Assembly: GCA_051531975.1 (NCBI GenBank)
Contig: JAOPTT010000006.1
Location: 590,977-654,976 of the forward strand
DNA length: 64,000 nt
Source of the DNA: Spirochaetaceae bacterium
Lineage (GTDB): Bacteria > Spirochaetota > Spirochaetia > DSM-2461
Direction of reading: 5' to 3'
How positions within the stretch are numbered: the first letter of the stretch is position 1; every line of letters begins with the position of its first letter. Position numbers and translations under genes: made by a program. Below, piece by piece: positions 1 to 64,000 of the stretch. Under the pieces are notes generated by a model. That model was given only the letters and a program-made list of their open reading frames with translations, was not told the DNA's origin and searched no databases.

Positions 1-113
1 CTATAAAACCAAATGGTGAAATACTTGCCGAGGGAACTCCAAAAGGTTGTCTATCATGCCATAGTGGAGTCAAATACAACGATTATATAGTTGTGAAAGA
101 TATTAGAGAATAA
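1..113 (+). CDS. 3' end of a c-type cytochrome, cytochrome P460-like (partial)
   Basis: Frame from nt 3 reads IKPNGEILAEGTPKGCLSCHSGVKYNDYIVVKDIRE*, with CxxCH near the C-terminus followed by NDY. Truncated by the window edge; absent from the ORF track. Confidence 0.6.
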   Translation, partial: IKPNGEILAEGTPKGCLSCHSGVKYNDYIVVKDIRE

Positions 114-142
114 AATAATCCACAATATATAATCGATCTATT

Positions 143-655
143 TTATAGTTTAATTTTAGTGGAAGATCTATAACTATGAATAGATCTAAAGTTGTCTTTT
201 CTACCAAATGCAAATATAACTTTATATGTAGAACCAACAGTTAGTTTCTGGTCATATTTATCCTTTGTATTTAATTTTCTAGAGAATTTTATTGTGGTAA
301 ATCCATCATTTTCAGAACCTTCTATCCCTATGATATCATTTGTACCTTTTATTGATGTATCTAATTTATGGGATGTTAAACCTGTAGCAAAATGATCCTC
401 TATAACTAGTTTTCCATCTTTAACATAACCAATAATAATATCAGCATCTTTCATCATTTTAGTTGGTTCAAATCCAATTGCTACCCACCCTAATGTTTTT
501 GCTTTAACGGTAAACTCAACTACATCTCCAGTTATTTCCCAAAAAACAGTAATATTATCTTTTTCTAATTTTTTCATCCCTATTTCTTGAGCTAATAAAG
601 AATTTACAAAATGCAAATATAATAAAACAATTAAAACTTTATATAATTTTTTCAT
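143..655 (-). CDS. Secreted DOMON-domain protein
   Basis: Signal peptide; GWVAIGF, M-x-x-ADIIIG and IKFSRKLNT-x-D-x-x-D motifs; distal His. Confidence 0.85.
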   Translation of the reverse strand: MKKLYKVLIVLLYLHFVNSLLAQEIGMKKLEKDNITVFWEITGDVVEFTVKAKTLGWVAIGFEPTKMMKDADIIIGYVKDGKLVIEDHFATGLTSHKLDTSIKGTNDIIGIEGSENDGFTTIKFSRKLNTKDKYDQKLTVGSTYKVIFAFGRKDNFRSIHSYRSSTKIKL

Positions 656-831
656 AATAATCTCCTATTAATAACTATAATAGTAATGAATATCATTTAC
701 CATCTATTTCAATTCATTATATGGATGTTTTATAATTATCTATATAATGAAAACATATAAACTGTTTATTTAATTTAACTTAATTGGATTTAATTTAGAT
801 AAATTAGTTACCATCTACTACTTTAGTAGTA

Positions 832-860
832 TTGACTATGGGTTACCTTTTAAGTATATT
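832..860 (+). promoter_or_regulatory. sigma70-type promoter of ssrA
   Basis: TTGACT-17 nt-TATATT ending 13 nt before the tmRNA 5' end. Confidence 0.65.
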
Positions 861-873
861 TTGTAGAGTATTC

Positions 874-1254
874 GGGGGTGCCCTGGATTCGACTGGCGGA
901 TGTAGTTTAGTAGGCTGCAAGTAGAGCGTCTAACTCTTAAAACTGGTCAAAAATTTTAAATGCTAAAAAAGAAGACGAAGTTATCATCTGTTTAGGTGAT
1001 AGTGTGTCATTAGCAATAGCAGCATAGTCTGCTACGGTAATTATTAGTCGCTGTTCCTAGGCTTCTATGCACCGTAAGAAATAGGGACTTACCTTTTGTG
1101 TCGTTAAGAGCATAAGGGGGAAAATTACATCTTAACTGGATTAGGGAACGGTTGTCACCTCCTGTACCCCTAATTGAGATCTAAACGAGGAGCTAAACTT
1201 GTAGAGGTTTATTAAATGCCCGTTAGGACGAGGGTTCGATTCCCTCCACCTCCA
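874..1254 (+). ncRNA. ssrA: tmRNA (SsrA)
   Basis: 5' GGGGGTG...GGATTCGAC; 3' T-arm GAGGGTTCGATTCCCTC and CACCTCCA forming an Ala acceptor stem with G3:U; tag ORF 962-1027 AKKEDEVIICLGDSVSLAIAA*; CCA not encoded. Confidence 0.97.
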
Positions 1255-1262
1255 TGTAAATT

Positions 1263-1311
1263 GACTTCTGTAAATCGTTATAGTATAATGATTTACAGAA
1301 GTCTTTTTTTT
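1263..1311 (+). terminator. Intrinsic terminator after ssrA, overlapping the presumed attL arm
   Basis: GACTTCTGTAAATC / GATTTACAGAAGTC inverted repeat followed by a T-run. Confidence 0.75.
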
Positions 1312-1356
1312 ACTAAAATTGTAATTGTGAACAGTTTGTGAACAAAACGAATTTCA

Positions 1357-2481
1357 ATGGAGATATATGCTATGGGACGTCCAAAACAACAGTTTTCTCT
1401 ATACAAGAGAGATAATGGTATCTGGTATTACATGACTTATGATGCTTTTGGGAAAAGAACCACTAAGAAATCTACTGGGCAGACAAATAAAACAGCAGCA
1501 CATAACTACTGTCTAAGTCTTTTTAAAGATAACTTACTAATTCCAGACTCATCAGTAAAGATTAGTACATATATGGAGAAAAAAAACTTTTATGTATGGG
1601 GTAAATGTTCCTACAGTGTAGAAAATGAGTTAACTCAATCATATACCAACCAATGTCTCGCAAGATTTCAAAATCATATACTCCCATACTTAGCCAATAT
1701 GACATTCGATGATTTAACTTCTAAGACAATAAATCAATGGCAATCTAAACTACTAACAGATAAAGACCTAGCCCCTAAAACAGTTAGAGATACAAGATCT
1801 GTTCTCTTTACAATATTAGACTCAGCTAGAGTTGATGGGTATTTAACTAAGGATATAAAATTAGGAATAAAAAAACTCCCTAAAAACAAAAGGAAAGTAA
1901 GAGGTATTCTGACTGAACATGAAGTAAGCAAACTATTTGATAAGGCTAATTATCATGAATATTGGGGTGATAACTTTTTATATTACACAGCCTCTTTAGT
2001 AGCTTGTTTTACTGGTATGAGACAAGGAGAAATTTTGGCTTTGACTCCAGATAAGATTTTTGAGAATCATATATACGTTTGTCATAGTTATAATAAGTTT
2101 GGACTTGGTCCTACTAAAACAAAAGAAACAAGGCAAGTATATATGAACAATATAGTTAAACATCAGCTTATAGAGATAATGCCGGAATCTGGATTTATAT
2201 TCACATACAATGGAGATTCCCCACTTACCCCTCAAAGACTAACTGAAGCTTTTTATAGAGCTATAGAAAAAATGGGTATCAGTAAAGTTCTGCGAGAGCA
2301 AAGAAACATTACATTTCACTCATTCAGACACTTCCTAGTAACCTACCTTAGAGGAAAAGGTGTTACAGATGCTGAAATCACATCAATAACAGGTCAAAAG
2401 ACCATAAAAATAATTGATGACTACACAAGATTTGATAAACTATCAAATCATAATGTTATTGCAGCATTAGAAGAGATTTAA
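1357..2481 (+). CDS. int: Tyrosine recombinase / integrase
   Basis: TGMRQGEI (R), KTK, HSFRH, Tyr in DDYT; N-terminal arm-binding and SAM-like regions. The usual second His is Q (ITGQK). Start may be the ATG at 1372. Confidence 0.95.
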   Translation: MEIYAMGRPKQQFSLYKRDNGIWYYMTYDAFGKRTTKKSTGQTNKTAAHNYCLSLFKDNLLIPDSSVKISTYMEKKNFYVWGKCSYSVENELTQSYTNQCLARFQNHILPYLANMTFDDLTSKTINQWQSKLLTDKDLAPKTVRDTRSVLFTILDSARVDGYLTKDIKLGIKKLPKNKRKVRGILTEHEVSKLFDKANYHEYWGDNFLYYTASLVACFTGMRQGEILALTPDKIFENHIYVCHSYNKFGLGPTKTKETRQVYMNNIVKHQLIEIMPESGFIFTYNGDSPLTPQRLTEAFYRAIEKMGISKVLREQRNITFHSFRHFLVTYLRGKGVTDAEITSITGQKTIKIIDDYTRFDKLSNHNVIAALEEI

Positions 2482-2959
2482 ATATAGTTAAATAAAAATA
2501 TAAAGTCCCACTTGATATACTTGTAGGGAGTACATTTATATGCCTTTGTCTAGTTTTGTTTCTCTTAGTATAAATCTTTGTGATATAAAGAGTTAGAGTA
2601 GATTGGTTTTGTTTCTCTTTGTCAGCTTTTGTACTGTTTTGTATTTCAAAGTGTGTCCATTTCGGTGTCTACAATGAACTTCATTACTTAAAAAACAATA
2701 TTTAACACTCATTCTACAACTGAATTTATTATATCATAATTCAGAATCTGGTTGTTATTTAATTTTAAGACGACTTTAATATAAACTTACATCCCAATAT
2801 TAGATTTAATAATTTTTATTACTTAAGAGAGTATTATATAATTGTTATGCTGTGCGGAGTTATATTTTAAATAAAATTAAAAAGTATTTTGGCTTTACCC
2901 TCAATAATTTTTATTTAATTGTTATTTTATATTTATATATATAAAATAAAGGAAATCAA

Positions 2960-3275
2960 ATGAGTAAAAACCATGAAGAACATGCACTAAACAATCCCAC
3001 ACCATATGAAGGAAATATTAAAACATCAAATGAAGAACACTCAATTGTTGAAGCAGCAAATAACAACGATTTAAATCCTATCTTAAAAAGATATGGGGAC
3101 TGGTGTGTAACAAACATGGTATTGAATGTCTTAAAATACAATATACGATAAGTATATCAAGGTTATATGAAGATGATTGAGAAACTCATTTAATAAAAAA
3201 ACATGGGTTAGAATTTCAGATTTTAGTAATATATTAGTTCACGCTAGAATAATGCATGAAACTGGTATGATTTAA
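2960..3275 (+). pseudogene. Degraded hypothetical gene
   Basis: RBS and ORF to ...GDWCVT, then shifted frames give KHGIECLKIQYTISISRLYEDD*ETH and TWVRISDFSNILVHAR; two frameshifts and a probable TGG>TGA. Confidence 0.45.
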
Positions 3276-3333
3276 TAATTTTTATTATATTAAAGAATAA
3301 CTTCAAAATTAAGGAGACCTTCAATAGGTAATC

Positions 3334-4047
3334 ATGAATGAAATAAACTTAAAAATACAGATTGAAAAATCATATTATCATTATGAATTATTTTTAGATG
3401 AAAAGAATAGAATAATGTTTTTATCTACAAGTAAATGGTCTGGTTATTCTGATACATCAAATAAAATTGAACTTAGAAAACCGGCTATTATTATACCTGA
3501 AAAAATGATTAGTATTTTAGATGAAATTAAACTTCCTTATATTGTTGTGAATGAACCTAAGGATTTTTTTATCTGGTTTTTAAGTGGTGGACATGCAATT
3601 ATTACTGAAGAAATGGTAAGTAAATTTCTTTCTGGTTCTTTAGATCCATCGCCTTCAATACAAGTCGGGAAAGCAGGCTTTAAACCGATGGAAGATCTTA
3701 CTGAAGCAATTTTTAACAGAGCACCATCAAAAAAGAAACGTATGGAAATATTAGATAGAGATAAACGGAAGTGTCAATACTGTGGAAGAAGCCCAAATAA
3801 TAATACAGATATTGAACTTCACCTTCATCATATAAAACCATTTGGTATTGGTGGCTTAACACATCCAGATAACTTAATAACTCTATGTCATACCTGTCAT
3901 AGTGGATTAGAACCACACTATAATTTCAATTTATATGATATATTAGAAAACCAAGATGGTAATAAAAATATCCAAATAAAATATATTGAAAGTATAAAAA
4001 AATATAGGGAAGTAGCTAAAGAAATAATTGAAAATGCAAGAAAGTAG
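3334..4047 (+). CDS. HNH endonuclease with unrecognised N-terminal domain
   Basis: RD-x-x-KCQYCG...LHLHHIKP...GG...NLITLCHTCH. Confidence 0.9.
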   Translation: MNEINLKIQIEKSYYHYELFLDEKNRIMFLSTSKWSGYSDTSNKIELRKPAIIIPEKMISILDEIKLPYIVVNEPKDFFIWFLSGGHAIITEEMVSKFLSGSLDPSPSIQVGKAGFKPMEDLTEAIFNRAPSKKKRMEILDRDKRKCQYCGRSPNNNTDIELHLHHIKPFGIGGLTHPDNLITLCHTCHSGLEPHYNFNLYDILENQDGNKNIQIKYIESIKKYREVAKEIIENARK

Positions 4048-4224
4048 TTTTTAATTAAATCGATATTGCAACAATTAAAAACTTTTTAATAGTATACACG
4101 TTTGGATAGTTAGCCATTATATTATAATTATCCTACCAGAATACATACTTGATATTTAACTTTTTAATGATTTATTATAAGAGATACAACAATAAAAATA
4201 TACTAAATATGAGTTGGGATTTAA

Positions 4225-5091
4225 TTATTTATAAAACTTTTTTATTGATGCTATACGAAAATAAAATAACACGAGAATAATCAATCCCACTAACCACAGA
4301 GAATATATGACTTTTGAAACTAAAATTGATAATGCAATATAATGCGCACTTTTTAGCATAAAGAAAATTATTAAAAAAATATATATTAAAATATAAATAG
4401 GAATATTGTCACTTTTTTTTGTGGAATGTTCTTTAGCTATAGGATTACGGTAAGAGATAATTGAATTAATATTTTTACCAGAAATATAGACATTTTCAAT
4501 AGGAAGGGAACTGTCAATTTTAGTCGTACCTTTATATAAATCAATAAGAGCATTATCTGCTGAAGATAAAACAAATTCTTTGTCATGTGGGCTATGGCTA
4601 GCCATTAGAGGAACTCCAACAAAACTAGTTCCATCTTCTAAACTAACAGAGACCCATCTATTAGAATTAAGGTCAAAGAAGTCATCCCATGGAGTTAATT
4701 TTTTTGTTCTATGATTCATATTTAATTTAGAACTAATATAGAAAGGAATCTCAAACCAAGCTGTTAAATAAATAATAAAACTTGTTGTAATCCCTACAAC
4801 AAAAAAATTTATCAAAGAATAGCCTAAGATATAAAACATATCTACATTAATTTGATCTAAATTAAAATTTGATATAATTCTTTGTATATTCCAACCATAT
4901 TTTAAAAGTGAATTTAAATGAATCATAATCGATATAACAGATCCACTAATAATTAAAATACTAAATCCAAGAGAAGTTATTGTTTGTTCAAATATTGATA
5001 CCTTCTCATATTCTTTTATAAGTCTAAGCATTTTAACAATTAAAAAACCTGGGAGAAGAAAAATTATATATAAAACGAAATCCATACTCAT
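4225..5091 (-). CDS. Membrane protein, DUF6338-like
   Basis: LLPGF N-terminal TM, PWDDFF motif, WVSVSLEDG beta domain, extra C-terminal TMs. Confidence 0.6.
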   Translation of the reverse strand: MSMDFVLYIIFLLPGFLIVKMLRLIKEYEKVSIFEQTITSLGFSILIISGSVISIMIHLNSLLKYGWNIQRIISNFNLDQINVDMFYILGYSLINFFVVGITTSFIIYLTAWFEIPFYISSKLNMNHRTKKLTPWDDFFDLNSNRWVSVSLEDGTSFVGVPLMASHSPHDKEFVLSSADNALIDLYKGTTKIDSSLPIENVYISGKNINSIISYRNPIAKEHSTKKSDNIPIYILIYIFLIIFFMLKSAHYIALSILVSKVIYSLWLVGLIILVLFYFRIASIKKFYK

Positions 5092-5115
5092 CTGTAAAAT
5101 CTCTTACATTTATTC

Positions 5116-5304
5116 TTATTTATTTGTTTTTACTGGACTACTATTAGTAGAACTTGTTGGTTGTATTGTAGGTGAACTACTCGGAGTAGTAAAAAGTTGT
5201 GGTTTAGGTCCTACAGACTGAGAACTGACTGGATTTAAGTTTACTGACTTACCCCAATTCTCACTACTTGTTATTTTAACTGAAAAATCTCCATTATGTC
5301 CCAT
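5116..5304 (-). CDS. Small Ser/Thr/Pro-rich protein
   Basis: AGGAG RBS; directly upstream of the DUF6338-like gene on the same strand. Confidence 0.55.
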   Translation of the reverse strand: MGHNGDFSVKITSSENWGKSVNLNPVSSQSVGPKPQLFTTPSSSPTIQPTSSTNSSPVKTNK

Positions 5305-5457
5305 GACTAACTCCTATAATATTATATAAATAAGATAATAATTAAATTAAAAATTGTCAATTTATACAAAACCTATAAATATATCAATATTTTGTAACTA
5401 ATTTTTTATTTGAATACTAAAGAAGAAGTACTATAAAATAAACTTTCTTACTATGTG

Positions 5458-5856
5458 TCATACTATAATATGAGTTGAATTATCACGAATAGCAGTAGTT
5501 ACGGCTGCTTTTTTCTTACCTTTGATTAGTGCATGAGAAAGATTAGGCGTGAATGGATCTGCTTCTATATCCTCTAAAGGATCATGTATAATCGTTTGCT
5601 TCCAAGGGTCAACAACTTCTCCAACACGTTTTGGATTTTTAGGATTTCTGATATCATCACAAATGTTAATAGAAACTATTAAGTTTTTACCTTGTGTAAC
5701 ATGAATGGACAGCTCTGGTTGAGTTTGTATCTTTTTCCAATCACAAGATAATTCTTTATCGTTAAATATGGAAATAGGTAACAATTCCTGATCTTTTGGG
5801 AATACTGCAGGATTAACATAACGATATAAAACTTCTTTGTCTGGAATACTACTCAT
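5458..5856 (-). CDS. Putative toxin, possibly ART/RES-like fold
   Basis: Abuts the Panacea gene; LYR...LSCDW...HDP...N-x-SHALI-x-G pattern. Confidence 0.5.
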   Translation of the reverse strand: MSSIPDKEVLYRYVNPAVFPKDQELLPISIFNDKELSCDWKKIQTQPELSIHVTQGKNLIVSINICDDIRNPKNPKRVGEVVDPWKQTIIHDPLEDIEADPFTPNLSHALIKGKKKAAVTTAIRDNSTHIIV

Positions 5857-6714
5857 CTATGAAATATCCTCTAAATATACACTGATGGCATCTTTAAATT
5901 GATCTATATCTGTCTCAAATTCAGTAAAATTACCATCAAGCTCTAATTCAACTTCTACTGTCTTATTATTATGAAGTTGTAAGTATAAATTCTTACTTTT
6001 ATTTAATAATTCTATTCCTATACCTCCAGATGGAATTGGACCTATAACTAATTGCGGAATAGAAGGTTTTGATTGTTTTGAAAATAAACTTAATTGGAAG
6101 TCTTCTAGAAAACTAACAGCGCTCATGGATATGTCTTCAATTGGCGCTTGCCCTCCTCCTGAAATCCACTCTTCACCAATTTCTACTAAATCTAATATAT
6201 ATTCTTTTCTGCCTTTGATGAGATTTGAAAAAGCAATCTTACTTTTTGAAAAACTTATATATTCATCAAAATCACTAAACTCTTCAAAATATTTTTGCAT
6301 ATCATCTTTTTCTATTTTTACATTTAATCCTTGAATATAATTCTTACACCATGGACTATCTGAGTGGGACATATCAATTAGTTCTTCCTGCATAATAGGT
6401 GTAAAAGTTAAAATAAAAGTAGTTAAAAACAGAGTAATTTTCTTTGAAAAATATTCATTATCTGTCTTATCAGGTTTATCTAACGACATATATCCGTTTC
6501 TTTTGTATTTGTCCCATATTGTTCTATTAACAGGTCCAAATTGCCAAGCTTGTAATTCTTCAGAAAACAATGGTTCTTTAAACTTTGAAAGATAAAACCC
6601 CTGAGCAAAATATAGTAACTTCTGTAATTCTCGATGAGAAATATTAGAATTAGAATTAAAAATTATGAAATCTGCTACGTCTGTAATTTTAACAGTATTC
6701 AAAATAACCTCCAA
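5857..6714 (-). CDS. Panacea (DUF4065/SocA-like) antitoxin with extra C-terminal domain
   Basis: LQKLLYFAQG, AWQFGPV and SH-x-x-x-PW motifs in the first ~145 aa. Confidence 0.85.
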   Translation of the reverse strand: MEVILNTVKITDVADFIIFNSNSNISHRELQKLLYFAQGFYLSKFKEPLFSEELQAWQFGPVNRTIWDKYKRNGYMSLDKPDKTDNEYFSKKITLFLTTFILTFTPIMQEELIDMSHSDSPWCKNYIQGLNVKIEKDDMQKYFEEFSDFDEYISFSKSKIAFSNLIKGRKEYILDLVEIGEEWISGGGQAPIEDISMSAVSFLEDFQLSLFSKQSKPSIPQLVIGPIPSGGIGIELLNKSKNLYLQLHNNKTVEVELELDGNFTEFETDIDQFKDAISVYLEDIS

Positions 6715-7145
6715 TTAATTAACTACTCTCAATAATATAATACAAAAATATCAATATTACACTAATATAATTATATTTATTATTATATGCCCTTGAAATG
6801 TTAACAACAGAGTTCAAATTCATAACATAGCAGTTTTTTACTTCTCATACAAAAACGAGGTATAACTGATTATTACAATACGCAACTGTATGATCAAATA
6901 AAACATCCCCTTACCCATCATACAGCCTATTATTGGGTGTTCTAAGGATAGTTAGATGACTGAGTACTATAATCCCTAGCCAAATAGGATATATAGCAGT
7001 TGTGATAGAATAAAATCAATGTACTCCCTAATCGGGAGTACTACTATAAGTATTTCTATTATCGATTATTAACAATAAAAAGATCTATATTCTTATTATA
7101 GTCACCTATTACAAGCTCTGATTCTGTCATTTTAGAATATAATAA

Positions 7146-7340
7146 TTACCTACGTTCTTGTTTCTCTAACCTACTAATTGTATCAAAACATTCCAAAACT
7201 TCTTTTGAATTCATGTTATCAATGACAATATGAGCTTTAAAAAGATGAGGATATTTCTTTAGAATAATTTTAAAAAAATCATAATGAACTTTCAGATCTG
7301 ATTTTAATTCATCAACTTATTTTTTGAGATCTTCTATTCG
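7146..7340 (-). pseudogene. Gene remnant
   Basis: RIEDLKK*VDELKSDLKVHYDFFKIILKKYPHLF...RLEKQERR*; protein-like frame with an internal stop and no start. Confidence 0.3.
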
Positions 7341-7765
7341 ATATAATTATTAATAATATTTTTAGCACTATATCCTTTTGTTAACGAGTTGAAGATAAGA
7401 GGATTGTTAATATCAATACAGTTTTTATATATATAAAAGTATATAAGAATCTAAAGTGAAGTTACAACTTTTAAATTAAAAAAAAGATATGTACTTACAA
7501 CCAAATCATATTAGATCTAACAAACTAACATAAGAAGTTTTATGCATATATATGTCCCAGTTATGTGAATTAGTTGTTTTAAAGATCTATTTATAATACA
7601 AGAACAGATATATGGTACTTACAATATCAAAGATCTTGTTTACATTTGTGTTTACAGTGGGAATTACAGTAGTTGTAACAACTTCAAAAACATCTACAAT
7701 TTGTTGAGTGCCATGCCCCCGACTTAACTAGAATTATTATGCTTAATATAAGATTTAATTGTAAT

Positions 7766-8575
7766 TCAACCCAATGAAGTTAAAAACTCAATTTGTTCTT
7801 TTACAATGTTATTAACAAACTGAGAGCATGTATAAAAAATGCATTGCACTTCTTTATATGTTAAATCAATACCTTCATTAGCTTTGAAGGATTTTGTAAA
7901 GTTTTCAATTTTCATGGTAGCTGGATTATCACTACTAACACTAACTACACCACCAACCTCAACTTCAACATTATCTTCGATTTGATATAAACCTATATAT
8001 AACATTTTTAAATCCAGAGTCTCTAAATCACTGTTATTAATATCCTTTGGTGCAAATACTATTCCATTTCTGTGAGACAAACAATTTCTCACTTTATTTA
8101 TTGTGATTATTTCATCCTTAAGAAGAAGATCCTTATTAATTTTCTTCTCGATTTCATTAATTAGTCTCGGTAAAGAAAATGATTGCGCTTTCTTATAGAT
8201 ACCTTCCTGACTATTACAAATATCTGTCACAGGTATATCCATCATCCCTTTATATTTATCCGATAAGACTAATAATGTATATGCATTACACATTGTGAGA
8301 ATAATTCCTTTAATACAATCTTCAGTAGCTTTACATAATAATACATTCTTTAAATGACTATCCAGTTCTACTTTAGTTGCTTCAACCCCCACTTCTAAAT
8401 GCAAAAAATCTTCACTTGAGTTCTTAAACCTTCCAGAAACTTCATCACTTGATTCAATAAGTCGAATTCCATAATTTACAGTCTGTAATGATTCATTCAT
8501 CACTTTAGTAAAATTAATTGCTGTGTCATTCGGATTAAAAATTAATTCTATCTTTTCGCTCATACGAATCTCCAT
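7766..8575 (-). CDS. HEPN-like protein (putative RNase)
   Basis: RNCLSH (RxxxxH) followed by RNG in helical context. Confidence 0.6.
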   Translation of the reverse strand: MEIRMSEKIELIFNPNDTAINFTKVMNESLQTVNYGIRLIESSDEVSGRFKNSSEDFLHLEVGVEATKVELDSHLKNVLLCKATEDCIKGIILTMCNAYTLLVLSDKYKGMMDIPVTDICNSQEGIYKKAQSFSLPRLINEIEKKINKDLLLKDEIITINKVRNCLSHRNGIVFAPKDINNSDLETLDLKMLYIGLYQIEDNVEVEVGGVVSVSSDNPATMKIENFTKSFKANEGIDLTYKEVQCIFYTCSQFVNNIVKEQIEFLTSLG

Positions 8576-8777
8576 ATACCAAAATTATGTCACCTGTTCG
8601 ATATGTTTACCAAATATATATACAGTAAGAATCTCTTGATTATCCTAAACCTCATCCACCAACACCTTATAGTAACTATAAACCATTTAACACTTTATAA
8701 TTCCCATAGTTATTTCTACTATTAAATACCTATTAAAAGTGTTAGGTTTTATTCCCTCAACTATAATCCTTAGTTAC

Positions 8778-11700
8778 TTAAATATTTGATTCTTTACCAC
8801 TTATTTTCTCTATTAACCCATCTAATAGTGCGCCAGTGAATCTTTTCATGTTCTCTGGATTTGAAAATAGGTGCATCTGCATAGATGAGAAGGCATCTCC
8901 ACTATCCATTACTGCATTTTCTACAGCTTTAGGAAAATCCCCTAGAAGTGCTTGGGCTCGACTGTTATTTTTAACTTGAGTCATAACCTGGTTGTTTTCA
9001 CTCATTTTTTCTACTTGGGTTCTATAGAAGTTCAGTTTATCTTTATCCGTTAAGTTCTCATCTGTAAAGATCTCATTTAGCTTTGTTACAATTACAGAGA
9101 GGTAGTCCTCTTTTTTACTTTTACCTTTTCCCGATCCCATCTCTTGTCCTGGGGTTAGGTAACTTGGGTCGTTCTCTTTTAGTTTTATACTCTGTTCTCT
9201 AATTTTAGTTAGTCTATAGTGGCTTAAGAAGACTCCATCTATATCGATGTCTTCCTCTTTGTCTATCTCTAGTTTGAGTAGTGGTTGTAGGTTCCTTGCA
9301 TAGAGACTTAGTTTTTCGTAGTCTCTGTCATTATACTCAACTATCTGGGATATAAACTCGTAGTATCTTACGTATGTCCCTAGGTCTTTTCTAAATATCT
9401 CTAGGTCGTCTTTAGCTTTTTTAGCTTCTTTAAAATCTGTCTCACTATTGGCTATTAATATGGCATTCCCTGTCTTTTTTGCCTCAGATAACATCTGTCC
9501 AGCTTTCTTATAGCTATCTTTAGCTTCTAGGTATCGTTTACTCCATCTGTCTACAGCTGGTCTTGTCATGTTGGATATTTTAGCGTTACTATTTTTCTGA
9601 ATAAGGAAGGCTTCACAGAACATATCTACTTCGTGCCACTGGTATATGTCCATTGATTTAAGTTTTTTAAATAAATCGTCTACAAGTCCTGGATCTGAAA
9701 CGTCACCTAATTCTGCAGTCTGATAATAATCCTGAAATGATAACCTTATATCTTCTGGATCGTTAAAGAAGTCTAAAATGTAGGTTCCACATATTTCTTT
9801 CCCTGGGTAGATCCTGTTCAGTCTAGATAGAGTCTGTACACACTCAACACCTCCAAGCTTTTTATCTACGTACATTGCAACTAGTTTTGGTTGATCAAAT
9901 CCAGTTTGGAATTTATTTGCAACTATCATAACTTGGAAATCATCAGAGTCAAAGGCGGTTCTCATCTCACGTCCCTTTAGTTTTGTATTCATGTTAGATT
10001 CTGTATGTTTTGTATCTTCATCATCTTTAAGGGTAACCTCTCCAGAGAAGGCAATCATTGCATGGATTTTATTGTATCCATGCTTTTTAATATATTTATC
10101 AAAAGCGATTTTATATCTTACAGCCTCTTTTCTAGATCCTGTAACCACCATGGCTTTTGCCTGCCCGTTAAGTAGGTACATTATGTTATCTTTAAAGTGC
10201 TCAATTATTATCTGTACTTTTTGGGATATATTGTAGTCGTGGAGTTTCACCCATTTGTTTAGTTTTACCTGGGCTTTTTTACTCTCTACTAATTTATCGT
10301 TCTCTATTTTCATAGCTAAGTTGTACACTACTTTATAGTTGGTGTAGTTTTTTAATACGTCTAATATAAAGCCCTCTTCTATGGCCTGTCTCATGGAGTA
10401 GACGTGAAATGCTACCGGTAAGTTATCTTTTTTATTTGGTGGTAGTTCTGGGTTTGGTAAGTTTCCAAATAGTTCTAGTGTTTTTGTTTTAGGTGTTGCT
10501 GTAAATGCTAGGTAACTTAGGTTTTTGGATTTTTTCTGAGCTGCTATGGTATTGTCTATTATATCATCGTAGTTTAACTCTTCCTCTCCAGTTCCCTCTG
10601 ATACTAGTACCTCTTTCATCTTTTTTGCTGTAGATCCTGTCTGGGAGGAGTGGGCTTCGTCTGCAATTATTGCGTATGTTCTCTCTTTTAGATTTACACT
10701 GTTCTCTATGGCCCTGAGTACGTGGGGAAAGGTCTGTATAGTTACTATTATTATTGGTTGGGCATTTGTAAGGGCTTCCGCTAATTTCTCAGATTTAGAG
10801 CCTATTCCTACTTTGTTATTTATTCTTCCAACTATTCCTTCGGTCTGGGCAAACTGGGTTATGGTGTCCTGTAACTGGTCATCTAATATTGTTCTATCTG
10901 TAACTATAATTATCGAGTTAAACTGTTTGTTTCCGTCTTGTTTGTAAAGTGCAGAGAGTTGGTGTGCTGTCCAGGCTATGGAGTTGGATTTTCCAGATCC
11001 TGCGCTGTGTTGCACTAGGTATTTTTCCCCAGGTCCATTCTCTTTAGCTGAATTAATTATTTTTGTTACTACGTCCCACTGGTGATACCTTGGAAAGATC
11101 ATGGTCTCTTTTTTATATTTTTGACCTTCGTAGGTCTCTCTCTCTTCTATCTCTAAGTGTATAAATTTAGCAAGAATGTTTAGGATGTTATCTTTGAGTA
11201 GTACTTCATTCCATAGGTAATCTGTTGCGTATCTATCTGCATCCTTAGGAATATCGTTACCCTTCCCTCCATCTTTAGTTCCTCTGTTAAATGGTAGAAA
11301 GTAGGTATCATCCCCTGCTAGTTTTGTTGTCATAAATACTTCGTATTGGCTTACTGCAAAGTGTACCAGTGCCCCTCGCTTAAAGGTTAGTAGTGGTTCT
11401 GTTTTTTTAGTTACTGGGTCTATTGCAAAGCGTGTTTTTTTATACTGTTTTATTGCATTCTCTATATTTTGTTTAAATTCTGATTTTAATTCCATGGTGA
11501 TGATAGGTAGCCCATTTACAAATAGTACTAGGTCTATCCGCCAGCTTTTAGCTTTCTTCCCGGTAATCTCCAACTCTTTAGCTGTTGCCCATGGGCTGTA
11601 AACTAGTTCAGGGACAACACGTAATATGTTTGAGTTATACATGTCTGTTAACTTTTCATTTAATTCGTTTTCTGGCTTAAACTGGCATAGGGTAAATTTA

Positions 11701-12020
11701 CATCCTCTGTCCTTCAGTTCATTTCTAAGCACCCCTAAAGTTCCATAGGTTCTCATTACTTTAGCCGATGAGTTAGGGTCTACTTTATCTAGTTGAGTTG
11801 CTACCTTCTCTAGAAATTTGTTTTCTGTATGAGTAGGATAGAGCTTACAATATTTATCCCACTCTAAGGGCTGAGTAGTTTTAACATAGGCTAGTAGGTC
11901 CGAGCTATAGAGGGCTAGTTCTCTGTTATAATCTGAAGGTTTACCAACTTTCCAACCTTTAGCAACTAACTGACTAATCATATCATTCTGAAATACTTCT
12001 TCTCTTGCTGAATCACTCAT
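8778..12020 (-). CDS. hsdR: Type I restriction enzyme R subunit
   Basis: RIDLVLFVNGLPIITMELK nuclease motif, HSAGSGKS, DEAH, FTATP, TGFDQP, QTLSRLNR. Confidence 0.97.
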   Translation of the reverse strand: MSDSAREEVFQNDMISQLVAKGWKVGKPSDYNRELALYSSDLLAYVKTTQPLEWDKYCKLYPTHTENKFLEKVATQLDKVDPNSSAKVMRTYGTLGVLRNELKDRGCKFTLCQFKPENELNEKLTDMYNSNILRVVPELVYSPWATAKELEITGKKAKSWRIDLVLFVNGLPIITMELKSEFKQNIENAIKQYKKTRFAIDPVTKKTEPLLTFKRGALVHFAVSQYEVFMTTKLAGDDTYFLPFNRGTKDGGKGNDIPKDADRYATDYLWNEVLLKDNILNILAKFIHLEIEERETYEGQKYKKETMIFPRYHQWDVVTKIINSAKENGPGEKYLVQHSAGSGKSNSIAWTAHQLSALYKQDGNKQFNSIIIVTDRTILDDQLQDTITQFAQTEGIVGRINNKVGIGSKSEKLAEALTNAQPIIIVTIQTFPHVLRAIENSVNLKERTYAIIADEAHSSQTGSTAKKMKEVLVSEGTGEEELNYDDIIDNTIAAQKKSKNLSYLAFTATPKTKTLELFGNLPNPELPPNKKDNLPVAFHVYSMRQAIEEGFILDVLKNYTNYKVVYNLAMKIENDKLVESKKAQVKLNKWVKLHDYNISQKVQIIIEHFKDNIMYLLNGQAKAMVVTGSRKEAVRYKIAFDKYIKKHGYNKIHAMIAFSGEVTLKDDEDTKHTESNMNTKLKGREMRTAFDSDDFQVMIVANKFQTGFDQPKLVAMYVDKKLGGVECVQTLSRLNRIYPGKEICGTYILDFFNDPEDIRLSFQDYYQTAELGDVSDPGLVDDLFKKLKSMDIYQWHEVDMFCEAFLIQKNSNAKISNMTRPAVDRWSKRYLEAKDSYKKAGQMLSEAKKTGNAILIANSETDFKEAKKAKDDLEIFRKDLGTYVRYYEFISQIVEYNDRDYEKLSLYARNLQPLLKLEIDKEEDIDIDGVFLSHYRLTKIREQSIKLKENDPSYLTPGQEMGSGKGKSKKEDYLSVIVTKLNEIFTDENLTDKDKLNFYRTQVEKMSENNQVMTQVKNNSRAQALLGDFPKAVENAVMDSGDAFSSMQMHLFSNPENMKRFTGALLDGLIEKISGKESNI

Positions 12021-12177
12021 TTTAAATCCTTTTTAAATAAACTTGTAACCTTATAAATCTTTCTAGCTGACCTAGCATCATAAACTTAGAGCATATATTT
12101 CAACTATTTTAAACTTTTTCTAACCAAATTAGTCACTTAAATAATTTTAAACAGAAATGATTAAAATTTAACATATT

Positions 12178-12300
12178 ATTTGTAATCCACTATAAATCTC
12201 CCAAACGTCTTCATAGAAGTGAATCCCTCCCATCTTTACCAGTAGCAAGCTTACATTCGAGGTCTATGCCTTTTTTTAGTTCAATAATAATTAACTTCAT
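12178..12300 (-). pseudogene. 5' relic of an AlbA_2/Schlafen-like gene
   Basis: MKLIIIELKKGIDLECKLATGKDG then, frameshifted, EDVWEIYSG; resembles the E-C-K...W-x-x-YSAFAN start of AlbA_2 proteins. Confidence 0.5.
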
Positions 12301-12303
12301 TTA

Positions 12304-14730
12304 TCACCTCACACCAGTCCATTCACTATCCAATTTTACAAACTTTTTGAAAATGGCAGTGTTACCATACTTTTCTTTAATATAAGACTTATTTTCTTTT
12401 ACCAATTTACTTATTATGCGACTATCTTCTGTAATGTCATTATGATAAGTAATAAAACCTTTTATGAATTGATCATTTTTAACATTATCATGGAAAATTT
12501 TTGATATAGATGTTATTAATAGATCGTTATTTTGGGGATGATTTTCGATAGTTTTAATAGGAGATGAATTTTCTACATCAATAATATTATCCACTTCATC
12601 ATAATTCAAATAAAATTCTATAACATATTTTGTGAACAGATTAAAGGCACGATCTGTAAATGGATACTCCATTTTTCTAAGTTCAGAAAAAAATAAATAA
12701 GGCAACTTTATTTTAAATATTATATTTAAATCTTCAACTAATAGAAACTCAACTAAACTATCAATTTCATCAGTATAAGAATCAATAAAATCATTTTCTA
12801 GTTCTAGGTATACCTCAATTAGTTTTTGGATACTACCACCAACATCACTATAAAAGTTACCCACAAATTCATCTAAATCATATAATTTATTTATATTACC
12901 TAGCTCAAGCCCTACAATATAATCTATAAGTTTCAACAACGTGATTTTTTTTTCAACAATAGTTTCACTTATAAGTTTTCTATATAAAAATTTAAAAATA
13001 TCTTCTCGCATAAAATCAAAAACTGGATCAGATATAACTTTTTTCAATTCATCAAAACTATACATATTCAAATTTTCAATAATGCAACTTATTTCATGAA
13101 TCAAAATTGATGCTATAGGGATACTATAACTAGAATAATTATCAAAATAGAGTAATAAACTCTTATTAATATCAATATATTTTCTTCCCCCATAATTAAA
13201 TAGATCTCTAAATAAGGATTTGAGATTACTATTTGTAAGAATAGCTTTCAAATTTGGATATTCAATGAGTATTTCTGAAGATTCTTTATCGTTTATATAA
13301 TTACTGTGTAATGCGAGTTTCTTTAACTTTTCTAAATATGTTTCATCTATTAGTATAAAGTCCGGATACTTTAGCATCATAATGGAGGCTATCGCTAATT
13401 TTTTATTAGACATTTTTAGTTCATCGAGGTGCTTAAATTCATAACTTGAATCATCCATATTTTTGATAATATTTATACTCATTTCTGTAATTGATTTTTG
13501 CTGTAAAAACGCTATATTTAGTCTAGATAAATAGATCTTTATATCCCTAATATTTGACAATGACTCTTTAACTGCAACCGTAATGTCATTAATGTCAGCA
13601 ATTATTCCCTGCTTATTCAGTATAATACTATTTTCCTCAAATAGTTTATTAAATAACATTGATTTCTCCATTGAATCAAACATAGGAATAGTTCTATCGA
13701 ATTGGAAAAACTTTTCTAAGTATAGTTTATCCGTACCTATTTTGGAGCATACTTGATCTCTGTCCAAGGCTGATATAAATATTAGGTTGGTTAATCTGCC
13801 TGAATTTCTAATAATCTTTAATATTGCTAATAGTTCATCTTTTTCTAATCTATCTAAGTCGTCTATAAAAACTATAATTTTCTTTTTGTAGTCTCTTAAA
13901 CCACTATCTATAGCGTCGTATATATCATTTTGATTGAGGTTATTTGAGAAGCTGTGTATAAGCCTATTAAATGAGTTTGAATCTGGAAGTAAAACAGAAA
14001 TATATTTGTGTATAGACCTATTTAGTTGCCTATCAGACGCTACTAAATCAGCTAATAATGAAAAAAATGTCCGTGTAATACTATCTGGAGAGTCACACCG
14101 CCAAGGGTAAAACTCCAATATTTCATAATTTGATTTCTTTGATAATAGTTTCTCTTTTATCAAGTTTAAAAAACTTGATTTACCAGAACCCCACTCTCCA
14201 GAAATAGAGATGCTTAAACTGTTTTCTGTATGTGTTTCTATAATTGGCATGAAACTTTTTAATAGATACTTAAAGCAGTCTCTTTTATTATCTTTAAGTG
14301 TAGTTATTTCACTGTCATTATTAATAATATCAAAACTATCTGTATCAGTATCTGATTTACGAATCCCCACCAATTTTGCAAATAATCCCCACAGAAATAA
14401 ATGAGTAACAACATAAAAAATTAAAATAGGTAATGGTTTAAATATTGTTGTTAATTCACCTAGGGTAACTGTAAAGACAATAAATACAAACAAGAATATT
14501 ACATCATGTTTTTTGTGTTTATTTATCCAAATAAAATAGAAGTAGATAAAAACCATTATAGTTATAGGAACAATATATAGAGTAATTAATTCACCATTAG
14601 ATTCCTCGATGTATTTAACAACAACTTTTAGATTAGCAATTTTTTTATATATGTATTCTGAAAAGCTAATAAAGAGTAATAAAAATATTGTTAGAAATGT
14701 ATAAAAAGCTACATTTTTATGTGTTTTCAT
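12304..14730 (-). CDS. KAP-family P-loop NTPase with N-terminal TM helices
   Basis: About 4 TMs, GEWGSGKS, FYPW, IIVFIDDLDR, YLEKFFQ, NIRDIK. Confidence 0.9.
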   Translation of the reverse strand: MKTHKNVAFYTFLTIFLLLFISFSEYIYKKIANLKVVVKYIEESNGELITLYIVPITIMVFIYFYFIWINKHKKHDVIFLFVFIVFTVTLGELTTIFKPLPILIFYVVTHLFLWGLFAKLVGIRKSDTDTDSFDIINNDSEITTLKDNKRDCFKYLLKSFMPIIETHTENSLSISISGEWGSGKSSFLNLIKEKLLSKKSNYEILEFYPWRCDSPDSITRTFFSLLADLVASDRQLNRSIHKYISVLLPDSNSFNRLIHSFSNNLNQNDIYDAIDSGLRDYKKKIIVFIDDLDRLEKDELLAILKIIRNSGRLTNLIFISALDRDQVCSKIGTDKLYLEKFFQFDRTIPMFDSMEKSMLFNKLFEENSIILNKQGIIADINDITVAVKESLSNIRDIKIYLSRLNIAFLQQKSITEMSINIIKNMDDSSYEFKHLDELKMSNKKLAIASIMMLKYPDFILIDETYLEKLKKLALHSNYINDKESSEILIEYPNLKAILTNSNLKSLFRDLFNYGGRKYIDINKSLLLYFDNYSSYSIPIASILIHEISCIIENLNMYSFDELKKVISDPVFDFMREDIFKFLYRKLISETIVEKKITLLKLIDYIVGLELGNINKLYDLDEFVGNFYSDVGGSIQKLIEVYLELENDFIDSYTDEIDSLVEFLLVEDLNIIFKIKLPYLFFSELRKMEYPFTDRAFNLFTKYVIEFYLNYDEVDNIIDVENSSPIKTIENHPQNNDLLITSISKIFHDNVKNDQFIKGFITYHNDITEDSRIISKLVKENKSYIKEKYGNTAIFKKFVKLDSEWTGVR

Positions 14731-16064
14731 TCTGTTCTCTTCCCATCTCTAACATCGATCTTACCTGTTACTACAGCAGAGATTAGGGAAGTTCTACGTT
14801 CTTTTAGAAGATTGATTGCTTTTTTTATTTTTATATCTGCTTTATTAGAAATATTAACAAATTTTTCTATATGTTTAACAATTTCTTGTTGTTCTTCATA
14901 GGAAGGGAATACTGCTTTAATAGCACTAATTCTATCAATATTTAAATTGGCTTGAGTACTTTGTGTTGAAGTTTGTTCTAGTGCGGGAAATGCTGCATTT
15001 AAACTATATCTTAAATATTCTAAGTCAATATTTGAATTTGGTTTGAATCCGACGATACTATCAGGAGCATATGCTTCAAAACCTAGCACTGCTGTGTCTC
15101 CTATATTAGCTGCGATTGTCATGACAAGAGTACCAGCTGGAAACTTCTGACTTACACTAATACCTCTTTCATTTAAAGTTTGTTTGTAAGTTGTAATTTT
15201 TTTTCCTGCATTAGCAACATCCCCTGTTTGAATGAATGGGTAGACTCCATTGTAGAATCTTTGATCATTTCTTGGGCGATGACCAAATTTACCTCTATAT
15301 ATTTGAGTTGCATATCTATAGTTTTTTATCCCCCAATGTTCTGGAACTTCTCCCAACCAATCAACTCCTGAATCTTTCATAGGTGTATCTGGATTAAGAC
15401 CCTTAGTTACAGCATGGCTAATAACAGCCTGTCTTTTCTCTTTAAGGAGTTCAATTAGTTTTTGTTGTTTTCCAATTAGGGTATCAATTTTAGAAGTTTC
15501 TATAGTTAAAAAGTCATCAATATTTGATTGTTCTGAGAAATATGGCATAGCATAATCAAAGTTAACAAATGTATCCTGATATAAATGGACAATTGTGCTT
15601 CCTATTTTATTATAGTCTACAAAAGTTTTAAATACATCAGATTGTAATAGCCAAAAATAAAACCTACTTATATAATTATTTTTTAAAGGTCGAACTACAA
15701 AAACTCCACTATTAAGGGTTGCTTTACCAATAAGGTTATTTACTAATGCAATTTTTCCTATAGTACCATCTTTAGTTAGTAGAAGATCTCCATTTTTTAA
15801 CTGAATGTAGGGATCTTGTTCATACCTTTCAATGTCACAATGATAACATTCTTTCCACATTATTTCAGGACCTTTAAAATCTGATCCTGTAATTAGATAG
15901 GGTCCTTGTTCTGTGAAATCATCTGAATTTAATCCATGCCAACCAACTCTTGCCTTAACATATGTTTCATATTTTACTTTAGTTTTATTCCAATGTGTTG
16001 GGAAAAAGCCAATCCACTCAACACAACTATCTTTATAATCAGGATAAGTTTTATATCTACCCAT
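14727..16064 (-). CDS. hsdS: Type I R-M specificity subunit
   Basis: Two TRDs, conserved LLKEKRQAVISHAVTKGL / LISAVVTGKIDV helices, KDSGVDWLGEVPEHW. Confidence 0.97.
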   Translation of the reverse strand: MGRYKTYPDYKDSCVEWIGFFPTHWNKTKVKYETYVKARVGWHGLNSDDFTEQGPYLITGSDFKGPEIMWKECYHCDIERYEQDPYIQLKNGDLLLTKDGTIGKIALVNNLIGKATLNSGVFVVRPLKNNYISRFYFWLLQSDVFKTFVDYNKIGSTIVHLYQDTFVNFDYAMPYFSEQSNIDDFLTIETSKIDTLIGKQQKLIELLKEKRQAVISHAVTKGLNPDTPMKDSGVDWLGEVPEHWGIKNYRYATQIYRGKFGHRPRNDQRFYNGVYPFIQTGDVANAGKKITTYKQTLNERGISVSQKFPAGTLVMTIAANIGDTAVLGFEAYAPDSIVGFKPNSNIDLEYLRYSLNAAFPALEQTSTQSTQANLNIDRISAIKAVFPSYEEQQEIVKHIEKFVNISNKADIKIKKAINLLKERRTSLISAVVTGKIDVRDGKRTE

Positions 16065-18346
16065 TATGAATGAACCTCTTTTAATAGCTTCATTATCTCT
16101 GAACTAATTTGGTCTAATTCAGAATCGATCTCTTCTAATGGTCTTTGTGGTGTATACACATAGAAGTGCCTGTTAAATGGTATCTCGTATCCAACAATTC
16201 CAATATCATTATCTTTATCATCTATTTTAGTATCATTTATCCATGCTTCGGTCACATGGGGTAATACTTCTTTTATAAAGTACTCTTCATTTAGTTGGTT
16301 TACAGGTTTAGATGGGTCTAATGATACATTTTCATTATCTCTTAAATCTCCATCCTGTTTATATTCTATAATCTGACCATCTACATCAAATAGCCCATAC
16401 AGAGGATTAGGTTTAGTATTTTTATGAGTCTTTCTAATAACCTTCTCTGCATCTGGGTTCTTCCAAGAAACAGCAGCTGTTATTAACTTCTTCTCTTTAG
16501 CATCTAATTTAATACCTGTATTTTTAAGTATTTCTTCATACTTATTCATATCATTAAACTGTTCATAACCTATAGCTTGATTAAGTTCTTTAGCCTTTAA
16601 GAGAACATTATTATTATCATCCCAGATTTTACTATCTAATAAGTCTTTAATTTGTTTCTCTTTTAAGGTAGCAAAGTTCGTTTTTATATAAGCTCTAATT
16701 TCAATTTCATTCTCTTTATAAATATTGTTAACTTCACCATAGGTTTTATACATCCATTTCATTGGTGCTTCTAATGGTTTATTTGAATAACGTAAAGTTT
16801 CTATATTTTCGTCTGAGAATTGGAAAGACTCTCTTAATGGTCTCTCTATAGTTATTCTTCTATAACCAAACTCATAATAGTTGAATATTTTAGATGCAAA
16901 AGTTTTAGGATTCGCTTTTTTACTATTCTCAGATTGCCGTCCTCTGTTACTTTTAACATCTTCTGGTTTATCTAATACTTTTGTTTCTACAGCTTCATAG
17001 TTTCCAAAACATCTTGTAATCTCTTTTATATCATTCTCATCCATAATGTTTCTTTTAGAACCAAGGGACTTTCTCATTTTACCACAAAGGTTTAGACCAT
17101 TAATAAGTTGTACTTTACCTTTCTTCTCAGATGTCTTTTTGTTGGATAAGATCCATACATATGTTGCTATACCGGTGTTGTAAAACATATCGTTAGGTAG
17201 AGCTACAATAGTTTCAAGTAGATCAGACTCTAATATATATCTTCTTATCTCTGATTCACCAGAACCAGCACCACCTGTAAATAGTGGGGAACCATTAAGA
17301 ATAATTCCAATTCTACCACCACCTTCAGAAGTATCTCTTAATTTACTTATTAAGTGCATTAAGAATAGTAAGGAACCATCTGATACTCTTGGTAGTCCTG
17401 GTCCAAATCTACCAGCAAAACCTTTTAAACTGTTTTCATCTTTAATAGATGCTTCAATCTTTTTCCAATCAACACCAAATGGAGGGTTTGATAACATATA
17501 GTCAAACTTATCAGAGTATAATTGATCATCTGAGAGAGTATTTCCTAATTTAATATTTGATACATCCTGACCTTTGATTAACATATCCGCTTTACAGATA
17601 GCATAACTTTCAGGGTTAAGTTCCTGACCAAATGCTCTCATTACAGCTTTAGGGTTCAGTTCATAAACATATTCCATCCCAGAGGATAGAAACCCACCTG
17701 TACCAGCTGTTGGATCATATATTGTTCTAATTATTCCGGGTTTAGTAAGCGCTTCATCATCTTCCATGAATACAAGTGATGTTGTTAACCTTACTATATC
17801 TCTTGGTGTAAAGTGCTCACCTGCAGTCTCATTTGAACTCTCTGCAAACTTTCTGATTAACTCTTCAAAAACAAGACCCATTTCGTAGTTTGAAACAACT
17901 TCCGGATGTAGGTCTGTTGATTTAACCTTTTGTACTATTTTATATAGAAGGTTAGCATCATTAAGCTGACCTATAAAATCTGTAAATTTAAAGTGTTCAA
18001 ATATTTCCCTAGCATCAGCTGAAAAAGATTGAATATATGATTCTAGGTTAGCAGCTATATTAGATTCACCAAGTTTGGAGAGATCCATCTTGGATGTATT
18101 AAAAAATGATAGTACACCAGTAGCTCTTAAAAGGAATTTATCCTTTGCTTCTTCTGGTAGTTCCATAGATTTAAGTTTTTCATCCTGTTCAATAACTGCT
18201 TCTTTACTATCTTCTAAAACACACTCTAATCTTCTTAGAAGTGTAAAAGGTAAAATTATTCTACCGTACTGACTCTGTTTGAAATCACCTCGTAATATAT
18301 CGGCGATTGACCATATATATGTTGCTAGATTATTTGTGTTTGACAT
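16064..18346 (-). CDS. hsdM: Type I R-M N6-adenine methyltransferase
   Basis: [41 protein letters not shown]. Confidence 0.97.
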
Positions 18347-18365
18347 TACTAATTCCTCTTATTTT

Positions 18366-19100
18366 TTAAAATGACTTTAATAATCTATTTAAAGATTTAA
18401 TCTTTTGTATTTCAGCTGTAGAAATACCTCCAGGTCTAAAGTGCATTATTTTATTTCTTATATCCTTGACTTCAATCAAGAGAATATTCAATTGTTTTTT
18501 ATCTACAGTAGTATTAACTTTCTCCCAGACATGATCAATATTTAGTAGTGTTATATATTCATTGAATGTTAGATCTGAAATATTACTTCTTGCCCTTTTA
18601 TTTTCTTTATTTAGAGAAAATTCCAATTCACTTGAAGACACATTATTTTCCAATATTTGTCTTAATAGAGTCTCGCATTCCCCAGCTAAAATAAAACCTT
18701 GTGATACTTCTATAAATAGAGAACTGATATCACTGGTTGTTAGTATTCCTACAATTCCGTTAGAGTTAGGAGATTTTATTAGGGCATATTCATTTTCATT
18801 TACAACTTCAATAGCCTTCATCACTGAATCCCTTGTAGAGATGTAGACAGGACTTTCCATAAAGTCTTTAACCAAAGAGTTTTCGTTAATTTTATTCTGA
18901 TTTCGTAATAATGATTTCAAAGTGATAACTCCACTTGCGGAACCTTTTACATTTTTCATTACAGGCAATTGTGAAAAGTTGTTAATTATCATCTTAGTTC
19001 TTGCTGAGTTTAAAGTTTCTTCACCTTTTATACTTTCTGGTTCATTCCATTCATTTATAAAATAACCAATAGTGAAATTAACATCATCATTACTATGCAT
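18366..19100 (-). CDS. CBS-pair + Swt1-like HEPN fusion
   Basis: FSQLPVM and VGILTTSDI CBS motifs; C-terminal DLTFNEY...IRNKIMHF (RxxxxH). Confidence 0.8.
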   Translation of the reverse strand: MHSNDDVNFTIGYFINEWNEPESIKGEETLNSARTKMIINNFSQLPVMKNVKGSASGVITLKSLLRNQNKINENSLVKDFMESPVYISTRDSVMKAIEVVNENEYALIKSPNSNGIVGILTTSDISSLFIEVSQGFILAGECETLLRQILENNVSSSELEFSLNKENKRARSNISDLTFNEYITLLNIDHVWEKVNTTVDKKQLNILLIEVKDIRNKIMHFRPGGISTAEIQKIKSLNRLLKSF

Positions 19101-19317
19101 TATTTACCTTTCCATTTAATTTATATGAAATTTTCAACTATATATTTTTATTTATTATACACCTATGATTGCAATTTACAATATAAGTTATTCAGATTCA
19201 ATTTTTATCTTGAAACAAGATTAACTTCAACATTTATAAGATTTATCTTTTCTGTATTATCAATATTCACATATTTAACCCATATGTGCATGAATCAACT
19301 AAACTTAAAAAAAACAA

Positions 19318-22116
19318 TTACAAAATACAATTTGTACAGGTTATATGAAGCGAGTCAAAGTCTTTTTTAGGTCGAATTAGTTTCATACTATCCAACGACT
19401 TAAAATCATCACAGTTTACACAACGACCAGTCCAATTTGAAAGATCAATCTCCAAGCCTCTATCAGCGGGTAGAATATGTTTACAACCAGTTCTTTGTCG
19501 TATAGCATCAACCATCTCAAACCGAGCATCACCTAAACCTTCCCAAAACTCACCTACAATATTCCATTCTGCTTGTACCTCTTTAATTATACCAATAGTT
19601 CCCCAGTATCCTAAATGCCAGTCTTTTTGTTTCCAGTTACCATCTGACGGCTGCTGAATATTCAATTCTGTAGAATCTGGTTGACTCATATTAGCCACTA
19701 GTAGATCACAATTACCAAGGTGATTTTTTAAATCTGAAGAGTATTCCGAGTCACCTGTATATCCAATTCTAAAAATATTTTCATCATCTTTACTCTCAAT
19801 ATCTTCAAAACAATCAATAGTAAAACCAATAGACGATTGACAATGTTTCACTTCAAAAAAACAAACCTCAATTGGAATATTTTTTCTATTACATATTCTA
19901 TGATTATAAGTACGATCAGTTTTTGAATATGCATTAGATGGATCACAATACCACTTTCTTCTATAGTCAGCTTCATCAAGCTTAACGTGGTCAGAAGTTT
20001 CTTTATCACAAATCAAAGTATAACCATAATTTTCAGAGGGATATCGTTTATCCATTTCATAGAACAACGTGTCTATACTTTTTAAATCCTGATTATGGTC
20101 AGGGTGATTATGGCTAACTAAAACAAGATCAATATCTTTTATATGGAAACCTGCTTCATGAAAGTTCCTCACAAAGTCAAACCCAGGGTCAATAACAACC
20201 CCATATCCATTCCACTTAAAAAAATAACCTCCTCCTCTACTATCATTCCCATCAACATTAGGTACAAGACAAACTGATGAACTAGTTTCTCTTAAAATAT
20301 AAAAACGGCAATCTTTAGATTTTTCTAAAACTTCTTTAGATTTATTCTCATGATACTTTGAATAAATATCCTCTTTTTTTTCTGAAATTTTATTAGCAAG
20401 TTGTTTTTCAATACTTATTATTTCAGATACGTCAGATGATACTTTAGAAGATTCTTTTGGTATAACATTTTCTTTTTTCTCAATTTGTTGGTTCAGTAAA
20501 GCAGTATCAGATTTACTAAGTTTTTTACCTTTAAGATTTGATATTTGTAGTTGTATAATGTCGGCATTTGATGAGTCATTATACTCTACAAAAAATTTGT
20601 ATGCCTTTATATAGCTATCTATAGCTTTATCGTTTTCAAGCTTATTCTTAAACACAATCCCCATGCTAATGTATACGGTCCCATATTTTTTGAAATTAGG
20701 ATCATCAAGAGCTTTCTGGTAATACTCTATAGCTTTATCATAGTCACCCTTATAATTGAAAGCACTACCCAAATTATGTAATACAGATCCAGGATTATCA
20801 TTACTAGGATCATCAAGAGCTTTCTGGTAATACTCTATAGCTTTATCATAGTCACCCTTTCCACTATAAACATTCCCCATGCCATTAAATTCATCACTAG
20901 GAGTATCGTTTTTAGGATCATCAAGCGCTTTCTGGTAGCATTCTATAGCTTTATCATAGTTACCCTTTTTATTATACGAATACCCAATCCAATATAAATC
21001 ATAACTAAGAGTATCGTTTTTAGGATCATCAAGTGATTTCTGATAATATCTAATAGCTTTATCATAATCTCCCTTTTTACTATAAACATTCCCCATGCTA
21101 CGTAGATCAATATAAGGTCTATCGTTGCTAGGATGATCAAGAGCTTTCAGGTGATACTCTATAGCTTTATCATAGTCACCCTTTTTACTATACGAATTTC
21201 CGATGTTACCTAAAGTAAGATAAGGAGTATCGTTTTTGGGATCATCAAGTACTTTCTGGTAATACTCTATAGCTATATCATCATCACCCTTTTTACTATA
21301 TACAAACCCCATACCATTAAATTCATCACTAGGAGTATCGTTTTTAGGATCATCAAGTGCTTTCTGGAAGCATTCTATAGCTTTATCATAGTCACCCTTA
21401 CTACTAAAAGCAAACCCCATAGGACTCAACACATAACTTGGCCTATGGTTGTTAGGATCATCAAGAGCTTTCTGGTAAAACTCTATAGCTTTATCGTAAT
21501 CACCCTTCTCATCATATGCATACCCCATACTACGTAATGCAATATAAGGACTATCGTTACTTGTATCATCAAGAACTTTCTGGAAATATGCTATAGCCTC
21601 ATCATAATCACTCACATTAATGCAAGCATACCCCATGCCATATAATTCTTGACTAGGATTACTATTGTGAGGATCATCAATCGCTTTCTGGTAGTACTCT
21701 ATAGCTTTATCGTAGTCACCTTTTTCACTATACGAATACCCCATGAAACGTAATGCAATATTAGGATTATAGTTCTTAGGATCATCAAGTTCTTTCTGAT
21801 AATATTTAATAGATTCATCATAATTTTTATCATTAGATTCTATTGATTTTATTAAAAAAAAAGCAAACTCTTTATTAATTAAATTAGGTTCTTCAAGAAC
21901 AGAGTAAATTATATCTTTAGCTCTTGAAGGATCACTACTTTCAAGTTCCCCTGCTTCCGCCAGTTTCTTATCTACGATATATCCTGTTTCCTCAGATAAT
22001 GCTATTACTTCTTTCCAAAGTTTATTTGCCTTGACAGAATCATGGCCTATTATCTGAGTAGCTCTAGCTTCTAAAACAAGTTTTTTATATTGAGTTTTAT
22101 ATGTATTACTATCCAT
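19318..22116 (-). CDS. TPR-repeat + MBL-fold metallo-hydrolase with C-terminal CxxC pair
   Basis: About 11 TPR-like repeats; IDPG, SHNHPDH (HxHxDH), YTGD, HLG; CVNC...CTNC. Confidence 0.88.
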   Translation of the reverse strand: MDSNTYKTQYKKLVLEARATQIIGHDSVKANKLWKEVIALSEETGYIVDKKLAEAGELESSDPSRAKDIIYSVLEEPNLINKEFAFFLIKSIESNDKNYDESIKYYQKELDDPKNYNPNIALRFMGYSYSEKGDYDKAIEYYQKAIDDPHNSNPSQELYGMGYACINVSDYDEAIAYFQKVLDDTSNDSPYIALRSMGYAYDEKGDYDKAIEFYQKALDDPNNHRPSYVLSPMGFAFSSKGDYDKAIECFQKALDDPKNDTPSDEFNGMGFVYSKKGDDDIAIEYYQKVLDDPKNDTPYLTLGNIGNSYSKKGDYDKAIEYHLKALDHPSNDRPYIDLRSMGNVYSKKGDYDKAIRYYQKSLDDPKNDTLSYDLYWIGYSYNKKGNYDKAIECYQKALDDPKNDTPSDEFNGMGNVYSGKGDYDKAIEYYQKALDDPSNDNPGSVLHNLGSAFNYKGDYDKAIEYYQKALDDPNFKKYGTVYISMGIVFKNKLENDKAIDSYIKAYKFFVEYNDSSNADIIQLQISNLKGKKLSKSDTALLNQQIEKKENVIPKESSKVSSDVSEIISIEKQLANKISEKKEDIYSKYHENKSKEVLEKSKDCRFYILRETSSSVCLVPNVDGNDSRGGGYFFKWNGYGVVIDPGFDFVRNFHEAGFHIKDIDLVLVSHNHPDHNQDLKSIDTLFYEMDKRYPSENYGYTLICDKETSDHVKLDEADYRRKWYCDPSNAYSKTDRTYNHRICNRKNIPIEVCFFEVKHCQSSIGFTIDCFEDIESKDDENIFRIGYTGDSEYSSDLKNHLGNCDLLVANMSQPDSTELNIQQPSDGNWKQKDWHLGYWGTIGIIKEVQAEWNIVGEFWEGLGDARFEMVDAIRQRTGCKHILPADRGLEIDLSNWTGRCVNCDDFKSLDSMKLIRPKKDFDSLHITCTNCIL
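20630..21822 (-). repeat. 108-bp (36-aa) intragenic tandem repeat, about 11 copies
   Basis: Consensus YDKAIEYYQKALDDPxNxxPxxxLxxMGxxYSxKGD; visible in DNA as recurring ctatagctttatcatagtcacc. Confidence 0.95.
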
Positions 22117-22128
22117 TCAACTAGTCCT

Positions 22129-25100
22129 TTAAATATCGATTTCTCTCATAGGCAAACTAGAATCAGGTATTTTACTAATTGTTTTCTTTCCAGGACTTTT
22201 AGTTCCTTTTATGTGCTTTGCATTAATCATTTTCATCAGATACCCCATATCTTTGATATTTTTGTCAGTAGCAAAACTAAATCTATATTCGTAGTGTAAA
22301 GTTCTCATGAGATCATAAATATAAAATGAATTTTTATCTACTTTTGTTATATAATCTTGTAAAACTTTTTTCCAATTTAGAGGACGCTTTTTTGCTATTA
22401 GTAGTATAATATAATGAGCTCTGGTATAATTTTTTTCTGCTAATAAATGGTCTATTAGTAATGGACCAATTTTTTGTGAAAATAAATCATCTTCATACCA
22501 TCCAATAATATTTGAAGGTATCTCTATAAGCATGGCTCTTATTCTTTCTTCTCTAGTTTTACCAAAATCACCAACAGCAATAAATTTGATGTCATCAAAT
22601 GATGCAAATCCTTTATCAGCAAGTAAAGGTAATAATACTTGTAAAATATGCCCTACTTGTATCATTCCACCTGTTATAGATTTAAGAATATCCTCTTTTA
22701 AATTTGGATCAGAATAATCACTATTTCTCAGTGCTTTTGATGCAGCTGTCATAGTCATCATCATATTGTGTAATGTATCACTATGTAGTATGTTTTTAAT
22801 TTCTTGATCATAGGGTTTTTGAGCATCATAATATTTATCGGCATATCGATCTTTTATTGAATTGGGAAGATTAGAAGATGAAACGTTATCTACTATTTCT
22901 ACTTCCATTTGTTTTAACGCTTCTGGACTTGGTTTCCACTCTATGTATTGATAAGGATCAAAAGATTCAGGAAGGTTACATTTTGTTTTAACAGCATCAC
23001 GAGTTGAATTTAAATCTTCCATTAAAACTACTAAAGCATCATCTCTTCTCCTATCTATACCTGTATAAAACTCTATAACTTCAGGGAAATTAACATATAT
23101 CTTTTTATCAAATATAAATAATGCAAAATCTTTATCCTGGTGCATTCGTAATGCTAAAAAATAATGAATCCAATAGGAAAATCTAAAACAAAAATTACCT
23201 TCAAATATAACAAATATATGATTATTAAATAATATTTCGAATATCATATCTATATCTAAACTCATTTTTCTTTTCTGACAAAAATTATTTATTGTTTGTA
23301 TAAATTGCTTCTTTGTAAAAAAATATGAATCAGATCGAAGTAACGTTTCACAGAAATATCCTAATACAAATTCACAGTCTTTCATGTCAGGCTGTATCTT
23401 ATATGTTGGTAAAACTTCTGTATTAAATAATATGTAAAGTACTCTACTAAGGATTTCCGTTCTATTAACAGGGCTTTCTTCAAATTTTATTTCTGAAGCT
23501 TTTAAAATTGTTATACAATTTAGAGGCGTTCTGTGAATATTTAAAGTCTCTAAATCTGAAACGATTCTAGATGTAACAGCATCTTCATCGCCAATATGTG
23601 TACAATTATTATACCCATTAACAACGCATCTAATATTTTCTCGAGATAATGACATTAGATATAGACTTTCAAAAGATCTTTCATATTGATTCCCAGAGTT
23701 AAATAAACTAAAATTTGCTATTGTATTTAATACAATTACAGGAATTTCTTTATATGTATTTGCTAGAGTATCTAGAAGTCTTTTAGATCCTTTATCTCCA
23801 GAATTCCAAGAATCAAGAATAATACAACTAATATCTTCTCCTTCAAAACCAATTATATCTAATTCTTTCCGTACTTTTCTTTTTATATTTGCTTCTGATG
23901 GTTTTAGAGATCTTGAATCTAAAAACAACCATAATTTACCTTCATTAAGTTCCCATGCAATTTTTGATAAATATCTTCCAAGACAAGTTAACCCAAACTG
24001 AGGTGGGGCATTTATAATAAGAGATCTAGGATTAGCAATTATATCTTCAGGAGTAATTTTTTTTGAATCGGATTTTTTTTCGTCCAATTCACTTACATTT
24101 GATAAACTAGGTGTAACCCAAACTGGTGTTTGTGTTGAATATAAAGATAAAGATTCTTCAAATTGATTTTTTAAATATTTACTAATTATTGCATTAGTTA
24201 TTTCTATGCTATGAGTATATGAACTCTTTATATTTCCAATCTGTTTTATATTTAATGTTCCATCATCAGAAGATGAAAAATCAACTCCACTTACAAAGTT
24301 GTAACCTTTAGACCATTGGCGGTAAATAATTTTATCAATAATAGTATCATCAGAAATTTTAATAATGGAATAACCAAGTTTATCACTTTTATCAGTAAAT
24401 AAAGGTGGTGCTGAAAGTCTTATTAATTGATTGTCTTCTGATATATGATGAAAAAATGATTGATCATGAGCATGCCCAGATAGAAGTAAACAATAACTGT
24501 TCTTTAGAATAATTTCTAACTCTCTCCGAGACCATTCTGTAAGCCAGTCTAAAGGATGATGTAATACAAATATCTTTAATTTAGACTTTGATTCTTGCAT
24601 CCAAATTTGAATATCTCTAGTATTAATACTTAGTCTTCCTTGATCAGCCATATTCGCTTTAGCATGCTTCAACCCACCAATACTAAGAAAAGAAGAATTT
24701 ATACAATATAAACCTATTGCATCACTTAGATCCCAACCCGAACCCGAAAAAGATTTTAGTGATAAACCAAAATTAGCAAATTCACTTTCAAATGCCTTGT
24801 AATTGTTTAGTTTAAGTTTAAAAACATCTGAAGGATTATTACAATAATCATTAAAATCTGTTTCAGATAAATATTGTGATATAATACCTTCATGGTCTGC
24901 CTTCTTAGAAGATATATGTTTGGTAGATAAATCATGATTCCCTGGAACACATATTCTAAAGTTTTTATTTATTCCTAAATTGGAAAGTTTAGAATCAAAT
25001 AGATTTATAAATTGATTATATGCATCTATATCATCTCCACTTTGTACAATATCTCCTGAAATAATTATATATTTATCTACTTTATCAAACTCTTTTAATT

Positions 25101-25206
25101 GTTTTTTAAGATCATCAAAAAATGAATTGAATACTAGTCCATGCTGTTCTTCCCAGTTTGTTTTATAGTGTATATCTGAGATATGAATAAATAATTTTTC
25201 TTTCAT
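22129..25206 (-). CDS. Calcineurin-like metallophosphoesterase fused to STAND-like NTPase with degenerate Walker A
   Basis: SDIH, SGD, PGNHD, HHP, GHAH; APPQFGLT at Walker A, IILDS Walker B, RTPL, winged-helix FCFRFSYW region. Confidence 0.8.
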   Translation of the reverse strand: MKEKLFIHISDIHYKTNWEEQHGLVFNSFFDDLKKQLKEFDKVDKYIIISGDIVQSGDDIDAYNQFINLFDSKLSNLGINKNFRICVPGNHDLSTKHISSKKADHEGIISQYLSETDFNDYCNNPSDVFKLKLNNYKAFESEFANFGLSLKSFSGSGWDLSDAIGLYCINSSFLSIGGLKHAKANMADQGRLSINTRDIQIWMQESKSKLKIFVLHHPLDWLTEWSRRELEIILKNSYCLLLSGHAHDQSFFHHISEDNQLIRLSAPPLFTDKSDKLGYSIIKISDDTIIDKIIYRQWSKGYNFVSGVDFSSSDDGTLNIKQIGNIKSSYTHSIEITNAIISKYLKNQFEESLSLYSTQTPVWVTPSLSNVSELDEKKSDSKKITPEDIIANPRSLIINAPPQFGLTCLGRYLSKIAWELNEGKLWLFLDSRSLKPSEANIKRKVRKELDIIGFEGEDISCIILDSWNSGDKGSKRLLDTLANTYKEIPVIVLNTIANFSLFNSGNQYERSFESLYLMSLSRENIRCVVNGYNNCTHIGDEDAVTSRIVSDLETLNIHRTPLNCITILKASEIKFEESPVNRTEILSRVLYILFNTEVLPTYKIQPDMKDCEFVLGYFCETLLRSDSYFFTKKQFIQTINNFCQKRKMSLDIDMIFEILFNNHIFVIFEGNFCFRFSYWIHYFLALRMHQDKDFALFIFDKKIYVNFPEVIEFYTGIDRRRDDALVVLMEDLNSTRDAVKTKCNLPESFDPYQYIEWKPSPEALKQMEVEIVDNVSSSNLPNSIKDRYADKYYDAQKPYDQEIKNILHSDTLHNMMMTMTAASKALRNSDYSDPNLKEDILKSITGGMIQVGHILQVLLPLLADKGFASFDDIKFIAVGDFGKTREERIRAMLIEIPSNIIGWYEDDLFSQKIGPLLIDHLLAEKNYTRAHYIILLIAKKRPLNWKKVLQDYITKVDKNSFYIYDLMRTLHYEYRFSFATDKNIKDMGYLMKMINAKHIKGTKSPGKKTISKIPDSSLPMREIDI

Positions 25207-25628
25207 ACAAAAGCACCTTTTTAATAAATATAATCACTCATACAAAATTATATTCATTGAGTTTTAATTTTTTATCGATCTTATTTGTTTAAAAATCAAG
25301 ATCTTTGTAAAGAACACTTCTGACCAAATAAAATAGTTTAATTAACAAAGTTTAATTAACAAAGTTTTATCGATGAATTAAACCTTCTGATAGTTATTAA
25401 TTTAATCTTTTTTGAAGTTTATCTAAATATTATATATACTTTTATTAACTAAAAATCAGCTCTTATGAAAAGCCAAGAACATAATTAACACTAATATTTT
25501 ATATTAACTTATATAGCCTATTTAAAAACAAAATCGGACCAAAATGTAACTTTTATATAACTTTCTATACGTATAACTTTATTTTTTTATTAAGTAATGT
25601 TATCTATCACTGCTAAAAGGAGAGGTCA

Positions 25629-25949
25629 TTGCATAAAGTCTGCATTATAGATAACAAATCAGAGTTACCTGCTTATAGAGTTAGAGAATATTTAGATAAT
25701 TTATACATTGATTGCTTTATATCAAACAGAAGTAGTGATGGGAATATTGATATAAAACTATTTGTTAGTGATAAAGATGAAGTATTAGCTAGGACTCTTC
25801 TTGAAACGGCTGATTTCATAAAGGTTAAGGATGGTTGTCCTATGTGTGGTGCATCTAATGATATAGTTGGATCTAACATAATATATAAATTGTTTCATAT
25901 AAAAAGAAAACATAGTAATTCTTGTCGATATTGTAGATTTAAATGGTAA
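25629..25949 (+). CDS. Small Zn-ribbon protein (DUF2007-like + CxxC..CxxC); paralog of 49603-49923
   Basis: GGAGAGG RBS, TTG start; IKLFVS-x-x-D...A, CPMCG, CRYC-x-x-x-W. Confidence 0.7.
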   Translation: MHKVCIIDNKSELPAYRVREYLDNLYIDCFISNRSSDGNIDIKLFVSDKDEVLARTLLETADFIKVKDGCPMCGASNDIVGSNIIYKLFHIKRKHSNSCRYCRFKW

Positions 25950-25996
25950 TAATGTATTAAGTTTTTCTCCTAATATCTGAATTATACACTTTCAAC

Positions 25997-26182
25997 CTAT
26001 ATCAGGCTAAAACCAAACAGATTATGAATACTTAACAAATCTTTTCTACTTGGAGTTAAATCTCCGTTTTCCCAGCTCTTAATAACTTCTACAGGTCTTT
26101 TTAGGTTTCTAGCAAGTAAGTCTTGTGACAGTCCGTTTTTCAGCCTTATTTCTTTAATACTAATACTTCTTCTTACTGCCAT
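25997..26182 (-). CDS. XRE-family HTH protein
   Basis: IKEIRLKNGLSQDLLA...SWENG...P. Confidence 0.85.
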   Translation of the reverse strand: MAVRRSISIKEIRLKNGLSQDLLARNLKRPVEVIKSWENGDLTPSRKDLLSIHNLFGFSLI

Positions 26183-26326
26183 AATCCCTCCCTGTAAAAT
26201 TGTTGCTATATGATATTATATGGGGTTACTAATGTCGATAAGATTGCATATCATATTTAGGAAATTTTTATAAAGTAAGTTTTTTATCTTTTGGGAATAT
26301 TTCTATTTATCAAATAGTACCTTCAA

Positions 26327-26608
26327 CTAATTTTTCTTACGCACCCAATGAGAATCAATAGAAACCCTTGAAGCTTTCCAGCCTGGACATAGGTCGGCAA
26401 CATCTAATAAAGTATTATCAATATTTATTACTTCTTGCATTCCTAAAACTCTTCCATCTTTTTCGTCATCAGTTGTACCACAAAAAAATCCCCATGAATG
26501 ATCATCAATATAATGAATAACTGACAATATTGGAAAACCATCTTCTAAAACCTGTTTTGTAGTTATAGCTGCTGAATTTTGGGGTTGATCAAATTTCCAT
26601 TCTAACAT
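26327..26608 (-). CDS. Small conserved protein, DUF2185/immunity-like
   Basis: PILSVIH-x-x-DD-x-x-W-x-F-x-CG...D-x-TL-x-x-VADL-x-PGW-x-A-x-R pattern. Confidence 0.6.
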   Translation of the reverse strand: MLEWKFDQPQNSAAITTKQVLEDGFPILSVIHYIDDHSWGFFCGTTDDEKDGRVLGMQEVINIDNTLLDVADLCPGWKASRVSIDSHWVRKKN

Positions 26609-26634
26609 TAATTTCTATCCTTCAATGTATTATA

Positions 26635-26700
26635 TCATCCACCACAAGTTCCACAAGCTTTACCTACTTCACTATCTGTAAATATCCATTCTTGACCCAT
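26635..26700 (-). pseudogene. Relic of the C-terminus of the nuclease at 50909-51826
   Basis: TDSEVGKACGTCGG* versus TNEETGTACKTCGG*. Confidence 0.65.
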
Positions 26701-26776
26701 ATGTATATGAAAGAATATAATACATCTCCCAGGGAGGGAGATGTACTTTTTTACTTTTATTAATTTCTGCTGTAAT

Positions 26777-26862
26777 CAAAAGAATAAAAACACAGACTAT
26801 CATCAATTAAGCGGTGATCCATCTGTTTACACATTCAGCAGATGGGTCCTTTATGTGTTATG
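26777..26862 (-). repeat. attC-like direct repeat, copy A
   Basis: caaaagaataaa..caca.actatcatcaatt...ggtga...atctgtttaca...gtcctt.tatgtgtta shared with 28668-28746; begins ACATAAC on the minus strand. Confidence 0.65.
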
Positions 26863-26933
26863 TAGAAATGATTTTTATATATATCTTAAAACAAGCGATT
26901 TATTCCATAAGAAAATTCAATTGTTTTATAAAT

Positions 26934-27767
26934 TTAAATCATAGAAACTAATTTTTCCATATCAATCAGTTCTATAGAAGGTTTAACTTTTTCAGCAAAA
27001 TCAATGGCTGTTCTAGTAAAACCAGAATAACTGACGAATAAGCCACAATCAGCATTATTAGAATATAAAGCTCCAAGAAATTTCTGTAATTGACTTATAG
27101 AAACTTTATTGTTTATTGAATATTTTTTTACTTCTACTAATGTTTTATAGTAGCTTTTATAATTGTGCAATAAAAAATCATAACCATAATTATCAATACC
27201 AGAACTTCGAAGTATGTTTTGGTATTTCTGTTGAAAGATTCTATAAATAATACCTTCAAATTCTCTTCCATTCAAATCATCTATTAAGTTTATATTGTTA
27301 TAGTAGTTAAGAAAATAATCCTTATAATTATTTAACATCTTTGATTTTGTCTCATTTTTCTTTATATGAATATTCTCTATGAAGTTGATTATTTTTGATT
27401 TGACATCGTAATTTAAATATTCCGATTCAATTAAATTTATTAATCTTAAATTTGGTATTAATTTTTCATGATAATCTGTTACTAATAGAATTACCTTATT
27501 CTTACCAAGAGCATAACCAATTTCAAAAATTACATTTGGATCATTCTCATAAAGGAAAGCTATTACAATATCAGATTGGTTAATATTTTCAATCGTATTA
27601 TTTTCTGTACTGATATTTGAATCAATTTGATTATTGTAGTTAATGTCATAATTAAAGTTATCCAATTCAGATTTCAAGTCATACATATATTCTAAATGAT
27701 TTGTGGACATTGATATATAGATCTTTTTCTTCATGATAATCTCCCTAAAGCTCTTGTAATTGACCAA
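26934..27767 (-). CDS. NDT/TIR-like domain fused to Mrr-family restriction endonuclease
   Basis: SDIVIA...NVIFEIGYA N-terminal domain; FE...D-x-GYD...VEVK...SGFT-x-x-A Mrr_cat motifs. Start probably M12 (27734), overlapping the MTase stop. Confidence 0.8.
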   Translation of the reverse strand: MVNYKSFREIIMKKKIYISMSTNHLEYMYDLKSELDNFNYDINYNNQIDSNISTENNTIENINQSDIVIAFLYENDPNVIFEIGYALGKNKVILLVTDYHEKLIPNLRLINLIESEYLNYDVKSKIINFIENIHIKKNETKSKMLNNYKDYFLNYYNNINLIDDLNGREFEGIIYRIFQQKYQNILRSSGIDNYGYDFLLHNYKSYYKTLVEVKKYSINNKVSISQLQKFLGALYSNNADCGLFVSYSGFTRTAIDFAEKVKPSIELIDMEKLVSMI

Positions 27768-28582
27768 AAATTATACAGTTCATCTAGTAATAACTCCTTA
27801 TCTTCAGAACTATCGGTACCATAATTTGTATAAGTATCCAAAGTTAAAGTGCATGAATTATATTTTCGCTCTAAGATTTTTTTTATTTTTATATCTAAAT
27901 TTGCAATTAACGATTCAGATGATTCAATCTTTGTTTTATCGACTTCCAAATAAGATCGCTTGATATTAATATTCCAACCATTACAGGTACTATGAGTCCA
28001 TTGACCAGATACAACTTTAAAAACTTTTCCATCTTGCAATATTGAATCAATAAAATGTTGGACTATCTCTGCAAACTCAGTTTGACTCCACACCACAGCA
28101 CCTAATTCTTGTTTTGATAATCTATCCATATCATATATAAAAAGCATACCATCATCATTTAATCTTATAAATGATTCAAAAATTAAAGTTGCTAAAGATT
28201 CAGAATCTACTTCATGTATAACATTTGTAAGAGATATCAAATCGAATTTTTCCTGGGGTTGAAGAACACTATGAAAATTCTTTAATTCACCTGTAATAAT
28301 ATCTGATTTGTGTAACTCTAAAGATTCAATTTTCTTTCTAACTAATTGTAAATAATCATCTCGAACGTCGTATCCAGAGTAACTGATTTTCTTTGTATAT
28401 ATTGGATCTATGTTATTGTCCAAATTGGATATTATTTGTCCTTTTCCACATGCTAAGTCTAACCAATTATAAGTTGTAATCCTTGGATCTTGTAATGTAT
28501 CCTGAATTAGAGTGAGTATAGCTTGGTGTTGGGGAAACTGCCTTTCCTTATCTAACACTGCTGAAGAATCATTGATTGGCAT
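27731..28582 (-). CDS. Class I SAM-dependent methyltransferase
   Basis: WLDLACGKG, GYD, FDLISLTNVIHEV, L-x-x-x-G-x-L-x-I-x-D. Confidence 0.85.
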   Translation of the reverse strand: MPINDSSAVLDKERQFPQHQAILTLIQDTLQDPRITTYNWLDLACGKGQIISNLDNNIDPIYTKKISYSGYDVRDDYLQLVRKKIESLELHKSDIITGELKNFHSVLQPQEKFDLISLTNVIHEVDSESLATLIFESFIRLNDDGMLFIYDMDRLSKQELGAVVWSQTEFAEIVQHFIDSILQDGKVFKVVSGQWTHSTCNGWNINIKRSYLEVDKTKIESSESLIANLDIKIKKILERKYNSCTLTLDTYTNYGTDSSEDKELLLDELYNFWSITRALGRLS

Positions 28583-28667
28583 TATTTTTTCCTTTATTAA
28601 AACGGTATGGATAACATATTAAATCTCTTCTTGTAATAATTCATCAACTTTTTATATTTTTCTACAG

Positions 28668-28746
28668 CAAAAGAATAAACACAAACTATCATCAATTCTG
28701 GGTGAAATCTATCTGTTTACAGCTGGAGTCCTTATATGTGTTAGAT
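28668..28746 (-). repeat. attC-like direct repeat, copy B
   Basis: Begins ATCTAAC overlapping the TAA stop of the 636-aa gene; aligns with copy A. Confidence 0.65.
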
Positions 28747-30651
28747 GTTTTCTTCATTTTCACATAATTCATCATTAATTTTAATTGTAATAATGATAAT
28801 TAAAGTCAAAAAAATAATATAATTTAATTTATGTTTATCAGAATCCTGATCAGAATGGGAATAAGATCCATGAGAATACATGTTTCTTAACTCTAAGGAA
28901 TTACTAAATTCTTTTTTATTTAAATAATAATTAAAATATTGTTGCTCATCTTGTGAAAATAAACTACTTTCATATCTTAGAAAACCTGACTCAATCATTT
29001 CATTAATTTTTGTTTTCCATCTTTCTGTACAGTTTAAATAATTAATTACATCATAATTATATAAATCACGAATTATTATTATTTTAACAGCATCTGGTAA
29101 AATTATTTGATCATCTTCTGTAAATGATATATAGCCATATCCTTTCAACCACTCTAAATCCTGTTTAACATGTTCACCATAGTCATGTATATATATAGGT
29201 CTTTTAGTTAGTATGTCGAAAAAAGATTTATACTGATGTGTATCATTTTCTAAATAATGAAGAACACATTGATCTGAAAAAAAATAGTAACATATTCTAC
29301 TAAAATCTTTTACATTTGGATATATATATTTCTTTTCAAATAGACTTTTACATTCTTTAAAAAGCAATGGATTAGAAAATAGTTCAAATAATTCTAAATC
29401 AATCTCCTGATCCTCTATATATAGATTATATTTTTTTAAAATCCCCTCAATTTCTGGTGCTATATCTTTACATTTCTGTAAGTAGGTTAAATTCTTTTTA
29501 GGTAAATGAGTTGTAATATTCTGTATATTAAAATTTTCTACTACATATTCAGAATAAAACCATTCTATAACATCTTCTAATTCAATATCATATGAGTTTA
29601 ATAAATCATAATAAGTATATAATTGAATATGTGCAGTCATTTCTTTTTGTTGAAATTCCCAACCAATTTTATAGTGATTTTTTGATCTAATTGTAAATAA
29701 ATCTTCTATTGGTTTTATATCATTTTTATTACTTGTTAAAGTGGTTCTCATTTGATTGTCAACAAAGCAAAATAAATGTATGAAATTATTCAAAATCGTT
29801 GCATTATCAAGATTCTCTTTCAACCAGTTTAAACTGTAGCTAAGTTTTAGTACTTTATCTTCTAATTTTATTTCTACTTCATTCTTTTGATTAGGATCGA
29901 GAATTAAGGAAACACCTGTTTTTATTCCCGTATTATTTTCAAAAAATATCTTAGTCTCAGATTCTATTTTTTTCTTGATTTTTAATCTGATTTTATCAGT
30001 TAGATTAATCATTGGATAAGAATTCATATGTAGAAGTAATTTAAGGTAATTTAAATTTGGTCTATAACTATCTACAAACTTAACGACCATATCATTTACT
30101 TCATCCCTAGTTAGGGATTTAGGTAGAAATAAAGGTTTTGTATATATATCATTTATTTCTAGTATTTTCACTAATAATATTATATTGTGAGGTTTTTGTA
30201 TAAAGTATTGTTTAATGGGTGAATCATAACTATTTACAAGTTTCTTTTCTCTAAGTAATTCACTAACTTCTGGTTGAGATTCCATTATGAAATCACTAAA
30301 TTGATCACTTTTAATTTTTTTTGGTAGATTATATTCTGAAAAGAAAGTCCAAAAATCCTCTTTTAGACTTTCTTCAACATTATCATATATTACAGAAAGA
30401 TTAAGATCAGATGTGATGTTTCTCAGATATGTATTTATTGTTGCTATTATTTTTTTTATTTTAGTAGAACACCATCTGTCTATAATTCCTGCTTTTACAT
30501 ATCTATGAATATTATATAATTCCAGGATATCATTTATTGTAATATTGCTATCTTCAATGTTTTGATTATTAATTATTTTATCAGAATTATTTAAATGATA
30601 AGATCTGGCTAAATCATTTTCAGCTAGAAACTTTATTCTTGTCTTTGTCAT
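28741..30651 (-). CDS. 636-aa protein with C-terminal HEPN-like motif
   Basis: N-x-LELRNMYSHG (RxxxxH) followed by a terminal hydrophobic helix. Confidence 0.6.
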   Translation of the reverse strand: MTKTRIKFLAENDLARSYHLNNSDKIINNQNIEDSNITINDILELYNIHRYVKAGIIDRWCSTKIKKIIATINTYLRNITSDLNLSVIYDNVEESLKEDFWTFFSEYNLPKKIKSDQFSDFIMESQPEVSELLREKKLVNSYDSPIKQYFIQKPHNIILLVKILEINDIYTKPLFLPKSLTRDEVNDMVVKFVDSYRPNLNYLKLLLHMNSYPMINLTDKIRLKIKKKIESETKIFFENNTGIKTGVSLILDPNQKNEVEIKLEDKVLKLSYSLNWLKENLDNATILNNFIHLFCFVDNQMRTTLTSNKNDIKPIEDLFTIRSKNHYKIGWEFQQKEMTAHIQLYTYYDLLNSYDIELEDVIEWFYSEYVVENFNIQNITTHLPKKNLTYLQKCKDIAPEIEGILKKYNLYIEDQEIDLELFELFSNPLLFKECKSLFEKKYIYPNVKDFSRICYYFFSDQCVLHYLENDTHQYKSFFDILTKRPIYIHDYGEHVKQDLEWLKGYGYISFTEDDQIILPDAVKIIIIRDLYNYDVINYLNCTERWKTKINEMIESGFLRYESSLFSQDEQQYFNYYLNKKEFSNSLELRNMYSHGSYSHSDQDSDKHKLNYIIFLTLIIIITIKINDELCENEENI

Positions 30652-30879
30652 AATTAATTACTCCTTAATTCCATAATAACTATTGAAACAAATGCAATCA
30701 ATAAAAATTTAATTAAACTAATGTTTTGAAATACATCAAACATATTATTTGAATAATTTTCTATATATCATTTTGAATTACCCTTTCCGCAATACATTGT
30801 TATATATAACCAATGCAATTTACATATAAGTGTAATATACTTATGCAGCTATTTTAAATAAAGAAAACTTATCTACTAA

Positions 30880-31314
30880 TTACTCTAAAATTTTATTACT
30901 TTTTATTTCATCTTTATAAGCATATCTGAAATTGATTGGTGGTGGTGTGTTTTTGCACATGTATAATACTTCATTTATATCAAGGAAATTATCTGCAAAC
31001 ATATCTAAATCAATCTGATCTGTTCTATGTGAGAAAATTATTTTTTTTCTGAGAGCTTTTGCATATCCAATCTCTATGCTTACCATTCTTCCTATGTGTT
31101 TGTCAGGAGCTAAAATATAAATAATTTCTGAAGATCTAATTTTTGAAAAATGATTATTCTGCAATTCTTTCCTAATTTCTGTCGTCATACCTGAATCAGG
31201 AATTTTAAAATCTAGATTAGGGAAAAGTGCAACTATTTGATTCTGTTTGAAGAGACCCATTAGCTCGCGCATTTTAGATGCATTTTTCATACTAGAACAT
31301 ATTGTTATTTTCAT
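30880..31314 (-). CDS. Nucleoside 2-deoxyribosyltransferase-like protein
   Basis: KITICSSM...H-x-x-KI-x-x-S-x-x-IYI...IG-x-x-V-x-x-EIGYA-x-x-L-x-K. Confidence 0.65.
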   Translation of the reverse strand: MKITICSSMKNASKMRELMGLFKQNQIVALFPNLDFKIPDSGMTTEIRKELQNNHFSKIRSSEIIYILAPDKHIGRMVSIEIGYAKALRKKIIFSHRTDQIDLDMFADNFLDINEVLYMCKNTPPPINFRYAYKDEIKSNKILE

Positions 31315-31855
31315 TCATTCTCCATTCTGTAAAAACAATAACACCTAACTCTATCAATTACACAATACTACTTTATTGCTCTCAATATTCTATGATATTC
31401 TTTATTAACAGTAAAATACTTTTTCTAATATTTTTTATGGTTATTATCAATTTTACCACCATATCTGGTGGCATTTAACATATGACATCACTGGTATTCT
31501 TTATAACAATATAAATTACCTTTTAATTCTAACGCACTATATTTCAACAAATACAGTTTACATAACAGTGTAGGATTCACATATGGAGAAAATATACTTA
31601 TACAGCTATTTACCAATATAGGACTTATAGGTGTAAGCAGGACTATAAACACCTAATGATCACTTTATTACTTACATTAATATTCTCAGTTGCCTATTGA
31701 AGGGTGGTGGGGGGGCTAGAGGGAAGTAACCTCTGGCTAGTCGATTTATATGGTGACCTCTATTTTATTTAGCAACATTAACACTTCCTAATTATCATTA
31801 TGATCAGTCTATGTAATATTTATTCAACTACTATATTCTAATTTTAATCTAAATT

Positions 31856-33331
31856 TTACATATCTGATATTTCTATAGCTTTCTTTTGTTGTTCAAAATT
31901 TATTTCATTTGAGTTTTTTAAGTTTAAATTAATGAATTTAGGGAATTGAGCAATTGTGAGCAGTGTTACCACAAGTGTTAATCCAATTACAGCATACTGT
32001 ATTTTAATATTTATTTTTTGATATTGCTCATTAATTCTATTATTAAGTATTACACTATCTTTATTAGCTAATTTTTTTATTTGATTCAATTTTTTATCTA
32101 TTAGTACTGTAATTCTTTCTTTATATAATCCAACTTTTTCTGACAATAAATTATAATCTAATAAATTATATTCTAGTTCATTGAGAAATATACCATTTTT
32201 ACATGACCATTCTTTATCTTTAGACCAATTATTGAAGAAATAATCTAAATCTGAGCTTATTTTTAATACTTCATTATTTATCTTAAATAGTCTTTTTCTT
32301 TCTCTTCTTTTGTTTTCATCAATTTGGAATAGCTCATTTTCAATTTGATAAATACCATTACTATTTATATCTATTATATTTTGATATAATTCTAACCTTA
32401 ATATATCTTTCTGGTTTGCATTTAAATCATCTGAAGTAAATAGACGTAGTATTTTCCCTTCTTTATCTCCAAATCTAAATAAATATTTTGAATAATCTTC
32501 CTTGAACCATTTATCTAACATAGGATAACTTGAAGTATGGAAAATTGATAAATAATCATCACCTCTCCTATCAATATGAATATTATTAATTCTTGAGTAG
32601 TCATTTTTTATATCAACAAAAGAATATTCTTCGAGTATTGGTCTATTGTAGTGTGTTTTAGCTAACACACCTAGAAAGTTACTTGTAATAAACGATTCTA
32701 TTTCAGCATAAAGTTTGTAATTTAATCTCTCTATTTTATCTCTTTTAATATTTTCACCTGGAATTGTACGAAGTTTCCGTTTGAATAAACTTATATTTTT
32801 ATTTTTGGGTGTTATTATTTCAACTTCATTATTTATTAAAGGAGCAGAATATTGAAATATTAGATATTTAAAATAATCAGAAGGGATAAAAGTAAAATAT
32901 AAAAATATTTTTGAGTTGTCTAGAACTTCTAACTTTAAAGATACTGAATCTAAGTAGTCTGTAGTTTCTTTTAAAAGCAATTCAAATCCATATAGTGTAA
33001 AAAATGTTCTTCCTGAGTTATTTTGAATTTTATATATAATATTTTCTATTTCATCATCATAATCACGATATAAGTCTGTACCAATATTATTTGTTATTAA
33101 TTCTGATAATACTTCTAACATCTCCTTAAATTTATTTATATCTATTAGATTATATACTTCTAGAGTTGTAAAACATTTTGGTGATATAGATTGGTTTATT
33201 TTTTTATTATTTAAACTCGTCTCAGAAATTACATTATTTCTAATTCTATTTATCCATTTTAAATAATGAATATGACTATTTAAAAAATTATTTTTAGAGA
33301 GTGTAAGCATTACTTTTTCAGGTATTGTCAT
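31856..33331 (-). CDS. Hypothetical protein with C-terminal coiled coil and TM helix
   Basis: 491-aa ORF; IQYAVIGLTLVVTLLTIAQF TM segment. Confidence 0.7.
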   Translation of the reverse strand: MTIPEKVMLTLSKNNFLNSHIHYLKWINRIRNNVISETSLNNKKINQSISPKCFTTLEVYNLIDINKFKEMLEVLSELITNNIGTDLYRDYDDEIENIIYKIQNNSGRTFFTLYGFELLLKETTDYLDSVSLKLEVLDNSKIFLYFTFIPSDYFKYLIFQYSAPLINNEVEIITPKNKNISLFKRKLRTIPGENIKRDKIERLNYKLYAEIESFITSNFLGVLAKTHYNRPILEEYSFVDIKNDYSRINNIHIDRRGDDYLSIFHTSSYPMLDKWFKEDYSKYLFRFGDKEGKILRLFTSDDLNANQKDILRLELYQNIIDINSNGIYQIENELFQIDENKRRERKRLFKINNEVLKISSDLDYFFNNWSKDKEWSCKNGIFLNELEYNLLDYNLLSEKVGLYKERITVLIDKKLNQIKKLANKDSVILNNRINEQYQKINIKIQYAVIGLTLVVTLLTIAQFPKFINLNLKNSNEINFEQQKKAIEISDM

Positions 33332-33648
33332 TAAATAACTTTCTCCTAAATAATAAAGTTTAAAATATAATAATTTAATTTTGAACTATAGTATATATTT
33401 ACTGATATTCTATTAATCACTTTCATGTTATATATATAACATAAGATTTCATAACCCTTCTGATAAGTATAGATTCATTATCCTTAATTTTCGACTAATC
33501 AGCTCCATTATATCCAAGGCATCTAATTCTATTAACTCACGACAAATACCGATTGTACATATACCAAAAGTTATATTTTTGGCTATTTATTGGCTAAAAA
33601 CAGTCTTAATTCAAAAAAAGAAGAGTAATTACTCCCTTCTTTAATATT

Positions 33649-33843
33649 TTAATCCTCCTCTGGTAACATAACCGTTATCACAGGTACAGCAGCAGTATCT
33701 TCTGGACCAATAATAGATTTTATCTTAACTGTCTTTGATCCAACTTTACCTGTAAAAACACATTGAGATACAGTGTCACTTTTAAGTATCTTACTTGTAT
33801 AATGAAGTTGTATTAAGATATCCCAAATCCTCCTGAAACTACT
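33649..33843 (-). pseudogene. 3' half duplicate of the gene at 35509-35898
   Basis: RIWDILIQLH...GSKTVKIKSIIGPEDTAAVPVITVMLPEED* versus RIWDVLMHLH...GSKTVKIKSLIGPGDTAEPVITVMLPEED*; no start codon. Confidence 0.85.
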
Positions 33844-33912
33844 TTTAATTTTTTAACCAACCTTATAATCAGGGAGTAAATATATCCAGATGAAATCTAC
33901 TATTTTCAATAT

Positions 33913-35328
33913 TTACTTCGTGTTTAGTTTATGCAAAACCTCTTTCTCCATATCTAGAATTGGTAATTCAAGGTAGGATATTTTATTTGTATTGTAGTTA
34001 TAGTAAGCTTGATAAAAACTAAATTCTTTTCTATTATCTGCCAAACATTTCTTTTTTATTACTTCAATCATCTTCAATTTATCTTCTTTTAATGTTTTAA
34101 TTCCAAATATTATACCGTCTAATTGATTAAAGTCATATCTATGTAATCGGTCACTATTAACATTACTATTCCAATAGTCATTTATAACTAATCTATATTC
34201 GTCTTCATTGCTCCAATCAGGATCTTTTCTTGTTGATATTTCTTTTAGTAATTGCTTAAATCTTTCACTCCAAAGATCTTTGTCATTTTGATATTCTTCT
34301 AAGTATTCATGTTTCTTTCCTTTATCATTTGTGTACCAGATCTCCGATGATAATTCTGGAGTAAGTAGTTTAAACGAAAATTTAAAGAAATCAATTTCCT
34401 TTAGTCCAATTTCATAATTAATTTTGTGGAGTTCCATATCCATAAAGTCAGATATTTTTACATTTCTTTCTTGATGGTGATTCACCGATAAAAAAAGTCT
34501 ATCGTCTATTTTTTTAGGTTTAAATTTTAGACAAACACCTTTGTGTGATTCACCATAATATCCCCATAAAGATGGACTATCACACTTATTCATAAAACAG
34601 GAAATATTAAAATCAGGAGTAGAATATTTTTCTAATGCGTCAATATATTGTGAAGGGAAATCCAATTTCAAAAAAACTAATTCTTTATTATATTTATGGT
34701 TATTTATAGAATGAAAATTATTTTGATATTCGTAAATTTGATTTATCATTGAATACATATATTTTCTATTATGATGGTTCAAAAGATTATTTTTTTCATA
34801 TTCTAAAGATTTTGTTATTTCTTCCAAATTAAACCTTTCTACAAGACGATCAAAACCCAAAGACTCTTTAAGTATAGATTCTTCAGGGAATTCTACATCA
34901 ATTATTGCCTTACACACTATTGGGTGAAATAATCTAAAGTAAGATATTAATTCATCTCTTCTAATTCTGTTATTTTGAGTAGATAAAAATTCTAAAAGTT
35001 TACAGGTTATAGGATTTTTAAAAAAATTATTCTCAATTATTTTTAATAGATTTAAAGGTCTATGCTTATGTCTGTTTTGTGATGTTGGAATACAAATTTC
35101 GAACAATTCTGTACGATTCAAATCAAGTAGATAAGAAGTTAGTTTTTCTTCAAGAATTGTAATATAGTTTTTTAGTAAATTTTCCCATAAGAATATATCT
35201 CCATTCCAAATAAAATCAATATATCCTTCCATTGGATCATTTTGATCAATAGTAGATGCAAAATATATTTCAGACTTTTCCAATTCTCCTCTATCTAGTA
35301 AGTTTTTAATACTTCTAAATCTATACAC
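33913..35328 (-). CDS. DUF2971-domain protein
   Basis: YRFR, NDPMEG, ISCF...LWGYYGESHKGVCLKF, K-x-x-DW-x-x-E-x-EYR, GIIFG. Confidence 0.85.
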   Translation of the reverse strand: MYRFRSIKNLLDRGELEKSEIYFASTIDQNDPMEGYIDFIWNGDIFLWENLLKNYITILEEKLTSYLLDLNRTELFEICIPTSQNRHKHRPLNLLKIIENNFFKNPITCKLLEFLSTQNNRIRRDELISYFRLFHPIVCKAIIDVEFPEESILKESLGFDRLVERFNLEEITKSLEYEKNNLLNHHNRKYMYSMINQIYEYQNNFHSINNHKYNKELVFLKLDFPSQYIDALEKYSTPDFNISCFMNKCDSPSLWGYYGESHKGVCLKFKPKKIDDRLFLSVNHHQERNVKISDFMDMELHKINYEIGLKEIDFFKFSFKLLTPELSSEIWYTNDKGKKHEYLEEYQNDKDLWSERFKQLLKEISTRKDPDWSNEDEYRLVINDYWNSNVNSDRLHRYDFNQLDGIIFGIKTLKEDKLKMIEVIKKKCLADNRKEFSFYQAYYNYNTNKISYLELPILDMEKEVLHKLNTK

Positions 35329-35508
35329 TATAAACCTCTATAAACCGAATTATACTGAATGATATAAAAGATAATTCAGTATAATTGTTAGATTATGTAA
35401 AAGATACTTAAAGGTCAAACAGTTTTATATTTATAAGTAGAACACTAAAGTAAGCATTGAAATTTATTTTAATTATATAAAAAAGAGAGCCACACCTCTC
35501 TCTTCCCT

Positions 35509-35898
35509 CTAATCCTCTTCAGGTAACATAACCGTTATCACAGGTTCAGCAGTATCTCCTGGTCCTATTAAAGATTTAATCTTAACTGTCTTTGATCCAT
35601 CTTTAGTAGCAAACACTACATTTACAAATACAGTATTACCATTAGCACCTTTACTAGCTAAATGTAAATGCATCAATACATCCCAGATCCTCCCGGAACT
35701 ACTCTGTCCCATCCTTTTACTATATTCATCTGGTTCTATCCAATTAGCGTATAAAGTATGAGTTACAGCAACAGGAACTTTAAAACCTGCTTCTTTTGCC
35801 ATAACAGATATATCTAATAAAAATCCATCAGCTATAGCCATCTCTCTTGTATATACAGATATAGGTTCTCCAAATATTTCTCTCATTGATTCACTCAT
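35509..35898 (-). CDS. Mobile-element conserved protein, DUF6573-like
   Basis: YTR-x-x-AIADG-x-L-x-D...EAGF-x-x-PVA...GRIWDVL...GPGD-x-x-EPVITVMLPEED. Confidence 0.75.
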   Translation of the reverse strand: MSESMREIFGEPISVYTREMAIADGFLLDISVMAKEAGFKVPVAVTHTLYANWIEPDEYSKRMGQSSSGRIWDVLMHLHLASKGANGNTVFVNVVFATKDGSKTVKIKSLIGPGDTAEPVITVMLPEED

Positions 35899-35976
35899 TT
35901 TTTTATCCTTATTTAGGTAAAATAGTTAATTACCCCTGAGATTTCTCCCAAGGATATATAATTATTCTTTTGTTAT

Positions 35977-36195
35977 TTAGTCACTATCTTTTACAAGTTC
36001 TAAACGCTTTATCTCAGTCTCTACTTTACTTGCTAAAGTGTATGTTCTAGACTCTAATTTTTCTTGATGACTCCAATATGTCGTATTAGGTATCTGATTT
36101 AGAACTTCTAAACAATCCCGAAGTATTTCAATTGTTTCTTTCATAAAACACCCCTCATTCTGTATGTCTCGAAGAAATTCCATCATCAAGGACAT
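35977..36195 (-). CDS. Hypothetical protein
   Basis: In operon; real start probably MKETIE (36144) after GAGGGG. Confidence 0.55.
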   Translation of the reverse strand: MSLMMEFLRDIQNEGCFMKETIEILRDCLEVLNQIPNTTYWSHQEKLESRTYTLASKVETEIKRLELVKDSD

Positions 36196-36385
36196 CCATA
36201 GCTTTCTGAATAGAGTCCTTTAGGTTTCTACTCTCTATAGCTATGTCATGAACTACATCTATAATCTTCACTTTCTCCAGCCACTTTACATATTGAGGTA
36301 AGTTCTTTTTAGTTATATCCAGATCAGTCTCAGCCTTAAACAGCATACGAAGTTTATCTTTTCCTATATCCATAACATCCCCCAC
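36155..36385 (-). CDS. Hypothetical protein
   Basis: Abuts the ardC stop on the same strand. Confidence 0.6.
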   Translation of the reverse strand: MGDVMDIGKDKLRMLFKAETDLDITKKNLPQYVKWLEKVKIIDVVHDIAIESRNLKDSIQKAMDVLDDGISSRHTE

Positions 36386-37272
36386 TACGAAGCAGTCTTA
36401 GCAACTTCTTCTTTAATAACAGAATGATCAATTACATACTTATAAGCTTTCTCTGCTTTTGATGTAGCCGAAGTAAACAACCTGCTATTCTCTTTTATCT
36501 TTTTCAACCAGTACCCAATGTAAGCTGAGTTATTATCAACAACATCTTTAATGATCCCAGCATCATAAGACAGATAAGCACTTCCAATCTCAGCAATTAA
36601 CTCTTCAACAGATCTAAACTCAATGTTGTCCTCTATAGTTAACCTATCGAGCCTAGAACTATGACCAGTAGAATGGATCAACTCATGAAACCACGTAGAA
36701 TAGAACTCTTCCACAGTCTCAAATTGACCTTTTGGAGGTAGTTTAATTAGGTCAGCCTTGGGATAGTAAAGGGGGTTATAGGAGACACCTGTCGAAACAT
36801 CAGGCATTTCACTATAGTTTCTAAGGATTTCCTCAGCTCTTTCAAGTGGAACAAACTCTCTCTGTTCTAACTCTAAAGAGTTTAATATTATTTGCTCTTT
36901 AGTAGTCAGCTTAATATCTTCACACTGATCCAAATGAAAGACCGTATAGTACCGTAGAATAAAGTAAGGCTTTTTATCCTCATCTTCTTCATTATCAATT
37001 CTCTTGAAGAATACTACTGGGAATCCTTTCTCACCTTTCTTGATATATCCACCTCTAGCATCAGCTTGCTTGTAGGTTAGAAAATATGGAGAAGTATCAT
37101 ATTGCATCGCAAGGCAACTCAAGAGTATCTGGTTAATACCACTGTAAACCCTACCACTAGATAAGCTCATAGGTGGAAGTCCTTGTTGAGACTTCCACAG
37201 TTTCTGCCAAGGAATAACACCTTCTTTAAGTTTATCTGTAATAATTTTATTCACCATGTCATACACACTCAT
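36385..37272 (-). CDS. ardC: ArdC-family antirestriction ssDNA-binding protein
   Basis: IPWQK-x-W, YSGIN, TYKQA-x-x-x-GG-x-IKKGEKG, YTVF; zincin-like HELIHSTGH-x-x-RL-x-R, EELIAEIGSA. Confidence 0.92.
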   Translation of the reverse strand: MSVYDMVNKIITDKLKEGVIPWQKLWKSQQGLPPMSLSSGRVYSGINQILLSCLAMQYDTSPYFLTYKQADARGGYIKKGEKGFPVVFFKRIDNEEDEDKKPYFILRYYTVFHLDQCEDIKLTTKEQIILNSLELEQREFVPLERAEEILRNYSEMPDVSTGVSYNPLYYPKADLIKLPPKGQFETVEEFYSTWFHELIHSTGHSSRLDRLTIEDNIEFRSVEELIAEIGSAYLSYDAGIIKDVVDNNSAYIGYWLKKIKENSRLFTSATSKAEKAYKYVIDHSVIKEEVAKTAS

Positions 37273-38173
37273 TTTTCAGACCTCCATCCATTAACTTTTG
37301 TGCATACTCTTTTAGGTAAGATCCATCGGGCAGGATTTCACTAACAGCTAAAAGCCTCTCTTTAAATGGGAAGAAATTACTCATCTCAACATCAATATCA
37401 GCACCCCAGTCATCAAGCTTTTTTTGGATAAGTAATGCATCAATCTGGAGATAATTTTTACCATCTTCAGATTTAGAACCACCTTTTCCCCTACCCGGAA
37501 CCTTGAAGTCATCCTTAACTTTATTGACTACTTCAACCTTCTTATCAGACTTCCCGGAACCTTGTTTCTCCTTATCCAGTAAAGACTTATACGCACCATT
37601 AATAGTCAACATTCCTGCTCTAATAGACTCCTTAGTCTTATCAGATCCTCTGTTTATTACAGTGATGTATTTCTGGGCAGTACCAATAGAGACTGATAAT
37701 ATTTCAGCTAACTCGTTCTTTTTTCTACCACTCTTTTTTACACCGTGACCAACGTTGTTCACATAGGTTTCTGAAAACTGGAATCTATCTGCATCTGTTA
37801 GATTTCTTCTCTTGAACTGAAGCCCGTATGCATATCGAAGAGCAGAATCAACATCTTCAAAATTTTCATAGATTACAACGACATCTTTTATACCTGCTTT
37901 CTTAGCAGCTTCACATCGAGTATGTCCATCTATTAACATGTTTGTTTCTGTCCAGATAATTACTGGTTGAGAAACATCAAATCCATTTACTTTCATGTCC
38001 TCTGTAATTGATTTAAGTGTCTCTGGATTAATTGGGAACAGATCTACAAATGGCGTACCCTTTTTGATATCCTTTAATTTTATTGTCTCGTAACCATTAC
38101 TTTTAATTTTGAGTGGCTTCTTAACTTTTGAAGACGGTTTTATCCTGTCTTTTAATTTAGTTATAGCATTCAC
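37259..38173 (-). CDS. ParB/Srx N-terminal domain protein with HTH
   Basis: PVIIW...LIDGHTR-x-x-AA, RRNL, ELAEILSVS. Confidence 0.85.
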   Translation of the reverse strand: MNAITKLKDRIKPSSKVKKPLKIKSNGYETIKLKDIKKGTPFVDLFPINPETLKSITEDMKVNGFDVSQPVIIWTETNMLIDGHTRCEAAKKAGIKDVVVIYENFEDVDSALRYAYGLQFKRRNLTDADRFQFSETYVNNVGHGVKKSGRKKNELAEILSVSIGTAQKYITVINRGSDKTKESIRAGMLTINGAYKSLLDKEKQGSGKSDKKVEVVNKVKDDFKVPGRGKGGSKSEDGKNYLQIDALLIQKKLDDWGADIDVEMSNFFPFKERLLAVSEILPDGSYLKEYAQKLMDGGLKNECV

Positions 38174-38245
38174 AATAATGCCCCCTGTTTGAGATATTTA
38201 ATTTTTGTGCTTTGATTTATTGTTGGGTAGAACTACCCGGAACTG

Positions 38246-39166
38246 TTAAACGACTTTAACTTCAATGCTGGCAAGTGTACCTAAGACATGTTCATTCATC
38301 TCAATAACCTTGTTGCCAGTTGTATCATTAACTATCTGATCAATAATCCATTGGAAGTGAGTATTACTAAAAAGATCCTTACTCTTTTTCATTAACTTTT
38401 GAAGTTCATGATGGGCATCACTCTCTATAGGAAATAGAGGTTTTGTAGAATCATGAACAACGTTGTTCACAGGTCTTTGTAACTTTGGTTCCTGGATATC
38501 TTCTACACCCTCAGATAACCAGTCCTTCATAGCTTTACCAAAATCTTCTCCAGGCTTCTCTATAATAGCGTCTTGAAACTTCCCTGTTCTATCTTTAATT
38601 ACTTCACCAATATGATCCGTAGATAATTGCATAAGAAGGTCAAACTCATACTCAATACCTTTACCCTGGGACGGTGCAAGACTGACTCGAACAGGTTTTG
38701 TTTTTCCATTTTGAACCTCTGTTGTCCACTCAGTCTTGCAGCGCATAGTTGAGATGATGTGTCCATCAAAGTTGAGAATTGCATTAACTAAAGCTTTCTG
38801 TTTTGGTGTACCTTCACTCCATGCACTCCAAGTGTTACCTCGATATTTTGCTCTAGCTATACGATCTACTTCCTCTAGTAGTTCTTGCCAACCGTGAGAT
38901 AAGGAATCTATAATTAAGTTGTCATAGTTCCGGGCCTCCCTTATTAGCTTGATATAGTTCTCTATTGATGGTTTAGGTAACTCACATACATCAAAACTGA
39001 ACCTGTCAGCATACTTACTGGCTGATCCCTTCTCACTATCAATAACAGCTATTGAACCACCCATACCCGTAGCTATTCGTAATGCTGTAAATGTCTTACC
39101 ACCACCTGATGGACCAAACAGTGCTAACCTTAATTTGCTTTGTTTCTTAGATGCTCTTTTAAACAT
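38246..39166 (-). CDS. AAA_24 / Sak4-like ATPase
   Basis: GPSGGGKT, VIDSE-x-GS, LIIDSLSH-x-W, EYEFD, KDRT. Confidence 0.85.
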   Translation of the reverse strand: MFKRASKKQSKLRLALFGPSGGGKTFTALRIATGMGGSIAVIDSEKGSASKYADRFSFDVCELPKPSIENYIKLIREARNYDNLIIDSLSHGWQELLEEVDRIARAKYRGNTWSAWSEGTPKQKALVNAILNFDGHIISTMRCKTEWTTEVQNGKTKPVRVSLAPSQGKGIEYEFDLLMQLSTDHIGEVIKDRTGKFQDAIIEKPGEDFGKAMKDWLSEGVEDIQEPKLQRPVNNVVHDSTKPLFPIESDAHHELQKLMKKSKDLFSNTHFQWIIDQIVNDTTGNKVIEMNEHVLGTLASIEVKVV

Positions 39167-39180
39167 ATTTGTCTCCCTTA

Positions 39181-39612
39181 TTATTTAGTTGATTCAATAC
39201 TTCTTTCCGAATTTTCTGTAAAACTGTAATAATTGTTTTTTGAAATTATGATGTGATCTATAACTTTAATTCCTATTAGCTCACCTGCATCAACTAGTCT
39301 TTGAGTTACTGCTTTGTCTTCTGGACTTGGATCTGTATTACCGCTTGGGTGATTGTGAACTAGTATTACGGATGCAGCATTATCTAAAATTGCTTGCTTG
39401 AAAACTTCTCTAGGGTGTATTAACGTTCTATTTAGGATTCCTATTGAAATTAATCTGACTCCTATAACTTGATGTGAACCATCTAAGGTTGCTACTATGA
39501 AATGTTCTTTCTCTAAACATCTATACCTTTTAAGACATGGTAATAAGTCTGTTGGATAGGAAATTTTAACTTCAAACTTCTCTGTTCTCTCACTAATAAT
39601 TTGATATTTCAT
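39181..39612 (-). CDS. radC: RadC-like JAB-domain protein, intact motif
   Basis: EHF, HPREVF, HNHPSG-x-x-x-PS-x-ED, DHIII. Confidence 0.93.
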   Translation of the reverse strand: MKYQIISERTEKFEVKISYPTDLLPCLKRYRCLEKEHFIVATLDGSHQVIGVRLISIGILNRTLIHPREVFKQAILDNAASVILVHNHPSGNTDPSPEDKAVTQRLVDAGELIGIKVIDHIIISKNNYYSFTENSERSIESTK

Positions 39613-39685
39613 TCAAACACTCCTCTGTTTATAAATAAAATAAGCAGGCAACGACCTGCTTTAACTTGTGATTTTTGTTCTTTAT

Positions 39686-40132
39686 TTAAATTGGCTTATA
39701 TGGCCATACTTCATCTTTGGATAGAGTAGCCAACTTGTTATCTGCAAAACTAAAATATCCATCATCTTCTACAATTAAATGATCTAAAACTTCTATCTCT
39801 AATTGACTACCCTTCATTACCATATCTTCAATAATTTGAATGTCTTCAGCTGTTGGTATAGTCATTTCTGGATTACGGCTTTGTGCTGTAACGATAGTTT
39901 TACTACTAGATTTTTGTGCAAGTTTAAATATTTTTTGTGTTAGTTCCGGGTAGAACTTTTTAAAATCAAGAATGTGTATTTTTATTAAATAACAAGAGGC
40001 ATCTAATAGTATGACAAAGATTTTATCTTTATGAAGATTGATACACTCAGTAACTAAATCAAAAACTTCCCGTGAATGACCAATTCTTAAATCTTCTTTA
40101 ATCCGGCGCTCCATTATTATTTGATATTTCAT
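39686..40132 (-). CDS. RadC-like paralog, degenerate metal site
   Basis: Same MKYQII start as 39612, PTAED and LDHLIV...YFSF kept; HxH replaced by QSR. Confidence 0.8.
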   Translation of the reverse strand: MKYQIIMERRIKEDLRIGHSREVFDLVTECINLHKDKIFVILLDASCYLIKIHILDFKKFYPELTQKIFKLAQKSSSKTIVTAQSRNPEMTIPTAEDIQIIEDMVMKGSQLEIEVLDHLIVEDDGYFSFADNKLATLSKDEVWPYKPI

Positions 40133-40210
40133 TTAACCTTCTCCTTCTGGTTATAAATAAAATAGGCAGACCGGATGGCCTGCCTATTTTATTTATGCTT
40201 TTGTTCTTGT

Positions 40211-40657
40211 TTAAACTTCCCTGTATGACCAATCATCGTATTTAGCCATACCTGCAAGTTTGCTTTCTGCATAGCTAAAATATTTATCTTTTGATATGAA
40301 TAAATGATCTAAAACCTTAATATTTATTAAAACACCAGCTTTAACAAATGATTCAATAACTTCTATATTGCCACTATGAATATTCATACTTTTATACTTA
40401 CGACTATTGGCAGTTATGATATATTTACAGTTATCTAAAATTGCTAATCTGCATATTTTGGGTACTAGTTCCGGGTTATCTTTTTTTACGTCTAAGATGT
40501 GTAGCTTTTGGATAAAACAGTCTTTATCTAGGATCAAAACAAACAGATTCTTTTTCTCAGTATCTATAAAGCTCCTTATTACTTTTAAGACATCCTTAAC
40601 ATGATTGATCTGGATACTGGGATAACTCTCACTATCAATAATTACTGGGTAGTTCAT
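40211..40657 (-). CDS. RadC-like paralog, degenerate metal site
   Basis: LFVLILD, LDHLFIS...YFSY kept; HxH replaced by NSR. Confidence 0.78.
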   Translation of the reverse strand: MNYPVIIDSESYPSIQINHVKDVLKVIRSFIDTEKKNLFVLILDKDCFIQKLHILDVKKDNPELVPKICRLAILDNCKYIITANSRKYKSMNIHSGNIEVIESFVKAGVLINIKVLDHLFISKDKYFSYAESKLAGMAKYDDWSYREV

Positions 40658-40683
40658 TGTTACCCTCCTTACTAGATTTTAAT

Positions 40684-41094
40684 TTATTCTTCTTGTACAC
40701 CTTGATAGACTTCAGTGTACTTTCCATCTTCGTAATGCAAGATATTCCACAGCATCGTAGCTATGTTGCTACTAAGAATCTCTTGGATTGCTTTGTTATA
40801 ACCCAAATCCAGTCTCTGACTTTTGGGTTTAATGTTGTAAGCAACTGATATATAAGCTGCTTCATCAAGAATAGAAATTATTGATAAACGACTTAGTACA
40901 GACTCAAAACTTTTTAGACCTTTTATTGGGAATAAATGTAAGTTGTATAGTTGGAACTGATCATTCATTGTTGCTAAGAACAGCGTGTCTATTTCTCGGA
41001 TTATTAGACTGTTGATAATCTTATCGAAATAGTATGAGCTATATAATTTACTATCTATTTTTGGTTGTAGATGGTTTATGATTCTAAATCCCAT
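40684..41094 (-). CDS. Highly diverged RadC-like paralog
   Basis: LFLATMN...SILDEAAYISVAYN aligns with FIVATLD...AILDNAASVILVHN. Confidence 0.55.
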   Translation of the reverse strand: MGFRIINHLQPKIDSKLYSSYYFDKIINSLIIREIDTLFLATMNDQFQLYNLHLFPIKGLKSFESVLSRLSIISILDEAAYISVAYNIKPKSQRLDLGYNKAIQEILSSNIATMLWNILHYEDGKYTEVYQGVQEE

Positions 41095-41212
41095 AGATCC
41101 TCCTTCTAGGTTATAAATAGAAAGAGCAGGCGGTTAAGCCTGCTCAAGATACTCTTCCGGTCTTCTATCCGGTTAGGCCATACGGCCTCAATTTTCCTAC
41201 AGATTGAACTTA

Positions 41213-41302
41213 CTATCTGATAATAATTTTAATAATATCGATAATAATATCTGGTACTGAATTCCCTGAGTCATCTGGTTTTGAAATAATCCATCTTCTC
41301 AT
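41213..41302 (-). CDS. 29-aa Ile-rich peptide
   Basis: TAAGGAGG RBS; MRRWIISKPDDSGNSVPDIIIDIIKIIIR*; below the ORF-track cutoff. Confidence 0.6.
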   Translation of the reverse strand: MRRWIISKPDDSGNSVPDIIIDIIKIIIR

Positions 41303-41456
41303 TTAAGGTTCCTCCTTATTATGGGATCACCTAAATAATATATAAGATGAAGTGGGACTGATGCGATTTTAGAGTAGAGGTTTGTAACATAGATAATTAG
41401 CTGGATGTTATATCCCTACTATCTGTGAAGCCTATTGAGATATTTTTGGTGAAATA

Positions 41457-41822
41457 CTATTCTAAATAGCTATCCTGTCTTTTCATTAATACATACTGCT
41501 TTTGTATTGCGATCTTTTCATTTACAGTTAAGCGAGACCATTTCTCCTTGTATGTCTTAGGATTATTTATAATCTTATTTACGGCACTTCTTCCATACAT
41601 AGGAGATCTACCATTGAAAAAAGCAGGTATTCCAAAGTCAGGAAGTTGCCATTTTATCAACGAGCCTTGAGAGGCATAACCCCATTTAGAAGCTATCTTA
41701 CTTTTATTTAAAAACTCAGGTGCTATTGTGTATCTACGATGTTCTTCTAACTCATTTCTTATCTCTAGTTTTAGTTCGCTAAGAAACTTTTTTAAATAGT
41801 CTGGGATCTTGTCATTTTCCAT
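41457..41822 (-). CDS. Hypothetical protein, possibly DNA-binding (Xis/AlpA-like)
   Basis: GAGG RBS; EFLNKSKIASKWG...W-x-LP weakly HTH-like. Confidence 0.55.
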   Translation of the reverse strand: MENDKIPDYLKKFLSELKLEIRNELEEHRRYTIAPEFLNKSKIASKWGYASQGSLIKWQLPDFGIPAFFNGRSPMYGRSAVNKIINNPKTYKEKWSRLTVNEKIAIQKQYVLMKRQDSYLE

Positions 41823-41929
41823 ATGTACCTCTCGGATTCATTTATTATGATTGCTATTATATCGTATCAATAACCTCTTTCACTTATATATTATTTACCT
41901 GAATACATTGCGTATTAAGGAGAACAAAA

Positions 41930-42292
41930 ATGAATAGTTTAAACTCGATTTTATTAGAAGGTACTCTAATAGAAGATCCTGATGAATCAAGCACAGATAA
42001 TGATGCTATGGTATGCTCATTTTCAATTATGGCCAATAGATCCTATAAGAAGGAAAAAGATCTAATTCAAGAAGAATCATACTTCCCAATAGAAGTATAT
42101 TCTAATATCGCTGAAGCGTGTCTTAAACATTTACACAAAGGTAGAGGTGTCAGAGTTGTTGGAAGACTGAAACAGGACAGATGGTTGGATGAAAATGAAA
42201 ACCAACTCTCCCAAATAAAGATTATCGCTGAACATGTGGAATTTAAGCCTATTGTGGTTCCGGGAGATCAGGTTTTGGATAAGGCTGTTTAA
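41930..42292 (+). CDS. ssb: Single-stranded DNA-binding protein, short form without acidic tail
   Basis: NSILLEG-x-L-x-x-DP...FSI-x-x-NR...KGRGVRVVGRLKQDRW...IIAEHVEF. Confidence 0.92.
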   Translation: MNSLNSILLEGTLIEDPDESSTDNDAMVCSFSIMANRSYKKEKDLIQEESYFPIEVYSNIAEACLKHLHKGRGVRVVGRLKQDRWLDENENQLSQIKIIAEHVEFKPIVVPGDQVLDKAV

Positions 42293-42571
42293 TCAGTTTG
42301 ATTCATTGCGTATTATGGTTCACTGCGAAGAGGTGGATCATTTTTTTTAGTTTTGGATTGTTTCTACTAGTAAGAGATTAAAAACGTATTTCCTATAATG
42401 AGAATCATATCGACTTTTAATTTTTGCTTTCTCCAAAAAAGCAAACTCTTTTCCATTTAGAAACTTCATATATATAAATATTCCTAAACGCTACTAACAT
42501 GTCCATATTACTTTTTTTTAAGAAACTCAAATATCTATGAACTTATCAAAGTTTTATTTGAACTTAAAATC

Positions 42572-42600
42572 TTGACAACTGAAATCATATATCTTATATT
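42572..42600 (+). promoter_or_regulatory. sigma70-type promoter
   Basis: TTGACA-17 nt-TATATT. Confidence 0.75.
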
Positions 42601-42607
42601 TTAATTA

Positions 42608-42700
42608 TTGGATGAGAAGCTTGCTATTTAATAATAGCGTCCCTATTTCGTGCGATACGAAAGACCCCACGTCCAAATATAAATCTAAAGGGGGTCAGGA
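42608..42700 (+). ncRNA. Candidate structured 5' leader RNA
   Basis: Closing stem TTGGATG/CGTCCAA, hairpins GCTATT/AATAGC and TTTCGT/ACGAAA, and GACCCC/GGGGTC pairing over the SD-like region. Confidence 0.45.
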
Positions 42701-42726
42701 TTCCATGAGAAAACTCAGGAAACCTT

Positions 42727-44466
42727 TTGACTATGATATTAATTAATCCAGAAAATTCTTACAGTAACAACATTGCAGGAAAAGTAGGTCCTGTAATTAA
42801 TAAAAGTTATCTTTCAACTGATGTATGTAATTGGTTAACAAATCTTTTATCATCATTTTATGAAGACAATCTCGATGAAGCTATGATTATTGCTAATTTT
42901 AACAACATTCTTGGTGGAGATAATACTATACCAGAAAATTATAAATTATTCCTATTGTTTTGTGCAGTTAAGGGACTGATAAAATCTCCCAATCATCCTT
43001 TTTCTGAAAATGAACATTTGGCTAACAACATCTTCCAATATTTGAATGAATCATACAATACTGATTTCAACTCATTTGCATACACCCTCATTATTGAGGA
43101 AAGAAAAAGAAAAAATGAAAATCGTCTACCTATTTTTATCAATTCCTTGAACATTGCAATCTATCTTTATAGTCAAAAACTAATTGATTATAGAAATTTT
43201 ATCAAATTAGAGAACATCTCAAATACATTCTATAAATTATGTAGTCACAGGAACTACTGGACTTTTGAGGATTTTACAATTGATACAGATATATATGACC
43301 AGTTACTAGATTGGGGATTTTGGTTACGTGTACTTAGAGAAGTTTTACCAGAAGATGAATTTAATAGAGTCTATGATGTAGTTGATTTGACTTTCCTAAA
43401 TAATTACCTGATAAATGAACAGGGGAACACTCTTTTCCATTATACTGAAGCTTACATATCAAATGTTTTGAATGTTGCTGACTACCAGGTAGATAGACAT
43501 TTAATTGATCCTGAATATATATGGTTATTCAAGAAGCAAATTAAGTATTTTAATATTTTACATGACCAGTTTAATAGAATTAAATTTAATAATGATAACC
43601 TAAGGGTTTTACTAAAAGTTTCTCATATTGCATATAGAAGCAACCCACAACAACTTCCAGAAGAAATTAAAAAAGAACTACTATTTCAAAGTAAAAAAAA
43701 TATTGGTAATTATCGGTCTATGTTAAAAGATGCGAATACAACAGCAGTAAGTTATAAAACGAACATGGATACAGTTAATGAAGCTATAAATTTCATCGCA
43801 TATTTTGAATCTCCTTCAAAGGCAGTTATCCAACTAATTCAACTTCTACGCAATTTTGAAGGTATTTCTATAAATGATGACTTAACTTTTGAATATATCA
43901 AACAGTTTGACATGCCTTTCGCCATGCCCTTTAATTCCCAACAATTTTATGATCAAGAACCACCACAAAATAACAATTGGATTATTAGTAAAATAGAATG
44001 GATAATTACTACCTTTTTTGAGTTCAATGATTCCGATATAGATCAAGCAAGAAAAGAGTTAACAAAATTTTTCGGTAGCAGGCTAAAAACAAATAAAAAA
44101 ACAAAATCTCCAAGGGACAAAGACTTTATTGAGCCTGATTCAATATGGAGAGTAGTATATGTTTGCTGTATAAGAGCACTTCACTGTAATCCTGGAGGAA
44201 AATTCCATCAGATTCTATACTTTTCCTGTAATCATGATTCTAGTGAAGATGTAAGAACTGAGGCAAGTAAGGCTTATAAAGAAATTAGACATAATAATCC
44301 TCTACCATCAGATATGGAACGAGTATTAACACTTAGAAGAGTTTTCTGGTATCTAAGACAAGCATATAATGTTTCTTTATTAGGAATCGATAAACTTGAT
44401 ACCAGAGGTGCACAACGTACCTACTCAAAGGAGGTAGAACGATGTAAAGCACGGATGAAGAAATAA
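42727..44466 (+). CDS. 579-aa helical protein of unknown function
   Basis: Long ORF; motif-rich C-terminus (EP-x-x-x-WR, H...D-x-x-x-x-VR-x-x-A, LRQA, GA-x-RT). Start may be ATG 42733. Confidence 0.8.
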   Translation: MTMILINPENSYSNNIAGKVGPVINKSYLSTDVCNWLTNLLSSFYEDNLDEAMIIANFNNILGGDNTIPENYKLFLLFCAVKGLIKSPNHPFSENEHLANNIFQYLNESYNTDFNSFAYTLIIEERKRKNENRLPIFINSLNIAIYLYSQKLIDYRNFIKLENISNTFYKLCSHRNYWTFEDFTIDTDIYDQLLDWGFWLRVLREVLPEDEFNRVYDVVDLTFLNNYLINEQGNTLFHYTEAYISNVLNVADYQVDRHLIDPEYIWLFKKQIKYFNILHDQFNRIKFNNDNLRVLLKVSHIAYRSNPQQLPEEIKKELLFQSKKNIGNYRSMLKDANTTAVSYKTNMDTVNEAINFIAYFESPSKAVIQLIQLLRNFEGISINDDLTFEYIKQFDMPFAMPFNSQQFYDQEPPQNNNWIISKIEWIITTFFEFNDSDIDQARKELTKFFGSRLKTNKKTKSPRDKDFIEPDSIWRVVYVCCIRALHCNPGGKFHQILYFSCNHDSSEDVRTEASKAYKEIRHNNPLPSDMERVLTLRRVFWYLRQAYNVSLLGIDKLDTRGAQRTYSKEVERCKARMKK

Positions 44467-44543
44467 GCATTAACAATGGCTTGAGAATCCAATATTCTCC
44501 AACCTCTTTCTGAGGGCCATAGAAACAAACCTATAGAAAACCA

Positions 44544-44840
44544 ATGAAATTAGGAGCGTTTGTTATGTTTGGAAATAACACAACTCACAAAATACATATC
44601 ACTTATACAAATCACGCAAAAGAAAGAATAGTTCAGAGAGGAATTTCATCTCAAGCTATTGAATTAACAAGAAAGTACGGTACAGAAACAATGACAGATA
44701 TATCAAAAATAGTCACTGTTGATTATGGAGCCTGCTCTATTGCAGAAGAAGATGGAATTGATTTATACCCATATTTTTCAACGACAATTGTAGTCTCAAT
44801 GGATAATGTTCTTAAGACTGCATATTACCATAATATATAA
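44544..44840 (+). CDS. DUF4258-like small protein (putative RelE/BrnT-fold RNase)
   Basis: T-x-HA-x-ER-x-x-QRGIS...IVVS-x-D-x-x-LKTAY; start probably M8 after AGGAG. Confidence 0.7.
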   Translation: MKLGAFVMFGNNTTHKIHITYTNHAKERIVQRGISSQAIELTRKYGTETMTDISKIVTVDYGACSIAEEDGIDLYPYFSTTIVVSMDNVLKTAYYHNI

Positions 44841-44850
44841 GATCTTTATT

Positions 44851-44882
44851 TGGTGGAGAGTGCTTCACTCCCACCATTTTTT
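44851..44882 (+). terminator. Intrinsic terminator
   Basis: TGGTGGAGAGTG / CACTCCCACCA hairpin plus T-run. Confidence 0.75.
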
Positions 44883-44982
44883 ATCATGCTTTATTAGAAC
44901 TTCTCACCCCACACCACAAATTATAAATTAAAATTGAATTTATATTAATCCTTTCTCTATAAAAGATGTAAGGAGAACAAAA

Positions 44983-45225
44983 ATGACAGAGAAAGAATTA
45001 TTATTTGAATTACAGTGTTATAAGATGGCTTTTAATCCCGGTTGTGATATCCATAATCAATCCATTAAAGAACTTGCGGAGTTTATTACGCTACAGGCTG
45101 AGATAAGAACATCAGATAGTACAATAGAATTTAAGACGGCACCTGTTTTGGAATTCTTTGATGACATAATTATAGATGATATGAGAGAAAATATTCTAAG
45201 GATGAATGAAATTATTACTACATGA
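44983..45225 (+). CDS. Hypothetical protein, paralog of 50160-50411
   Basis: MTEKEL-x-x-EL-x-x-YK-x-x-x-NP-x-CDI shared; AAGGAG RBS. Confidence 0.75.
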   Translation: MTEKELLFELQCYKMAFNPGCDIHNQSIKELAEFITLQAEIRTSDSTIEFKTAPVLEFFDDIIIDDMRENILRMNEIITT

Positions 45226-45483
45226 GGTATTCTGAGAGGATCTTGGATATTTTAATGTATCTATATTATGCCAGTAAGACTGTTTATATCAATGTGGCCT
45301 TTGCTCGTAAAGATAATCAAAGACAGCTAAGATGAAAGCTATTCTTAGCCTAGGAAATACGGCTGATCCTGTGTTTGTCTTTTTTCTTAATGTACCTCCA
45401 TTTTTCATGGAGTATAAATCAGATTTGGAATTCTACAAGGTGGAGTTAATTACCGCTTACCTAGTAATAAATATATTTATAAA

Positions 45484-48174
45484 TTATTCAAAATAATTTT
45501 CGTTAAGAATATCATTTATTTCATCTATAAAAGGAAAGTCAGACGAAGAGAACTCATTTATAAATGATTTTAATTGTTGTGTTAGTATTTCAATTATTTT
45601 ATTTTCACTTTTGATTAATAACAAAGATCTAGCGAATGCCAACGTAAACAAAAAACGTGAAAAAGTTTTCCTACATTCATAATGATGATAAAATATGTCC
45701 TCTATTGAGTTATAGTATTCATTTGAAAATTCAATACAATTCATATAAGATTTAGTGACATATAACCAACTTATTGCTGTTAGATATTTCTTACTTCTTT
45801 TATCAGAAGAGTAATAGACTTCCTTATTATTAAAAATAGTAAAAGCTTTTTTCATCTCCTTCTGATCATTATCAGATAAAGATTTAAATAAAGAATATTC
45901 ACCTTTTAGTTGATAATATTCAGTATCAATCATTGACTCACCTATTAAATACTCCCTTGAATTATATATTTCTTCAATATTGTTAAGTATTGACTTAGCG
46001 TCACGAAAATTATTTTTCCATATTTGGATTCGACATAGTGATTGTAAAGGCATTAAATAATAGCGATCATTATTTCGTTTTAATTCATTATAAATTATTA
46101 ATGATTTTTTTATATGCTTTTCTGCTAACTCCAATTTACCAATTTCTACATAATGATAACCTAGATTATTATGGTATCTTGCAATAGAAAATAAATCATT
46201 GCTAATTATTGCACTATTTAGAGCTTTCGTCTTATAGAGTTCTGCCTCAGAATATTTAGCTAATGATCCAAGACTACCCCCAATATTATCTGAAATATTC
46301 ATTGAAACCCTATAATATTGGTCATTCCGTTTATTCTTATTTACTTTATTAAGAATTCTATAAGCATCTTTTTTTAATTTTAAAGCAGCTTCATGTCCTT
46401 TTAATAAACCAATAGTATAGGCGTATCTGGAAATATACGACGCTTTTAAAGGATCAGAGTCTTTCATATGTTTTAGTACTAGTTTATACCCAATTTTTTT
46501 ATATTTTAAAGATACTTCATAGTTCTTTGCTGCTCCATAAACAGCTCCTAATTCATACAAAAATAAAATCTGATAAGTTATATAATCGTATTTCTCAGTA
46601 AGTCCAACAGCAAATTCAAACTTCATTATTATTGGTTCTATATTAGAAAAAGAGTCATAAGCAGCAGTTGAGTTTTCTATAATATAAATAATTTTATCCA
46701 CTAAATCAGGGTTTGAAATTAATTCTTTATTTATTATATCTTTATAATATTCTATAAAATACATAATATAGTTGTGATTTAATAAATAAATCTCGCTCTT
46801 AATCCACTGAGTTAATGATTCATAATTGATATCGTTAGAAATTCGTAGGTAGTCTAAAAATATTCTTTTTTTATCATTAAAAAATGTATTATCAAAAGCA
46901 GATAAAAAAATATTGTGACAGTTATACTCAGCATTGTCTCCTAATGTGTTTTGCTTAAGTATACCAATACGGATTAGGGAGTGTATAACTTCATCAATAT
47001 TGACTAGTAAATTAGTATGTTTTTTAATACATTTTAAGATCTCATATTTGATATTACCACCTGTAGTGAATAATATAATAACTAGTATAATATATCCATT
47101 ATTCAAAATATCAATATTTGATGAAATCTGTGTTATATGCATGACTAAGTCATGAATTGTTGTATATCCATCATTTTCTAGTGAAAATGATGGTGGTAAA
47201 CTTGGTAATGTAGCAAAACTATCATCAATGATAGTTTTTAATAAATCATTACCAGTTGTAATATAATATTCTTCTATTGTTTTTGAATAATAACTAATTA
47301 ACTTAGGATGAGAACCTAATTTATTTATCAATAAATCTAAATAATATTCATTGTTTAGTACTTTATGATATTCTAATGCATTTGAATAAAATAATTGTCT
47401 AGCCTCTAACTTTGAAATACTTTCAATACTATAATAATAAACATTATTATTAGGAACATTACCAAACCATTGTCTAGATGTTAAAATGACTTTCCATACA
47501 TCTCTATTTAGTCCCATGATTATGTCAGGGGGGAATTTAGAATTAGAACTAATATTATCTATAATAAGAAGATTTGGTCCAGGTGTTCTTGAGTTTAGAA
47601 AATCTAATATATCAGTTGTTGTTTCTAATCTATATGAAGAAAACCTACTAAGATACTGAGAAAGAGTAGTTAAAATATCTGTACCTTGTATATCAACATA
47701 TATACGATGTACAAAATACTCTTTTTTCCCATAATAAATTAGACCTGCTAATGTTGTTTTACCCCAACCCCCAATTCCTTGTAGGAATAGGATATGATAC
47801 TTATTAAATTTTTTAAAAAGCAGACTCACAATTTCTTTTCGTTGAAGCTCTGATAGGTTATTCCCAGAAATCGGACGCTCTCCTAATTCATTTATATTAT
47901 ATCCATATTTTTCTACACCAACTTTGAATCGCATTACGTTATCTCTAAGTTTTCCAACAGGAATAATTTTACTATCAAACCATGTCCTAATATAATTCCA
48001 GTCTTTAACATCAAAAATATCTATTAAAATTCTTCTCATGTTTCTTGGTGGATAAAAATCATCAGACTGAGATGGTTTATGTGTATCCGAATTACTATCA
48101 ATTTGGTTATAGTACCACAGGATAAAATCATGTATTATTTGAGAACTTCTATTTCTATTTTTAATTAACTTCAT
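45484..48174 (-). CDS. STAND (NB-ARC-like) NTPase with C-terminal TPRs
   Basis: GIGGWGKT, LLIIDN, ILTSR, LGSHP; TPR-like NIGGSLGSL and HNNLGYHY segments. Confidence 0.85.
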   Translation of the reverse strand: MKLIKNRNRSSQIIHDFILWYYNQIDSNSDTHKPSQSDDFYPPRNMRRILIDIFDVKDWNYIRTWFDSKIIPVGKLRDNVMRFKVGVEKYGYNINELGERPISGNNLSELQRKEIVSLLFKKFNKYHILFLQGIGGWGKTTLAGLIYYGKKEYFVHRIYVDIQGTDILTTLSQYLSRFSSYRLETTTDILDFLNSRTPGPNLLIIDNISSNSKFPPDIIMGLNRDVWKVILTSRQWFGNVPNNNVYYYSIESISKLEARQLFYSNALEYHKVLNNEYYLDLLINKLGSHPKLISYYSKTIEEYYITTGNDLLKTIIDDSFATLPSLPPSFSLENDGYTTIHDLVMHITQISSNIDILNNGYIILVIILFTTGGNIKYEILKCIKKHTNLLVNIDEVIHSLIRIGILKQNTLGDNAEYNCHNIFLSAFDNTFFNDKKRIFLDYLRISNDINYESLTQWIKSEIYLLNHNYIMYFIEYYKDIINKELISNPDLVDKIIYIIENSTAAYDSFSNIEPIIMKFEFAVGLTEKYDYITYQILFLYELGAVYGAAKNYEVSLKYKKIGYKLVLKHMKDSDPLKASYISRYAYTIGLLKGHEAALKLKKDAYRILNKVNKNKRNDQYYRVSMNISDNIGGSLGSLAKYSEAELYKTKALNSAIISNDLFSIARYHNNLGYHYVEIGKLELAEKHIKKSLIIYNELKRNNDRYYLMPLQSLCRIQIWKNNFRDAKSILNNIEEIYNSREYLIGESMIDTEYYQLKGEYSLFKSLSDNDQKEMKKAFTIFNNKEVYYSSDKRSKKYLTAISWLYVTKSYMNCIEFSNEYYNSIEDIFYHHYECRKTFSRFLFTLAFARSLLLIKSENKIIEILTQQLKSFINEFSSSDFPFIDEINDILNENYFE

Positions 48175-48294
48175 AATAGTATTATATACATTTATTTAAT
48201 ATTTACCAAAATCCCCAAAAAATCCCTAAAGTTGATACTTTACACCTATTAATATCGTTCATACAATAATTATATATTGTAGAAAATATTATAA

Positions 48295-48786
48295 ATGGAG
48301 ATTTTAATGAAAAAGATTAGTGTATTTTTTATGTTAGCAATTTTGCTCATATCGTGCAAAAATTCTACTGATGATGAAATGAATGGATTCCGTGAACTTG
48401 CAGATAACGAACAATTAATTACAGCAACTGCTGTAATATCTAAGTCAGATGTACCTCAAAACCTAGATATTTTAATCATAGCAACAGGAACAACATTCTC
48501 TTCAGTAGATAGCGGTTATACCTTAATGACCTATGAGGATATTCTAGAATTCCCAGGTACTGAATTGCAGCTGTATTATAGTTCTGTCTTCACTTATAGA
48601 GATTATTCTCGGGTGCTAGAGGCAGAAAGTGGAAATCTAATAGCTTCTCTCGGTCTGGTTAGGGTTATTGATGAGTTACCAACTCCAATATTTGGGTCTG
48701 ATCCTGGTGTAAAATATTCTGTGCAAATAAATGGAATAACTTTTAGTTGTATTGATGACGTGATTTGGACTGATGAAGGTCTATAA
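48295..48786 (+). CDS. Lipoprotein, unknown function
   Basis: MKK + hydrophobic stretch + LLISC lipobox. Confidence 0.75.
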   Translation: MEILMKKISVFFMLAILLISCKNSTDDEMNGFRELADNEQLITATAVISKSDVPQNLDILIIATGTTFSSVDSGYTLMTYEDILEFPGTELQLYYSSVFTYRDYSRVLEAESGNLIASLGLVRVIDELPTPIFGSDPGVKYSVQINGITFSCIDDVIWTDEGL

Positions 48787-48912
48787 AGTTAGCCTGATAG
48801 ATGACATCACGGCATCTGTCTTTAATTTTATTCGTATCATTGCAATGTATTATCTACTTTTTACAACTAGACTAGGATTTATCGACAATTAATTACAGTA
48901 AAGGAAAGAATT

Positions 48913-49425
48913 ATGAAAAAAATAAAATCATGGAGTTTTTTAATGGCACTTATATTCGTATGTTCAACTTTATCTTATTCCCATCAGAATGATGGTTATC
49001 TGATGGAATATGAAAGAACAGTTGAAACTTATTTGGGTGATACTATTTCTGAAAGCCTTGTTTTCAAAACTAATAATAGGCTCTTATATATAGCATCTGA
49101 GGGATACATATATCAGGGTACATTTCGAATTTTAGATTTAAAGTTGATAGATGGTTCTTATGCTCATCAACTACGTATGCATTTTACACTGGGATATCAA
49201 AATAAGAAAGAAGCAGAGAATCTTACTCTTAGAGGTGAAGAAATGAAGCTTGATGTTAATATGCATATAGATTTAAAACCAGATAATAGTATTTTTTATT
49301 TAAACATGAAGGGTATTGGTTATTATAATGATCCATATTTTGCATGCTTTAATGATATGAGATTCTCTGATGTGAAATTCAATTTGAAGCATAAATATGA
49401 TCAGGGATTAAATTTGTATAATTAA
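48913..49425 (+). CDS. Secreted hypothetical protein
   Basis: Signal peptide MKKIKSWSFLMALIFVCSTLSYS; AAGGA RBS. Confidence 0.7.
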   Translation: MKKIKSWSFLMALIFVCSTLSYSHQNDGYLMEYERTVETYLGDTISESLVFKTNNRLLYIASEGYIYQGTFRILDLKLIDGSYAHQLRMHFTLGYQNKKEAENLTLRGEEMKLDVNMHIDLKPDNSIFYLNMKGIGYYNDPYFACFNDMRFSDVKFNLKHKYDQGLNLYN

Positions 49426-49602
49426 ATAGAAAAAAGATAATATACATCTTTAATTTTCATTCTGAAATTGTAAAAAGAATGTATCTTTGGGCACTTGTAA
49501 AACATAAGGAGTTTGATAATTAGGGACTACAGGTATTCGCTAGTCATAGGGAGTAAATATAACAAACAGTACATAACTTTTTTATTAAGTACATATATAA
49601 TT

Positions 49603-49923
49603 CTACCACTTAAATTTACAATACCTACAATAATTATTATGTTTCTTCTTCAAATTAAAAAACTTATGAATGATACTAGATCCAGTTTTATATTTTGCTT
49701 TACCACACATAGGACAACCATCCTTAACTTTAATAAAATCAGCAGTTTCAAGAAGAGACCTAGCTAATATTTCATCTTCATCACTAACGAATAATTTAAT
49801 ATCAATATTTCCATTACGACTGCTATTTGAAATAAAGCAATCAAGATTCAAAGAATCAAAATATTCTCTAACTCTAAAAGCAGGAAAATCTGATTCATTA
49901 TCTATAATGCAAACTTTTTGCAA
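49603..49923 (-). CDS. Small Zn-ribbon protein, paralog of 25629-25949
   Basis: Same length (106 aa), TTG start, long identical stretches such as LLETADFIKVKDGCPMCG. Confidence 0.75.
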   Translation of the reverse strand: MQKVCIIDNESDFPAFRVREYFDSLNLDCFISNSSRNGNIDIKLFVSDEDEILARSLLETADFIKVKDGCPMCGKAKYKTGSSIIHKFFNLKKKHNNYCRYCKFKW

Positions 49924-50159
49924 TTACTCACCCCTTTTTGATATGTATATTTAACATTACATAATTAGTAAAAGAAGTTATACATATAGGAAGTTATATA
50001 AAAGTTACATTTTGACAGGTATTGATGAAAATTAAGAATCATTATAGCAAACTGCAGATTCTGAATTTATGCTTGCTATACTTTTGATTCATTATTTTTA
50101 TTATTTTTGAATTCTCCTACAAATAACTGATATCTATATAAATTGTAAGGAGATTTAAT

Positions 50160-50411
50160 ATGACTGAAAAAGAACTAGTTTTAGAGTTACATGCCTACAA
50201 AGAAGTAATTAATCCAGATTGTGATATCTATAATCCAACATTAAAGGAAATTGCAGAGTTTATGAATATCTGGTCTGATATGCAATTATATGATGGAAGT
50301 ATTACTAAAGAAGCTCAACCGATAATAGATTCAATGTGCATACTTACACCAAAAGAGATCAAAGATGAACTTGTATCAATTAGAAGAGGTTTTATTAAAT
50401 TAGATAGATAG
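50160..50411 (+). CDS. Hypothetical protein, paralog of 44983-45225
   Basis: Shared N-terminal motif and AAGGAG RBS. Confidence 0.75.
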   Translation: MTEKELVLELHAYKEVINPDCDIYNPTLKEIAEFMNIWSDMQLYDGSITKEAQPIIDSMCILTPKEIKDELVSIRRGFIKLDR

Positions 50412-50482
50412 AAAGAACTCTATTACTGGTTTACGAATTAATAGTATATTTTTTTGATAATTAAATTGCTAAATTGAGCTTA

Positions 50483-50863
50483 TTAAACTTTTGCATTCTT
50501 CTTGATAATCCTGAAATATATAGCATATGTTGCAAAACAGAAAACTATACTTAACAGTAGATTTACAATAATAGTTCTCATTGGGATCGCAGTATTTTTG
50601 ATTATTAATTTCATTATTATTCCAGCCATTCCTTGAACTGCTCCATAAGAAGACCCAAAGAACATAATTTTCAATGCAAATAAAAGTGATCTAACACTTC
50701 TGTCTCTAGATTTCATACCTATAGAACTTAGTTTTATATTAAAAACAGTATAGATATCATGGTTCTTTATAATCCATCTTTTAAAAAGCTTTTTAGTAAT
50801 TAAGTAGGCAATGATAAATTGACTTACCATAATTAAGGGATAAAATATTGGGCTTTCAAACAT
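50483..50863 (-). CDS. Membrane protein (about 3 TM)
   Basis: Hydrophobic segments; AGGAG RBS. Confidence 0.7.
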   Translation of the reverse strand: MFESPIFYPLIMVSQFIIAYLITKKLFKRWIIKNHDIYTVFNIKLSSIGMKSRDRSVRSLLFALKIMFFGSSYGAVQGMAGIIMKLIIKNTAIPMRTIIVNLLLSIVFCFATYAIYFRIIKKNAKV

Positions 50864-50908
50864 TGATGCAATCTCCTGGTTAAAAATATTTACTTAAAAG
50901 AGGCTGAT

Positions 50909-51826
50909 TCACCCACCACAAGTTTTACAAGCAGTACCTGTTTCTTCATTTGTTAAGTATCCTTTCTTAGTTTTCTCATAATACCTGCAACTGGAATTGT
51001 GTCTTGTGTCAGATGATGAGTTTATCCAATACGTTGTTTCAGATATAACTTCTTTAACTTCCTGGGCTTTATCAACTTTATTTGATGCTCTGTACCCTTT
51101 AAATGACCATAAACTGACATCTAAACTACTTTCTAAAGTATTCTCTATACTATCATCAAGAAGAGGATAAAAGTCTATTCCAGTAAGCCCTTCTACGTCA
51201 TCAATAGTTACAGCATACTCTATTAAAGATCTTGAACTCTTCTCATTTGGTAATATAAAACCTATAGCTTTAACTTGATCCCCAGTATAGTCGAGTATAA
51301 CTTTGTAGTAATACTCTGGTACAGCAACTTCATTAGTACCAATTCTAGGATAATTATTCTTTGTTAATACGGGTCCAGTTACAATATAGATGGCTTCATT
51401 TTCTACTGCCCATGTTCTTACATAACTTTCAAGTTTTGACCATATACCCCTATTGAACCCTGGATCTTGAGGACTCATATTTGACATATAGAATGAATCA
51501 GACATAGATGAGGAAGACATCTTCATATCAGCTGCAGGTGCTAAATGTCCCCTATCATACCCAGATCCTTTATAATCTAAAAGACTAGCTGAACCAGTTG
51601 ATATACTAGAATCAGCTTTGAATGAATCTTTTCTAGCTGTAGAGCCTAAAACTTCTTCTCTTGTTAGTTCATAAGCGACCCAATTAGCTTGTTCAAACTT
51701 CTCGTTGTAACTTAATGTGTAATTGTCTCTTTCTATGACCCTACCATCGTTTGCAGGGATCTCAATATTTTGTGAATATAGTGCTCCTTGCAGAATAATT
51801 AATATAAATAATAGTTTCATTTTCAT
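50909..51826 (-). CDS. Secreted DNA/RNA non-specific endonuclease (NucA/EndoG family) with C-terminal Cys/His domain
   Basis: Signal peptide, WVAY-x-L, YDRGHLAPAAD, SNMSPQ-x-x-x-FNRGIW-x-x-LE; H-x-x-x-C...C-x-x-CGG. Confidence 0.93.
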   Translation of the reverse strand: MKMKLLFILIILQGALYSQNIEIPANDGRVIERDNYTLSYNEKFEQANWVAYELTREEVLGSTARKDSFKADSSISTGSASLLDYKGSGYDRGHLAPAADMKMSSSSMSDSFYMSNMSPQDPGFNRGIWSKLESYVRTWAVENEAIYIVTGPVLTKNNYPRIGTNEVAVPEYYYKVILDYTGDQVKAIGFILPNEKSSRSLIEYAVTIDDVEGLTGIDFYPLLDDSIENTLESSLDVSLWSFKGYRASNKVDKAQEVKEVISETTYWINSSSDTRHNSSCRYYEKTKKGYLTNEETGTACKTCGG

Positions 51827-51977
51827 GGGTTAAGTTTACTCAATTATATTGATTTGGTCTAATTGAAGTTTAAATCATTATCTTATGTAATAAGAACCCG
51901 GAAATCACAGTATTAAACTATGCAATATTTGGGTGGGTTAAGAATGTTATTATATTTTACCGTAAGTCATTTCTTTT

Positions 51978-52184
51978 CTATGAAAGTAGTTCCTCAACAG
52001 TTATATATAAGGCAGAGGCAATTGCACTTAGATCGCTATCGGTAGGAGTTTCTTCATTAAAATCTTCAACTGAATATCTAAAAGTATAATCAAAAAGATT
52101 CAATCTTTCTCCAAAATCGTTATCTGAAAGCCCTGCTACTGATTGATATTTGGCAATGTTTTTTTCTAACTTTTTTAAATTCAT
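51978..52184 (-). CDS. Small XRE-like HTH protein (diverged)
   Basis: NI-x-x-Y-x-x-x-x-GLS...P...L-x-x-IA-x-AL-x-ITVEELL. Confidence 0.55.
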   Translation of the reverse strand: MNLKKLEKNIAKYQSVAGLSDNDFGERLNLFDYTFRYSVEDFNEETPTDSDLSAIASALYITVEELLS

Positions 52185-52612
52185 AATTTGTTCCTTAGTT
52201 AATTATATATAATATGAAGCCACTAATCAAACTTATTAAAGTCTGTTACCTTCTCAAAGTACTCCAACATTTCATAGATCCTCTTAGTCTCTTCCATTGC
52301 AGATTGTTTATTCCTATTTTTTGCAACGACGTACCATTTTTTTAGAGTCTCTTTAGCAGATATGACATCTTTACGTTTAGGTTTCTTACTCATAAATAGA
52401 GGTTTAAGGTATTTTGTTTAAATAGTAAACAGATAAATAATAGTAGTTTTAAACAATTACTGGATTAATTGAATATCTACGTCCTAAATTACTAATCGAT
52501 GATAGAGGCTAAAAACTAGAATATCTATCAAGATTACAGCATAATCTAAACAAGTCTATTTAAAGCATTTATTAGTACTAATGATCACCATTACAAAGTA
52601 AGGTCATTCTAC

Positions 52613-52741
52613 TTATTTTTTATGCAGTATCTTTTTTATTAATTCAATTATTATTACTGGAATCATAAATATCATACAACAAATAGATGCAGGTAATAGA
52701 AACATATTCAGTTCTTTGGTTATAGATTGTATTAGTTCCAT
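52613..52741 (-). CDS. 42-aa single-TM peptide
   Basis: GGAGG RBS; MELIQSITKELNMFLLPASICCMIFMIPVIIIELIKKILHKK*. Confidence 0.55.
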   Translation of the reverse strand: MELIQSITKELNMFLLPASICCMIFMIPVIIIELIKKILHKK

Positions 52742-52951
52742 GATCTGATCCTCCAAGATCTTGCTAGTGACTAGATTTTAACTTGATAAGAACTAATCTG
52801 TACACATAACTAAAGTTATGTATTAACCTATAAAGTCATTTATTTTAGTATTTGCTTGGGATTTATGAGTTATACGATAATTCTAAAAAGGGGTATTTTA
52901 CAACAGAATATGATGGGAAAGAACATAAGACTTTGTGAGGGTTATTTAATT

Positions 52952-53257
52952 CTATATCCTTGATTTTAACTCGTTGATATCTATCTTGATTCTCTTTAAA
53001 AGCTCTTCTGAAAACTTAGAAATAGTATCATTATCGTGCTTATCTGGATCTATTAATAACTGATAAGTCTCTATCTCTAAAGCTGTTGATAATTTTAGCA
53101 GCGTCTGTAAACTAGGCTGTCGACGTCCTAACTCAATTTCTGCGACATAAGATGTTGAGATATCACTACGCTCTGCTAACTCTTGCTGGGTATAGTTCTT
53201 GTTTGTTCTATAATATTTAACATTTACTTTTAGATAATCAATTATAGGTTCCATCAT
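52952..53257 (-). CDS. XRE-family transcriptional regulator
   Basis: YTQQELAERSDISTSYVAEIELGRRQPSLQTL. Confidence 0.92.
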   Translation of the reverse strand: MMEPIIDYLKVNVKYYRTNKNYTQQELAERSDISTSYVAEIELGRRQPSLQTLLKLSTALEIETYQLLIDPDKHDNDTISKFSEELLKRIKIDINELKSRI

Positions 53258-53510
53258 ATTTTAAATTCTATGTGTAAAAACCATGCTTGACAATTCACGT
53301 AAAGTACGCAAAACTTACACTAATAGTGACAATTAAGAGGTTTTATAGCGGTATTTATCAATAATTGCTGTTTTTATGATGAATATGCTATCTGGTATAA
53401 ATCAATACTTGTATCGGAAAAATCACCTCTTTTATATCATTACGGAGATATATTTAATTACTGAATAGAAACCCTCCAAGTTTTATGTTAATTAAAAAGA
53501 GGTATTTAAA

Positions 53511-55145
53511 GTGAAGGTTAGAGCATGTCTAGAACAGAATACAATCAATAGTAAAAGACTAATGATGATACTTCTTATTTTTGCAATTTTATCATGTAAA
53601 ACCACTGAAGATAGTAATACAGTTACAACTCTAGATGAAATAATCTTAAAATCAGCTAAAGAGTTAGCATCAATCACACCTGAAAAGACCCTAGGTATTA
53701 GCGACATATATTTACTAGGAACTAAGCAGTCATCTAACTTCTCAATTTTCCTAGCTAACAAATTATCTACTAAGCTTTTCAAACTAGGTTTCTCTATTGC
53801 GGATAGGGATCATCTTAAGCAATTAGAATCAGAATGGAAGTTTCAAAGTAGTTTTTCAAATGAAGAAACAACTGTAGAGATTGCAAAGTTAAATGGAATA
53901 TCAGCAATAATTGTAGGTAACTATTCTATAGCTAATAATCTAGTAGATGTACAACTAAAACTAATAGATACTCAGACAGGATTGTTACTTGGTATATCTG
54001 AGTTTAGTCTACCAATTCATTTAGTATCACAATACCTTAACGATACACCTTCTGAACTGCATGAAGTGACTACTCCTGATACACAAAATTCTAAACAAAA
54101 AAATCCTAGTATGGTTAAGATTAGACAAAAAACAGAGAATACTCCTAGCCAGGAACCACAAGTTAAAAACTCTTTCTTACCTGGTCATCAGAGCATATTT
54201 AGAATAGATGAACAGCTAAGTTTTAACTTAATTTATGTCCCTGCTTTAAGTTCAATACCTGAGTTTTATCCTTACAGAAATACCAAAAATTATAATGCGG
54301 AATCTACTCCCATTAGAAAAATCGAGAACCCAAAACCTGTTTGGATAGGTGAGACAGAAGTGACTATAGAATTATGGAATCTAGTTACTGGATGGGCAGT
54401 TGATAATGGTTATAGTTTTTCAGTAAATAAGCATAGAGATACTTGGTTAAGTAGAAATCCACAATTCCCTGTAAGTATTATAACTTGGAGGGATGCAATG
54501 TTATTTTGTAATGCACTAACTGAGTATACAAATTCTACATCAATTTCAGATTCTCCACTTATTCCAGTTTACTATACAGACCCTAATTTTAGTAATCCAA
54601 TTAGAAGAGTTGATGCCAGTAAAACAATAGCTTTCTACCCAACAAATAGCCCTTCAGGAACTCAAGATGATCCTTATGTAGATAAAGATGCGAATGGTTT
54701 TAGATTACCTACAATTGTGGAATGGACTATTGCATCTAGATATAAAGGTGATTTTGACAAAGATGGAGCAATTACTAGTCCAGGAGAATTCTATCTTGAT
54801 AATGTTGTATCAGGTTCATCAACTTCTGATCCTGATGATAAAAAACAATATGCTATCGCATACGAAAGAATAAAAATTTTTCCTGTAGCCTCAAAACAAC
54901 CAAATGGATTGGGTTTCTATGATATATCAGGGAATATATCAGAATGGTGCTACAACTGGACTGGAAATCGTAATAAGGGACAATACGATGCTGTAGGTAA
55001 ATGGAAGTACCTAATGGGATTATCTAATGATAGCTATGGCGGAATCTACAAATTGAATATGTTGTCTCAAGTATTTCCAGATAAACCTGTTCCGTATTAT
55101 TACTCATCAACTTCAGGATTTCGTATAGCACGGAATGTTGAATAA
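53511..55145 (+). CDS. Lipoprotein: FlgO/CsgG-like domain + FGE-sulfatase (CLec-fold) domain
   Basis: ILSC lipobox; IADR...LIDTQTG; ETEVT-x-x-LW, GFRLPT-x-x-EW, PNGLGFYDISGNISEWC, terminal GFRIAR. Confidence 0.85.
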   Translation: MKVRACLEQNTINSKRLMMILLIFAILSCKTTEDSNTVTTLDEIILKSAKELASITPEKTLGISDIYLLGTKQSSNFSIFLANKLSTKLFKLGFSIADRDHLKQLESEWKFQSSFSNEETTVEIAKLNGISAIIVGNYSIANNLVDVQLKLIDTQTGLLLGISEFSLPIHLVSQYLNDTPSELHEVTTPDTQNSKQKNPSMVKIRQKTENTPSQEPQVKNSFLPGHQSIFRIDEQLSFNLIYVPALSSIPEFYPYRNTKNYNAESTPIRKIENPKPVWIGETEVTIELWNLVTGWAVDNGYSFSVNKHRDTWLSRNPQFPVSIITWRDAMLFCNALTEYTNSTSISDSPLIPVYYTDPNFSNPIRRVDASKTIAFYPTNSPSGTQDDPYVDKDANGFRLPTIVEWTIASRYKGDFDKDGAITSPGEFYLDNVVSGSSTSDPDDKKQYAIAYERIKIFPVASKQPNGLGFYDISGNISEWCYNWTGNRNKGQYDAVGKWKYLMGLSNDSYGGIYKLNMLSQVFPDKPVPYYYSSTSGFRIARNVE

Positions 55146-55176
55146 ATAAAATATTTTTAAATATATAGGAGAAGAA

Positions 55177-55509
55177 ATGGAAATTAGTAGAGAAACAGTT
55201 GTTAGTCCGGGTATTAAGCTTGGATATGTTGGGGCATTACTAGGTATGATTCAAACATTCCTAGAAGTCTTCCAAGGATATATTGGCATAGGTACATTTT
55301 TAGGAATATTCATTGTTACAATAATTCTAGCACCGTTATTAGGTATTGTAGGTCAATTTATAAGAACAATTATAGACCCTCTTGTACCTGATTTAATCTT
55401 TGATACATTTTGGAAAATTGTTTTCCTTAAATTCTTGTTAGGTTACGGATTCCCAATAATTGGTGGAATAGTAGGATCAGGAATAGCATTGATGTTATTT
55501 ACAGCATAA
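55177..55509 (+). CDS. Small membrane protein
   Basis: Gly-rich hydrophobic helices; AGGAG RBS. Confidence 0.7.
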   Translation: MEISRETVVSPGIKLGYVGALLGMIQTFLEVFQGYIGIGTFLGIFIVTIILAPLLGIVGQFIRTIIDPLVPDLIFDTFWKIVFLKFLLGYGFPIIGGIVGSGIALMLFTA

Positions 55510-55558
55510 ATGATCAAACAAAAAGTATTAGTGAGTAATGTTTTAAAAGGAGTAAAAA

Positions 55559-56533
55559 ATGATTAAAAAAATATTAGTGGTAATGATATTTGCACTGTTT
55601 GTTAGTTGTTCAAGCAAAGTTATAGTAATTGAAGATGGATATTTAGATTTTATTGTAAGAGATACATTAGGCAAACAAAATGGTGACTTAACTAAAGAAG
55701 ATCTATTAAAAATAGAGAGCTTAGAACTTAAAGAAATAAATGTTAAAAACCTAACAGCTATTGAATATATGAAGAACTTAACTGAATTAAAAATAAGTAA
55801 TACTGATGTAACTGATCTTAAATCTTTATCTAATTTAAAGAACTTAAAAAAGTTAGAAATATATCATGATAATATTACTGATTTAGAACCATTATCTAAT
55901 TTAAGGAATTTAGAAGAATTATATGTATGTGATCTTAATATTGAGATCAGTAATATAGAACCTATTTCTAAATTATCTAAATTAAGGGTATTAGTTATGG
56001 ATGATAATTCATTTGATGATATAGATTTAATTTCGAGTCTATCTGGTTTACCTAATTTAAGGATTTTAAGTTTGCGTAATAATGACATTAGTGATCTAGA
56101 ACCATTATCAAGTATTACTCAACTAGAAGATTTATATATTGATGATAATGATATAGAAGATATTGAAACGTTATCAAAATTATCGAATTTGGTATATTTG
56201 AATATCAGTGAAAATTTTATTGAAAACATAGGATCATTATCTAGCTTAACTAATTTAGAATATTTGCACTTGAATGATAATGATATAGAAGATATTGAAT
56301 CACTTTCTGTATTGGTTAATCTAAAAAAATTATCACTGGGAGATAACTATATCAGTGATATAGAGCCATTATCAATTTTATCAAATTTAATATTTTTAAA
56401 CTTAACATTTAATGATATAGAAAATGTTGAGGCTCTTTCTAATTTAATGACTCTGGAAGAATTGTATATTAGTGATAATATTATTAGTGATTTTAGTCCA
56501 TTACAAAATTTAACAAATACAAAAATTCAATAA
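55559..56533 (+). CDS. Internalin-like leucine-rich-repeat lipoprotein
   Basis: FVSC lipobox; about 11 repeats of 22 aa L-x-x-L-x-L-x-x-N-x-I-x-DI-x-x-L. Confidence 0.9.
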   Translation: MIKKILVVMIFALFVSCSSKVIVIEDGYLDFIVRDTLGKQNGDLTKEDLLKIESLELKEINVKNLTAIEYMKNLTELKISNTDVTDLKSLSNLKNLKKLEIYHDNITDLEPLSNLRNLEELYVCDLNIEISNIEPISKLSKLRVLVMDDNSFDDIDLISSLSGLPNLRILSLRNNDISDLEPLSSITQLEDLYIDDNDIEDIETLSKLSNLVYLNISENFIENIGSLSSLTNLEYLHLNDNDIEDIESLSVLVNLKKLSLGDNYISDIEPLSILSNLIFLNLTFNDIENVEALSNLMTLEELYISDNIISDFSPLQNLTNTKIQ

Positions 56534-56676
56534 TAAAAGCGAATTATTTAAGAACTGAAATATAATTTTTCCGTTCTTTTAAACAGGCATAAATGCACAG
56601 GAATTAATCAGTTATAGCTTATATAGATAAGTTCATAATGAACTAAAAATTTAATGTTAAAAAAGGTGATGTATAG

Positions 56677-57564
56677 ATGAAAGAAATAAAATTATTAACT
56701 ATTCTACTTTGTGTTTTTATTGGAACGACAGGGTTGTTTTCAGAAGATTTAAGTGATAAAATCCTAATAAATAAAGTTAGAGAAGAACCTATTTACTCAG
56801 GAGCAGACCGAACATATGGTTCTGATCTTGAAGGCGAAAAAGGATTCTCTAGATACGAATGGGTAGTAAAACAAGATGAAGACGGACGTAAAATAGTTAG
56901 GTTTATAGGGGAATATAATCCTGAAATATTCTTTGGACTGCTGAATGTGTATGATGAATACAATCAAAAACCTAAAGGTTACGAATACTACACTTTAGGT
57001 AGTCGAATATCAGATTCTTCTGACAAAGTTCAAGTATCAGGTCCAGACAAAGAATTCTTTAGTCGTTTAAGCGAATCTTACAAGTATGAAACCCACTATT
57101 CAACTGAATGTAGTGCTGATTTGAAAGAAAATCCATTATGGACTCCTGAGAGAAATGGTTTTAATATTGAAGAAGACTTGACTACAGAATTGTATATTAC
57201 ATATTTTTGGAGATTTAACAAATACAAAAAATTCGATGTTAATTTATTTTCTATCGAAGAGTGGTATCTAAAAGCAAAAAAAAGTAATTCTCCAACATTG
57301 CCATACTATGAACTTCTCTATAATGAAGACTTTAAAGGTTTTATAGAAGAATTCAAAAAAGGAATTAATGATATATATTATATCCCAAATCCTAAATCGT
57401 CAGAAGCACTATATGTTCAAGACTTTCAGTATACATTAAATCAAAAAGGGTTTAAAGATTTAATAAAATATCAGATTATATATCCAAAATTTAACCAGTT
57501 TCCTGAAAAGAGTATAAAAGTAGGAGTACGTGGAGTCGATAGATATCAATATTTTTATCGCTAA
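56677..57564 (+). CDS. Secreted hypothetical protein
   Basis: Signal peptide ending GLFS; AAGGTG RBS. Confidence 0.7.
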   Translation: MKEIKLLTILLCVFIGTTGLFSEDLSDKILINKVREEPIYSGADRTYGSDLEGEKGFSRYEWVVKQDEDGRKIVRFIGEYNPEIFFGLLNVYDEYNQKPKGYEYYTLGSRISDSSDKVQVSGPDKEFFSRLSESYKYETHYSTECSADLKENPLWTPERNGFNIEEDLTTELYITYFWRFNKYKKFDVNLFSIEEWYLKAKKSNSPTLPYYELLYNEDFKGFIEEFKKGINDIYYIPNPKSSEALYVQDFQYTLNQKGFKDLIKYQIIYPKFNQFPEKSIKVGVRGVDRYQYFYR

Positions 57565-57634
57565 TTATTTGTCTTTGAAATAGTGGAAGTCTTTATGCTG
57601 ACCATAAATAAGTTATGAATTAAAATATAGTTAT

Positions 57635-57660
57635 ATTAGAGCGGGACAACCCGCTCTAAT
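57635..57660. terminator. Hairpin between convergent genes
   Basis: ATTAGAGCGGG-acaa-CCCGCTCTAAT perfect 11-bp stem. Confidence 0.65.
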
Positions 57661-57757
57661 CCCAGAGTTATTTAGTACGTTCACTATGAGTATAAGTATA
57701 AGTACATGTCCACTCCTCTCTCCTAATTATTTTACCATAATTAAGAACGAAGAGAGC

Positions 57758-58660
57758 TTATACTTCAGATATTAATTCTTCATATAGATCAAAATCACTA
57801 ATACACTTTTGTTCCATTGAGGTGATCAATATCTTTGCACAGTTCTCCATGTGCTCTAGTAGCACAGAAGCAACTGCTTCTTCATCAGGATATGTATTGT
57901 TATCATAAACAAGAAGTTTATCAATTGAAGGTTTTAGTGATCCGTCTTTAAAAGTATTATCATAAAATTTTAATATTTTATTTAATAAATCTATAACTTG
58001 TTTATTACTATATAGATCATAATCAGTTGAATTGATCTCGTTAGTTAGTACTATATTTCCTTGATGATCAATATTATAGAAATCATAAATATTAAAATTA
58101 TCGTCGGCCATATCTGGAAATGTAGCAATTGAATATATGAACTCTGTAATAGCAACCCCTAAATACTCATAATTTACTATTTTGTTATTTATGAAAAGAG
58201 AGGTATGTAAGCTACAAATAGTTTCAGGGTACAAAAACATCGTTAAATGAGGATGATATTTCACAAAGCTTAAACCTAAAAAATCATGCTCACCAGTTCG
58301 AAGTATAGGCCCTTGAGTATCTAATTCAAGAATCATGTTTCCATGATGTTCATTATGATAAATATTATTCATTTCTTCTTTCAACTTATAAATCAACTCT
58401 ATCTCTTTTTTAGATTGAGTTTCGTGCGTATAAAATTGAACTCTATATACAGATGGATAGTTATATTTATAATAAAACTCATAAATATGTCCCTCAAAAT
58501 TGAAGGTAAATTTATTCATATGATTTGATGAATAAACTACTTCACAGTTACTATCTTTGTTGAACCTAGAAATACTTTTTTTAACTAAATAACTCAAACC
58601 ACAATATTCAATATCATAATCCATTCCAATAACGATACAAAAACCTTTTTCCATTCTCAA
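57758..58660 (-). CDS. Hypothetical protein
   Basis: 300-aa ORF with AAGGAG RBS; no motif recognised. Confidence 0.7.
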   Translation of the reverse strand: MRMEKGFCIVIGMDYDIEYCGLSYLVKKSISRFNKDSNCEVVYSSNHMNKFTFNFEGHIYEFYYKYNYPSVYRVQFYTHETQSKKEIELIYKLKEEMNNIYHNEHHGNMILELDTQGPILRTGEHDFLGLSFVKYHPHLTMFLYPETICSLHTSLFINNKIVNYEYLGVAITEFIYSIATFPDMADDNFNIYDFYNIDHQGNIVLTNEINSTDYDLYSNKQVIDLLNKILKFYDNTFKDGSLKPSIDKLLVYDNNTYPDEEAVASVLLEHMENCAKILITSMEQKCISDFDLYEELISEV

Positions 58661-58828
58661 TCTCCTTACAAGTAACTATTTATTTCTTGTTTTAATAAAC
58701 TTTAATTCAATATAAATCAACAAATGTTATTAGTCAATGACAATTGCTTCTTTCTTAAAACATTTACCAATAGAAATTCTTAACTGTTAATGATTGACTA
58801 TTTTAGGAACACAATATAATATGCAAAT

Positions 58829-59614
58829 ATGAATGATGATGATTTATTTGACTTTCAAGACATTAGTTATTTGTGCTTAAGCAATAAAAATGTTTCTCAA
58901 ATCTTAGGAGTATCCGAAACAACATTTAGCCGATGGAAAAGAGGAAAATCTAGGATTGAAGATCCTAAATATATCTTTGGTCTTAAAATGATTAGTCAGA
59001 TCAGCTCAAAGCTAAATATTGTAGGCTCAAAAAACGATAAATTTTATGAATATTATTTTGCGAATATATTAAGATATAGATTTAATATGGATCATCTTTT
59101 TAAACATCCTGTATTCCCACCAGTAAGTAGTGTGTTTTTTGCTCTAGAGTTTTTACAAATACTAGATAGATATAATATCAAACTTGGTAATCTTTCATTT
59201 GGAAAAAATACCGATTACATTAGTTATTTAACGAATAAAGAAGGTAACCAATATGTAAGAAACAACAAGATTTACTACTTTGAAAATAGTATAAGCTATT
59301 CAGAAAGAAAAGAAATTGTATCAGGACTTGAATCGAACACAGAATCAATTATATATCATATAAATAAAAATAACGAAGTAATTTATTCTTGCCCTTCTGA
59401 AACCTTTGTTAAAAATGTGGATCAGAGCCATATTATAAATGACATAATATTTGCTCATATTGCTAACTTTTTAATTAATATGGAAGATTCTGAGTTTATT
59501 CTAGAACTATTAAATTCCATTACCGAAATTGATAATTTCGGTCTATTATATTTATACAACCACTATGCTTCCTTGGAAAAATATTGGAATTCTAAAGAAG
59601 ATAAGGAAAATTAA
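58829..59614 (+). CDS. Protein with N-terminal XRE-like HTH
   Basis: LSNKNVSQILGVSETTFSRWKRG. Confidence 0.7.
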   Translation: MNDDDLFDFQDISYLCLSNKNVSQILGVSETTFSRWKRGKSRIEDPKYIFGLKMISQISSKLNIVGSKNDKFYEYYFANILRYRFNMDHLFKHPVFPPVSSVFFALEFLQILDRYNIKLGNLSFGKNTDYISYLTNKEGNQYVRNNKIYYFENSISYSERKEIVSGLESNTESIIYHINKNNEVIYSCPSETFVKNVDQSHIINDIIFAHIANFLINMEDSEFILELLNSITEIDNFGLLYLYNHYASLEKYWNSKEDKEN

Positions 59615-59826
59615 AGTTAATAATATTATGTTTTCAAATAAAATGTTTTTTCATGGAGAAAACTTAATATATTAAAAATAAAAGGAGGTAAATAATAATT
59701 TTTATGTAATACATGGATTTAATATTTTTATTAGTCCATTGCTTCTATCTTGAATATTTTTATTCAGGATTTTAAATATGATTAAGATGAAAATCTAATC
59801 TATTTATTAATTATACAATCAAACTC

Positions 59827-60013
59827 GTAACTTTTGAGTTACAAATGATAACCATAGCTTGAATGCTATGTATATGACACATGTAACTTTGAGTTACAAA
59901 TGATAACCATAGCTTGAATGCTATGTATACGACACATGTAACTTTTGAGTTACAAATTACAACCATAGCTTGAATGCTATGCATACGACACACTGTAACC
60001 TTTGAGTTACAAA
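59827..60013. repeat. 55-57 bp tandem repeat (3 copies plus partial), candidate origin/operator array
   Basis: Units start 59827, 59883, 59938, 59995; each has GTAACT-tttg-AGTTAC and CATAGC-ttgaat-GCTATG. Confidence 0.92.
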
Positions 60014-60272
60014 ATAGATGGATATCTGTATTAAATTATTCTATTTATGCAGACATGTATGTGCAAAACATACTTATATTTTAATTTATTATGTGGAATG
60101 TGATAAAACATTAAAGTTTTATCAAAACTGGTAGTTTACTAGTTTTTAAAATTAAATGGTTGTTATGGTGTGCGTGTTAATGGTTTTTGTGTTGTATAAT
60201 CGTTCTTTTCAAAAGAAATAATCTTATACAGTAAATAAAATCTCTCGTCATATCCGTAAAAAGGATAGATTT

Positions 60273-60467
60273 ATGAACTTAATTAATGTAACTGAAGCGG
60301 CTGAGATGCTAAGGCTAAGCAAATATACAATTTATAAGTATTCCTCCCAAGGTATACTACCAAAAGTAAAAATTGGTAATAGAGTATCTTTTAGATCAAC
60401 AGATCTGGAAGAGTTTATTGAAAAGCATCGAGTAACTTGTACACAGTATAGCAAGGGAGGGAAGTAA
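60273..60467 (+). CDS. Excisionase-like HTH (HTH_17) protein
   Basis: NVTEAAEMLRLSKYTIYK...LPKVKIG-x-x-V-x-F-x-x-x-DLEEFI. Confidence 0.88.
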   Translation: MNLINVTEAAEMLRLSKYTIYKYSSQGILPKVKIGNRVSFRSTDLEEFIEKHRVTCTQYSKGGK

Positions 60468-60631
60468 TGAATTTCATTAAGTTGGTAGCGTATCTTTATA
60501 CACTTATCAAAACTAGTATCCACTTCCTATTGGTAGAATATGCTGATGGGGAAAAAACACCTCAACTATCTTCTGACAATAGTTATATTGCAAATACAAT
60601 ATTCATAATGAATAAGGTGGTTCTAGTATGA
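60467..60631 (+). CDS. 54-aa hypothetical protein
   Basis: GGAGG RBS; TAATG overlap upstream and ATGA overlap downstream; not in the ORF track. Confidence 0.55.
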   Translation: MNFIKLVAYLYTLIKTSIHFLLVEYADGEKTPQLSSDNSYIANTIFIMNKVVLV

Positions 60632-62280
60632 GTGATATGATTGAAAGAAACGTCAAATCTAGAGAAGACTTTATTCCTAAAGCTGAACCAGTAGAAAAAA
60701 TTAATATGAAGCTATTTAGAAATACTTTATTTGATAAGTTGAATGGGAAAGTTCCATATATTATTGTTGATGATAAAATACATGGTAGAGTTCCACACTA
60801 CATCGATAGTCATCAAGCTATCGAAGATAAAGAAATGGATAAGCTAAACAAGTTAGTGAGTGATGTTGTTGATGAGGCAATGAGTACTTATCAAGACTTA
60901 AATCTTGAAAAGAGTGTCATTAAAAAGATAGAAAACAGCTTATCATTTGAAGAAGATCTAAAAAAAAGTTTAGCGAGAAAATTAATAAGTGCTATGCCAG
61001 TCTATAAAGAAGAGGACTGTTATTCTAAGACTAAAATCCTTGCACAAAATGGACCGATAGATATAACTACTGGTGAGTTTGTTGATGTCTCAGAGAACGA
61101 GATCTTTTTAAGTATTATGGATGCATCTTACATTCCTGCTCATAATACGATTCCTGATATTATATGGAAGTATTTAAAAAGAGTTTTAGGAGAAACTACT
61201 TGGAATGGGGAGATTCTTTATGCATCAGATAAACGAGTTAATAGCTTTATAAATATACTTGCTTATATGATGACCGCAAGTACCTCTCTTAAGAAAATGG
61301 TGTTCATTCTGGGCCCAACAGGAACCGGAAAGTCTACTTTTATGAATTTCTTTTCTGATATGTTAAGCTCATATGCAGGTACATTATCTGCAGCTGCGTT
61401 AACACATAAACCTGGTCGAGATCCAGAATCCCAACCAGGATTTATTATGGTAAGAAATACACATACAGCAATAGGGGCTGAACCCGGTAAAAAGTACGTT
61501 TTTGCAGATGACATACTAAAGGTTGTTACGGGAAGAGATAAACTTAGTTTAAGAAAGGTAGGAGGTAATAATATTACATTTACACCTTTATTTACTATTT
61601 GCTTTACAGCTAACTTTTTTCCTAAGTTACCTGATATCCAAGATGAAGGAATGTGGTCGAGATTTTTAATTTGTGATTTTAAAAATCAATTTAAAGATGA
61701 TGAGGTAGATACATTATTCTCCGAAAAACTGAATGAACCAGATGTTAAAAATAAGTTCTTCTCAAGCTTAGTGAAAAGAGCTTCACAGTTTTATCAAAAT
61801 GGTGAAAAACTAGAAATTGATGAAAGTTTCTATAAAAACTTAGATTTCTATAAATTTCATCAAAGAGGTTCTTTTGAAAACTTTTTTGATGGTTGTTGCT
61901 ATGTTACTGGGCATAATTATGAGGTTACTAAAGCTAATGATATTTATGAGAGATACATTAGTTTTTGTAACACTCATGACATAGAACATATGAGGAAAGC
62001 TAATTTCTTCAAAGAACTAAAACATGTTGCTGATATTACTCAAGGTATTGAGAAAGTAAAAAGTAATCAGGTTCCATCATCATATCGTGGTATTCAAGTT
62101 GATCAGGTCTGCTGTTATCAGTATCAACAATTTGTTGCTATGCACAAAAATGATTCTGATTTAGAACCTTTATGGTATGGTGGTTCTACCCAAAATGTAA
62201 ATTTAAACAACCAATCAATAGGACACACACGTTCAGATCAGCAATTCAAAGAAGTGTTTAACAGAAAAAGATACGATTGA
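60628..62280 (+). CDS. P4/D5-type SF3 helicase (phage/plasmid primase C-terminal family)
   Basis: NG-x-ID-x-x-TG (D5_N), GPTGTGKST, K-x-x-TG-x-D, N-x-x-P...D-x-G-x-W-x-R, C-terminal winged helix. Confidence 0.88.
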   Translation: MSDMIERNVKSREDFIPKAEPVEKINMKLFRNTLFDKLNGKVPYIIVDDKIHGRVPHYIDSHQAIEDKEMDKLNKLVSDVVDEAMSTYQDLNLEKSVIKKIENSLSFEEDLKKSLARKLISAMPVYKEEDCYSKTKILAQNGPIDITTGEFVDVSENEIFLSIMDASYIPAHNTIPDIIWKYLKRVLGETTWNGEILYASDKRVNSFINILAYMMTASTSLKKMVFILGPTGTGKSTFMNFFSDMLSSYAGTLSAAALTHKPGRDPESQPGFIMVRNTHTAIGAEPGKKYVFADDILKVVTGRDKLSLRKVGGNNITFTPLFTICFTANFFPKLPDIQDEGMWSRFLICDFKNQFKDDEVDTLFSEKLNEPDVKNKFFSSLVKRASQFYQNGEKLEIDESFYKNLDFYKFHQRGSFENFFDGCCYVTGHNYEVTKANDIYERYISFCNTHDIEHMRKANFFKELKHVADITQGIEKVKSNQVPSSYRGIQVDQVCCYQYQQFVAMHKNDSDLEPLWYGGSTQNVNLNNQSIGHTRSDQQFKEVFNRKRYD

Positions 62281-62288
62281 TAGCTTCT

Positions 62289-62309
62289 CTCTAGCCCTCA
62301 GGGCTAGAG
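62289..62309 (+). terminator. Hairpin after the helicase gene
   Basis: CTCTAGCCC-tca-GGGCTAGAG; no T-run. Confidence 0.4.
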
Positions 62310-62348
62310 GATGAGCATTCTATAGAAAAAAATTGTCTGGTAGAGATT

Positions 62349-63110
62349 TTGATAAAATATGAATACCAAACAGTTATTAAGATAACACCTGATTATGCCA
62401 GATCTAAAACGATAGGAGAAAATAAAATGACAGATGCTGAAATAATGCAAGATATAAATAAACATATGAAAGATAAAGGAATCACACGATCTGAGCTAAA
62501 AAATGAGGACTATGGCGAATTCGAGAAAAGATATGCTCTGAGTAAAGCTAGGAAATCATATCTCAAGAAAATCCTAATTGAAGGAACAAATGCCGATATT
62601 GATGATCTATTTACTGGTAAAAGAAGTATACATAGCGTCATGAAGCACCTTGAGAAGCCTAAGAAGTTAAATGCTTTTACTAAAATAAAAGAGCATTTTG
62701 GTAGAAAACGTAGTTGTAATGCGATTATTACAACTAAGGATTTAGCTCTAGTCAAGTTCCATGAACCAAGAATTACTACAACTAAAGGTCTGGTTCTAGT
62801 AAAAGAGCATACTAACAGTGAAGCAATCAAACTATTACTAAAAAGGTTTCAGAATAGTACTAACCAGAACTCCAAGGAAATACTGATATATGCGGAGATA
62901 TTCTATGATCTTCAAATTAATAGACTAATAACTCTTTTGGAATACAAAGAGTACATAGCTATTCTGAAAGAGAAGATTAATTCTATCCAGTTTAACTATC
63001 CAAAAGACAAAACTTCATTTCATAACAAATTTGAGAAGTTTAAACTTGTTGTACGTTTAGATTCTCAAGAAGATCGCTACAGTATATTCCAGATGATGAA
63101 ACTGAAGTGA
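62349..63110 (+). CDS. Hypothetical basic protein
   Basis: Long ORF; likely start MTDAEI after AGGAG. Confidence 0.65.
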   Translation: MIKYEYQTVIKITPDYARSKTIGENKMTDAEIMQDINKHMKDKGITRSELKNEDYGEFEKRYALSKARKSYLKKILIEGTNADIDDLFTGKRSIHSVMKHLEKPKKLNAFTKIKEHFGRKRSCNAIITTKDLALVKFHEPRITTTKGLVLVKEHTNSEAIKLLLKRFQNSTNQNSKEILIYAEIFYDLQINRLITLLEYKEYIAILKEKINSIQFNYPKDKTSFHNKFEKFKLVVRLDSQEDRYSIFQMMKLK

Positions 63111-63329
63111 CAAATACAACAGTACATGTAAATGCTCTATAAGTGCATTAGATGTGATTTGTAAACGATTTGCAGTAATTTGTTTTCGTTTGCAAATCAA
63201 TTTGAGATGCTTCTAGCCCTTCTAATTGCTATGGAAATGTTAGATATAAGAGTCAGCTAAGTATTAGCACAACACTAGACTTTAAGTGCTCTTATTCACC
63301 CCTTTTACACCCCAAAAAAGGAGATTTGA

Positions 63330-63608
63330 ATGAAATTCAATCTAAATAACAAACCAAAAATCAGGAAAAAGAAACACGAAGATATTTCACTGAAAACTTT
63401 TAGAGAATGTGTGACAAAATTAATTCATAAAAAGAGATTTGTTAAATCTAGCTTAGATAATCCAAGGATTAAAATGGAGATAGATAAAATGAAGAGGCTA
63501 CGTGAAGCCTTAATAAAGGAAGCTATCGCTGATAGAGACTATACAACTACATTTCCTCTATCAGAAGAGGAAGAAATGGAATTAATCAAAGAAGCTTTTA
63601 GTATGTAA
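63330..63608 (+). CDS. Hypothetical protein
   Basis: AAGGGAG RBS; followed by a terminator. Confidence 0.65.
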   Translation: MKFNLNNKPKIRKKKHEDISLKTFRECVTKLIHKKRFVKSSLDNPRIKMEIDKMKRLREALIKEAIADRDYTTTFPLSEEEEMELIKEAFSM

Positions 63609-63658
63609 AGTTTTCTGTGTAACTGTCAATACAACGATTAGTAACCTAATAATCGATG

Positions 63659-63691
63659 GAAAGACCTGTTAATAGCAGGTCTTTCTATTTT
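63659..63691 (+). terminator. Intrinsic terminator
   Basis: GAAAGACCTGTT / AGCAGGTCTTTC hairpin plus TATTTT. Confidence 0.7.
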
Positions 63692-64000
63692 ATAAGACAT
63701 ATATTAGTGAACTATAAAAAATCTATCTATACCACCAATAGTAGGTTTTTATACATACCTCTGGATATATTCAAGATTTTAACCTTATTAAGCAGTCTTA
63801 TATCCAGAGGTTACTTAGTATATTGTTTCGTCTACTAGGGATACTAGTTCCCTAAGAAAAACCTTATATAACAACCTAGTGGAACTCTTAATTATTAGGT
63901 TTATCTATAGAAAGATTCCAATTACAGCTTTTCTCAATCTTAGCAATGTTTTCAATCATTTTAAATAGGAAATCAGAAGTTACAGTTTCACTGCAACAAT

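Follow-up and report, generated by a model that had tools for sequence, protein, structure and literature searches.

The segment at 42572–44882 of the window, by which we mean the whole 64,000-nucleotide stretch of Spirochaetaceae DNA that was analysed, holds in this order a promoter, a structured leader, a 577-aa ORF, an intergenic three-way junction, a 91-aa ORF and a terminator. With confidence that is about evenly divided, we regard these 2.3 kb as a mobile two-gene conflict cassette, serving defence or addiction, which extends from one promoter to one terminator and would be gated post-transcriptionally by RNA. The effector would be a DUF4258/BECR-type RNase-like protein and its partner an alpha-solenoid protein, and conserved folded leader RNAs probably gate the translation of both genes. 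An earlier note on this DNA had described a self-contained unit with the same succession of features, and all of the features that it listed sit in the sequence where it placed them. The unit is also portable, as its homology to related loci ends at the promoter and at the terminator. Its parts are the following:

42572–42600, + strand: sigma-70-type promoter, TTGACA (42572–77), 17 nt, TATATT (42595–42600), score 11/12
42607–42732, + strand: structured 5′ leader, from alignment, pairing counts and folding energy
42705–42746, + strand: upstream ORF of 13 codons, downstream of a conserved GGGGG Shine–Dalgarno sequence
42733–44466, + strand: large protein gene, 577 aa, predicted all-alpha HEAT/ARM-like solenoid of an unannotated family
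44467–44564, + strand: intergenic RNA element, from alignment, pairing counts and folding
44565–44840, + strand: small protein gene, 91 aa, putative RNase, divergent DUF4258 (BECR, colicin-like)
44851–44882, + strand: intrinsic terminator, an 11-pair bulged stem (44851–44876) and then a T run

The same two-gene unit is present in three further loci besides the window. Alignment of L001, L002 and L074 confines the homology to 42570–44885; the flanks are unrelated, with a three-way nucleotide identity of at most 0.20 outside these limits. The RNA elements are constrained more strongly than the proteins: non-coding parts are 78–88% identical across all three loci compared (0.78–0.80 at 42607–42666 in the leader, 0.82 at 44469–44507 and 0.88 at 44544–44583), whereas most of the large ORF shows a three-way nucleotide identity of 0.25–0.50, and the cassette proteins are 55% and 43% identical. 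Within their own 5.46-Mb assembly, the leader, the intergenic region and the two genes occur once each, which rules out a repeated mobile element or an IS end. At the upstream boundary, the near-consensus promoter proposed earlier is the sole site scoring at least 11 among 27 promoter-like sites in 41800–45600, a total that is not above that of shuffled sequences (27 versus 21.5 ± 4.0). Both hexamers and the 17-nt spacing are kept in L002 and L074, where direct reading shows that the spacer sequence varies. At the other end, the expected terminator is confirmed by a folding energy of –16.2 kcal/mol (z –5.49); a bulge in the stem kept it from being reported by a simple scanner. In L002, L074 and L075, the corresponding place is taken by GC hairpins with a T run that differ from locus to locus.

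Hairpins and both complementary strings of the multi-stem leader are present as the earlier note had them. The proposed fold consists of helix P1 (42610–14 with 42670–74), hairpins P2 (42622–28 with 42633–39) and P3 (42646–51 with 42657–62), and a pseudoknot helix between GACCCC (42663–68) and GGGGTC (42691–96) that would cover the Shine–Dalgarno sequence of the upstream ORF. A further proposed hairpin (42698–42704 with 42718–42724) would cover AGGAAA, the likely Shine–Dalgarno sequence of the large ORF; here, AGGAAAC upstream of ATG 42733 can pair with GGAUUCC. The minimum free energy of the leader is –36.1 kcal/mol (z –3.83), which none of 200 shuffles equals, and the ViennaRNA minimum-energy fold is an alternative in which 42608–17 pairs with 42646–55, without P1 and P3. 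When the proposed helices are read across the three sequences, 98.9% of 90 pair cells are paired, compared with 39–50% for slid partners. Two pairs of P1 have changed on both sides, among three sequences only, and covariation in these three closely related leaders is not significant against shuffles (119 of 500 reach the observed score).

The upstream ORF, which is missing from the earlier note, runs in the +1 frame into the beginning of the large ORF. Its ATG is kept in L001, L002 and L074, at 28, 28 and 25 nt from the main ATG, and the ORF lengths are 13, 19 and 16 codons, respectively. Since the ends differ in this way, neither a programmed frameshift nor an N-terminal extension that begins at the upstream ATG is tenable. 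In P0004, the gene caller has simply run on through this stretch of RNA.

Between the genes, the three-way junction ATGGC...GCCAT at 44476–44520 is present and folds as previously drawn (z –2.19; 6 of 200 shuffles as stable). It is accompanied by a proposed long-range helix (44471–75 with 44561–65), in which UAACA, located 5 nt past the TAA stop (44464–66), pairs with UGUUA and which extends to the A of the start codon ATG 44565, and by a pairing of CCUA (44530–33) with UAGG (44551–54) that overlaps the Shine–Dalgarno sequence AGGAG (44552–56). Taken as a whole, the intergenic region has a z of –1.30, with 19 of 200 shuffles as stable, so the full fold is no more stable than shuffles. All of the 96 pair cells (100%) are paired in four sequences, compared with 35–48% when slid. 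One pair of the GAGAAU/AUUCUC stem has changed on both sides, from UA to CG; covariation in the four closely related sequences is not significant (88 of 500 shuffles reach the observed score). In the leader and the intergenic region, all proposed helices stay paired in every sequence. The strings of the leader and intergenic region that pair with Shine–Dalgarno sequences and the start codon are invariant in the three or four sequences available. This overlap of conserved elements with ribosome-binding sites points to control at the RNA level. Scanning viral contigs for the intergenic junction pattern gave no matches.

We propose a mechanism in which the leader junction together with the pseudoknot helix would mask the Shine–Dalgarno sequence of the upstream ORF, and translation of this ORF would open the next hairpin and thereby expose the ribosome-binding site for the large protein. 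The post-stop helix and the CCUA/UAGG pairing would in turn mask the start codon and Shine–Dalgarno sequence of the putative RNase gene, such that production of the RNase would require ribosomes to reach the end of the large gene.

ATG 44565, which lies 8 nt beyond AGGAG, is the most probable start of the small ORF and agrees with the starts of its homologs. Its product scores 20.8 bits (E 4.7e-4) against PF14076, below the Pfam cutoff of 25 bits, with a match that covers model positions 1–27, while the L016 member of the family reaches 28.1 bits. The DUF4258-like character suggested earlier is upheld by PF14076 matches at E ≤ 0.01 in 9 of 11 aligned family members (best E 1.5e-6); furthermore, one homolog carries a precomputed PF14076 match, and the S. 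cellobiosiphila ortholog is named as a DUF4258 protein at NCBI. All of 11 sequences have His17, Arg21, Arg25 and Ile27, which belong to the motif H-A-x-x-R-x-x-x-R-x-I. With the DUF4258 toxins (PF14076, which overlaps Ntox49) of the BECR/RelE–ParE kind, the protein shares a length of about 90 aa, the N-terminal H-A-x-x-R-x-x-x-R, the second position in a two-gene operon and a predicted alpha/beta fold; its AF2 model (pLDDT 85) has two helices and then four strands. The top Foldseek rows are colicin D tRNase (1tfo, 5znm, 1v74), followed by RelE, BrnT and YoeB, all of them weak and not significant (E 0.26–0.47 and TM 0.44–0.45 for the top rows; 0.26–1.4 and 0.39–0.45 overall). A profile search of PDB sequences with the small protein returned nothing relevant. 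Judged by sequence, the protein is a divergent relative of DUF4258, a family with the BECR/colicin-like RNase fold, and is probably an RNA-cutting toxin. In the available text of the literature sources, DUF4258 is listed among the BECR toxin families, with the antitoxin gene preceding the toxin gene (PMC11980606), and is placed in the colicin-like group (bioRxiv 10.64898/2026.08.28.747851); the cited DUF4258 paper, as far as its available text goes, states the activity of DUF4258 itself as unknown, and the available text of neither PMC11980606 nor the preprint mentions a large partner.

For the large ORF, the most likely start is ATG 42733 (577 aa, as in database record P0001) and not TTG 42727; the helical nature of the protein noted earlier stands, and its length is corrected from 579 to 577 aa. 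The structural model (pLDDT 92) is an all-alpha HEAT/ARM-like solenoid. The protein has no match in Pfam, NCBIfam or PADLOC, and no DNA-binding or known antitoxin domain was found in it. Comparison with the PDB by Foldseek gave no row at E ≤ 1e-3, and the best VIA-align Z of 9.6 falls within the range that the tool calls common for helical repeats, all rows being generic HEAT/ARM or designed repeat proteins. The ESM Atlas gave HEAT-repeat leads only (0.88–0.90). The family comprises 257 representative clusters at E ≤ 1e-3 and 70 genome loci, and among 10 long relatives (661–1195 aa) no Pfam domain was found as fusion partner. By its sequence relationships, the window protein falls into the spirochaete branch of this alpha-solenoid family, which is widespread and has no annotation.

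Large-protein relatives from Poribacteria, Latescibacterota, Myxococcota and Planctomycetota invariably occupy the first position of operons that continue with a prokaryotic viperin and a kinase, with PDC-M51A (a B12 radical SAM enzyme) or with a beta-CASP nuclease. When the next same-strand gene within 1.1 kb was counted for 70 full-length rows, it was a viperin in 21, a beta-CASP gene in 21, a B12 radical SAM gene in 14, DUF4258 alone in 3 and none of these in 11. PADLOC models support these assignments for pVip (6/6 tested), PDC-M51A (3/3; E 1.7e-87, 7.7e-86 and 1.3e-13) and PDC-M51B/VakA (2/2), the kinase downstream of pVip matching PDC-M51B, and NCBIfam viperin_w_prok is above cutoff in 4/4 tested. 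The beta-CASP genes resemble the RNA-processing enzyme aCPSF1. Upstream genes are unrelated to one another, and in Myxococcota a DUF4258-like gene lies between the large-protein relative and pVip. Effectors are freely exchanged between near-identical copies of the large protein: on the large-protein tree, at least 23 changes of effector type are counted (mean for shuffled labels 29.1), and in five pairs the large proteins are 77–82% identical, evenly along their length, although their effectors differ. This speaks against a large protein adapted to one particular effector. Most likely it is a general regulator or sensor that would restrain the effector, perhaps via the leader RNAs, rather than a tailor-made protein antitoxin. 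The earlier note would have been contradicted by homologs lacking both the RNAs and the partner. The outcome of this test is mixed: close homologs keep both (3/3 loci), but most distant homologs of the large protein are without the DUF4258 partner; linkage to DUF4258 is seen in 7 of 73 other distant loci, where the RNA motifs are different.

Among known systems, the pVip loci with kinase (PADLOC PDLC02903-5, VakA; NCBIfam NF038283) come close in that large-protein relatives directly precede pVip on the same strand in the 21 rows counted above, with or without a dTMP-kinase-like gene. The window differs: no radical SAM domain was found among the ORFs scanned around the cassette, neither viperin nor any other, and the large protein is absent from every PADLOC model. 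The PADLOC candidate PDC-M51 (M51A, the B12-binding radical SAM enzyme; M51B, the kinase) likewise follows large-protein relatives and is absent from the window. Searches of a limited literature collection found no paper on PDC-M51 and, among the papers listed, nothing related on viperin with beta-CASP and nothing relevant on the genomic context of prokaryotic viperins or HEAT proteins. WYL-domain regulators of the BrxR/CapW type co-localise, according to the available text of PMC9122601, with many different defence systems, and thus resemble the present family in being one conserved upstream gene beside interchangeable defence effectors; they are, however, small DNA-binding transcription factors, whereas the large protein is without a DNA-binding domain.

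Two RNA motifs with solid covariation (33 and 31 sequences) and absent from Rfam, e1 and e2, precede effector genes of the distant loci. They recur both before and after effector genes in several loci, and small Gly/Asn-rich basic ORFs follow e1 in 29 cases. The covariance models R1 (e2) and R2 (e1) gave no significant match on the RNAs of the window, L002, L074 and L075, and homology of the window RNAs to e1/e2 is therefore not claimed. With filters off over 42400–45000, R1 aligns to the leader at 42605–42714 with 6.5 bits (E 0.77), and R2 finds nothing at the leader or intergenic element. The leader resembles e1/e2 only in architecture: besides the closing helix there are two hairpins, the first of them with a (C)CAAU/UAAU loop. 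Rfam 15 gave only two unrelated sub-threshold matches over 40000–47000 (E 0.63–0.64) and one unrelated match in eight related loci, with nothing relevant in either set. RNA gating is not universal in the family, as the distance from the large gene to the effector is 26–135 nt in several loci of Planctomycetota and Myxococcota that have no e1/e2-type motif.

The genomic setting is that of defence or mobile islands. The surroundings of the unit in the window include ArdC, ParB-like, AAA_24, RadC, SSB, Mrr and three STAND/TPR proteins. An SNF2 helicase and a DNA methylase adjoin it in G059, and a C5 methylase and HEPN/RES are found in G437. The defence or toxin setting seen by the earlier note is strengthened by the viperin, PDC-M51A and beta-CASP neighbours of large-protein relatives. 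The unit is not accompanied by any integrase or transcription-factor gene.

A plain type II toxin–antitoxin or addiction module, in which the 577-aa protein would bind and block the DUF4258 toxin and the RNAs would only set the toxin-to-antitoxin ratio by translational coupling, is to our judgement rather improbable. It would account for the bicistronic unit with its own promoter and terminator, for the adjoining mobile-element genes and for the partner-first, DUF4258-second order, as listed in the available text of PMC11980606. The small-protein homolog of G437 also fits, its upstream partner being an unrelated protein of 434 aa and the junction RNA being absent. Toxins often pair with differing upstream partners. 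Against such a module, the small, DNA-binding, autoregulating antitoxin of type II systems is replaced in the window by an all-alpha solenoid of 577 aa with no DNA-binding or known antitoxin domain, and two conserved structured RNAs and a sub-cutoff Pfam score set it further apart from the DUF4258 modules. Large-protein relatives mostly precede non-toxin enzymes such as viperin, the large proteins do not diverge upon effector change, and a leader conserved above the proteins is unusual for a simple toxin–antitoxin pair. Type III toxin–antitoxin systems of the ToxIN type have a structured RNA directly upstream of an RNase-type toxin gene, and the window likewise has one upstream of its RNase-type gene. 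This type is nevertheless ruled out, because no tandem repeats occur in the leader or intergenic region, nor any direct repeat common to both; furthermore, RNA and toxin gene are not separated by a terminator in the window, and the large protein gene precedes the RNA.

We consider it quite unlikely that the conserved non-coding stretches act as DNA, i.e., as transcription-factor operators or recombination sites for cassette swaps. Frequent effector swaps downstream of conserved sequence would be explained, as would the recurrence of e1 and e2 on either side of effector genes, but helices keep pairing through G–U wobbles on the sense strand only; in e2, one pair is GC in 13, GU in 12 and AU in 4 sequences, and another GU in 14, GC in 13 and AU in 4. 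The overlap of the elements with Shine–Dalgarno sequences and start codons, and the lack of an accompanying integrase or transcription-factor gene, also speak for RNA. Similarly low is the probability that conflict is not involved and that the unit is a stress or RNA-metabolism operon, of the kind that might combine small hydrophilic, glycine-rich proteins with enzymes of RNA processing, and has a housekeeping RNA-binding protein as its small product. The Gly/Asn-rich basic ORFs after e1 and the aCPSF1-like beta-CASP genes would agree with such a role, to which the defence-island surroundings, the strong viperin and PDC-M51 matches and a patchy distribution (3/61 relatives, the window genome counted, and 2/401 genomes of the phylum) are opposed.

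The preferred reading, a conflict cassette with RNA gating, can be extended to the whole family in a tentative form. The solenoid family may form the protein core of an antiviral platform that is gated by RNA and so far undescribed, acting via leader RNAs to license a downstream effector, i.e., viperin, a B12 radical SAM enzyme, beta-CASP or a DUF4258 RNase, with the shared leaders doubling as homology arms for effector swaps. The leader RNAs would be the two junction elements of the window in the spirochaete branch, and e1/e2 elsewhere. If correct, this would provide the first functional handle on an unannotated family of at least 257 clusters, which in sponge-associated and marine phyla constantly adjoins bacterial viperins and two further types of effector. 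The defence regulators known so far are mostly DNA-binding proteins, and the cassette would be a further example in which conserved RNA folds control the translation of defence or toxin genes. The analysis yields concrete new RNA motifs, and the two-gene version in the window is small enough for direct laboratory testing.

The cassette is a discrete, portable unit, and on re-reading the sequence the features listed in the earlier note were all present where that note had placed them, together with a 13-codon upstream ORF that was missing from its list:

42572–42600, promoter, TTGACA-17-TATATT
42610–42614 with 42670–42674, proposed leader closing helix P1 (GGAUG with CGUCC)
42622–42639 and 42646–42662, two proposed leader hairpins (P2 and P3)
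42663–42668 with 42691–42696, proposed leader crossing helix (GACCCC with GGGGUC)
42698–42704 with 42718–42724, proposed leader hairpin (3′ strand AGGAAAC)
42705–42746, upstream ORF, 13 codons, behind a GGGGG Shine-Dalgarno and overlapping the large ORF start
42733–44466, large ORF
44471–44475 with 44561–44565, UAACA with UGUUA, beginning 5 nt past the large-gene stop codon
44476–44520, three-way junction
44530–44533 with 44551–44554, CCUA with UAGG, the latter within the small-ORF Shine-Dalgarno
44565, ATG start of the small ORF, 91 aa, AGGAG 8 nt upstream
44851–44882, terminator, bulged GC hairpin and T run (z −5.49)

The promoter is the sole site scoring 11/12 between 41800 and 45600, where the total of promoter-like sites (27) is not raised over shuffles (21.5 ± 4.0). 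The large ORF ends at 44466, and its start is placed at ATG 42733, not at TTG 42727, because the database copy of the protein (P0001) has 577 aa. The small ORF is started at ATG 44565 because all homologs of its product begin MFGNN or MYGNN and because AGGAG lies 8 nt before it. A further ORF just past the terminator (44983–45225, 80 aa), with an AAGGAG of its own, matched no family (DUF1192 only at E 0.035) and falls beyond the unit conserved in the three-locus alignment.

A word search of 5.8 billion proteins returned only five relatives of the large protein at E ≤ 1e-3, its own record aside; four are full-length (55, 53, 45, and 43% identity), and the alignment of the fifth covers 23% of the query. 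The small gene lies directly 3′ of the large gene in all three readable loci, namely a spirochaete of the same class (L002, with a protein listed by NCBI under Spirochaeta cellobiosiphila) and two metagenome contigs (L074 and L075). When the window's own locus (L001), L002, and L074 were aligned and compared in 40-nt windows, three-way identity was 0.78–0.80 in the leader (42607–42666), 0.82 in the intergenic region (44469–44507), 0.88 at the small-gene start (44544–44583), 0.25–0.50 over most of the large ORF, and 0.20 or less outside approximately 42570 and 44885. Read directly, the promoter hexamers lie 17 nt apart across loci with a spacer of varying sequence between them, and each locus is closed by a GC hairpin and T run, the hairpin differing between loci. 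A large-protein relative is present in 3 of 61 related genomes and the small protein in 2 of 401 genomes of the phylum, the window's own being counted in both cases. The cassette occurs once in its genome assembly (5.46 Mb, 29 contigs), and is therefore no repeated element.

In the leader, GGGGUC of the crossing helix is the Shine-Dalgarno of the upstream ORF, and AGGAAAC is likely that of the large ORF. The proposed fold keeps 98.9% of 90 pair cells paired across the three sequences, against 39–50% with slid partners, and two pairs of P1 are changed on both sides; the observed covariation score was reached by 119 of 500 shuffles, three sequences being unable to give significance. The minimum-energy fold (ViennaRNA, −36.1 kcal/mol, z −3.83, 0 of 200 shuffles equally stable) has a helix of 42608–42617 with 42646–42655 in place of P1 and P3 of the proposed fold, and the two folds may be alternatives of each other. 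The intergenic three-way junction folds as it had been drawn in the earlier note (z −2.19, 6 of 200 shuffles equally stable), and in L074 and L075 one of its pairs differs on both sides; the last base of UGUUA is the A of the small-ORF AUG. In four sequences the intergenic helices have 96 of 96 pair cells paired against 35–48% when slid, most pairs being invariant; the stability of the entire intergenic region is not above that of shuffles (z −1.30). Tandem repeats are absent from both elements, no sequence repeat is common to them, and Rfam has no match to the RNA elements of the window. We infer that the folds would mask the ribosome-binding sites of both genes, and that synthesis of the putative RNase would be coupled through them to translation of the large gene.

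The best Pfam match of the small protein is DUF4258 (20.8 bits, below the cutoff of 25), and the same model recognises 9 of the 11 relatives aligned (E ≤ 0.01). A word search added 17 clusters at 59–69% identity, one named DUF4258 by NCBI and one with a precomputed PF14076 hit. His17, Arg21, and Arg25 are invariant in the aligned family. Two helices and four strands make up the AF2 model (pLDDT 85), whose top Foldseek rows, colicin D tRNase and then RelE-like toxins, BrnT, and YoeB, are non-significant (E 0.26–1.4, TM 0.39–0.45). DUF4258 is described as a toxin family with the BECR fold and an unknown activity, the antitoxin gene coming first (PMC11980606), and is placed in a colicin-like BECR group that overlaps Ntox49 (bioRxiv 10.64898/2026.08.28.747851). 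In another genome (G437), a 59%-identical small protein is encoded after an unrelated protein of 434 aa (hhalign probability 0.2); the spacer between the two genes is short and lacks the junction RNA:

L080:4294–5942, DUF4258-like gene and 434-aa partner, flanked by a C5 DNA methylase and a HEPN/RES gene

No Pfam, PADLOC, or NCBIfam model matches the large protein. Its AF2 model, built from an alignment of 107 relatives, is all-alpha with 25 helices (pLDDT 92.4, pTM 0.90); Foldseek found no PDB chain at E ≤ 1e-3, and the VIA-align matches were all to generic HEAT/ARM proteins or designed repeat proteins (best Z 9.6). Conservation is strongest in residues 260–575, and Trp472, Arg473, Leu483, and Asp502 are invariant across the 107 sequences. 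In an exhaustive HMMER search, the family comprised 257 representative clusters at E ≤ 1e-3, 145 of them at E ≤ 1e-10, with lengths mostly of 530–620 aa. In one Poribacteria locus (L035:2582–6091), a 1169-aa open frame without a Pfam domain, about twice the usual length, spans the solenoid gene and may be a tandem duplication or fusion. Large-gene loci came from genome contigs (70, mostly Poribacteria, Latescibacterota, Myxococcota, and Planctomycetota) and from a metagenome scan (4). The genes upstream are mutually unrelated (65 scanned), and three gene clusters recur among the same-strand neighbours downstream:

downstream, same strand, 25 loci, beta-CASP metallo-beta-lactamase nuclease, ~535 aa
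downstream, same strand, 24 loci, radical SAM protein, ~299 aa, with a ~198-aa protein often coming next (13 loci)
downstream, same strand, 15 loci, B12-binding radical SAM protein, ~467 aa

Judged by profile matches, the 299-aa proteins are prokaryotic viperins: the PADLOC pVip models matched 6 of 6 tested (E 1e-75 to 1e-118), and NCBIfam viperin_w_prok scored 283–323 bits in 4 of 4 (cutoff 180). The 198-aa protein resembles dTMP kinases, with matches to PADLOC PDC-M51B and VakA (2/2), and the B12 radical SAM enzymes match PDC-M51A (3/3). None of three beta-CASP proteins matched PADLOC; they resemble aCPSF1 and Cas14 with scores below cutoffs. Seven distant loci (L004, L005, L006, L007, L010, L016, and L066) have a DUF4258-like gene after the large gene; in L004, L005, L007, and L066 the viperin comes next after this gene, and L006 has a B12 radical SAM gene in place of the viperin.

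Downstream effectors are swapped, with no accompanying adaptation of the large protein. On a FastTree of 70 full-length large proteins (omitting L003, L035, L071, L072, L073, L075, and rows outside 500–700 aa; labels viperin 21, beta-CASP 21, B12 radical SAM 14, DUF4258 only 3, none 11), the downstream label changes at least 23 times, against a minimum possible of 3 and a shuffled-label mean of 29.1. Five pairs with differing effectors are 77–82% identical, with no region consistently lower across pairs, and of three pairs at 83–90% two share their effector and one sets pVip against an unlabelled row. The comparison fits a role of the large protein that would be independent of the effector, and a tailor-made protein antitoxin is disfavoured in that clade.

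In Poribacteria and Latescibacterota, the 300–600 nt that follow the large gene show nucleotide-level conservation irrespective of the effector, and two RNA motifs, e1 (35 nhmmer hits in 29 loci) and e2 (43 in 40), were found beside these genes, at times repeated 3′ of the effector:

L015:4886–5379, L058:4062–4479, L026:4980–5636, and ~40 further loci, e1/e2 between the solenoid gene and a viperin, beta-CASP, or B12 radical SAM gene
L015:4973–5131, L058:4128–4301, L021:4861–5031, and 26 more, small ORFs after e1

The e1 motif is a helix around a UUGGGAA...UCCC hairpin, followed by AAAGGAGGUGA, a very strong Shine-Dalgarno, and a small ORF of 33–65 codons. These basic, Gly/Asn-rich ORFs mostly start with MAKS and each contain one of three motifs, WPSKTGNPSGGGRxNAPP, DNRANQLNPNNDAYWQSRG, or TPKAAARIQ..KGSFAARAQ; 0 of 9 scanned match Pfam at E below 0.1. 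A similar basic ORF (MAKK..) lies at L080:4124–4255, 5′ of the 434-aa gene in G437. The e2 motif is a three-way junction and hairpin just 5′ of the effector's ribosome-binding site. For e2 (33 sequences), 91.8% of cells are paired against 33–45% when slid, fourteen pairs are changed on both sides, and the observed values were reached by 0 of 500 shuffles; for e1 (31 sequences), the figures are 85.4% against 37–61%, with eight such pairs. Action as RNA is indicated by the many pairs that switch between G-C and G-U on the sense strand. Neither motif is represented in Rfam. Their covariance models miss the window's elements (best, the e2 model R1 on the leader, 6.5 bits, E 0.77), and the likeness of the leader to e1/e2 is architectural only: a closing helix and two hairpins, the first of which has a (C)CAAU or UAAU loop.

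One flank of the cassette holds an ArdC/ParB-like/AAA_24/RadC-like/SSB block, a set that, the RadC-like genes aside, is typically found in the entry (leading) region of conjugative or phage-like elements; on the other lies an NB-ARC-TPR STAND gene, with more STAND/TPR and Mrr-type genes nearby:

36385–39166 and 41930–42292, ArdC-N and zincin metallopeptidase, ParB-like, AAA_24 ATPase, SSB
39181–41094, minus strand, four tandem RadC-like genes, 136–148 aa
19318–25206, 26934–27767, and 45484–48174, likely defence genes

Pfam RadC matches the first gene of the array only (E 7e-43; the last was also scanned, with no hit), and the other three look like diverged paralogs, to judge from their shared MKYQII.. 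starts and lengths. The likely defence genes include those for a TPR and metallo-beta-lactamase protein (932 aa), a Metallophos and nSTAND4 protein (1025 aa), a nucleoside 2-deoxyribosyltransferase-like and Mrr_cat fusion (277 aa), and an NB-ARC/TPR STAND protein (896 aa). In G059, an SNF2 helicase and a DNA methylase adjoin a cassette relative. Such neighbours are the usual company of defence and mobile-element genes.

No description of the solenoid family, its viperin link, or the RNA motifs was found in Pfam, NCBIfam, PADLOC, Rfam, or the literature searched. The best-supported reading is a mobile defence or addiction cassette, in which the partner of a BECR-type RNase-like effector would come from the spirochaete branch of the solenoid family, a family that heads viperin, PDC-M51A, and beta-CASP operons elsewhere, and RNA folds would mask both ribosome-binding sites and tie RNase synthesis to translation of the large gene. 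Anatomy, conservation, and associations are shown by the data; RNase activity, masking with coupling, and how the large protein acts are inferred. A bolder reading, which we regard as rather unlikely, is an RNA-gated platform with swappable effectors. We file the cassette with the toxin or defence operons that carry a regulator.
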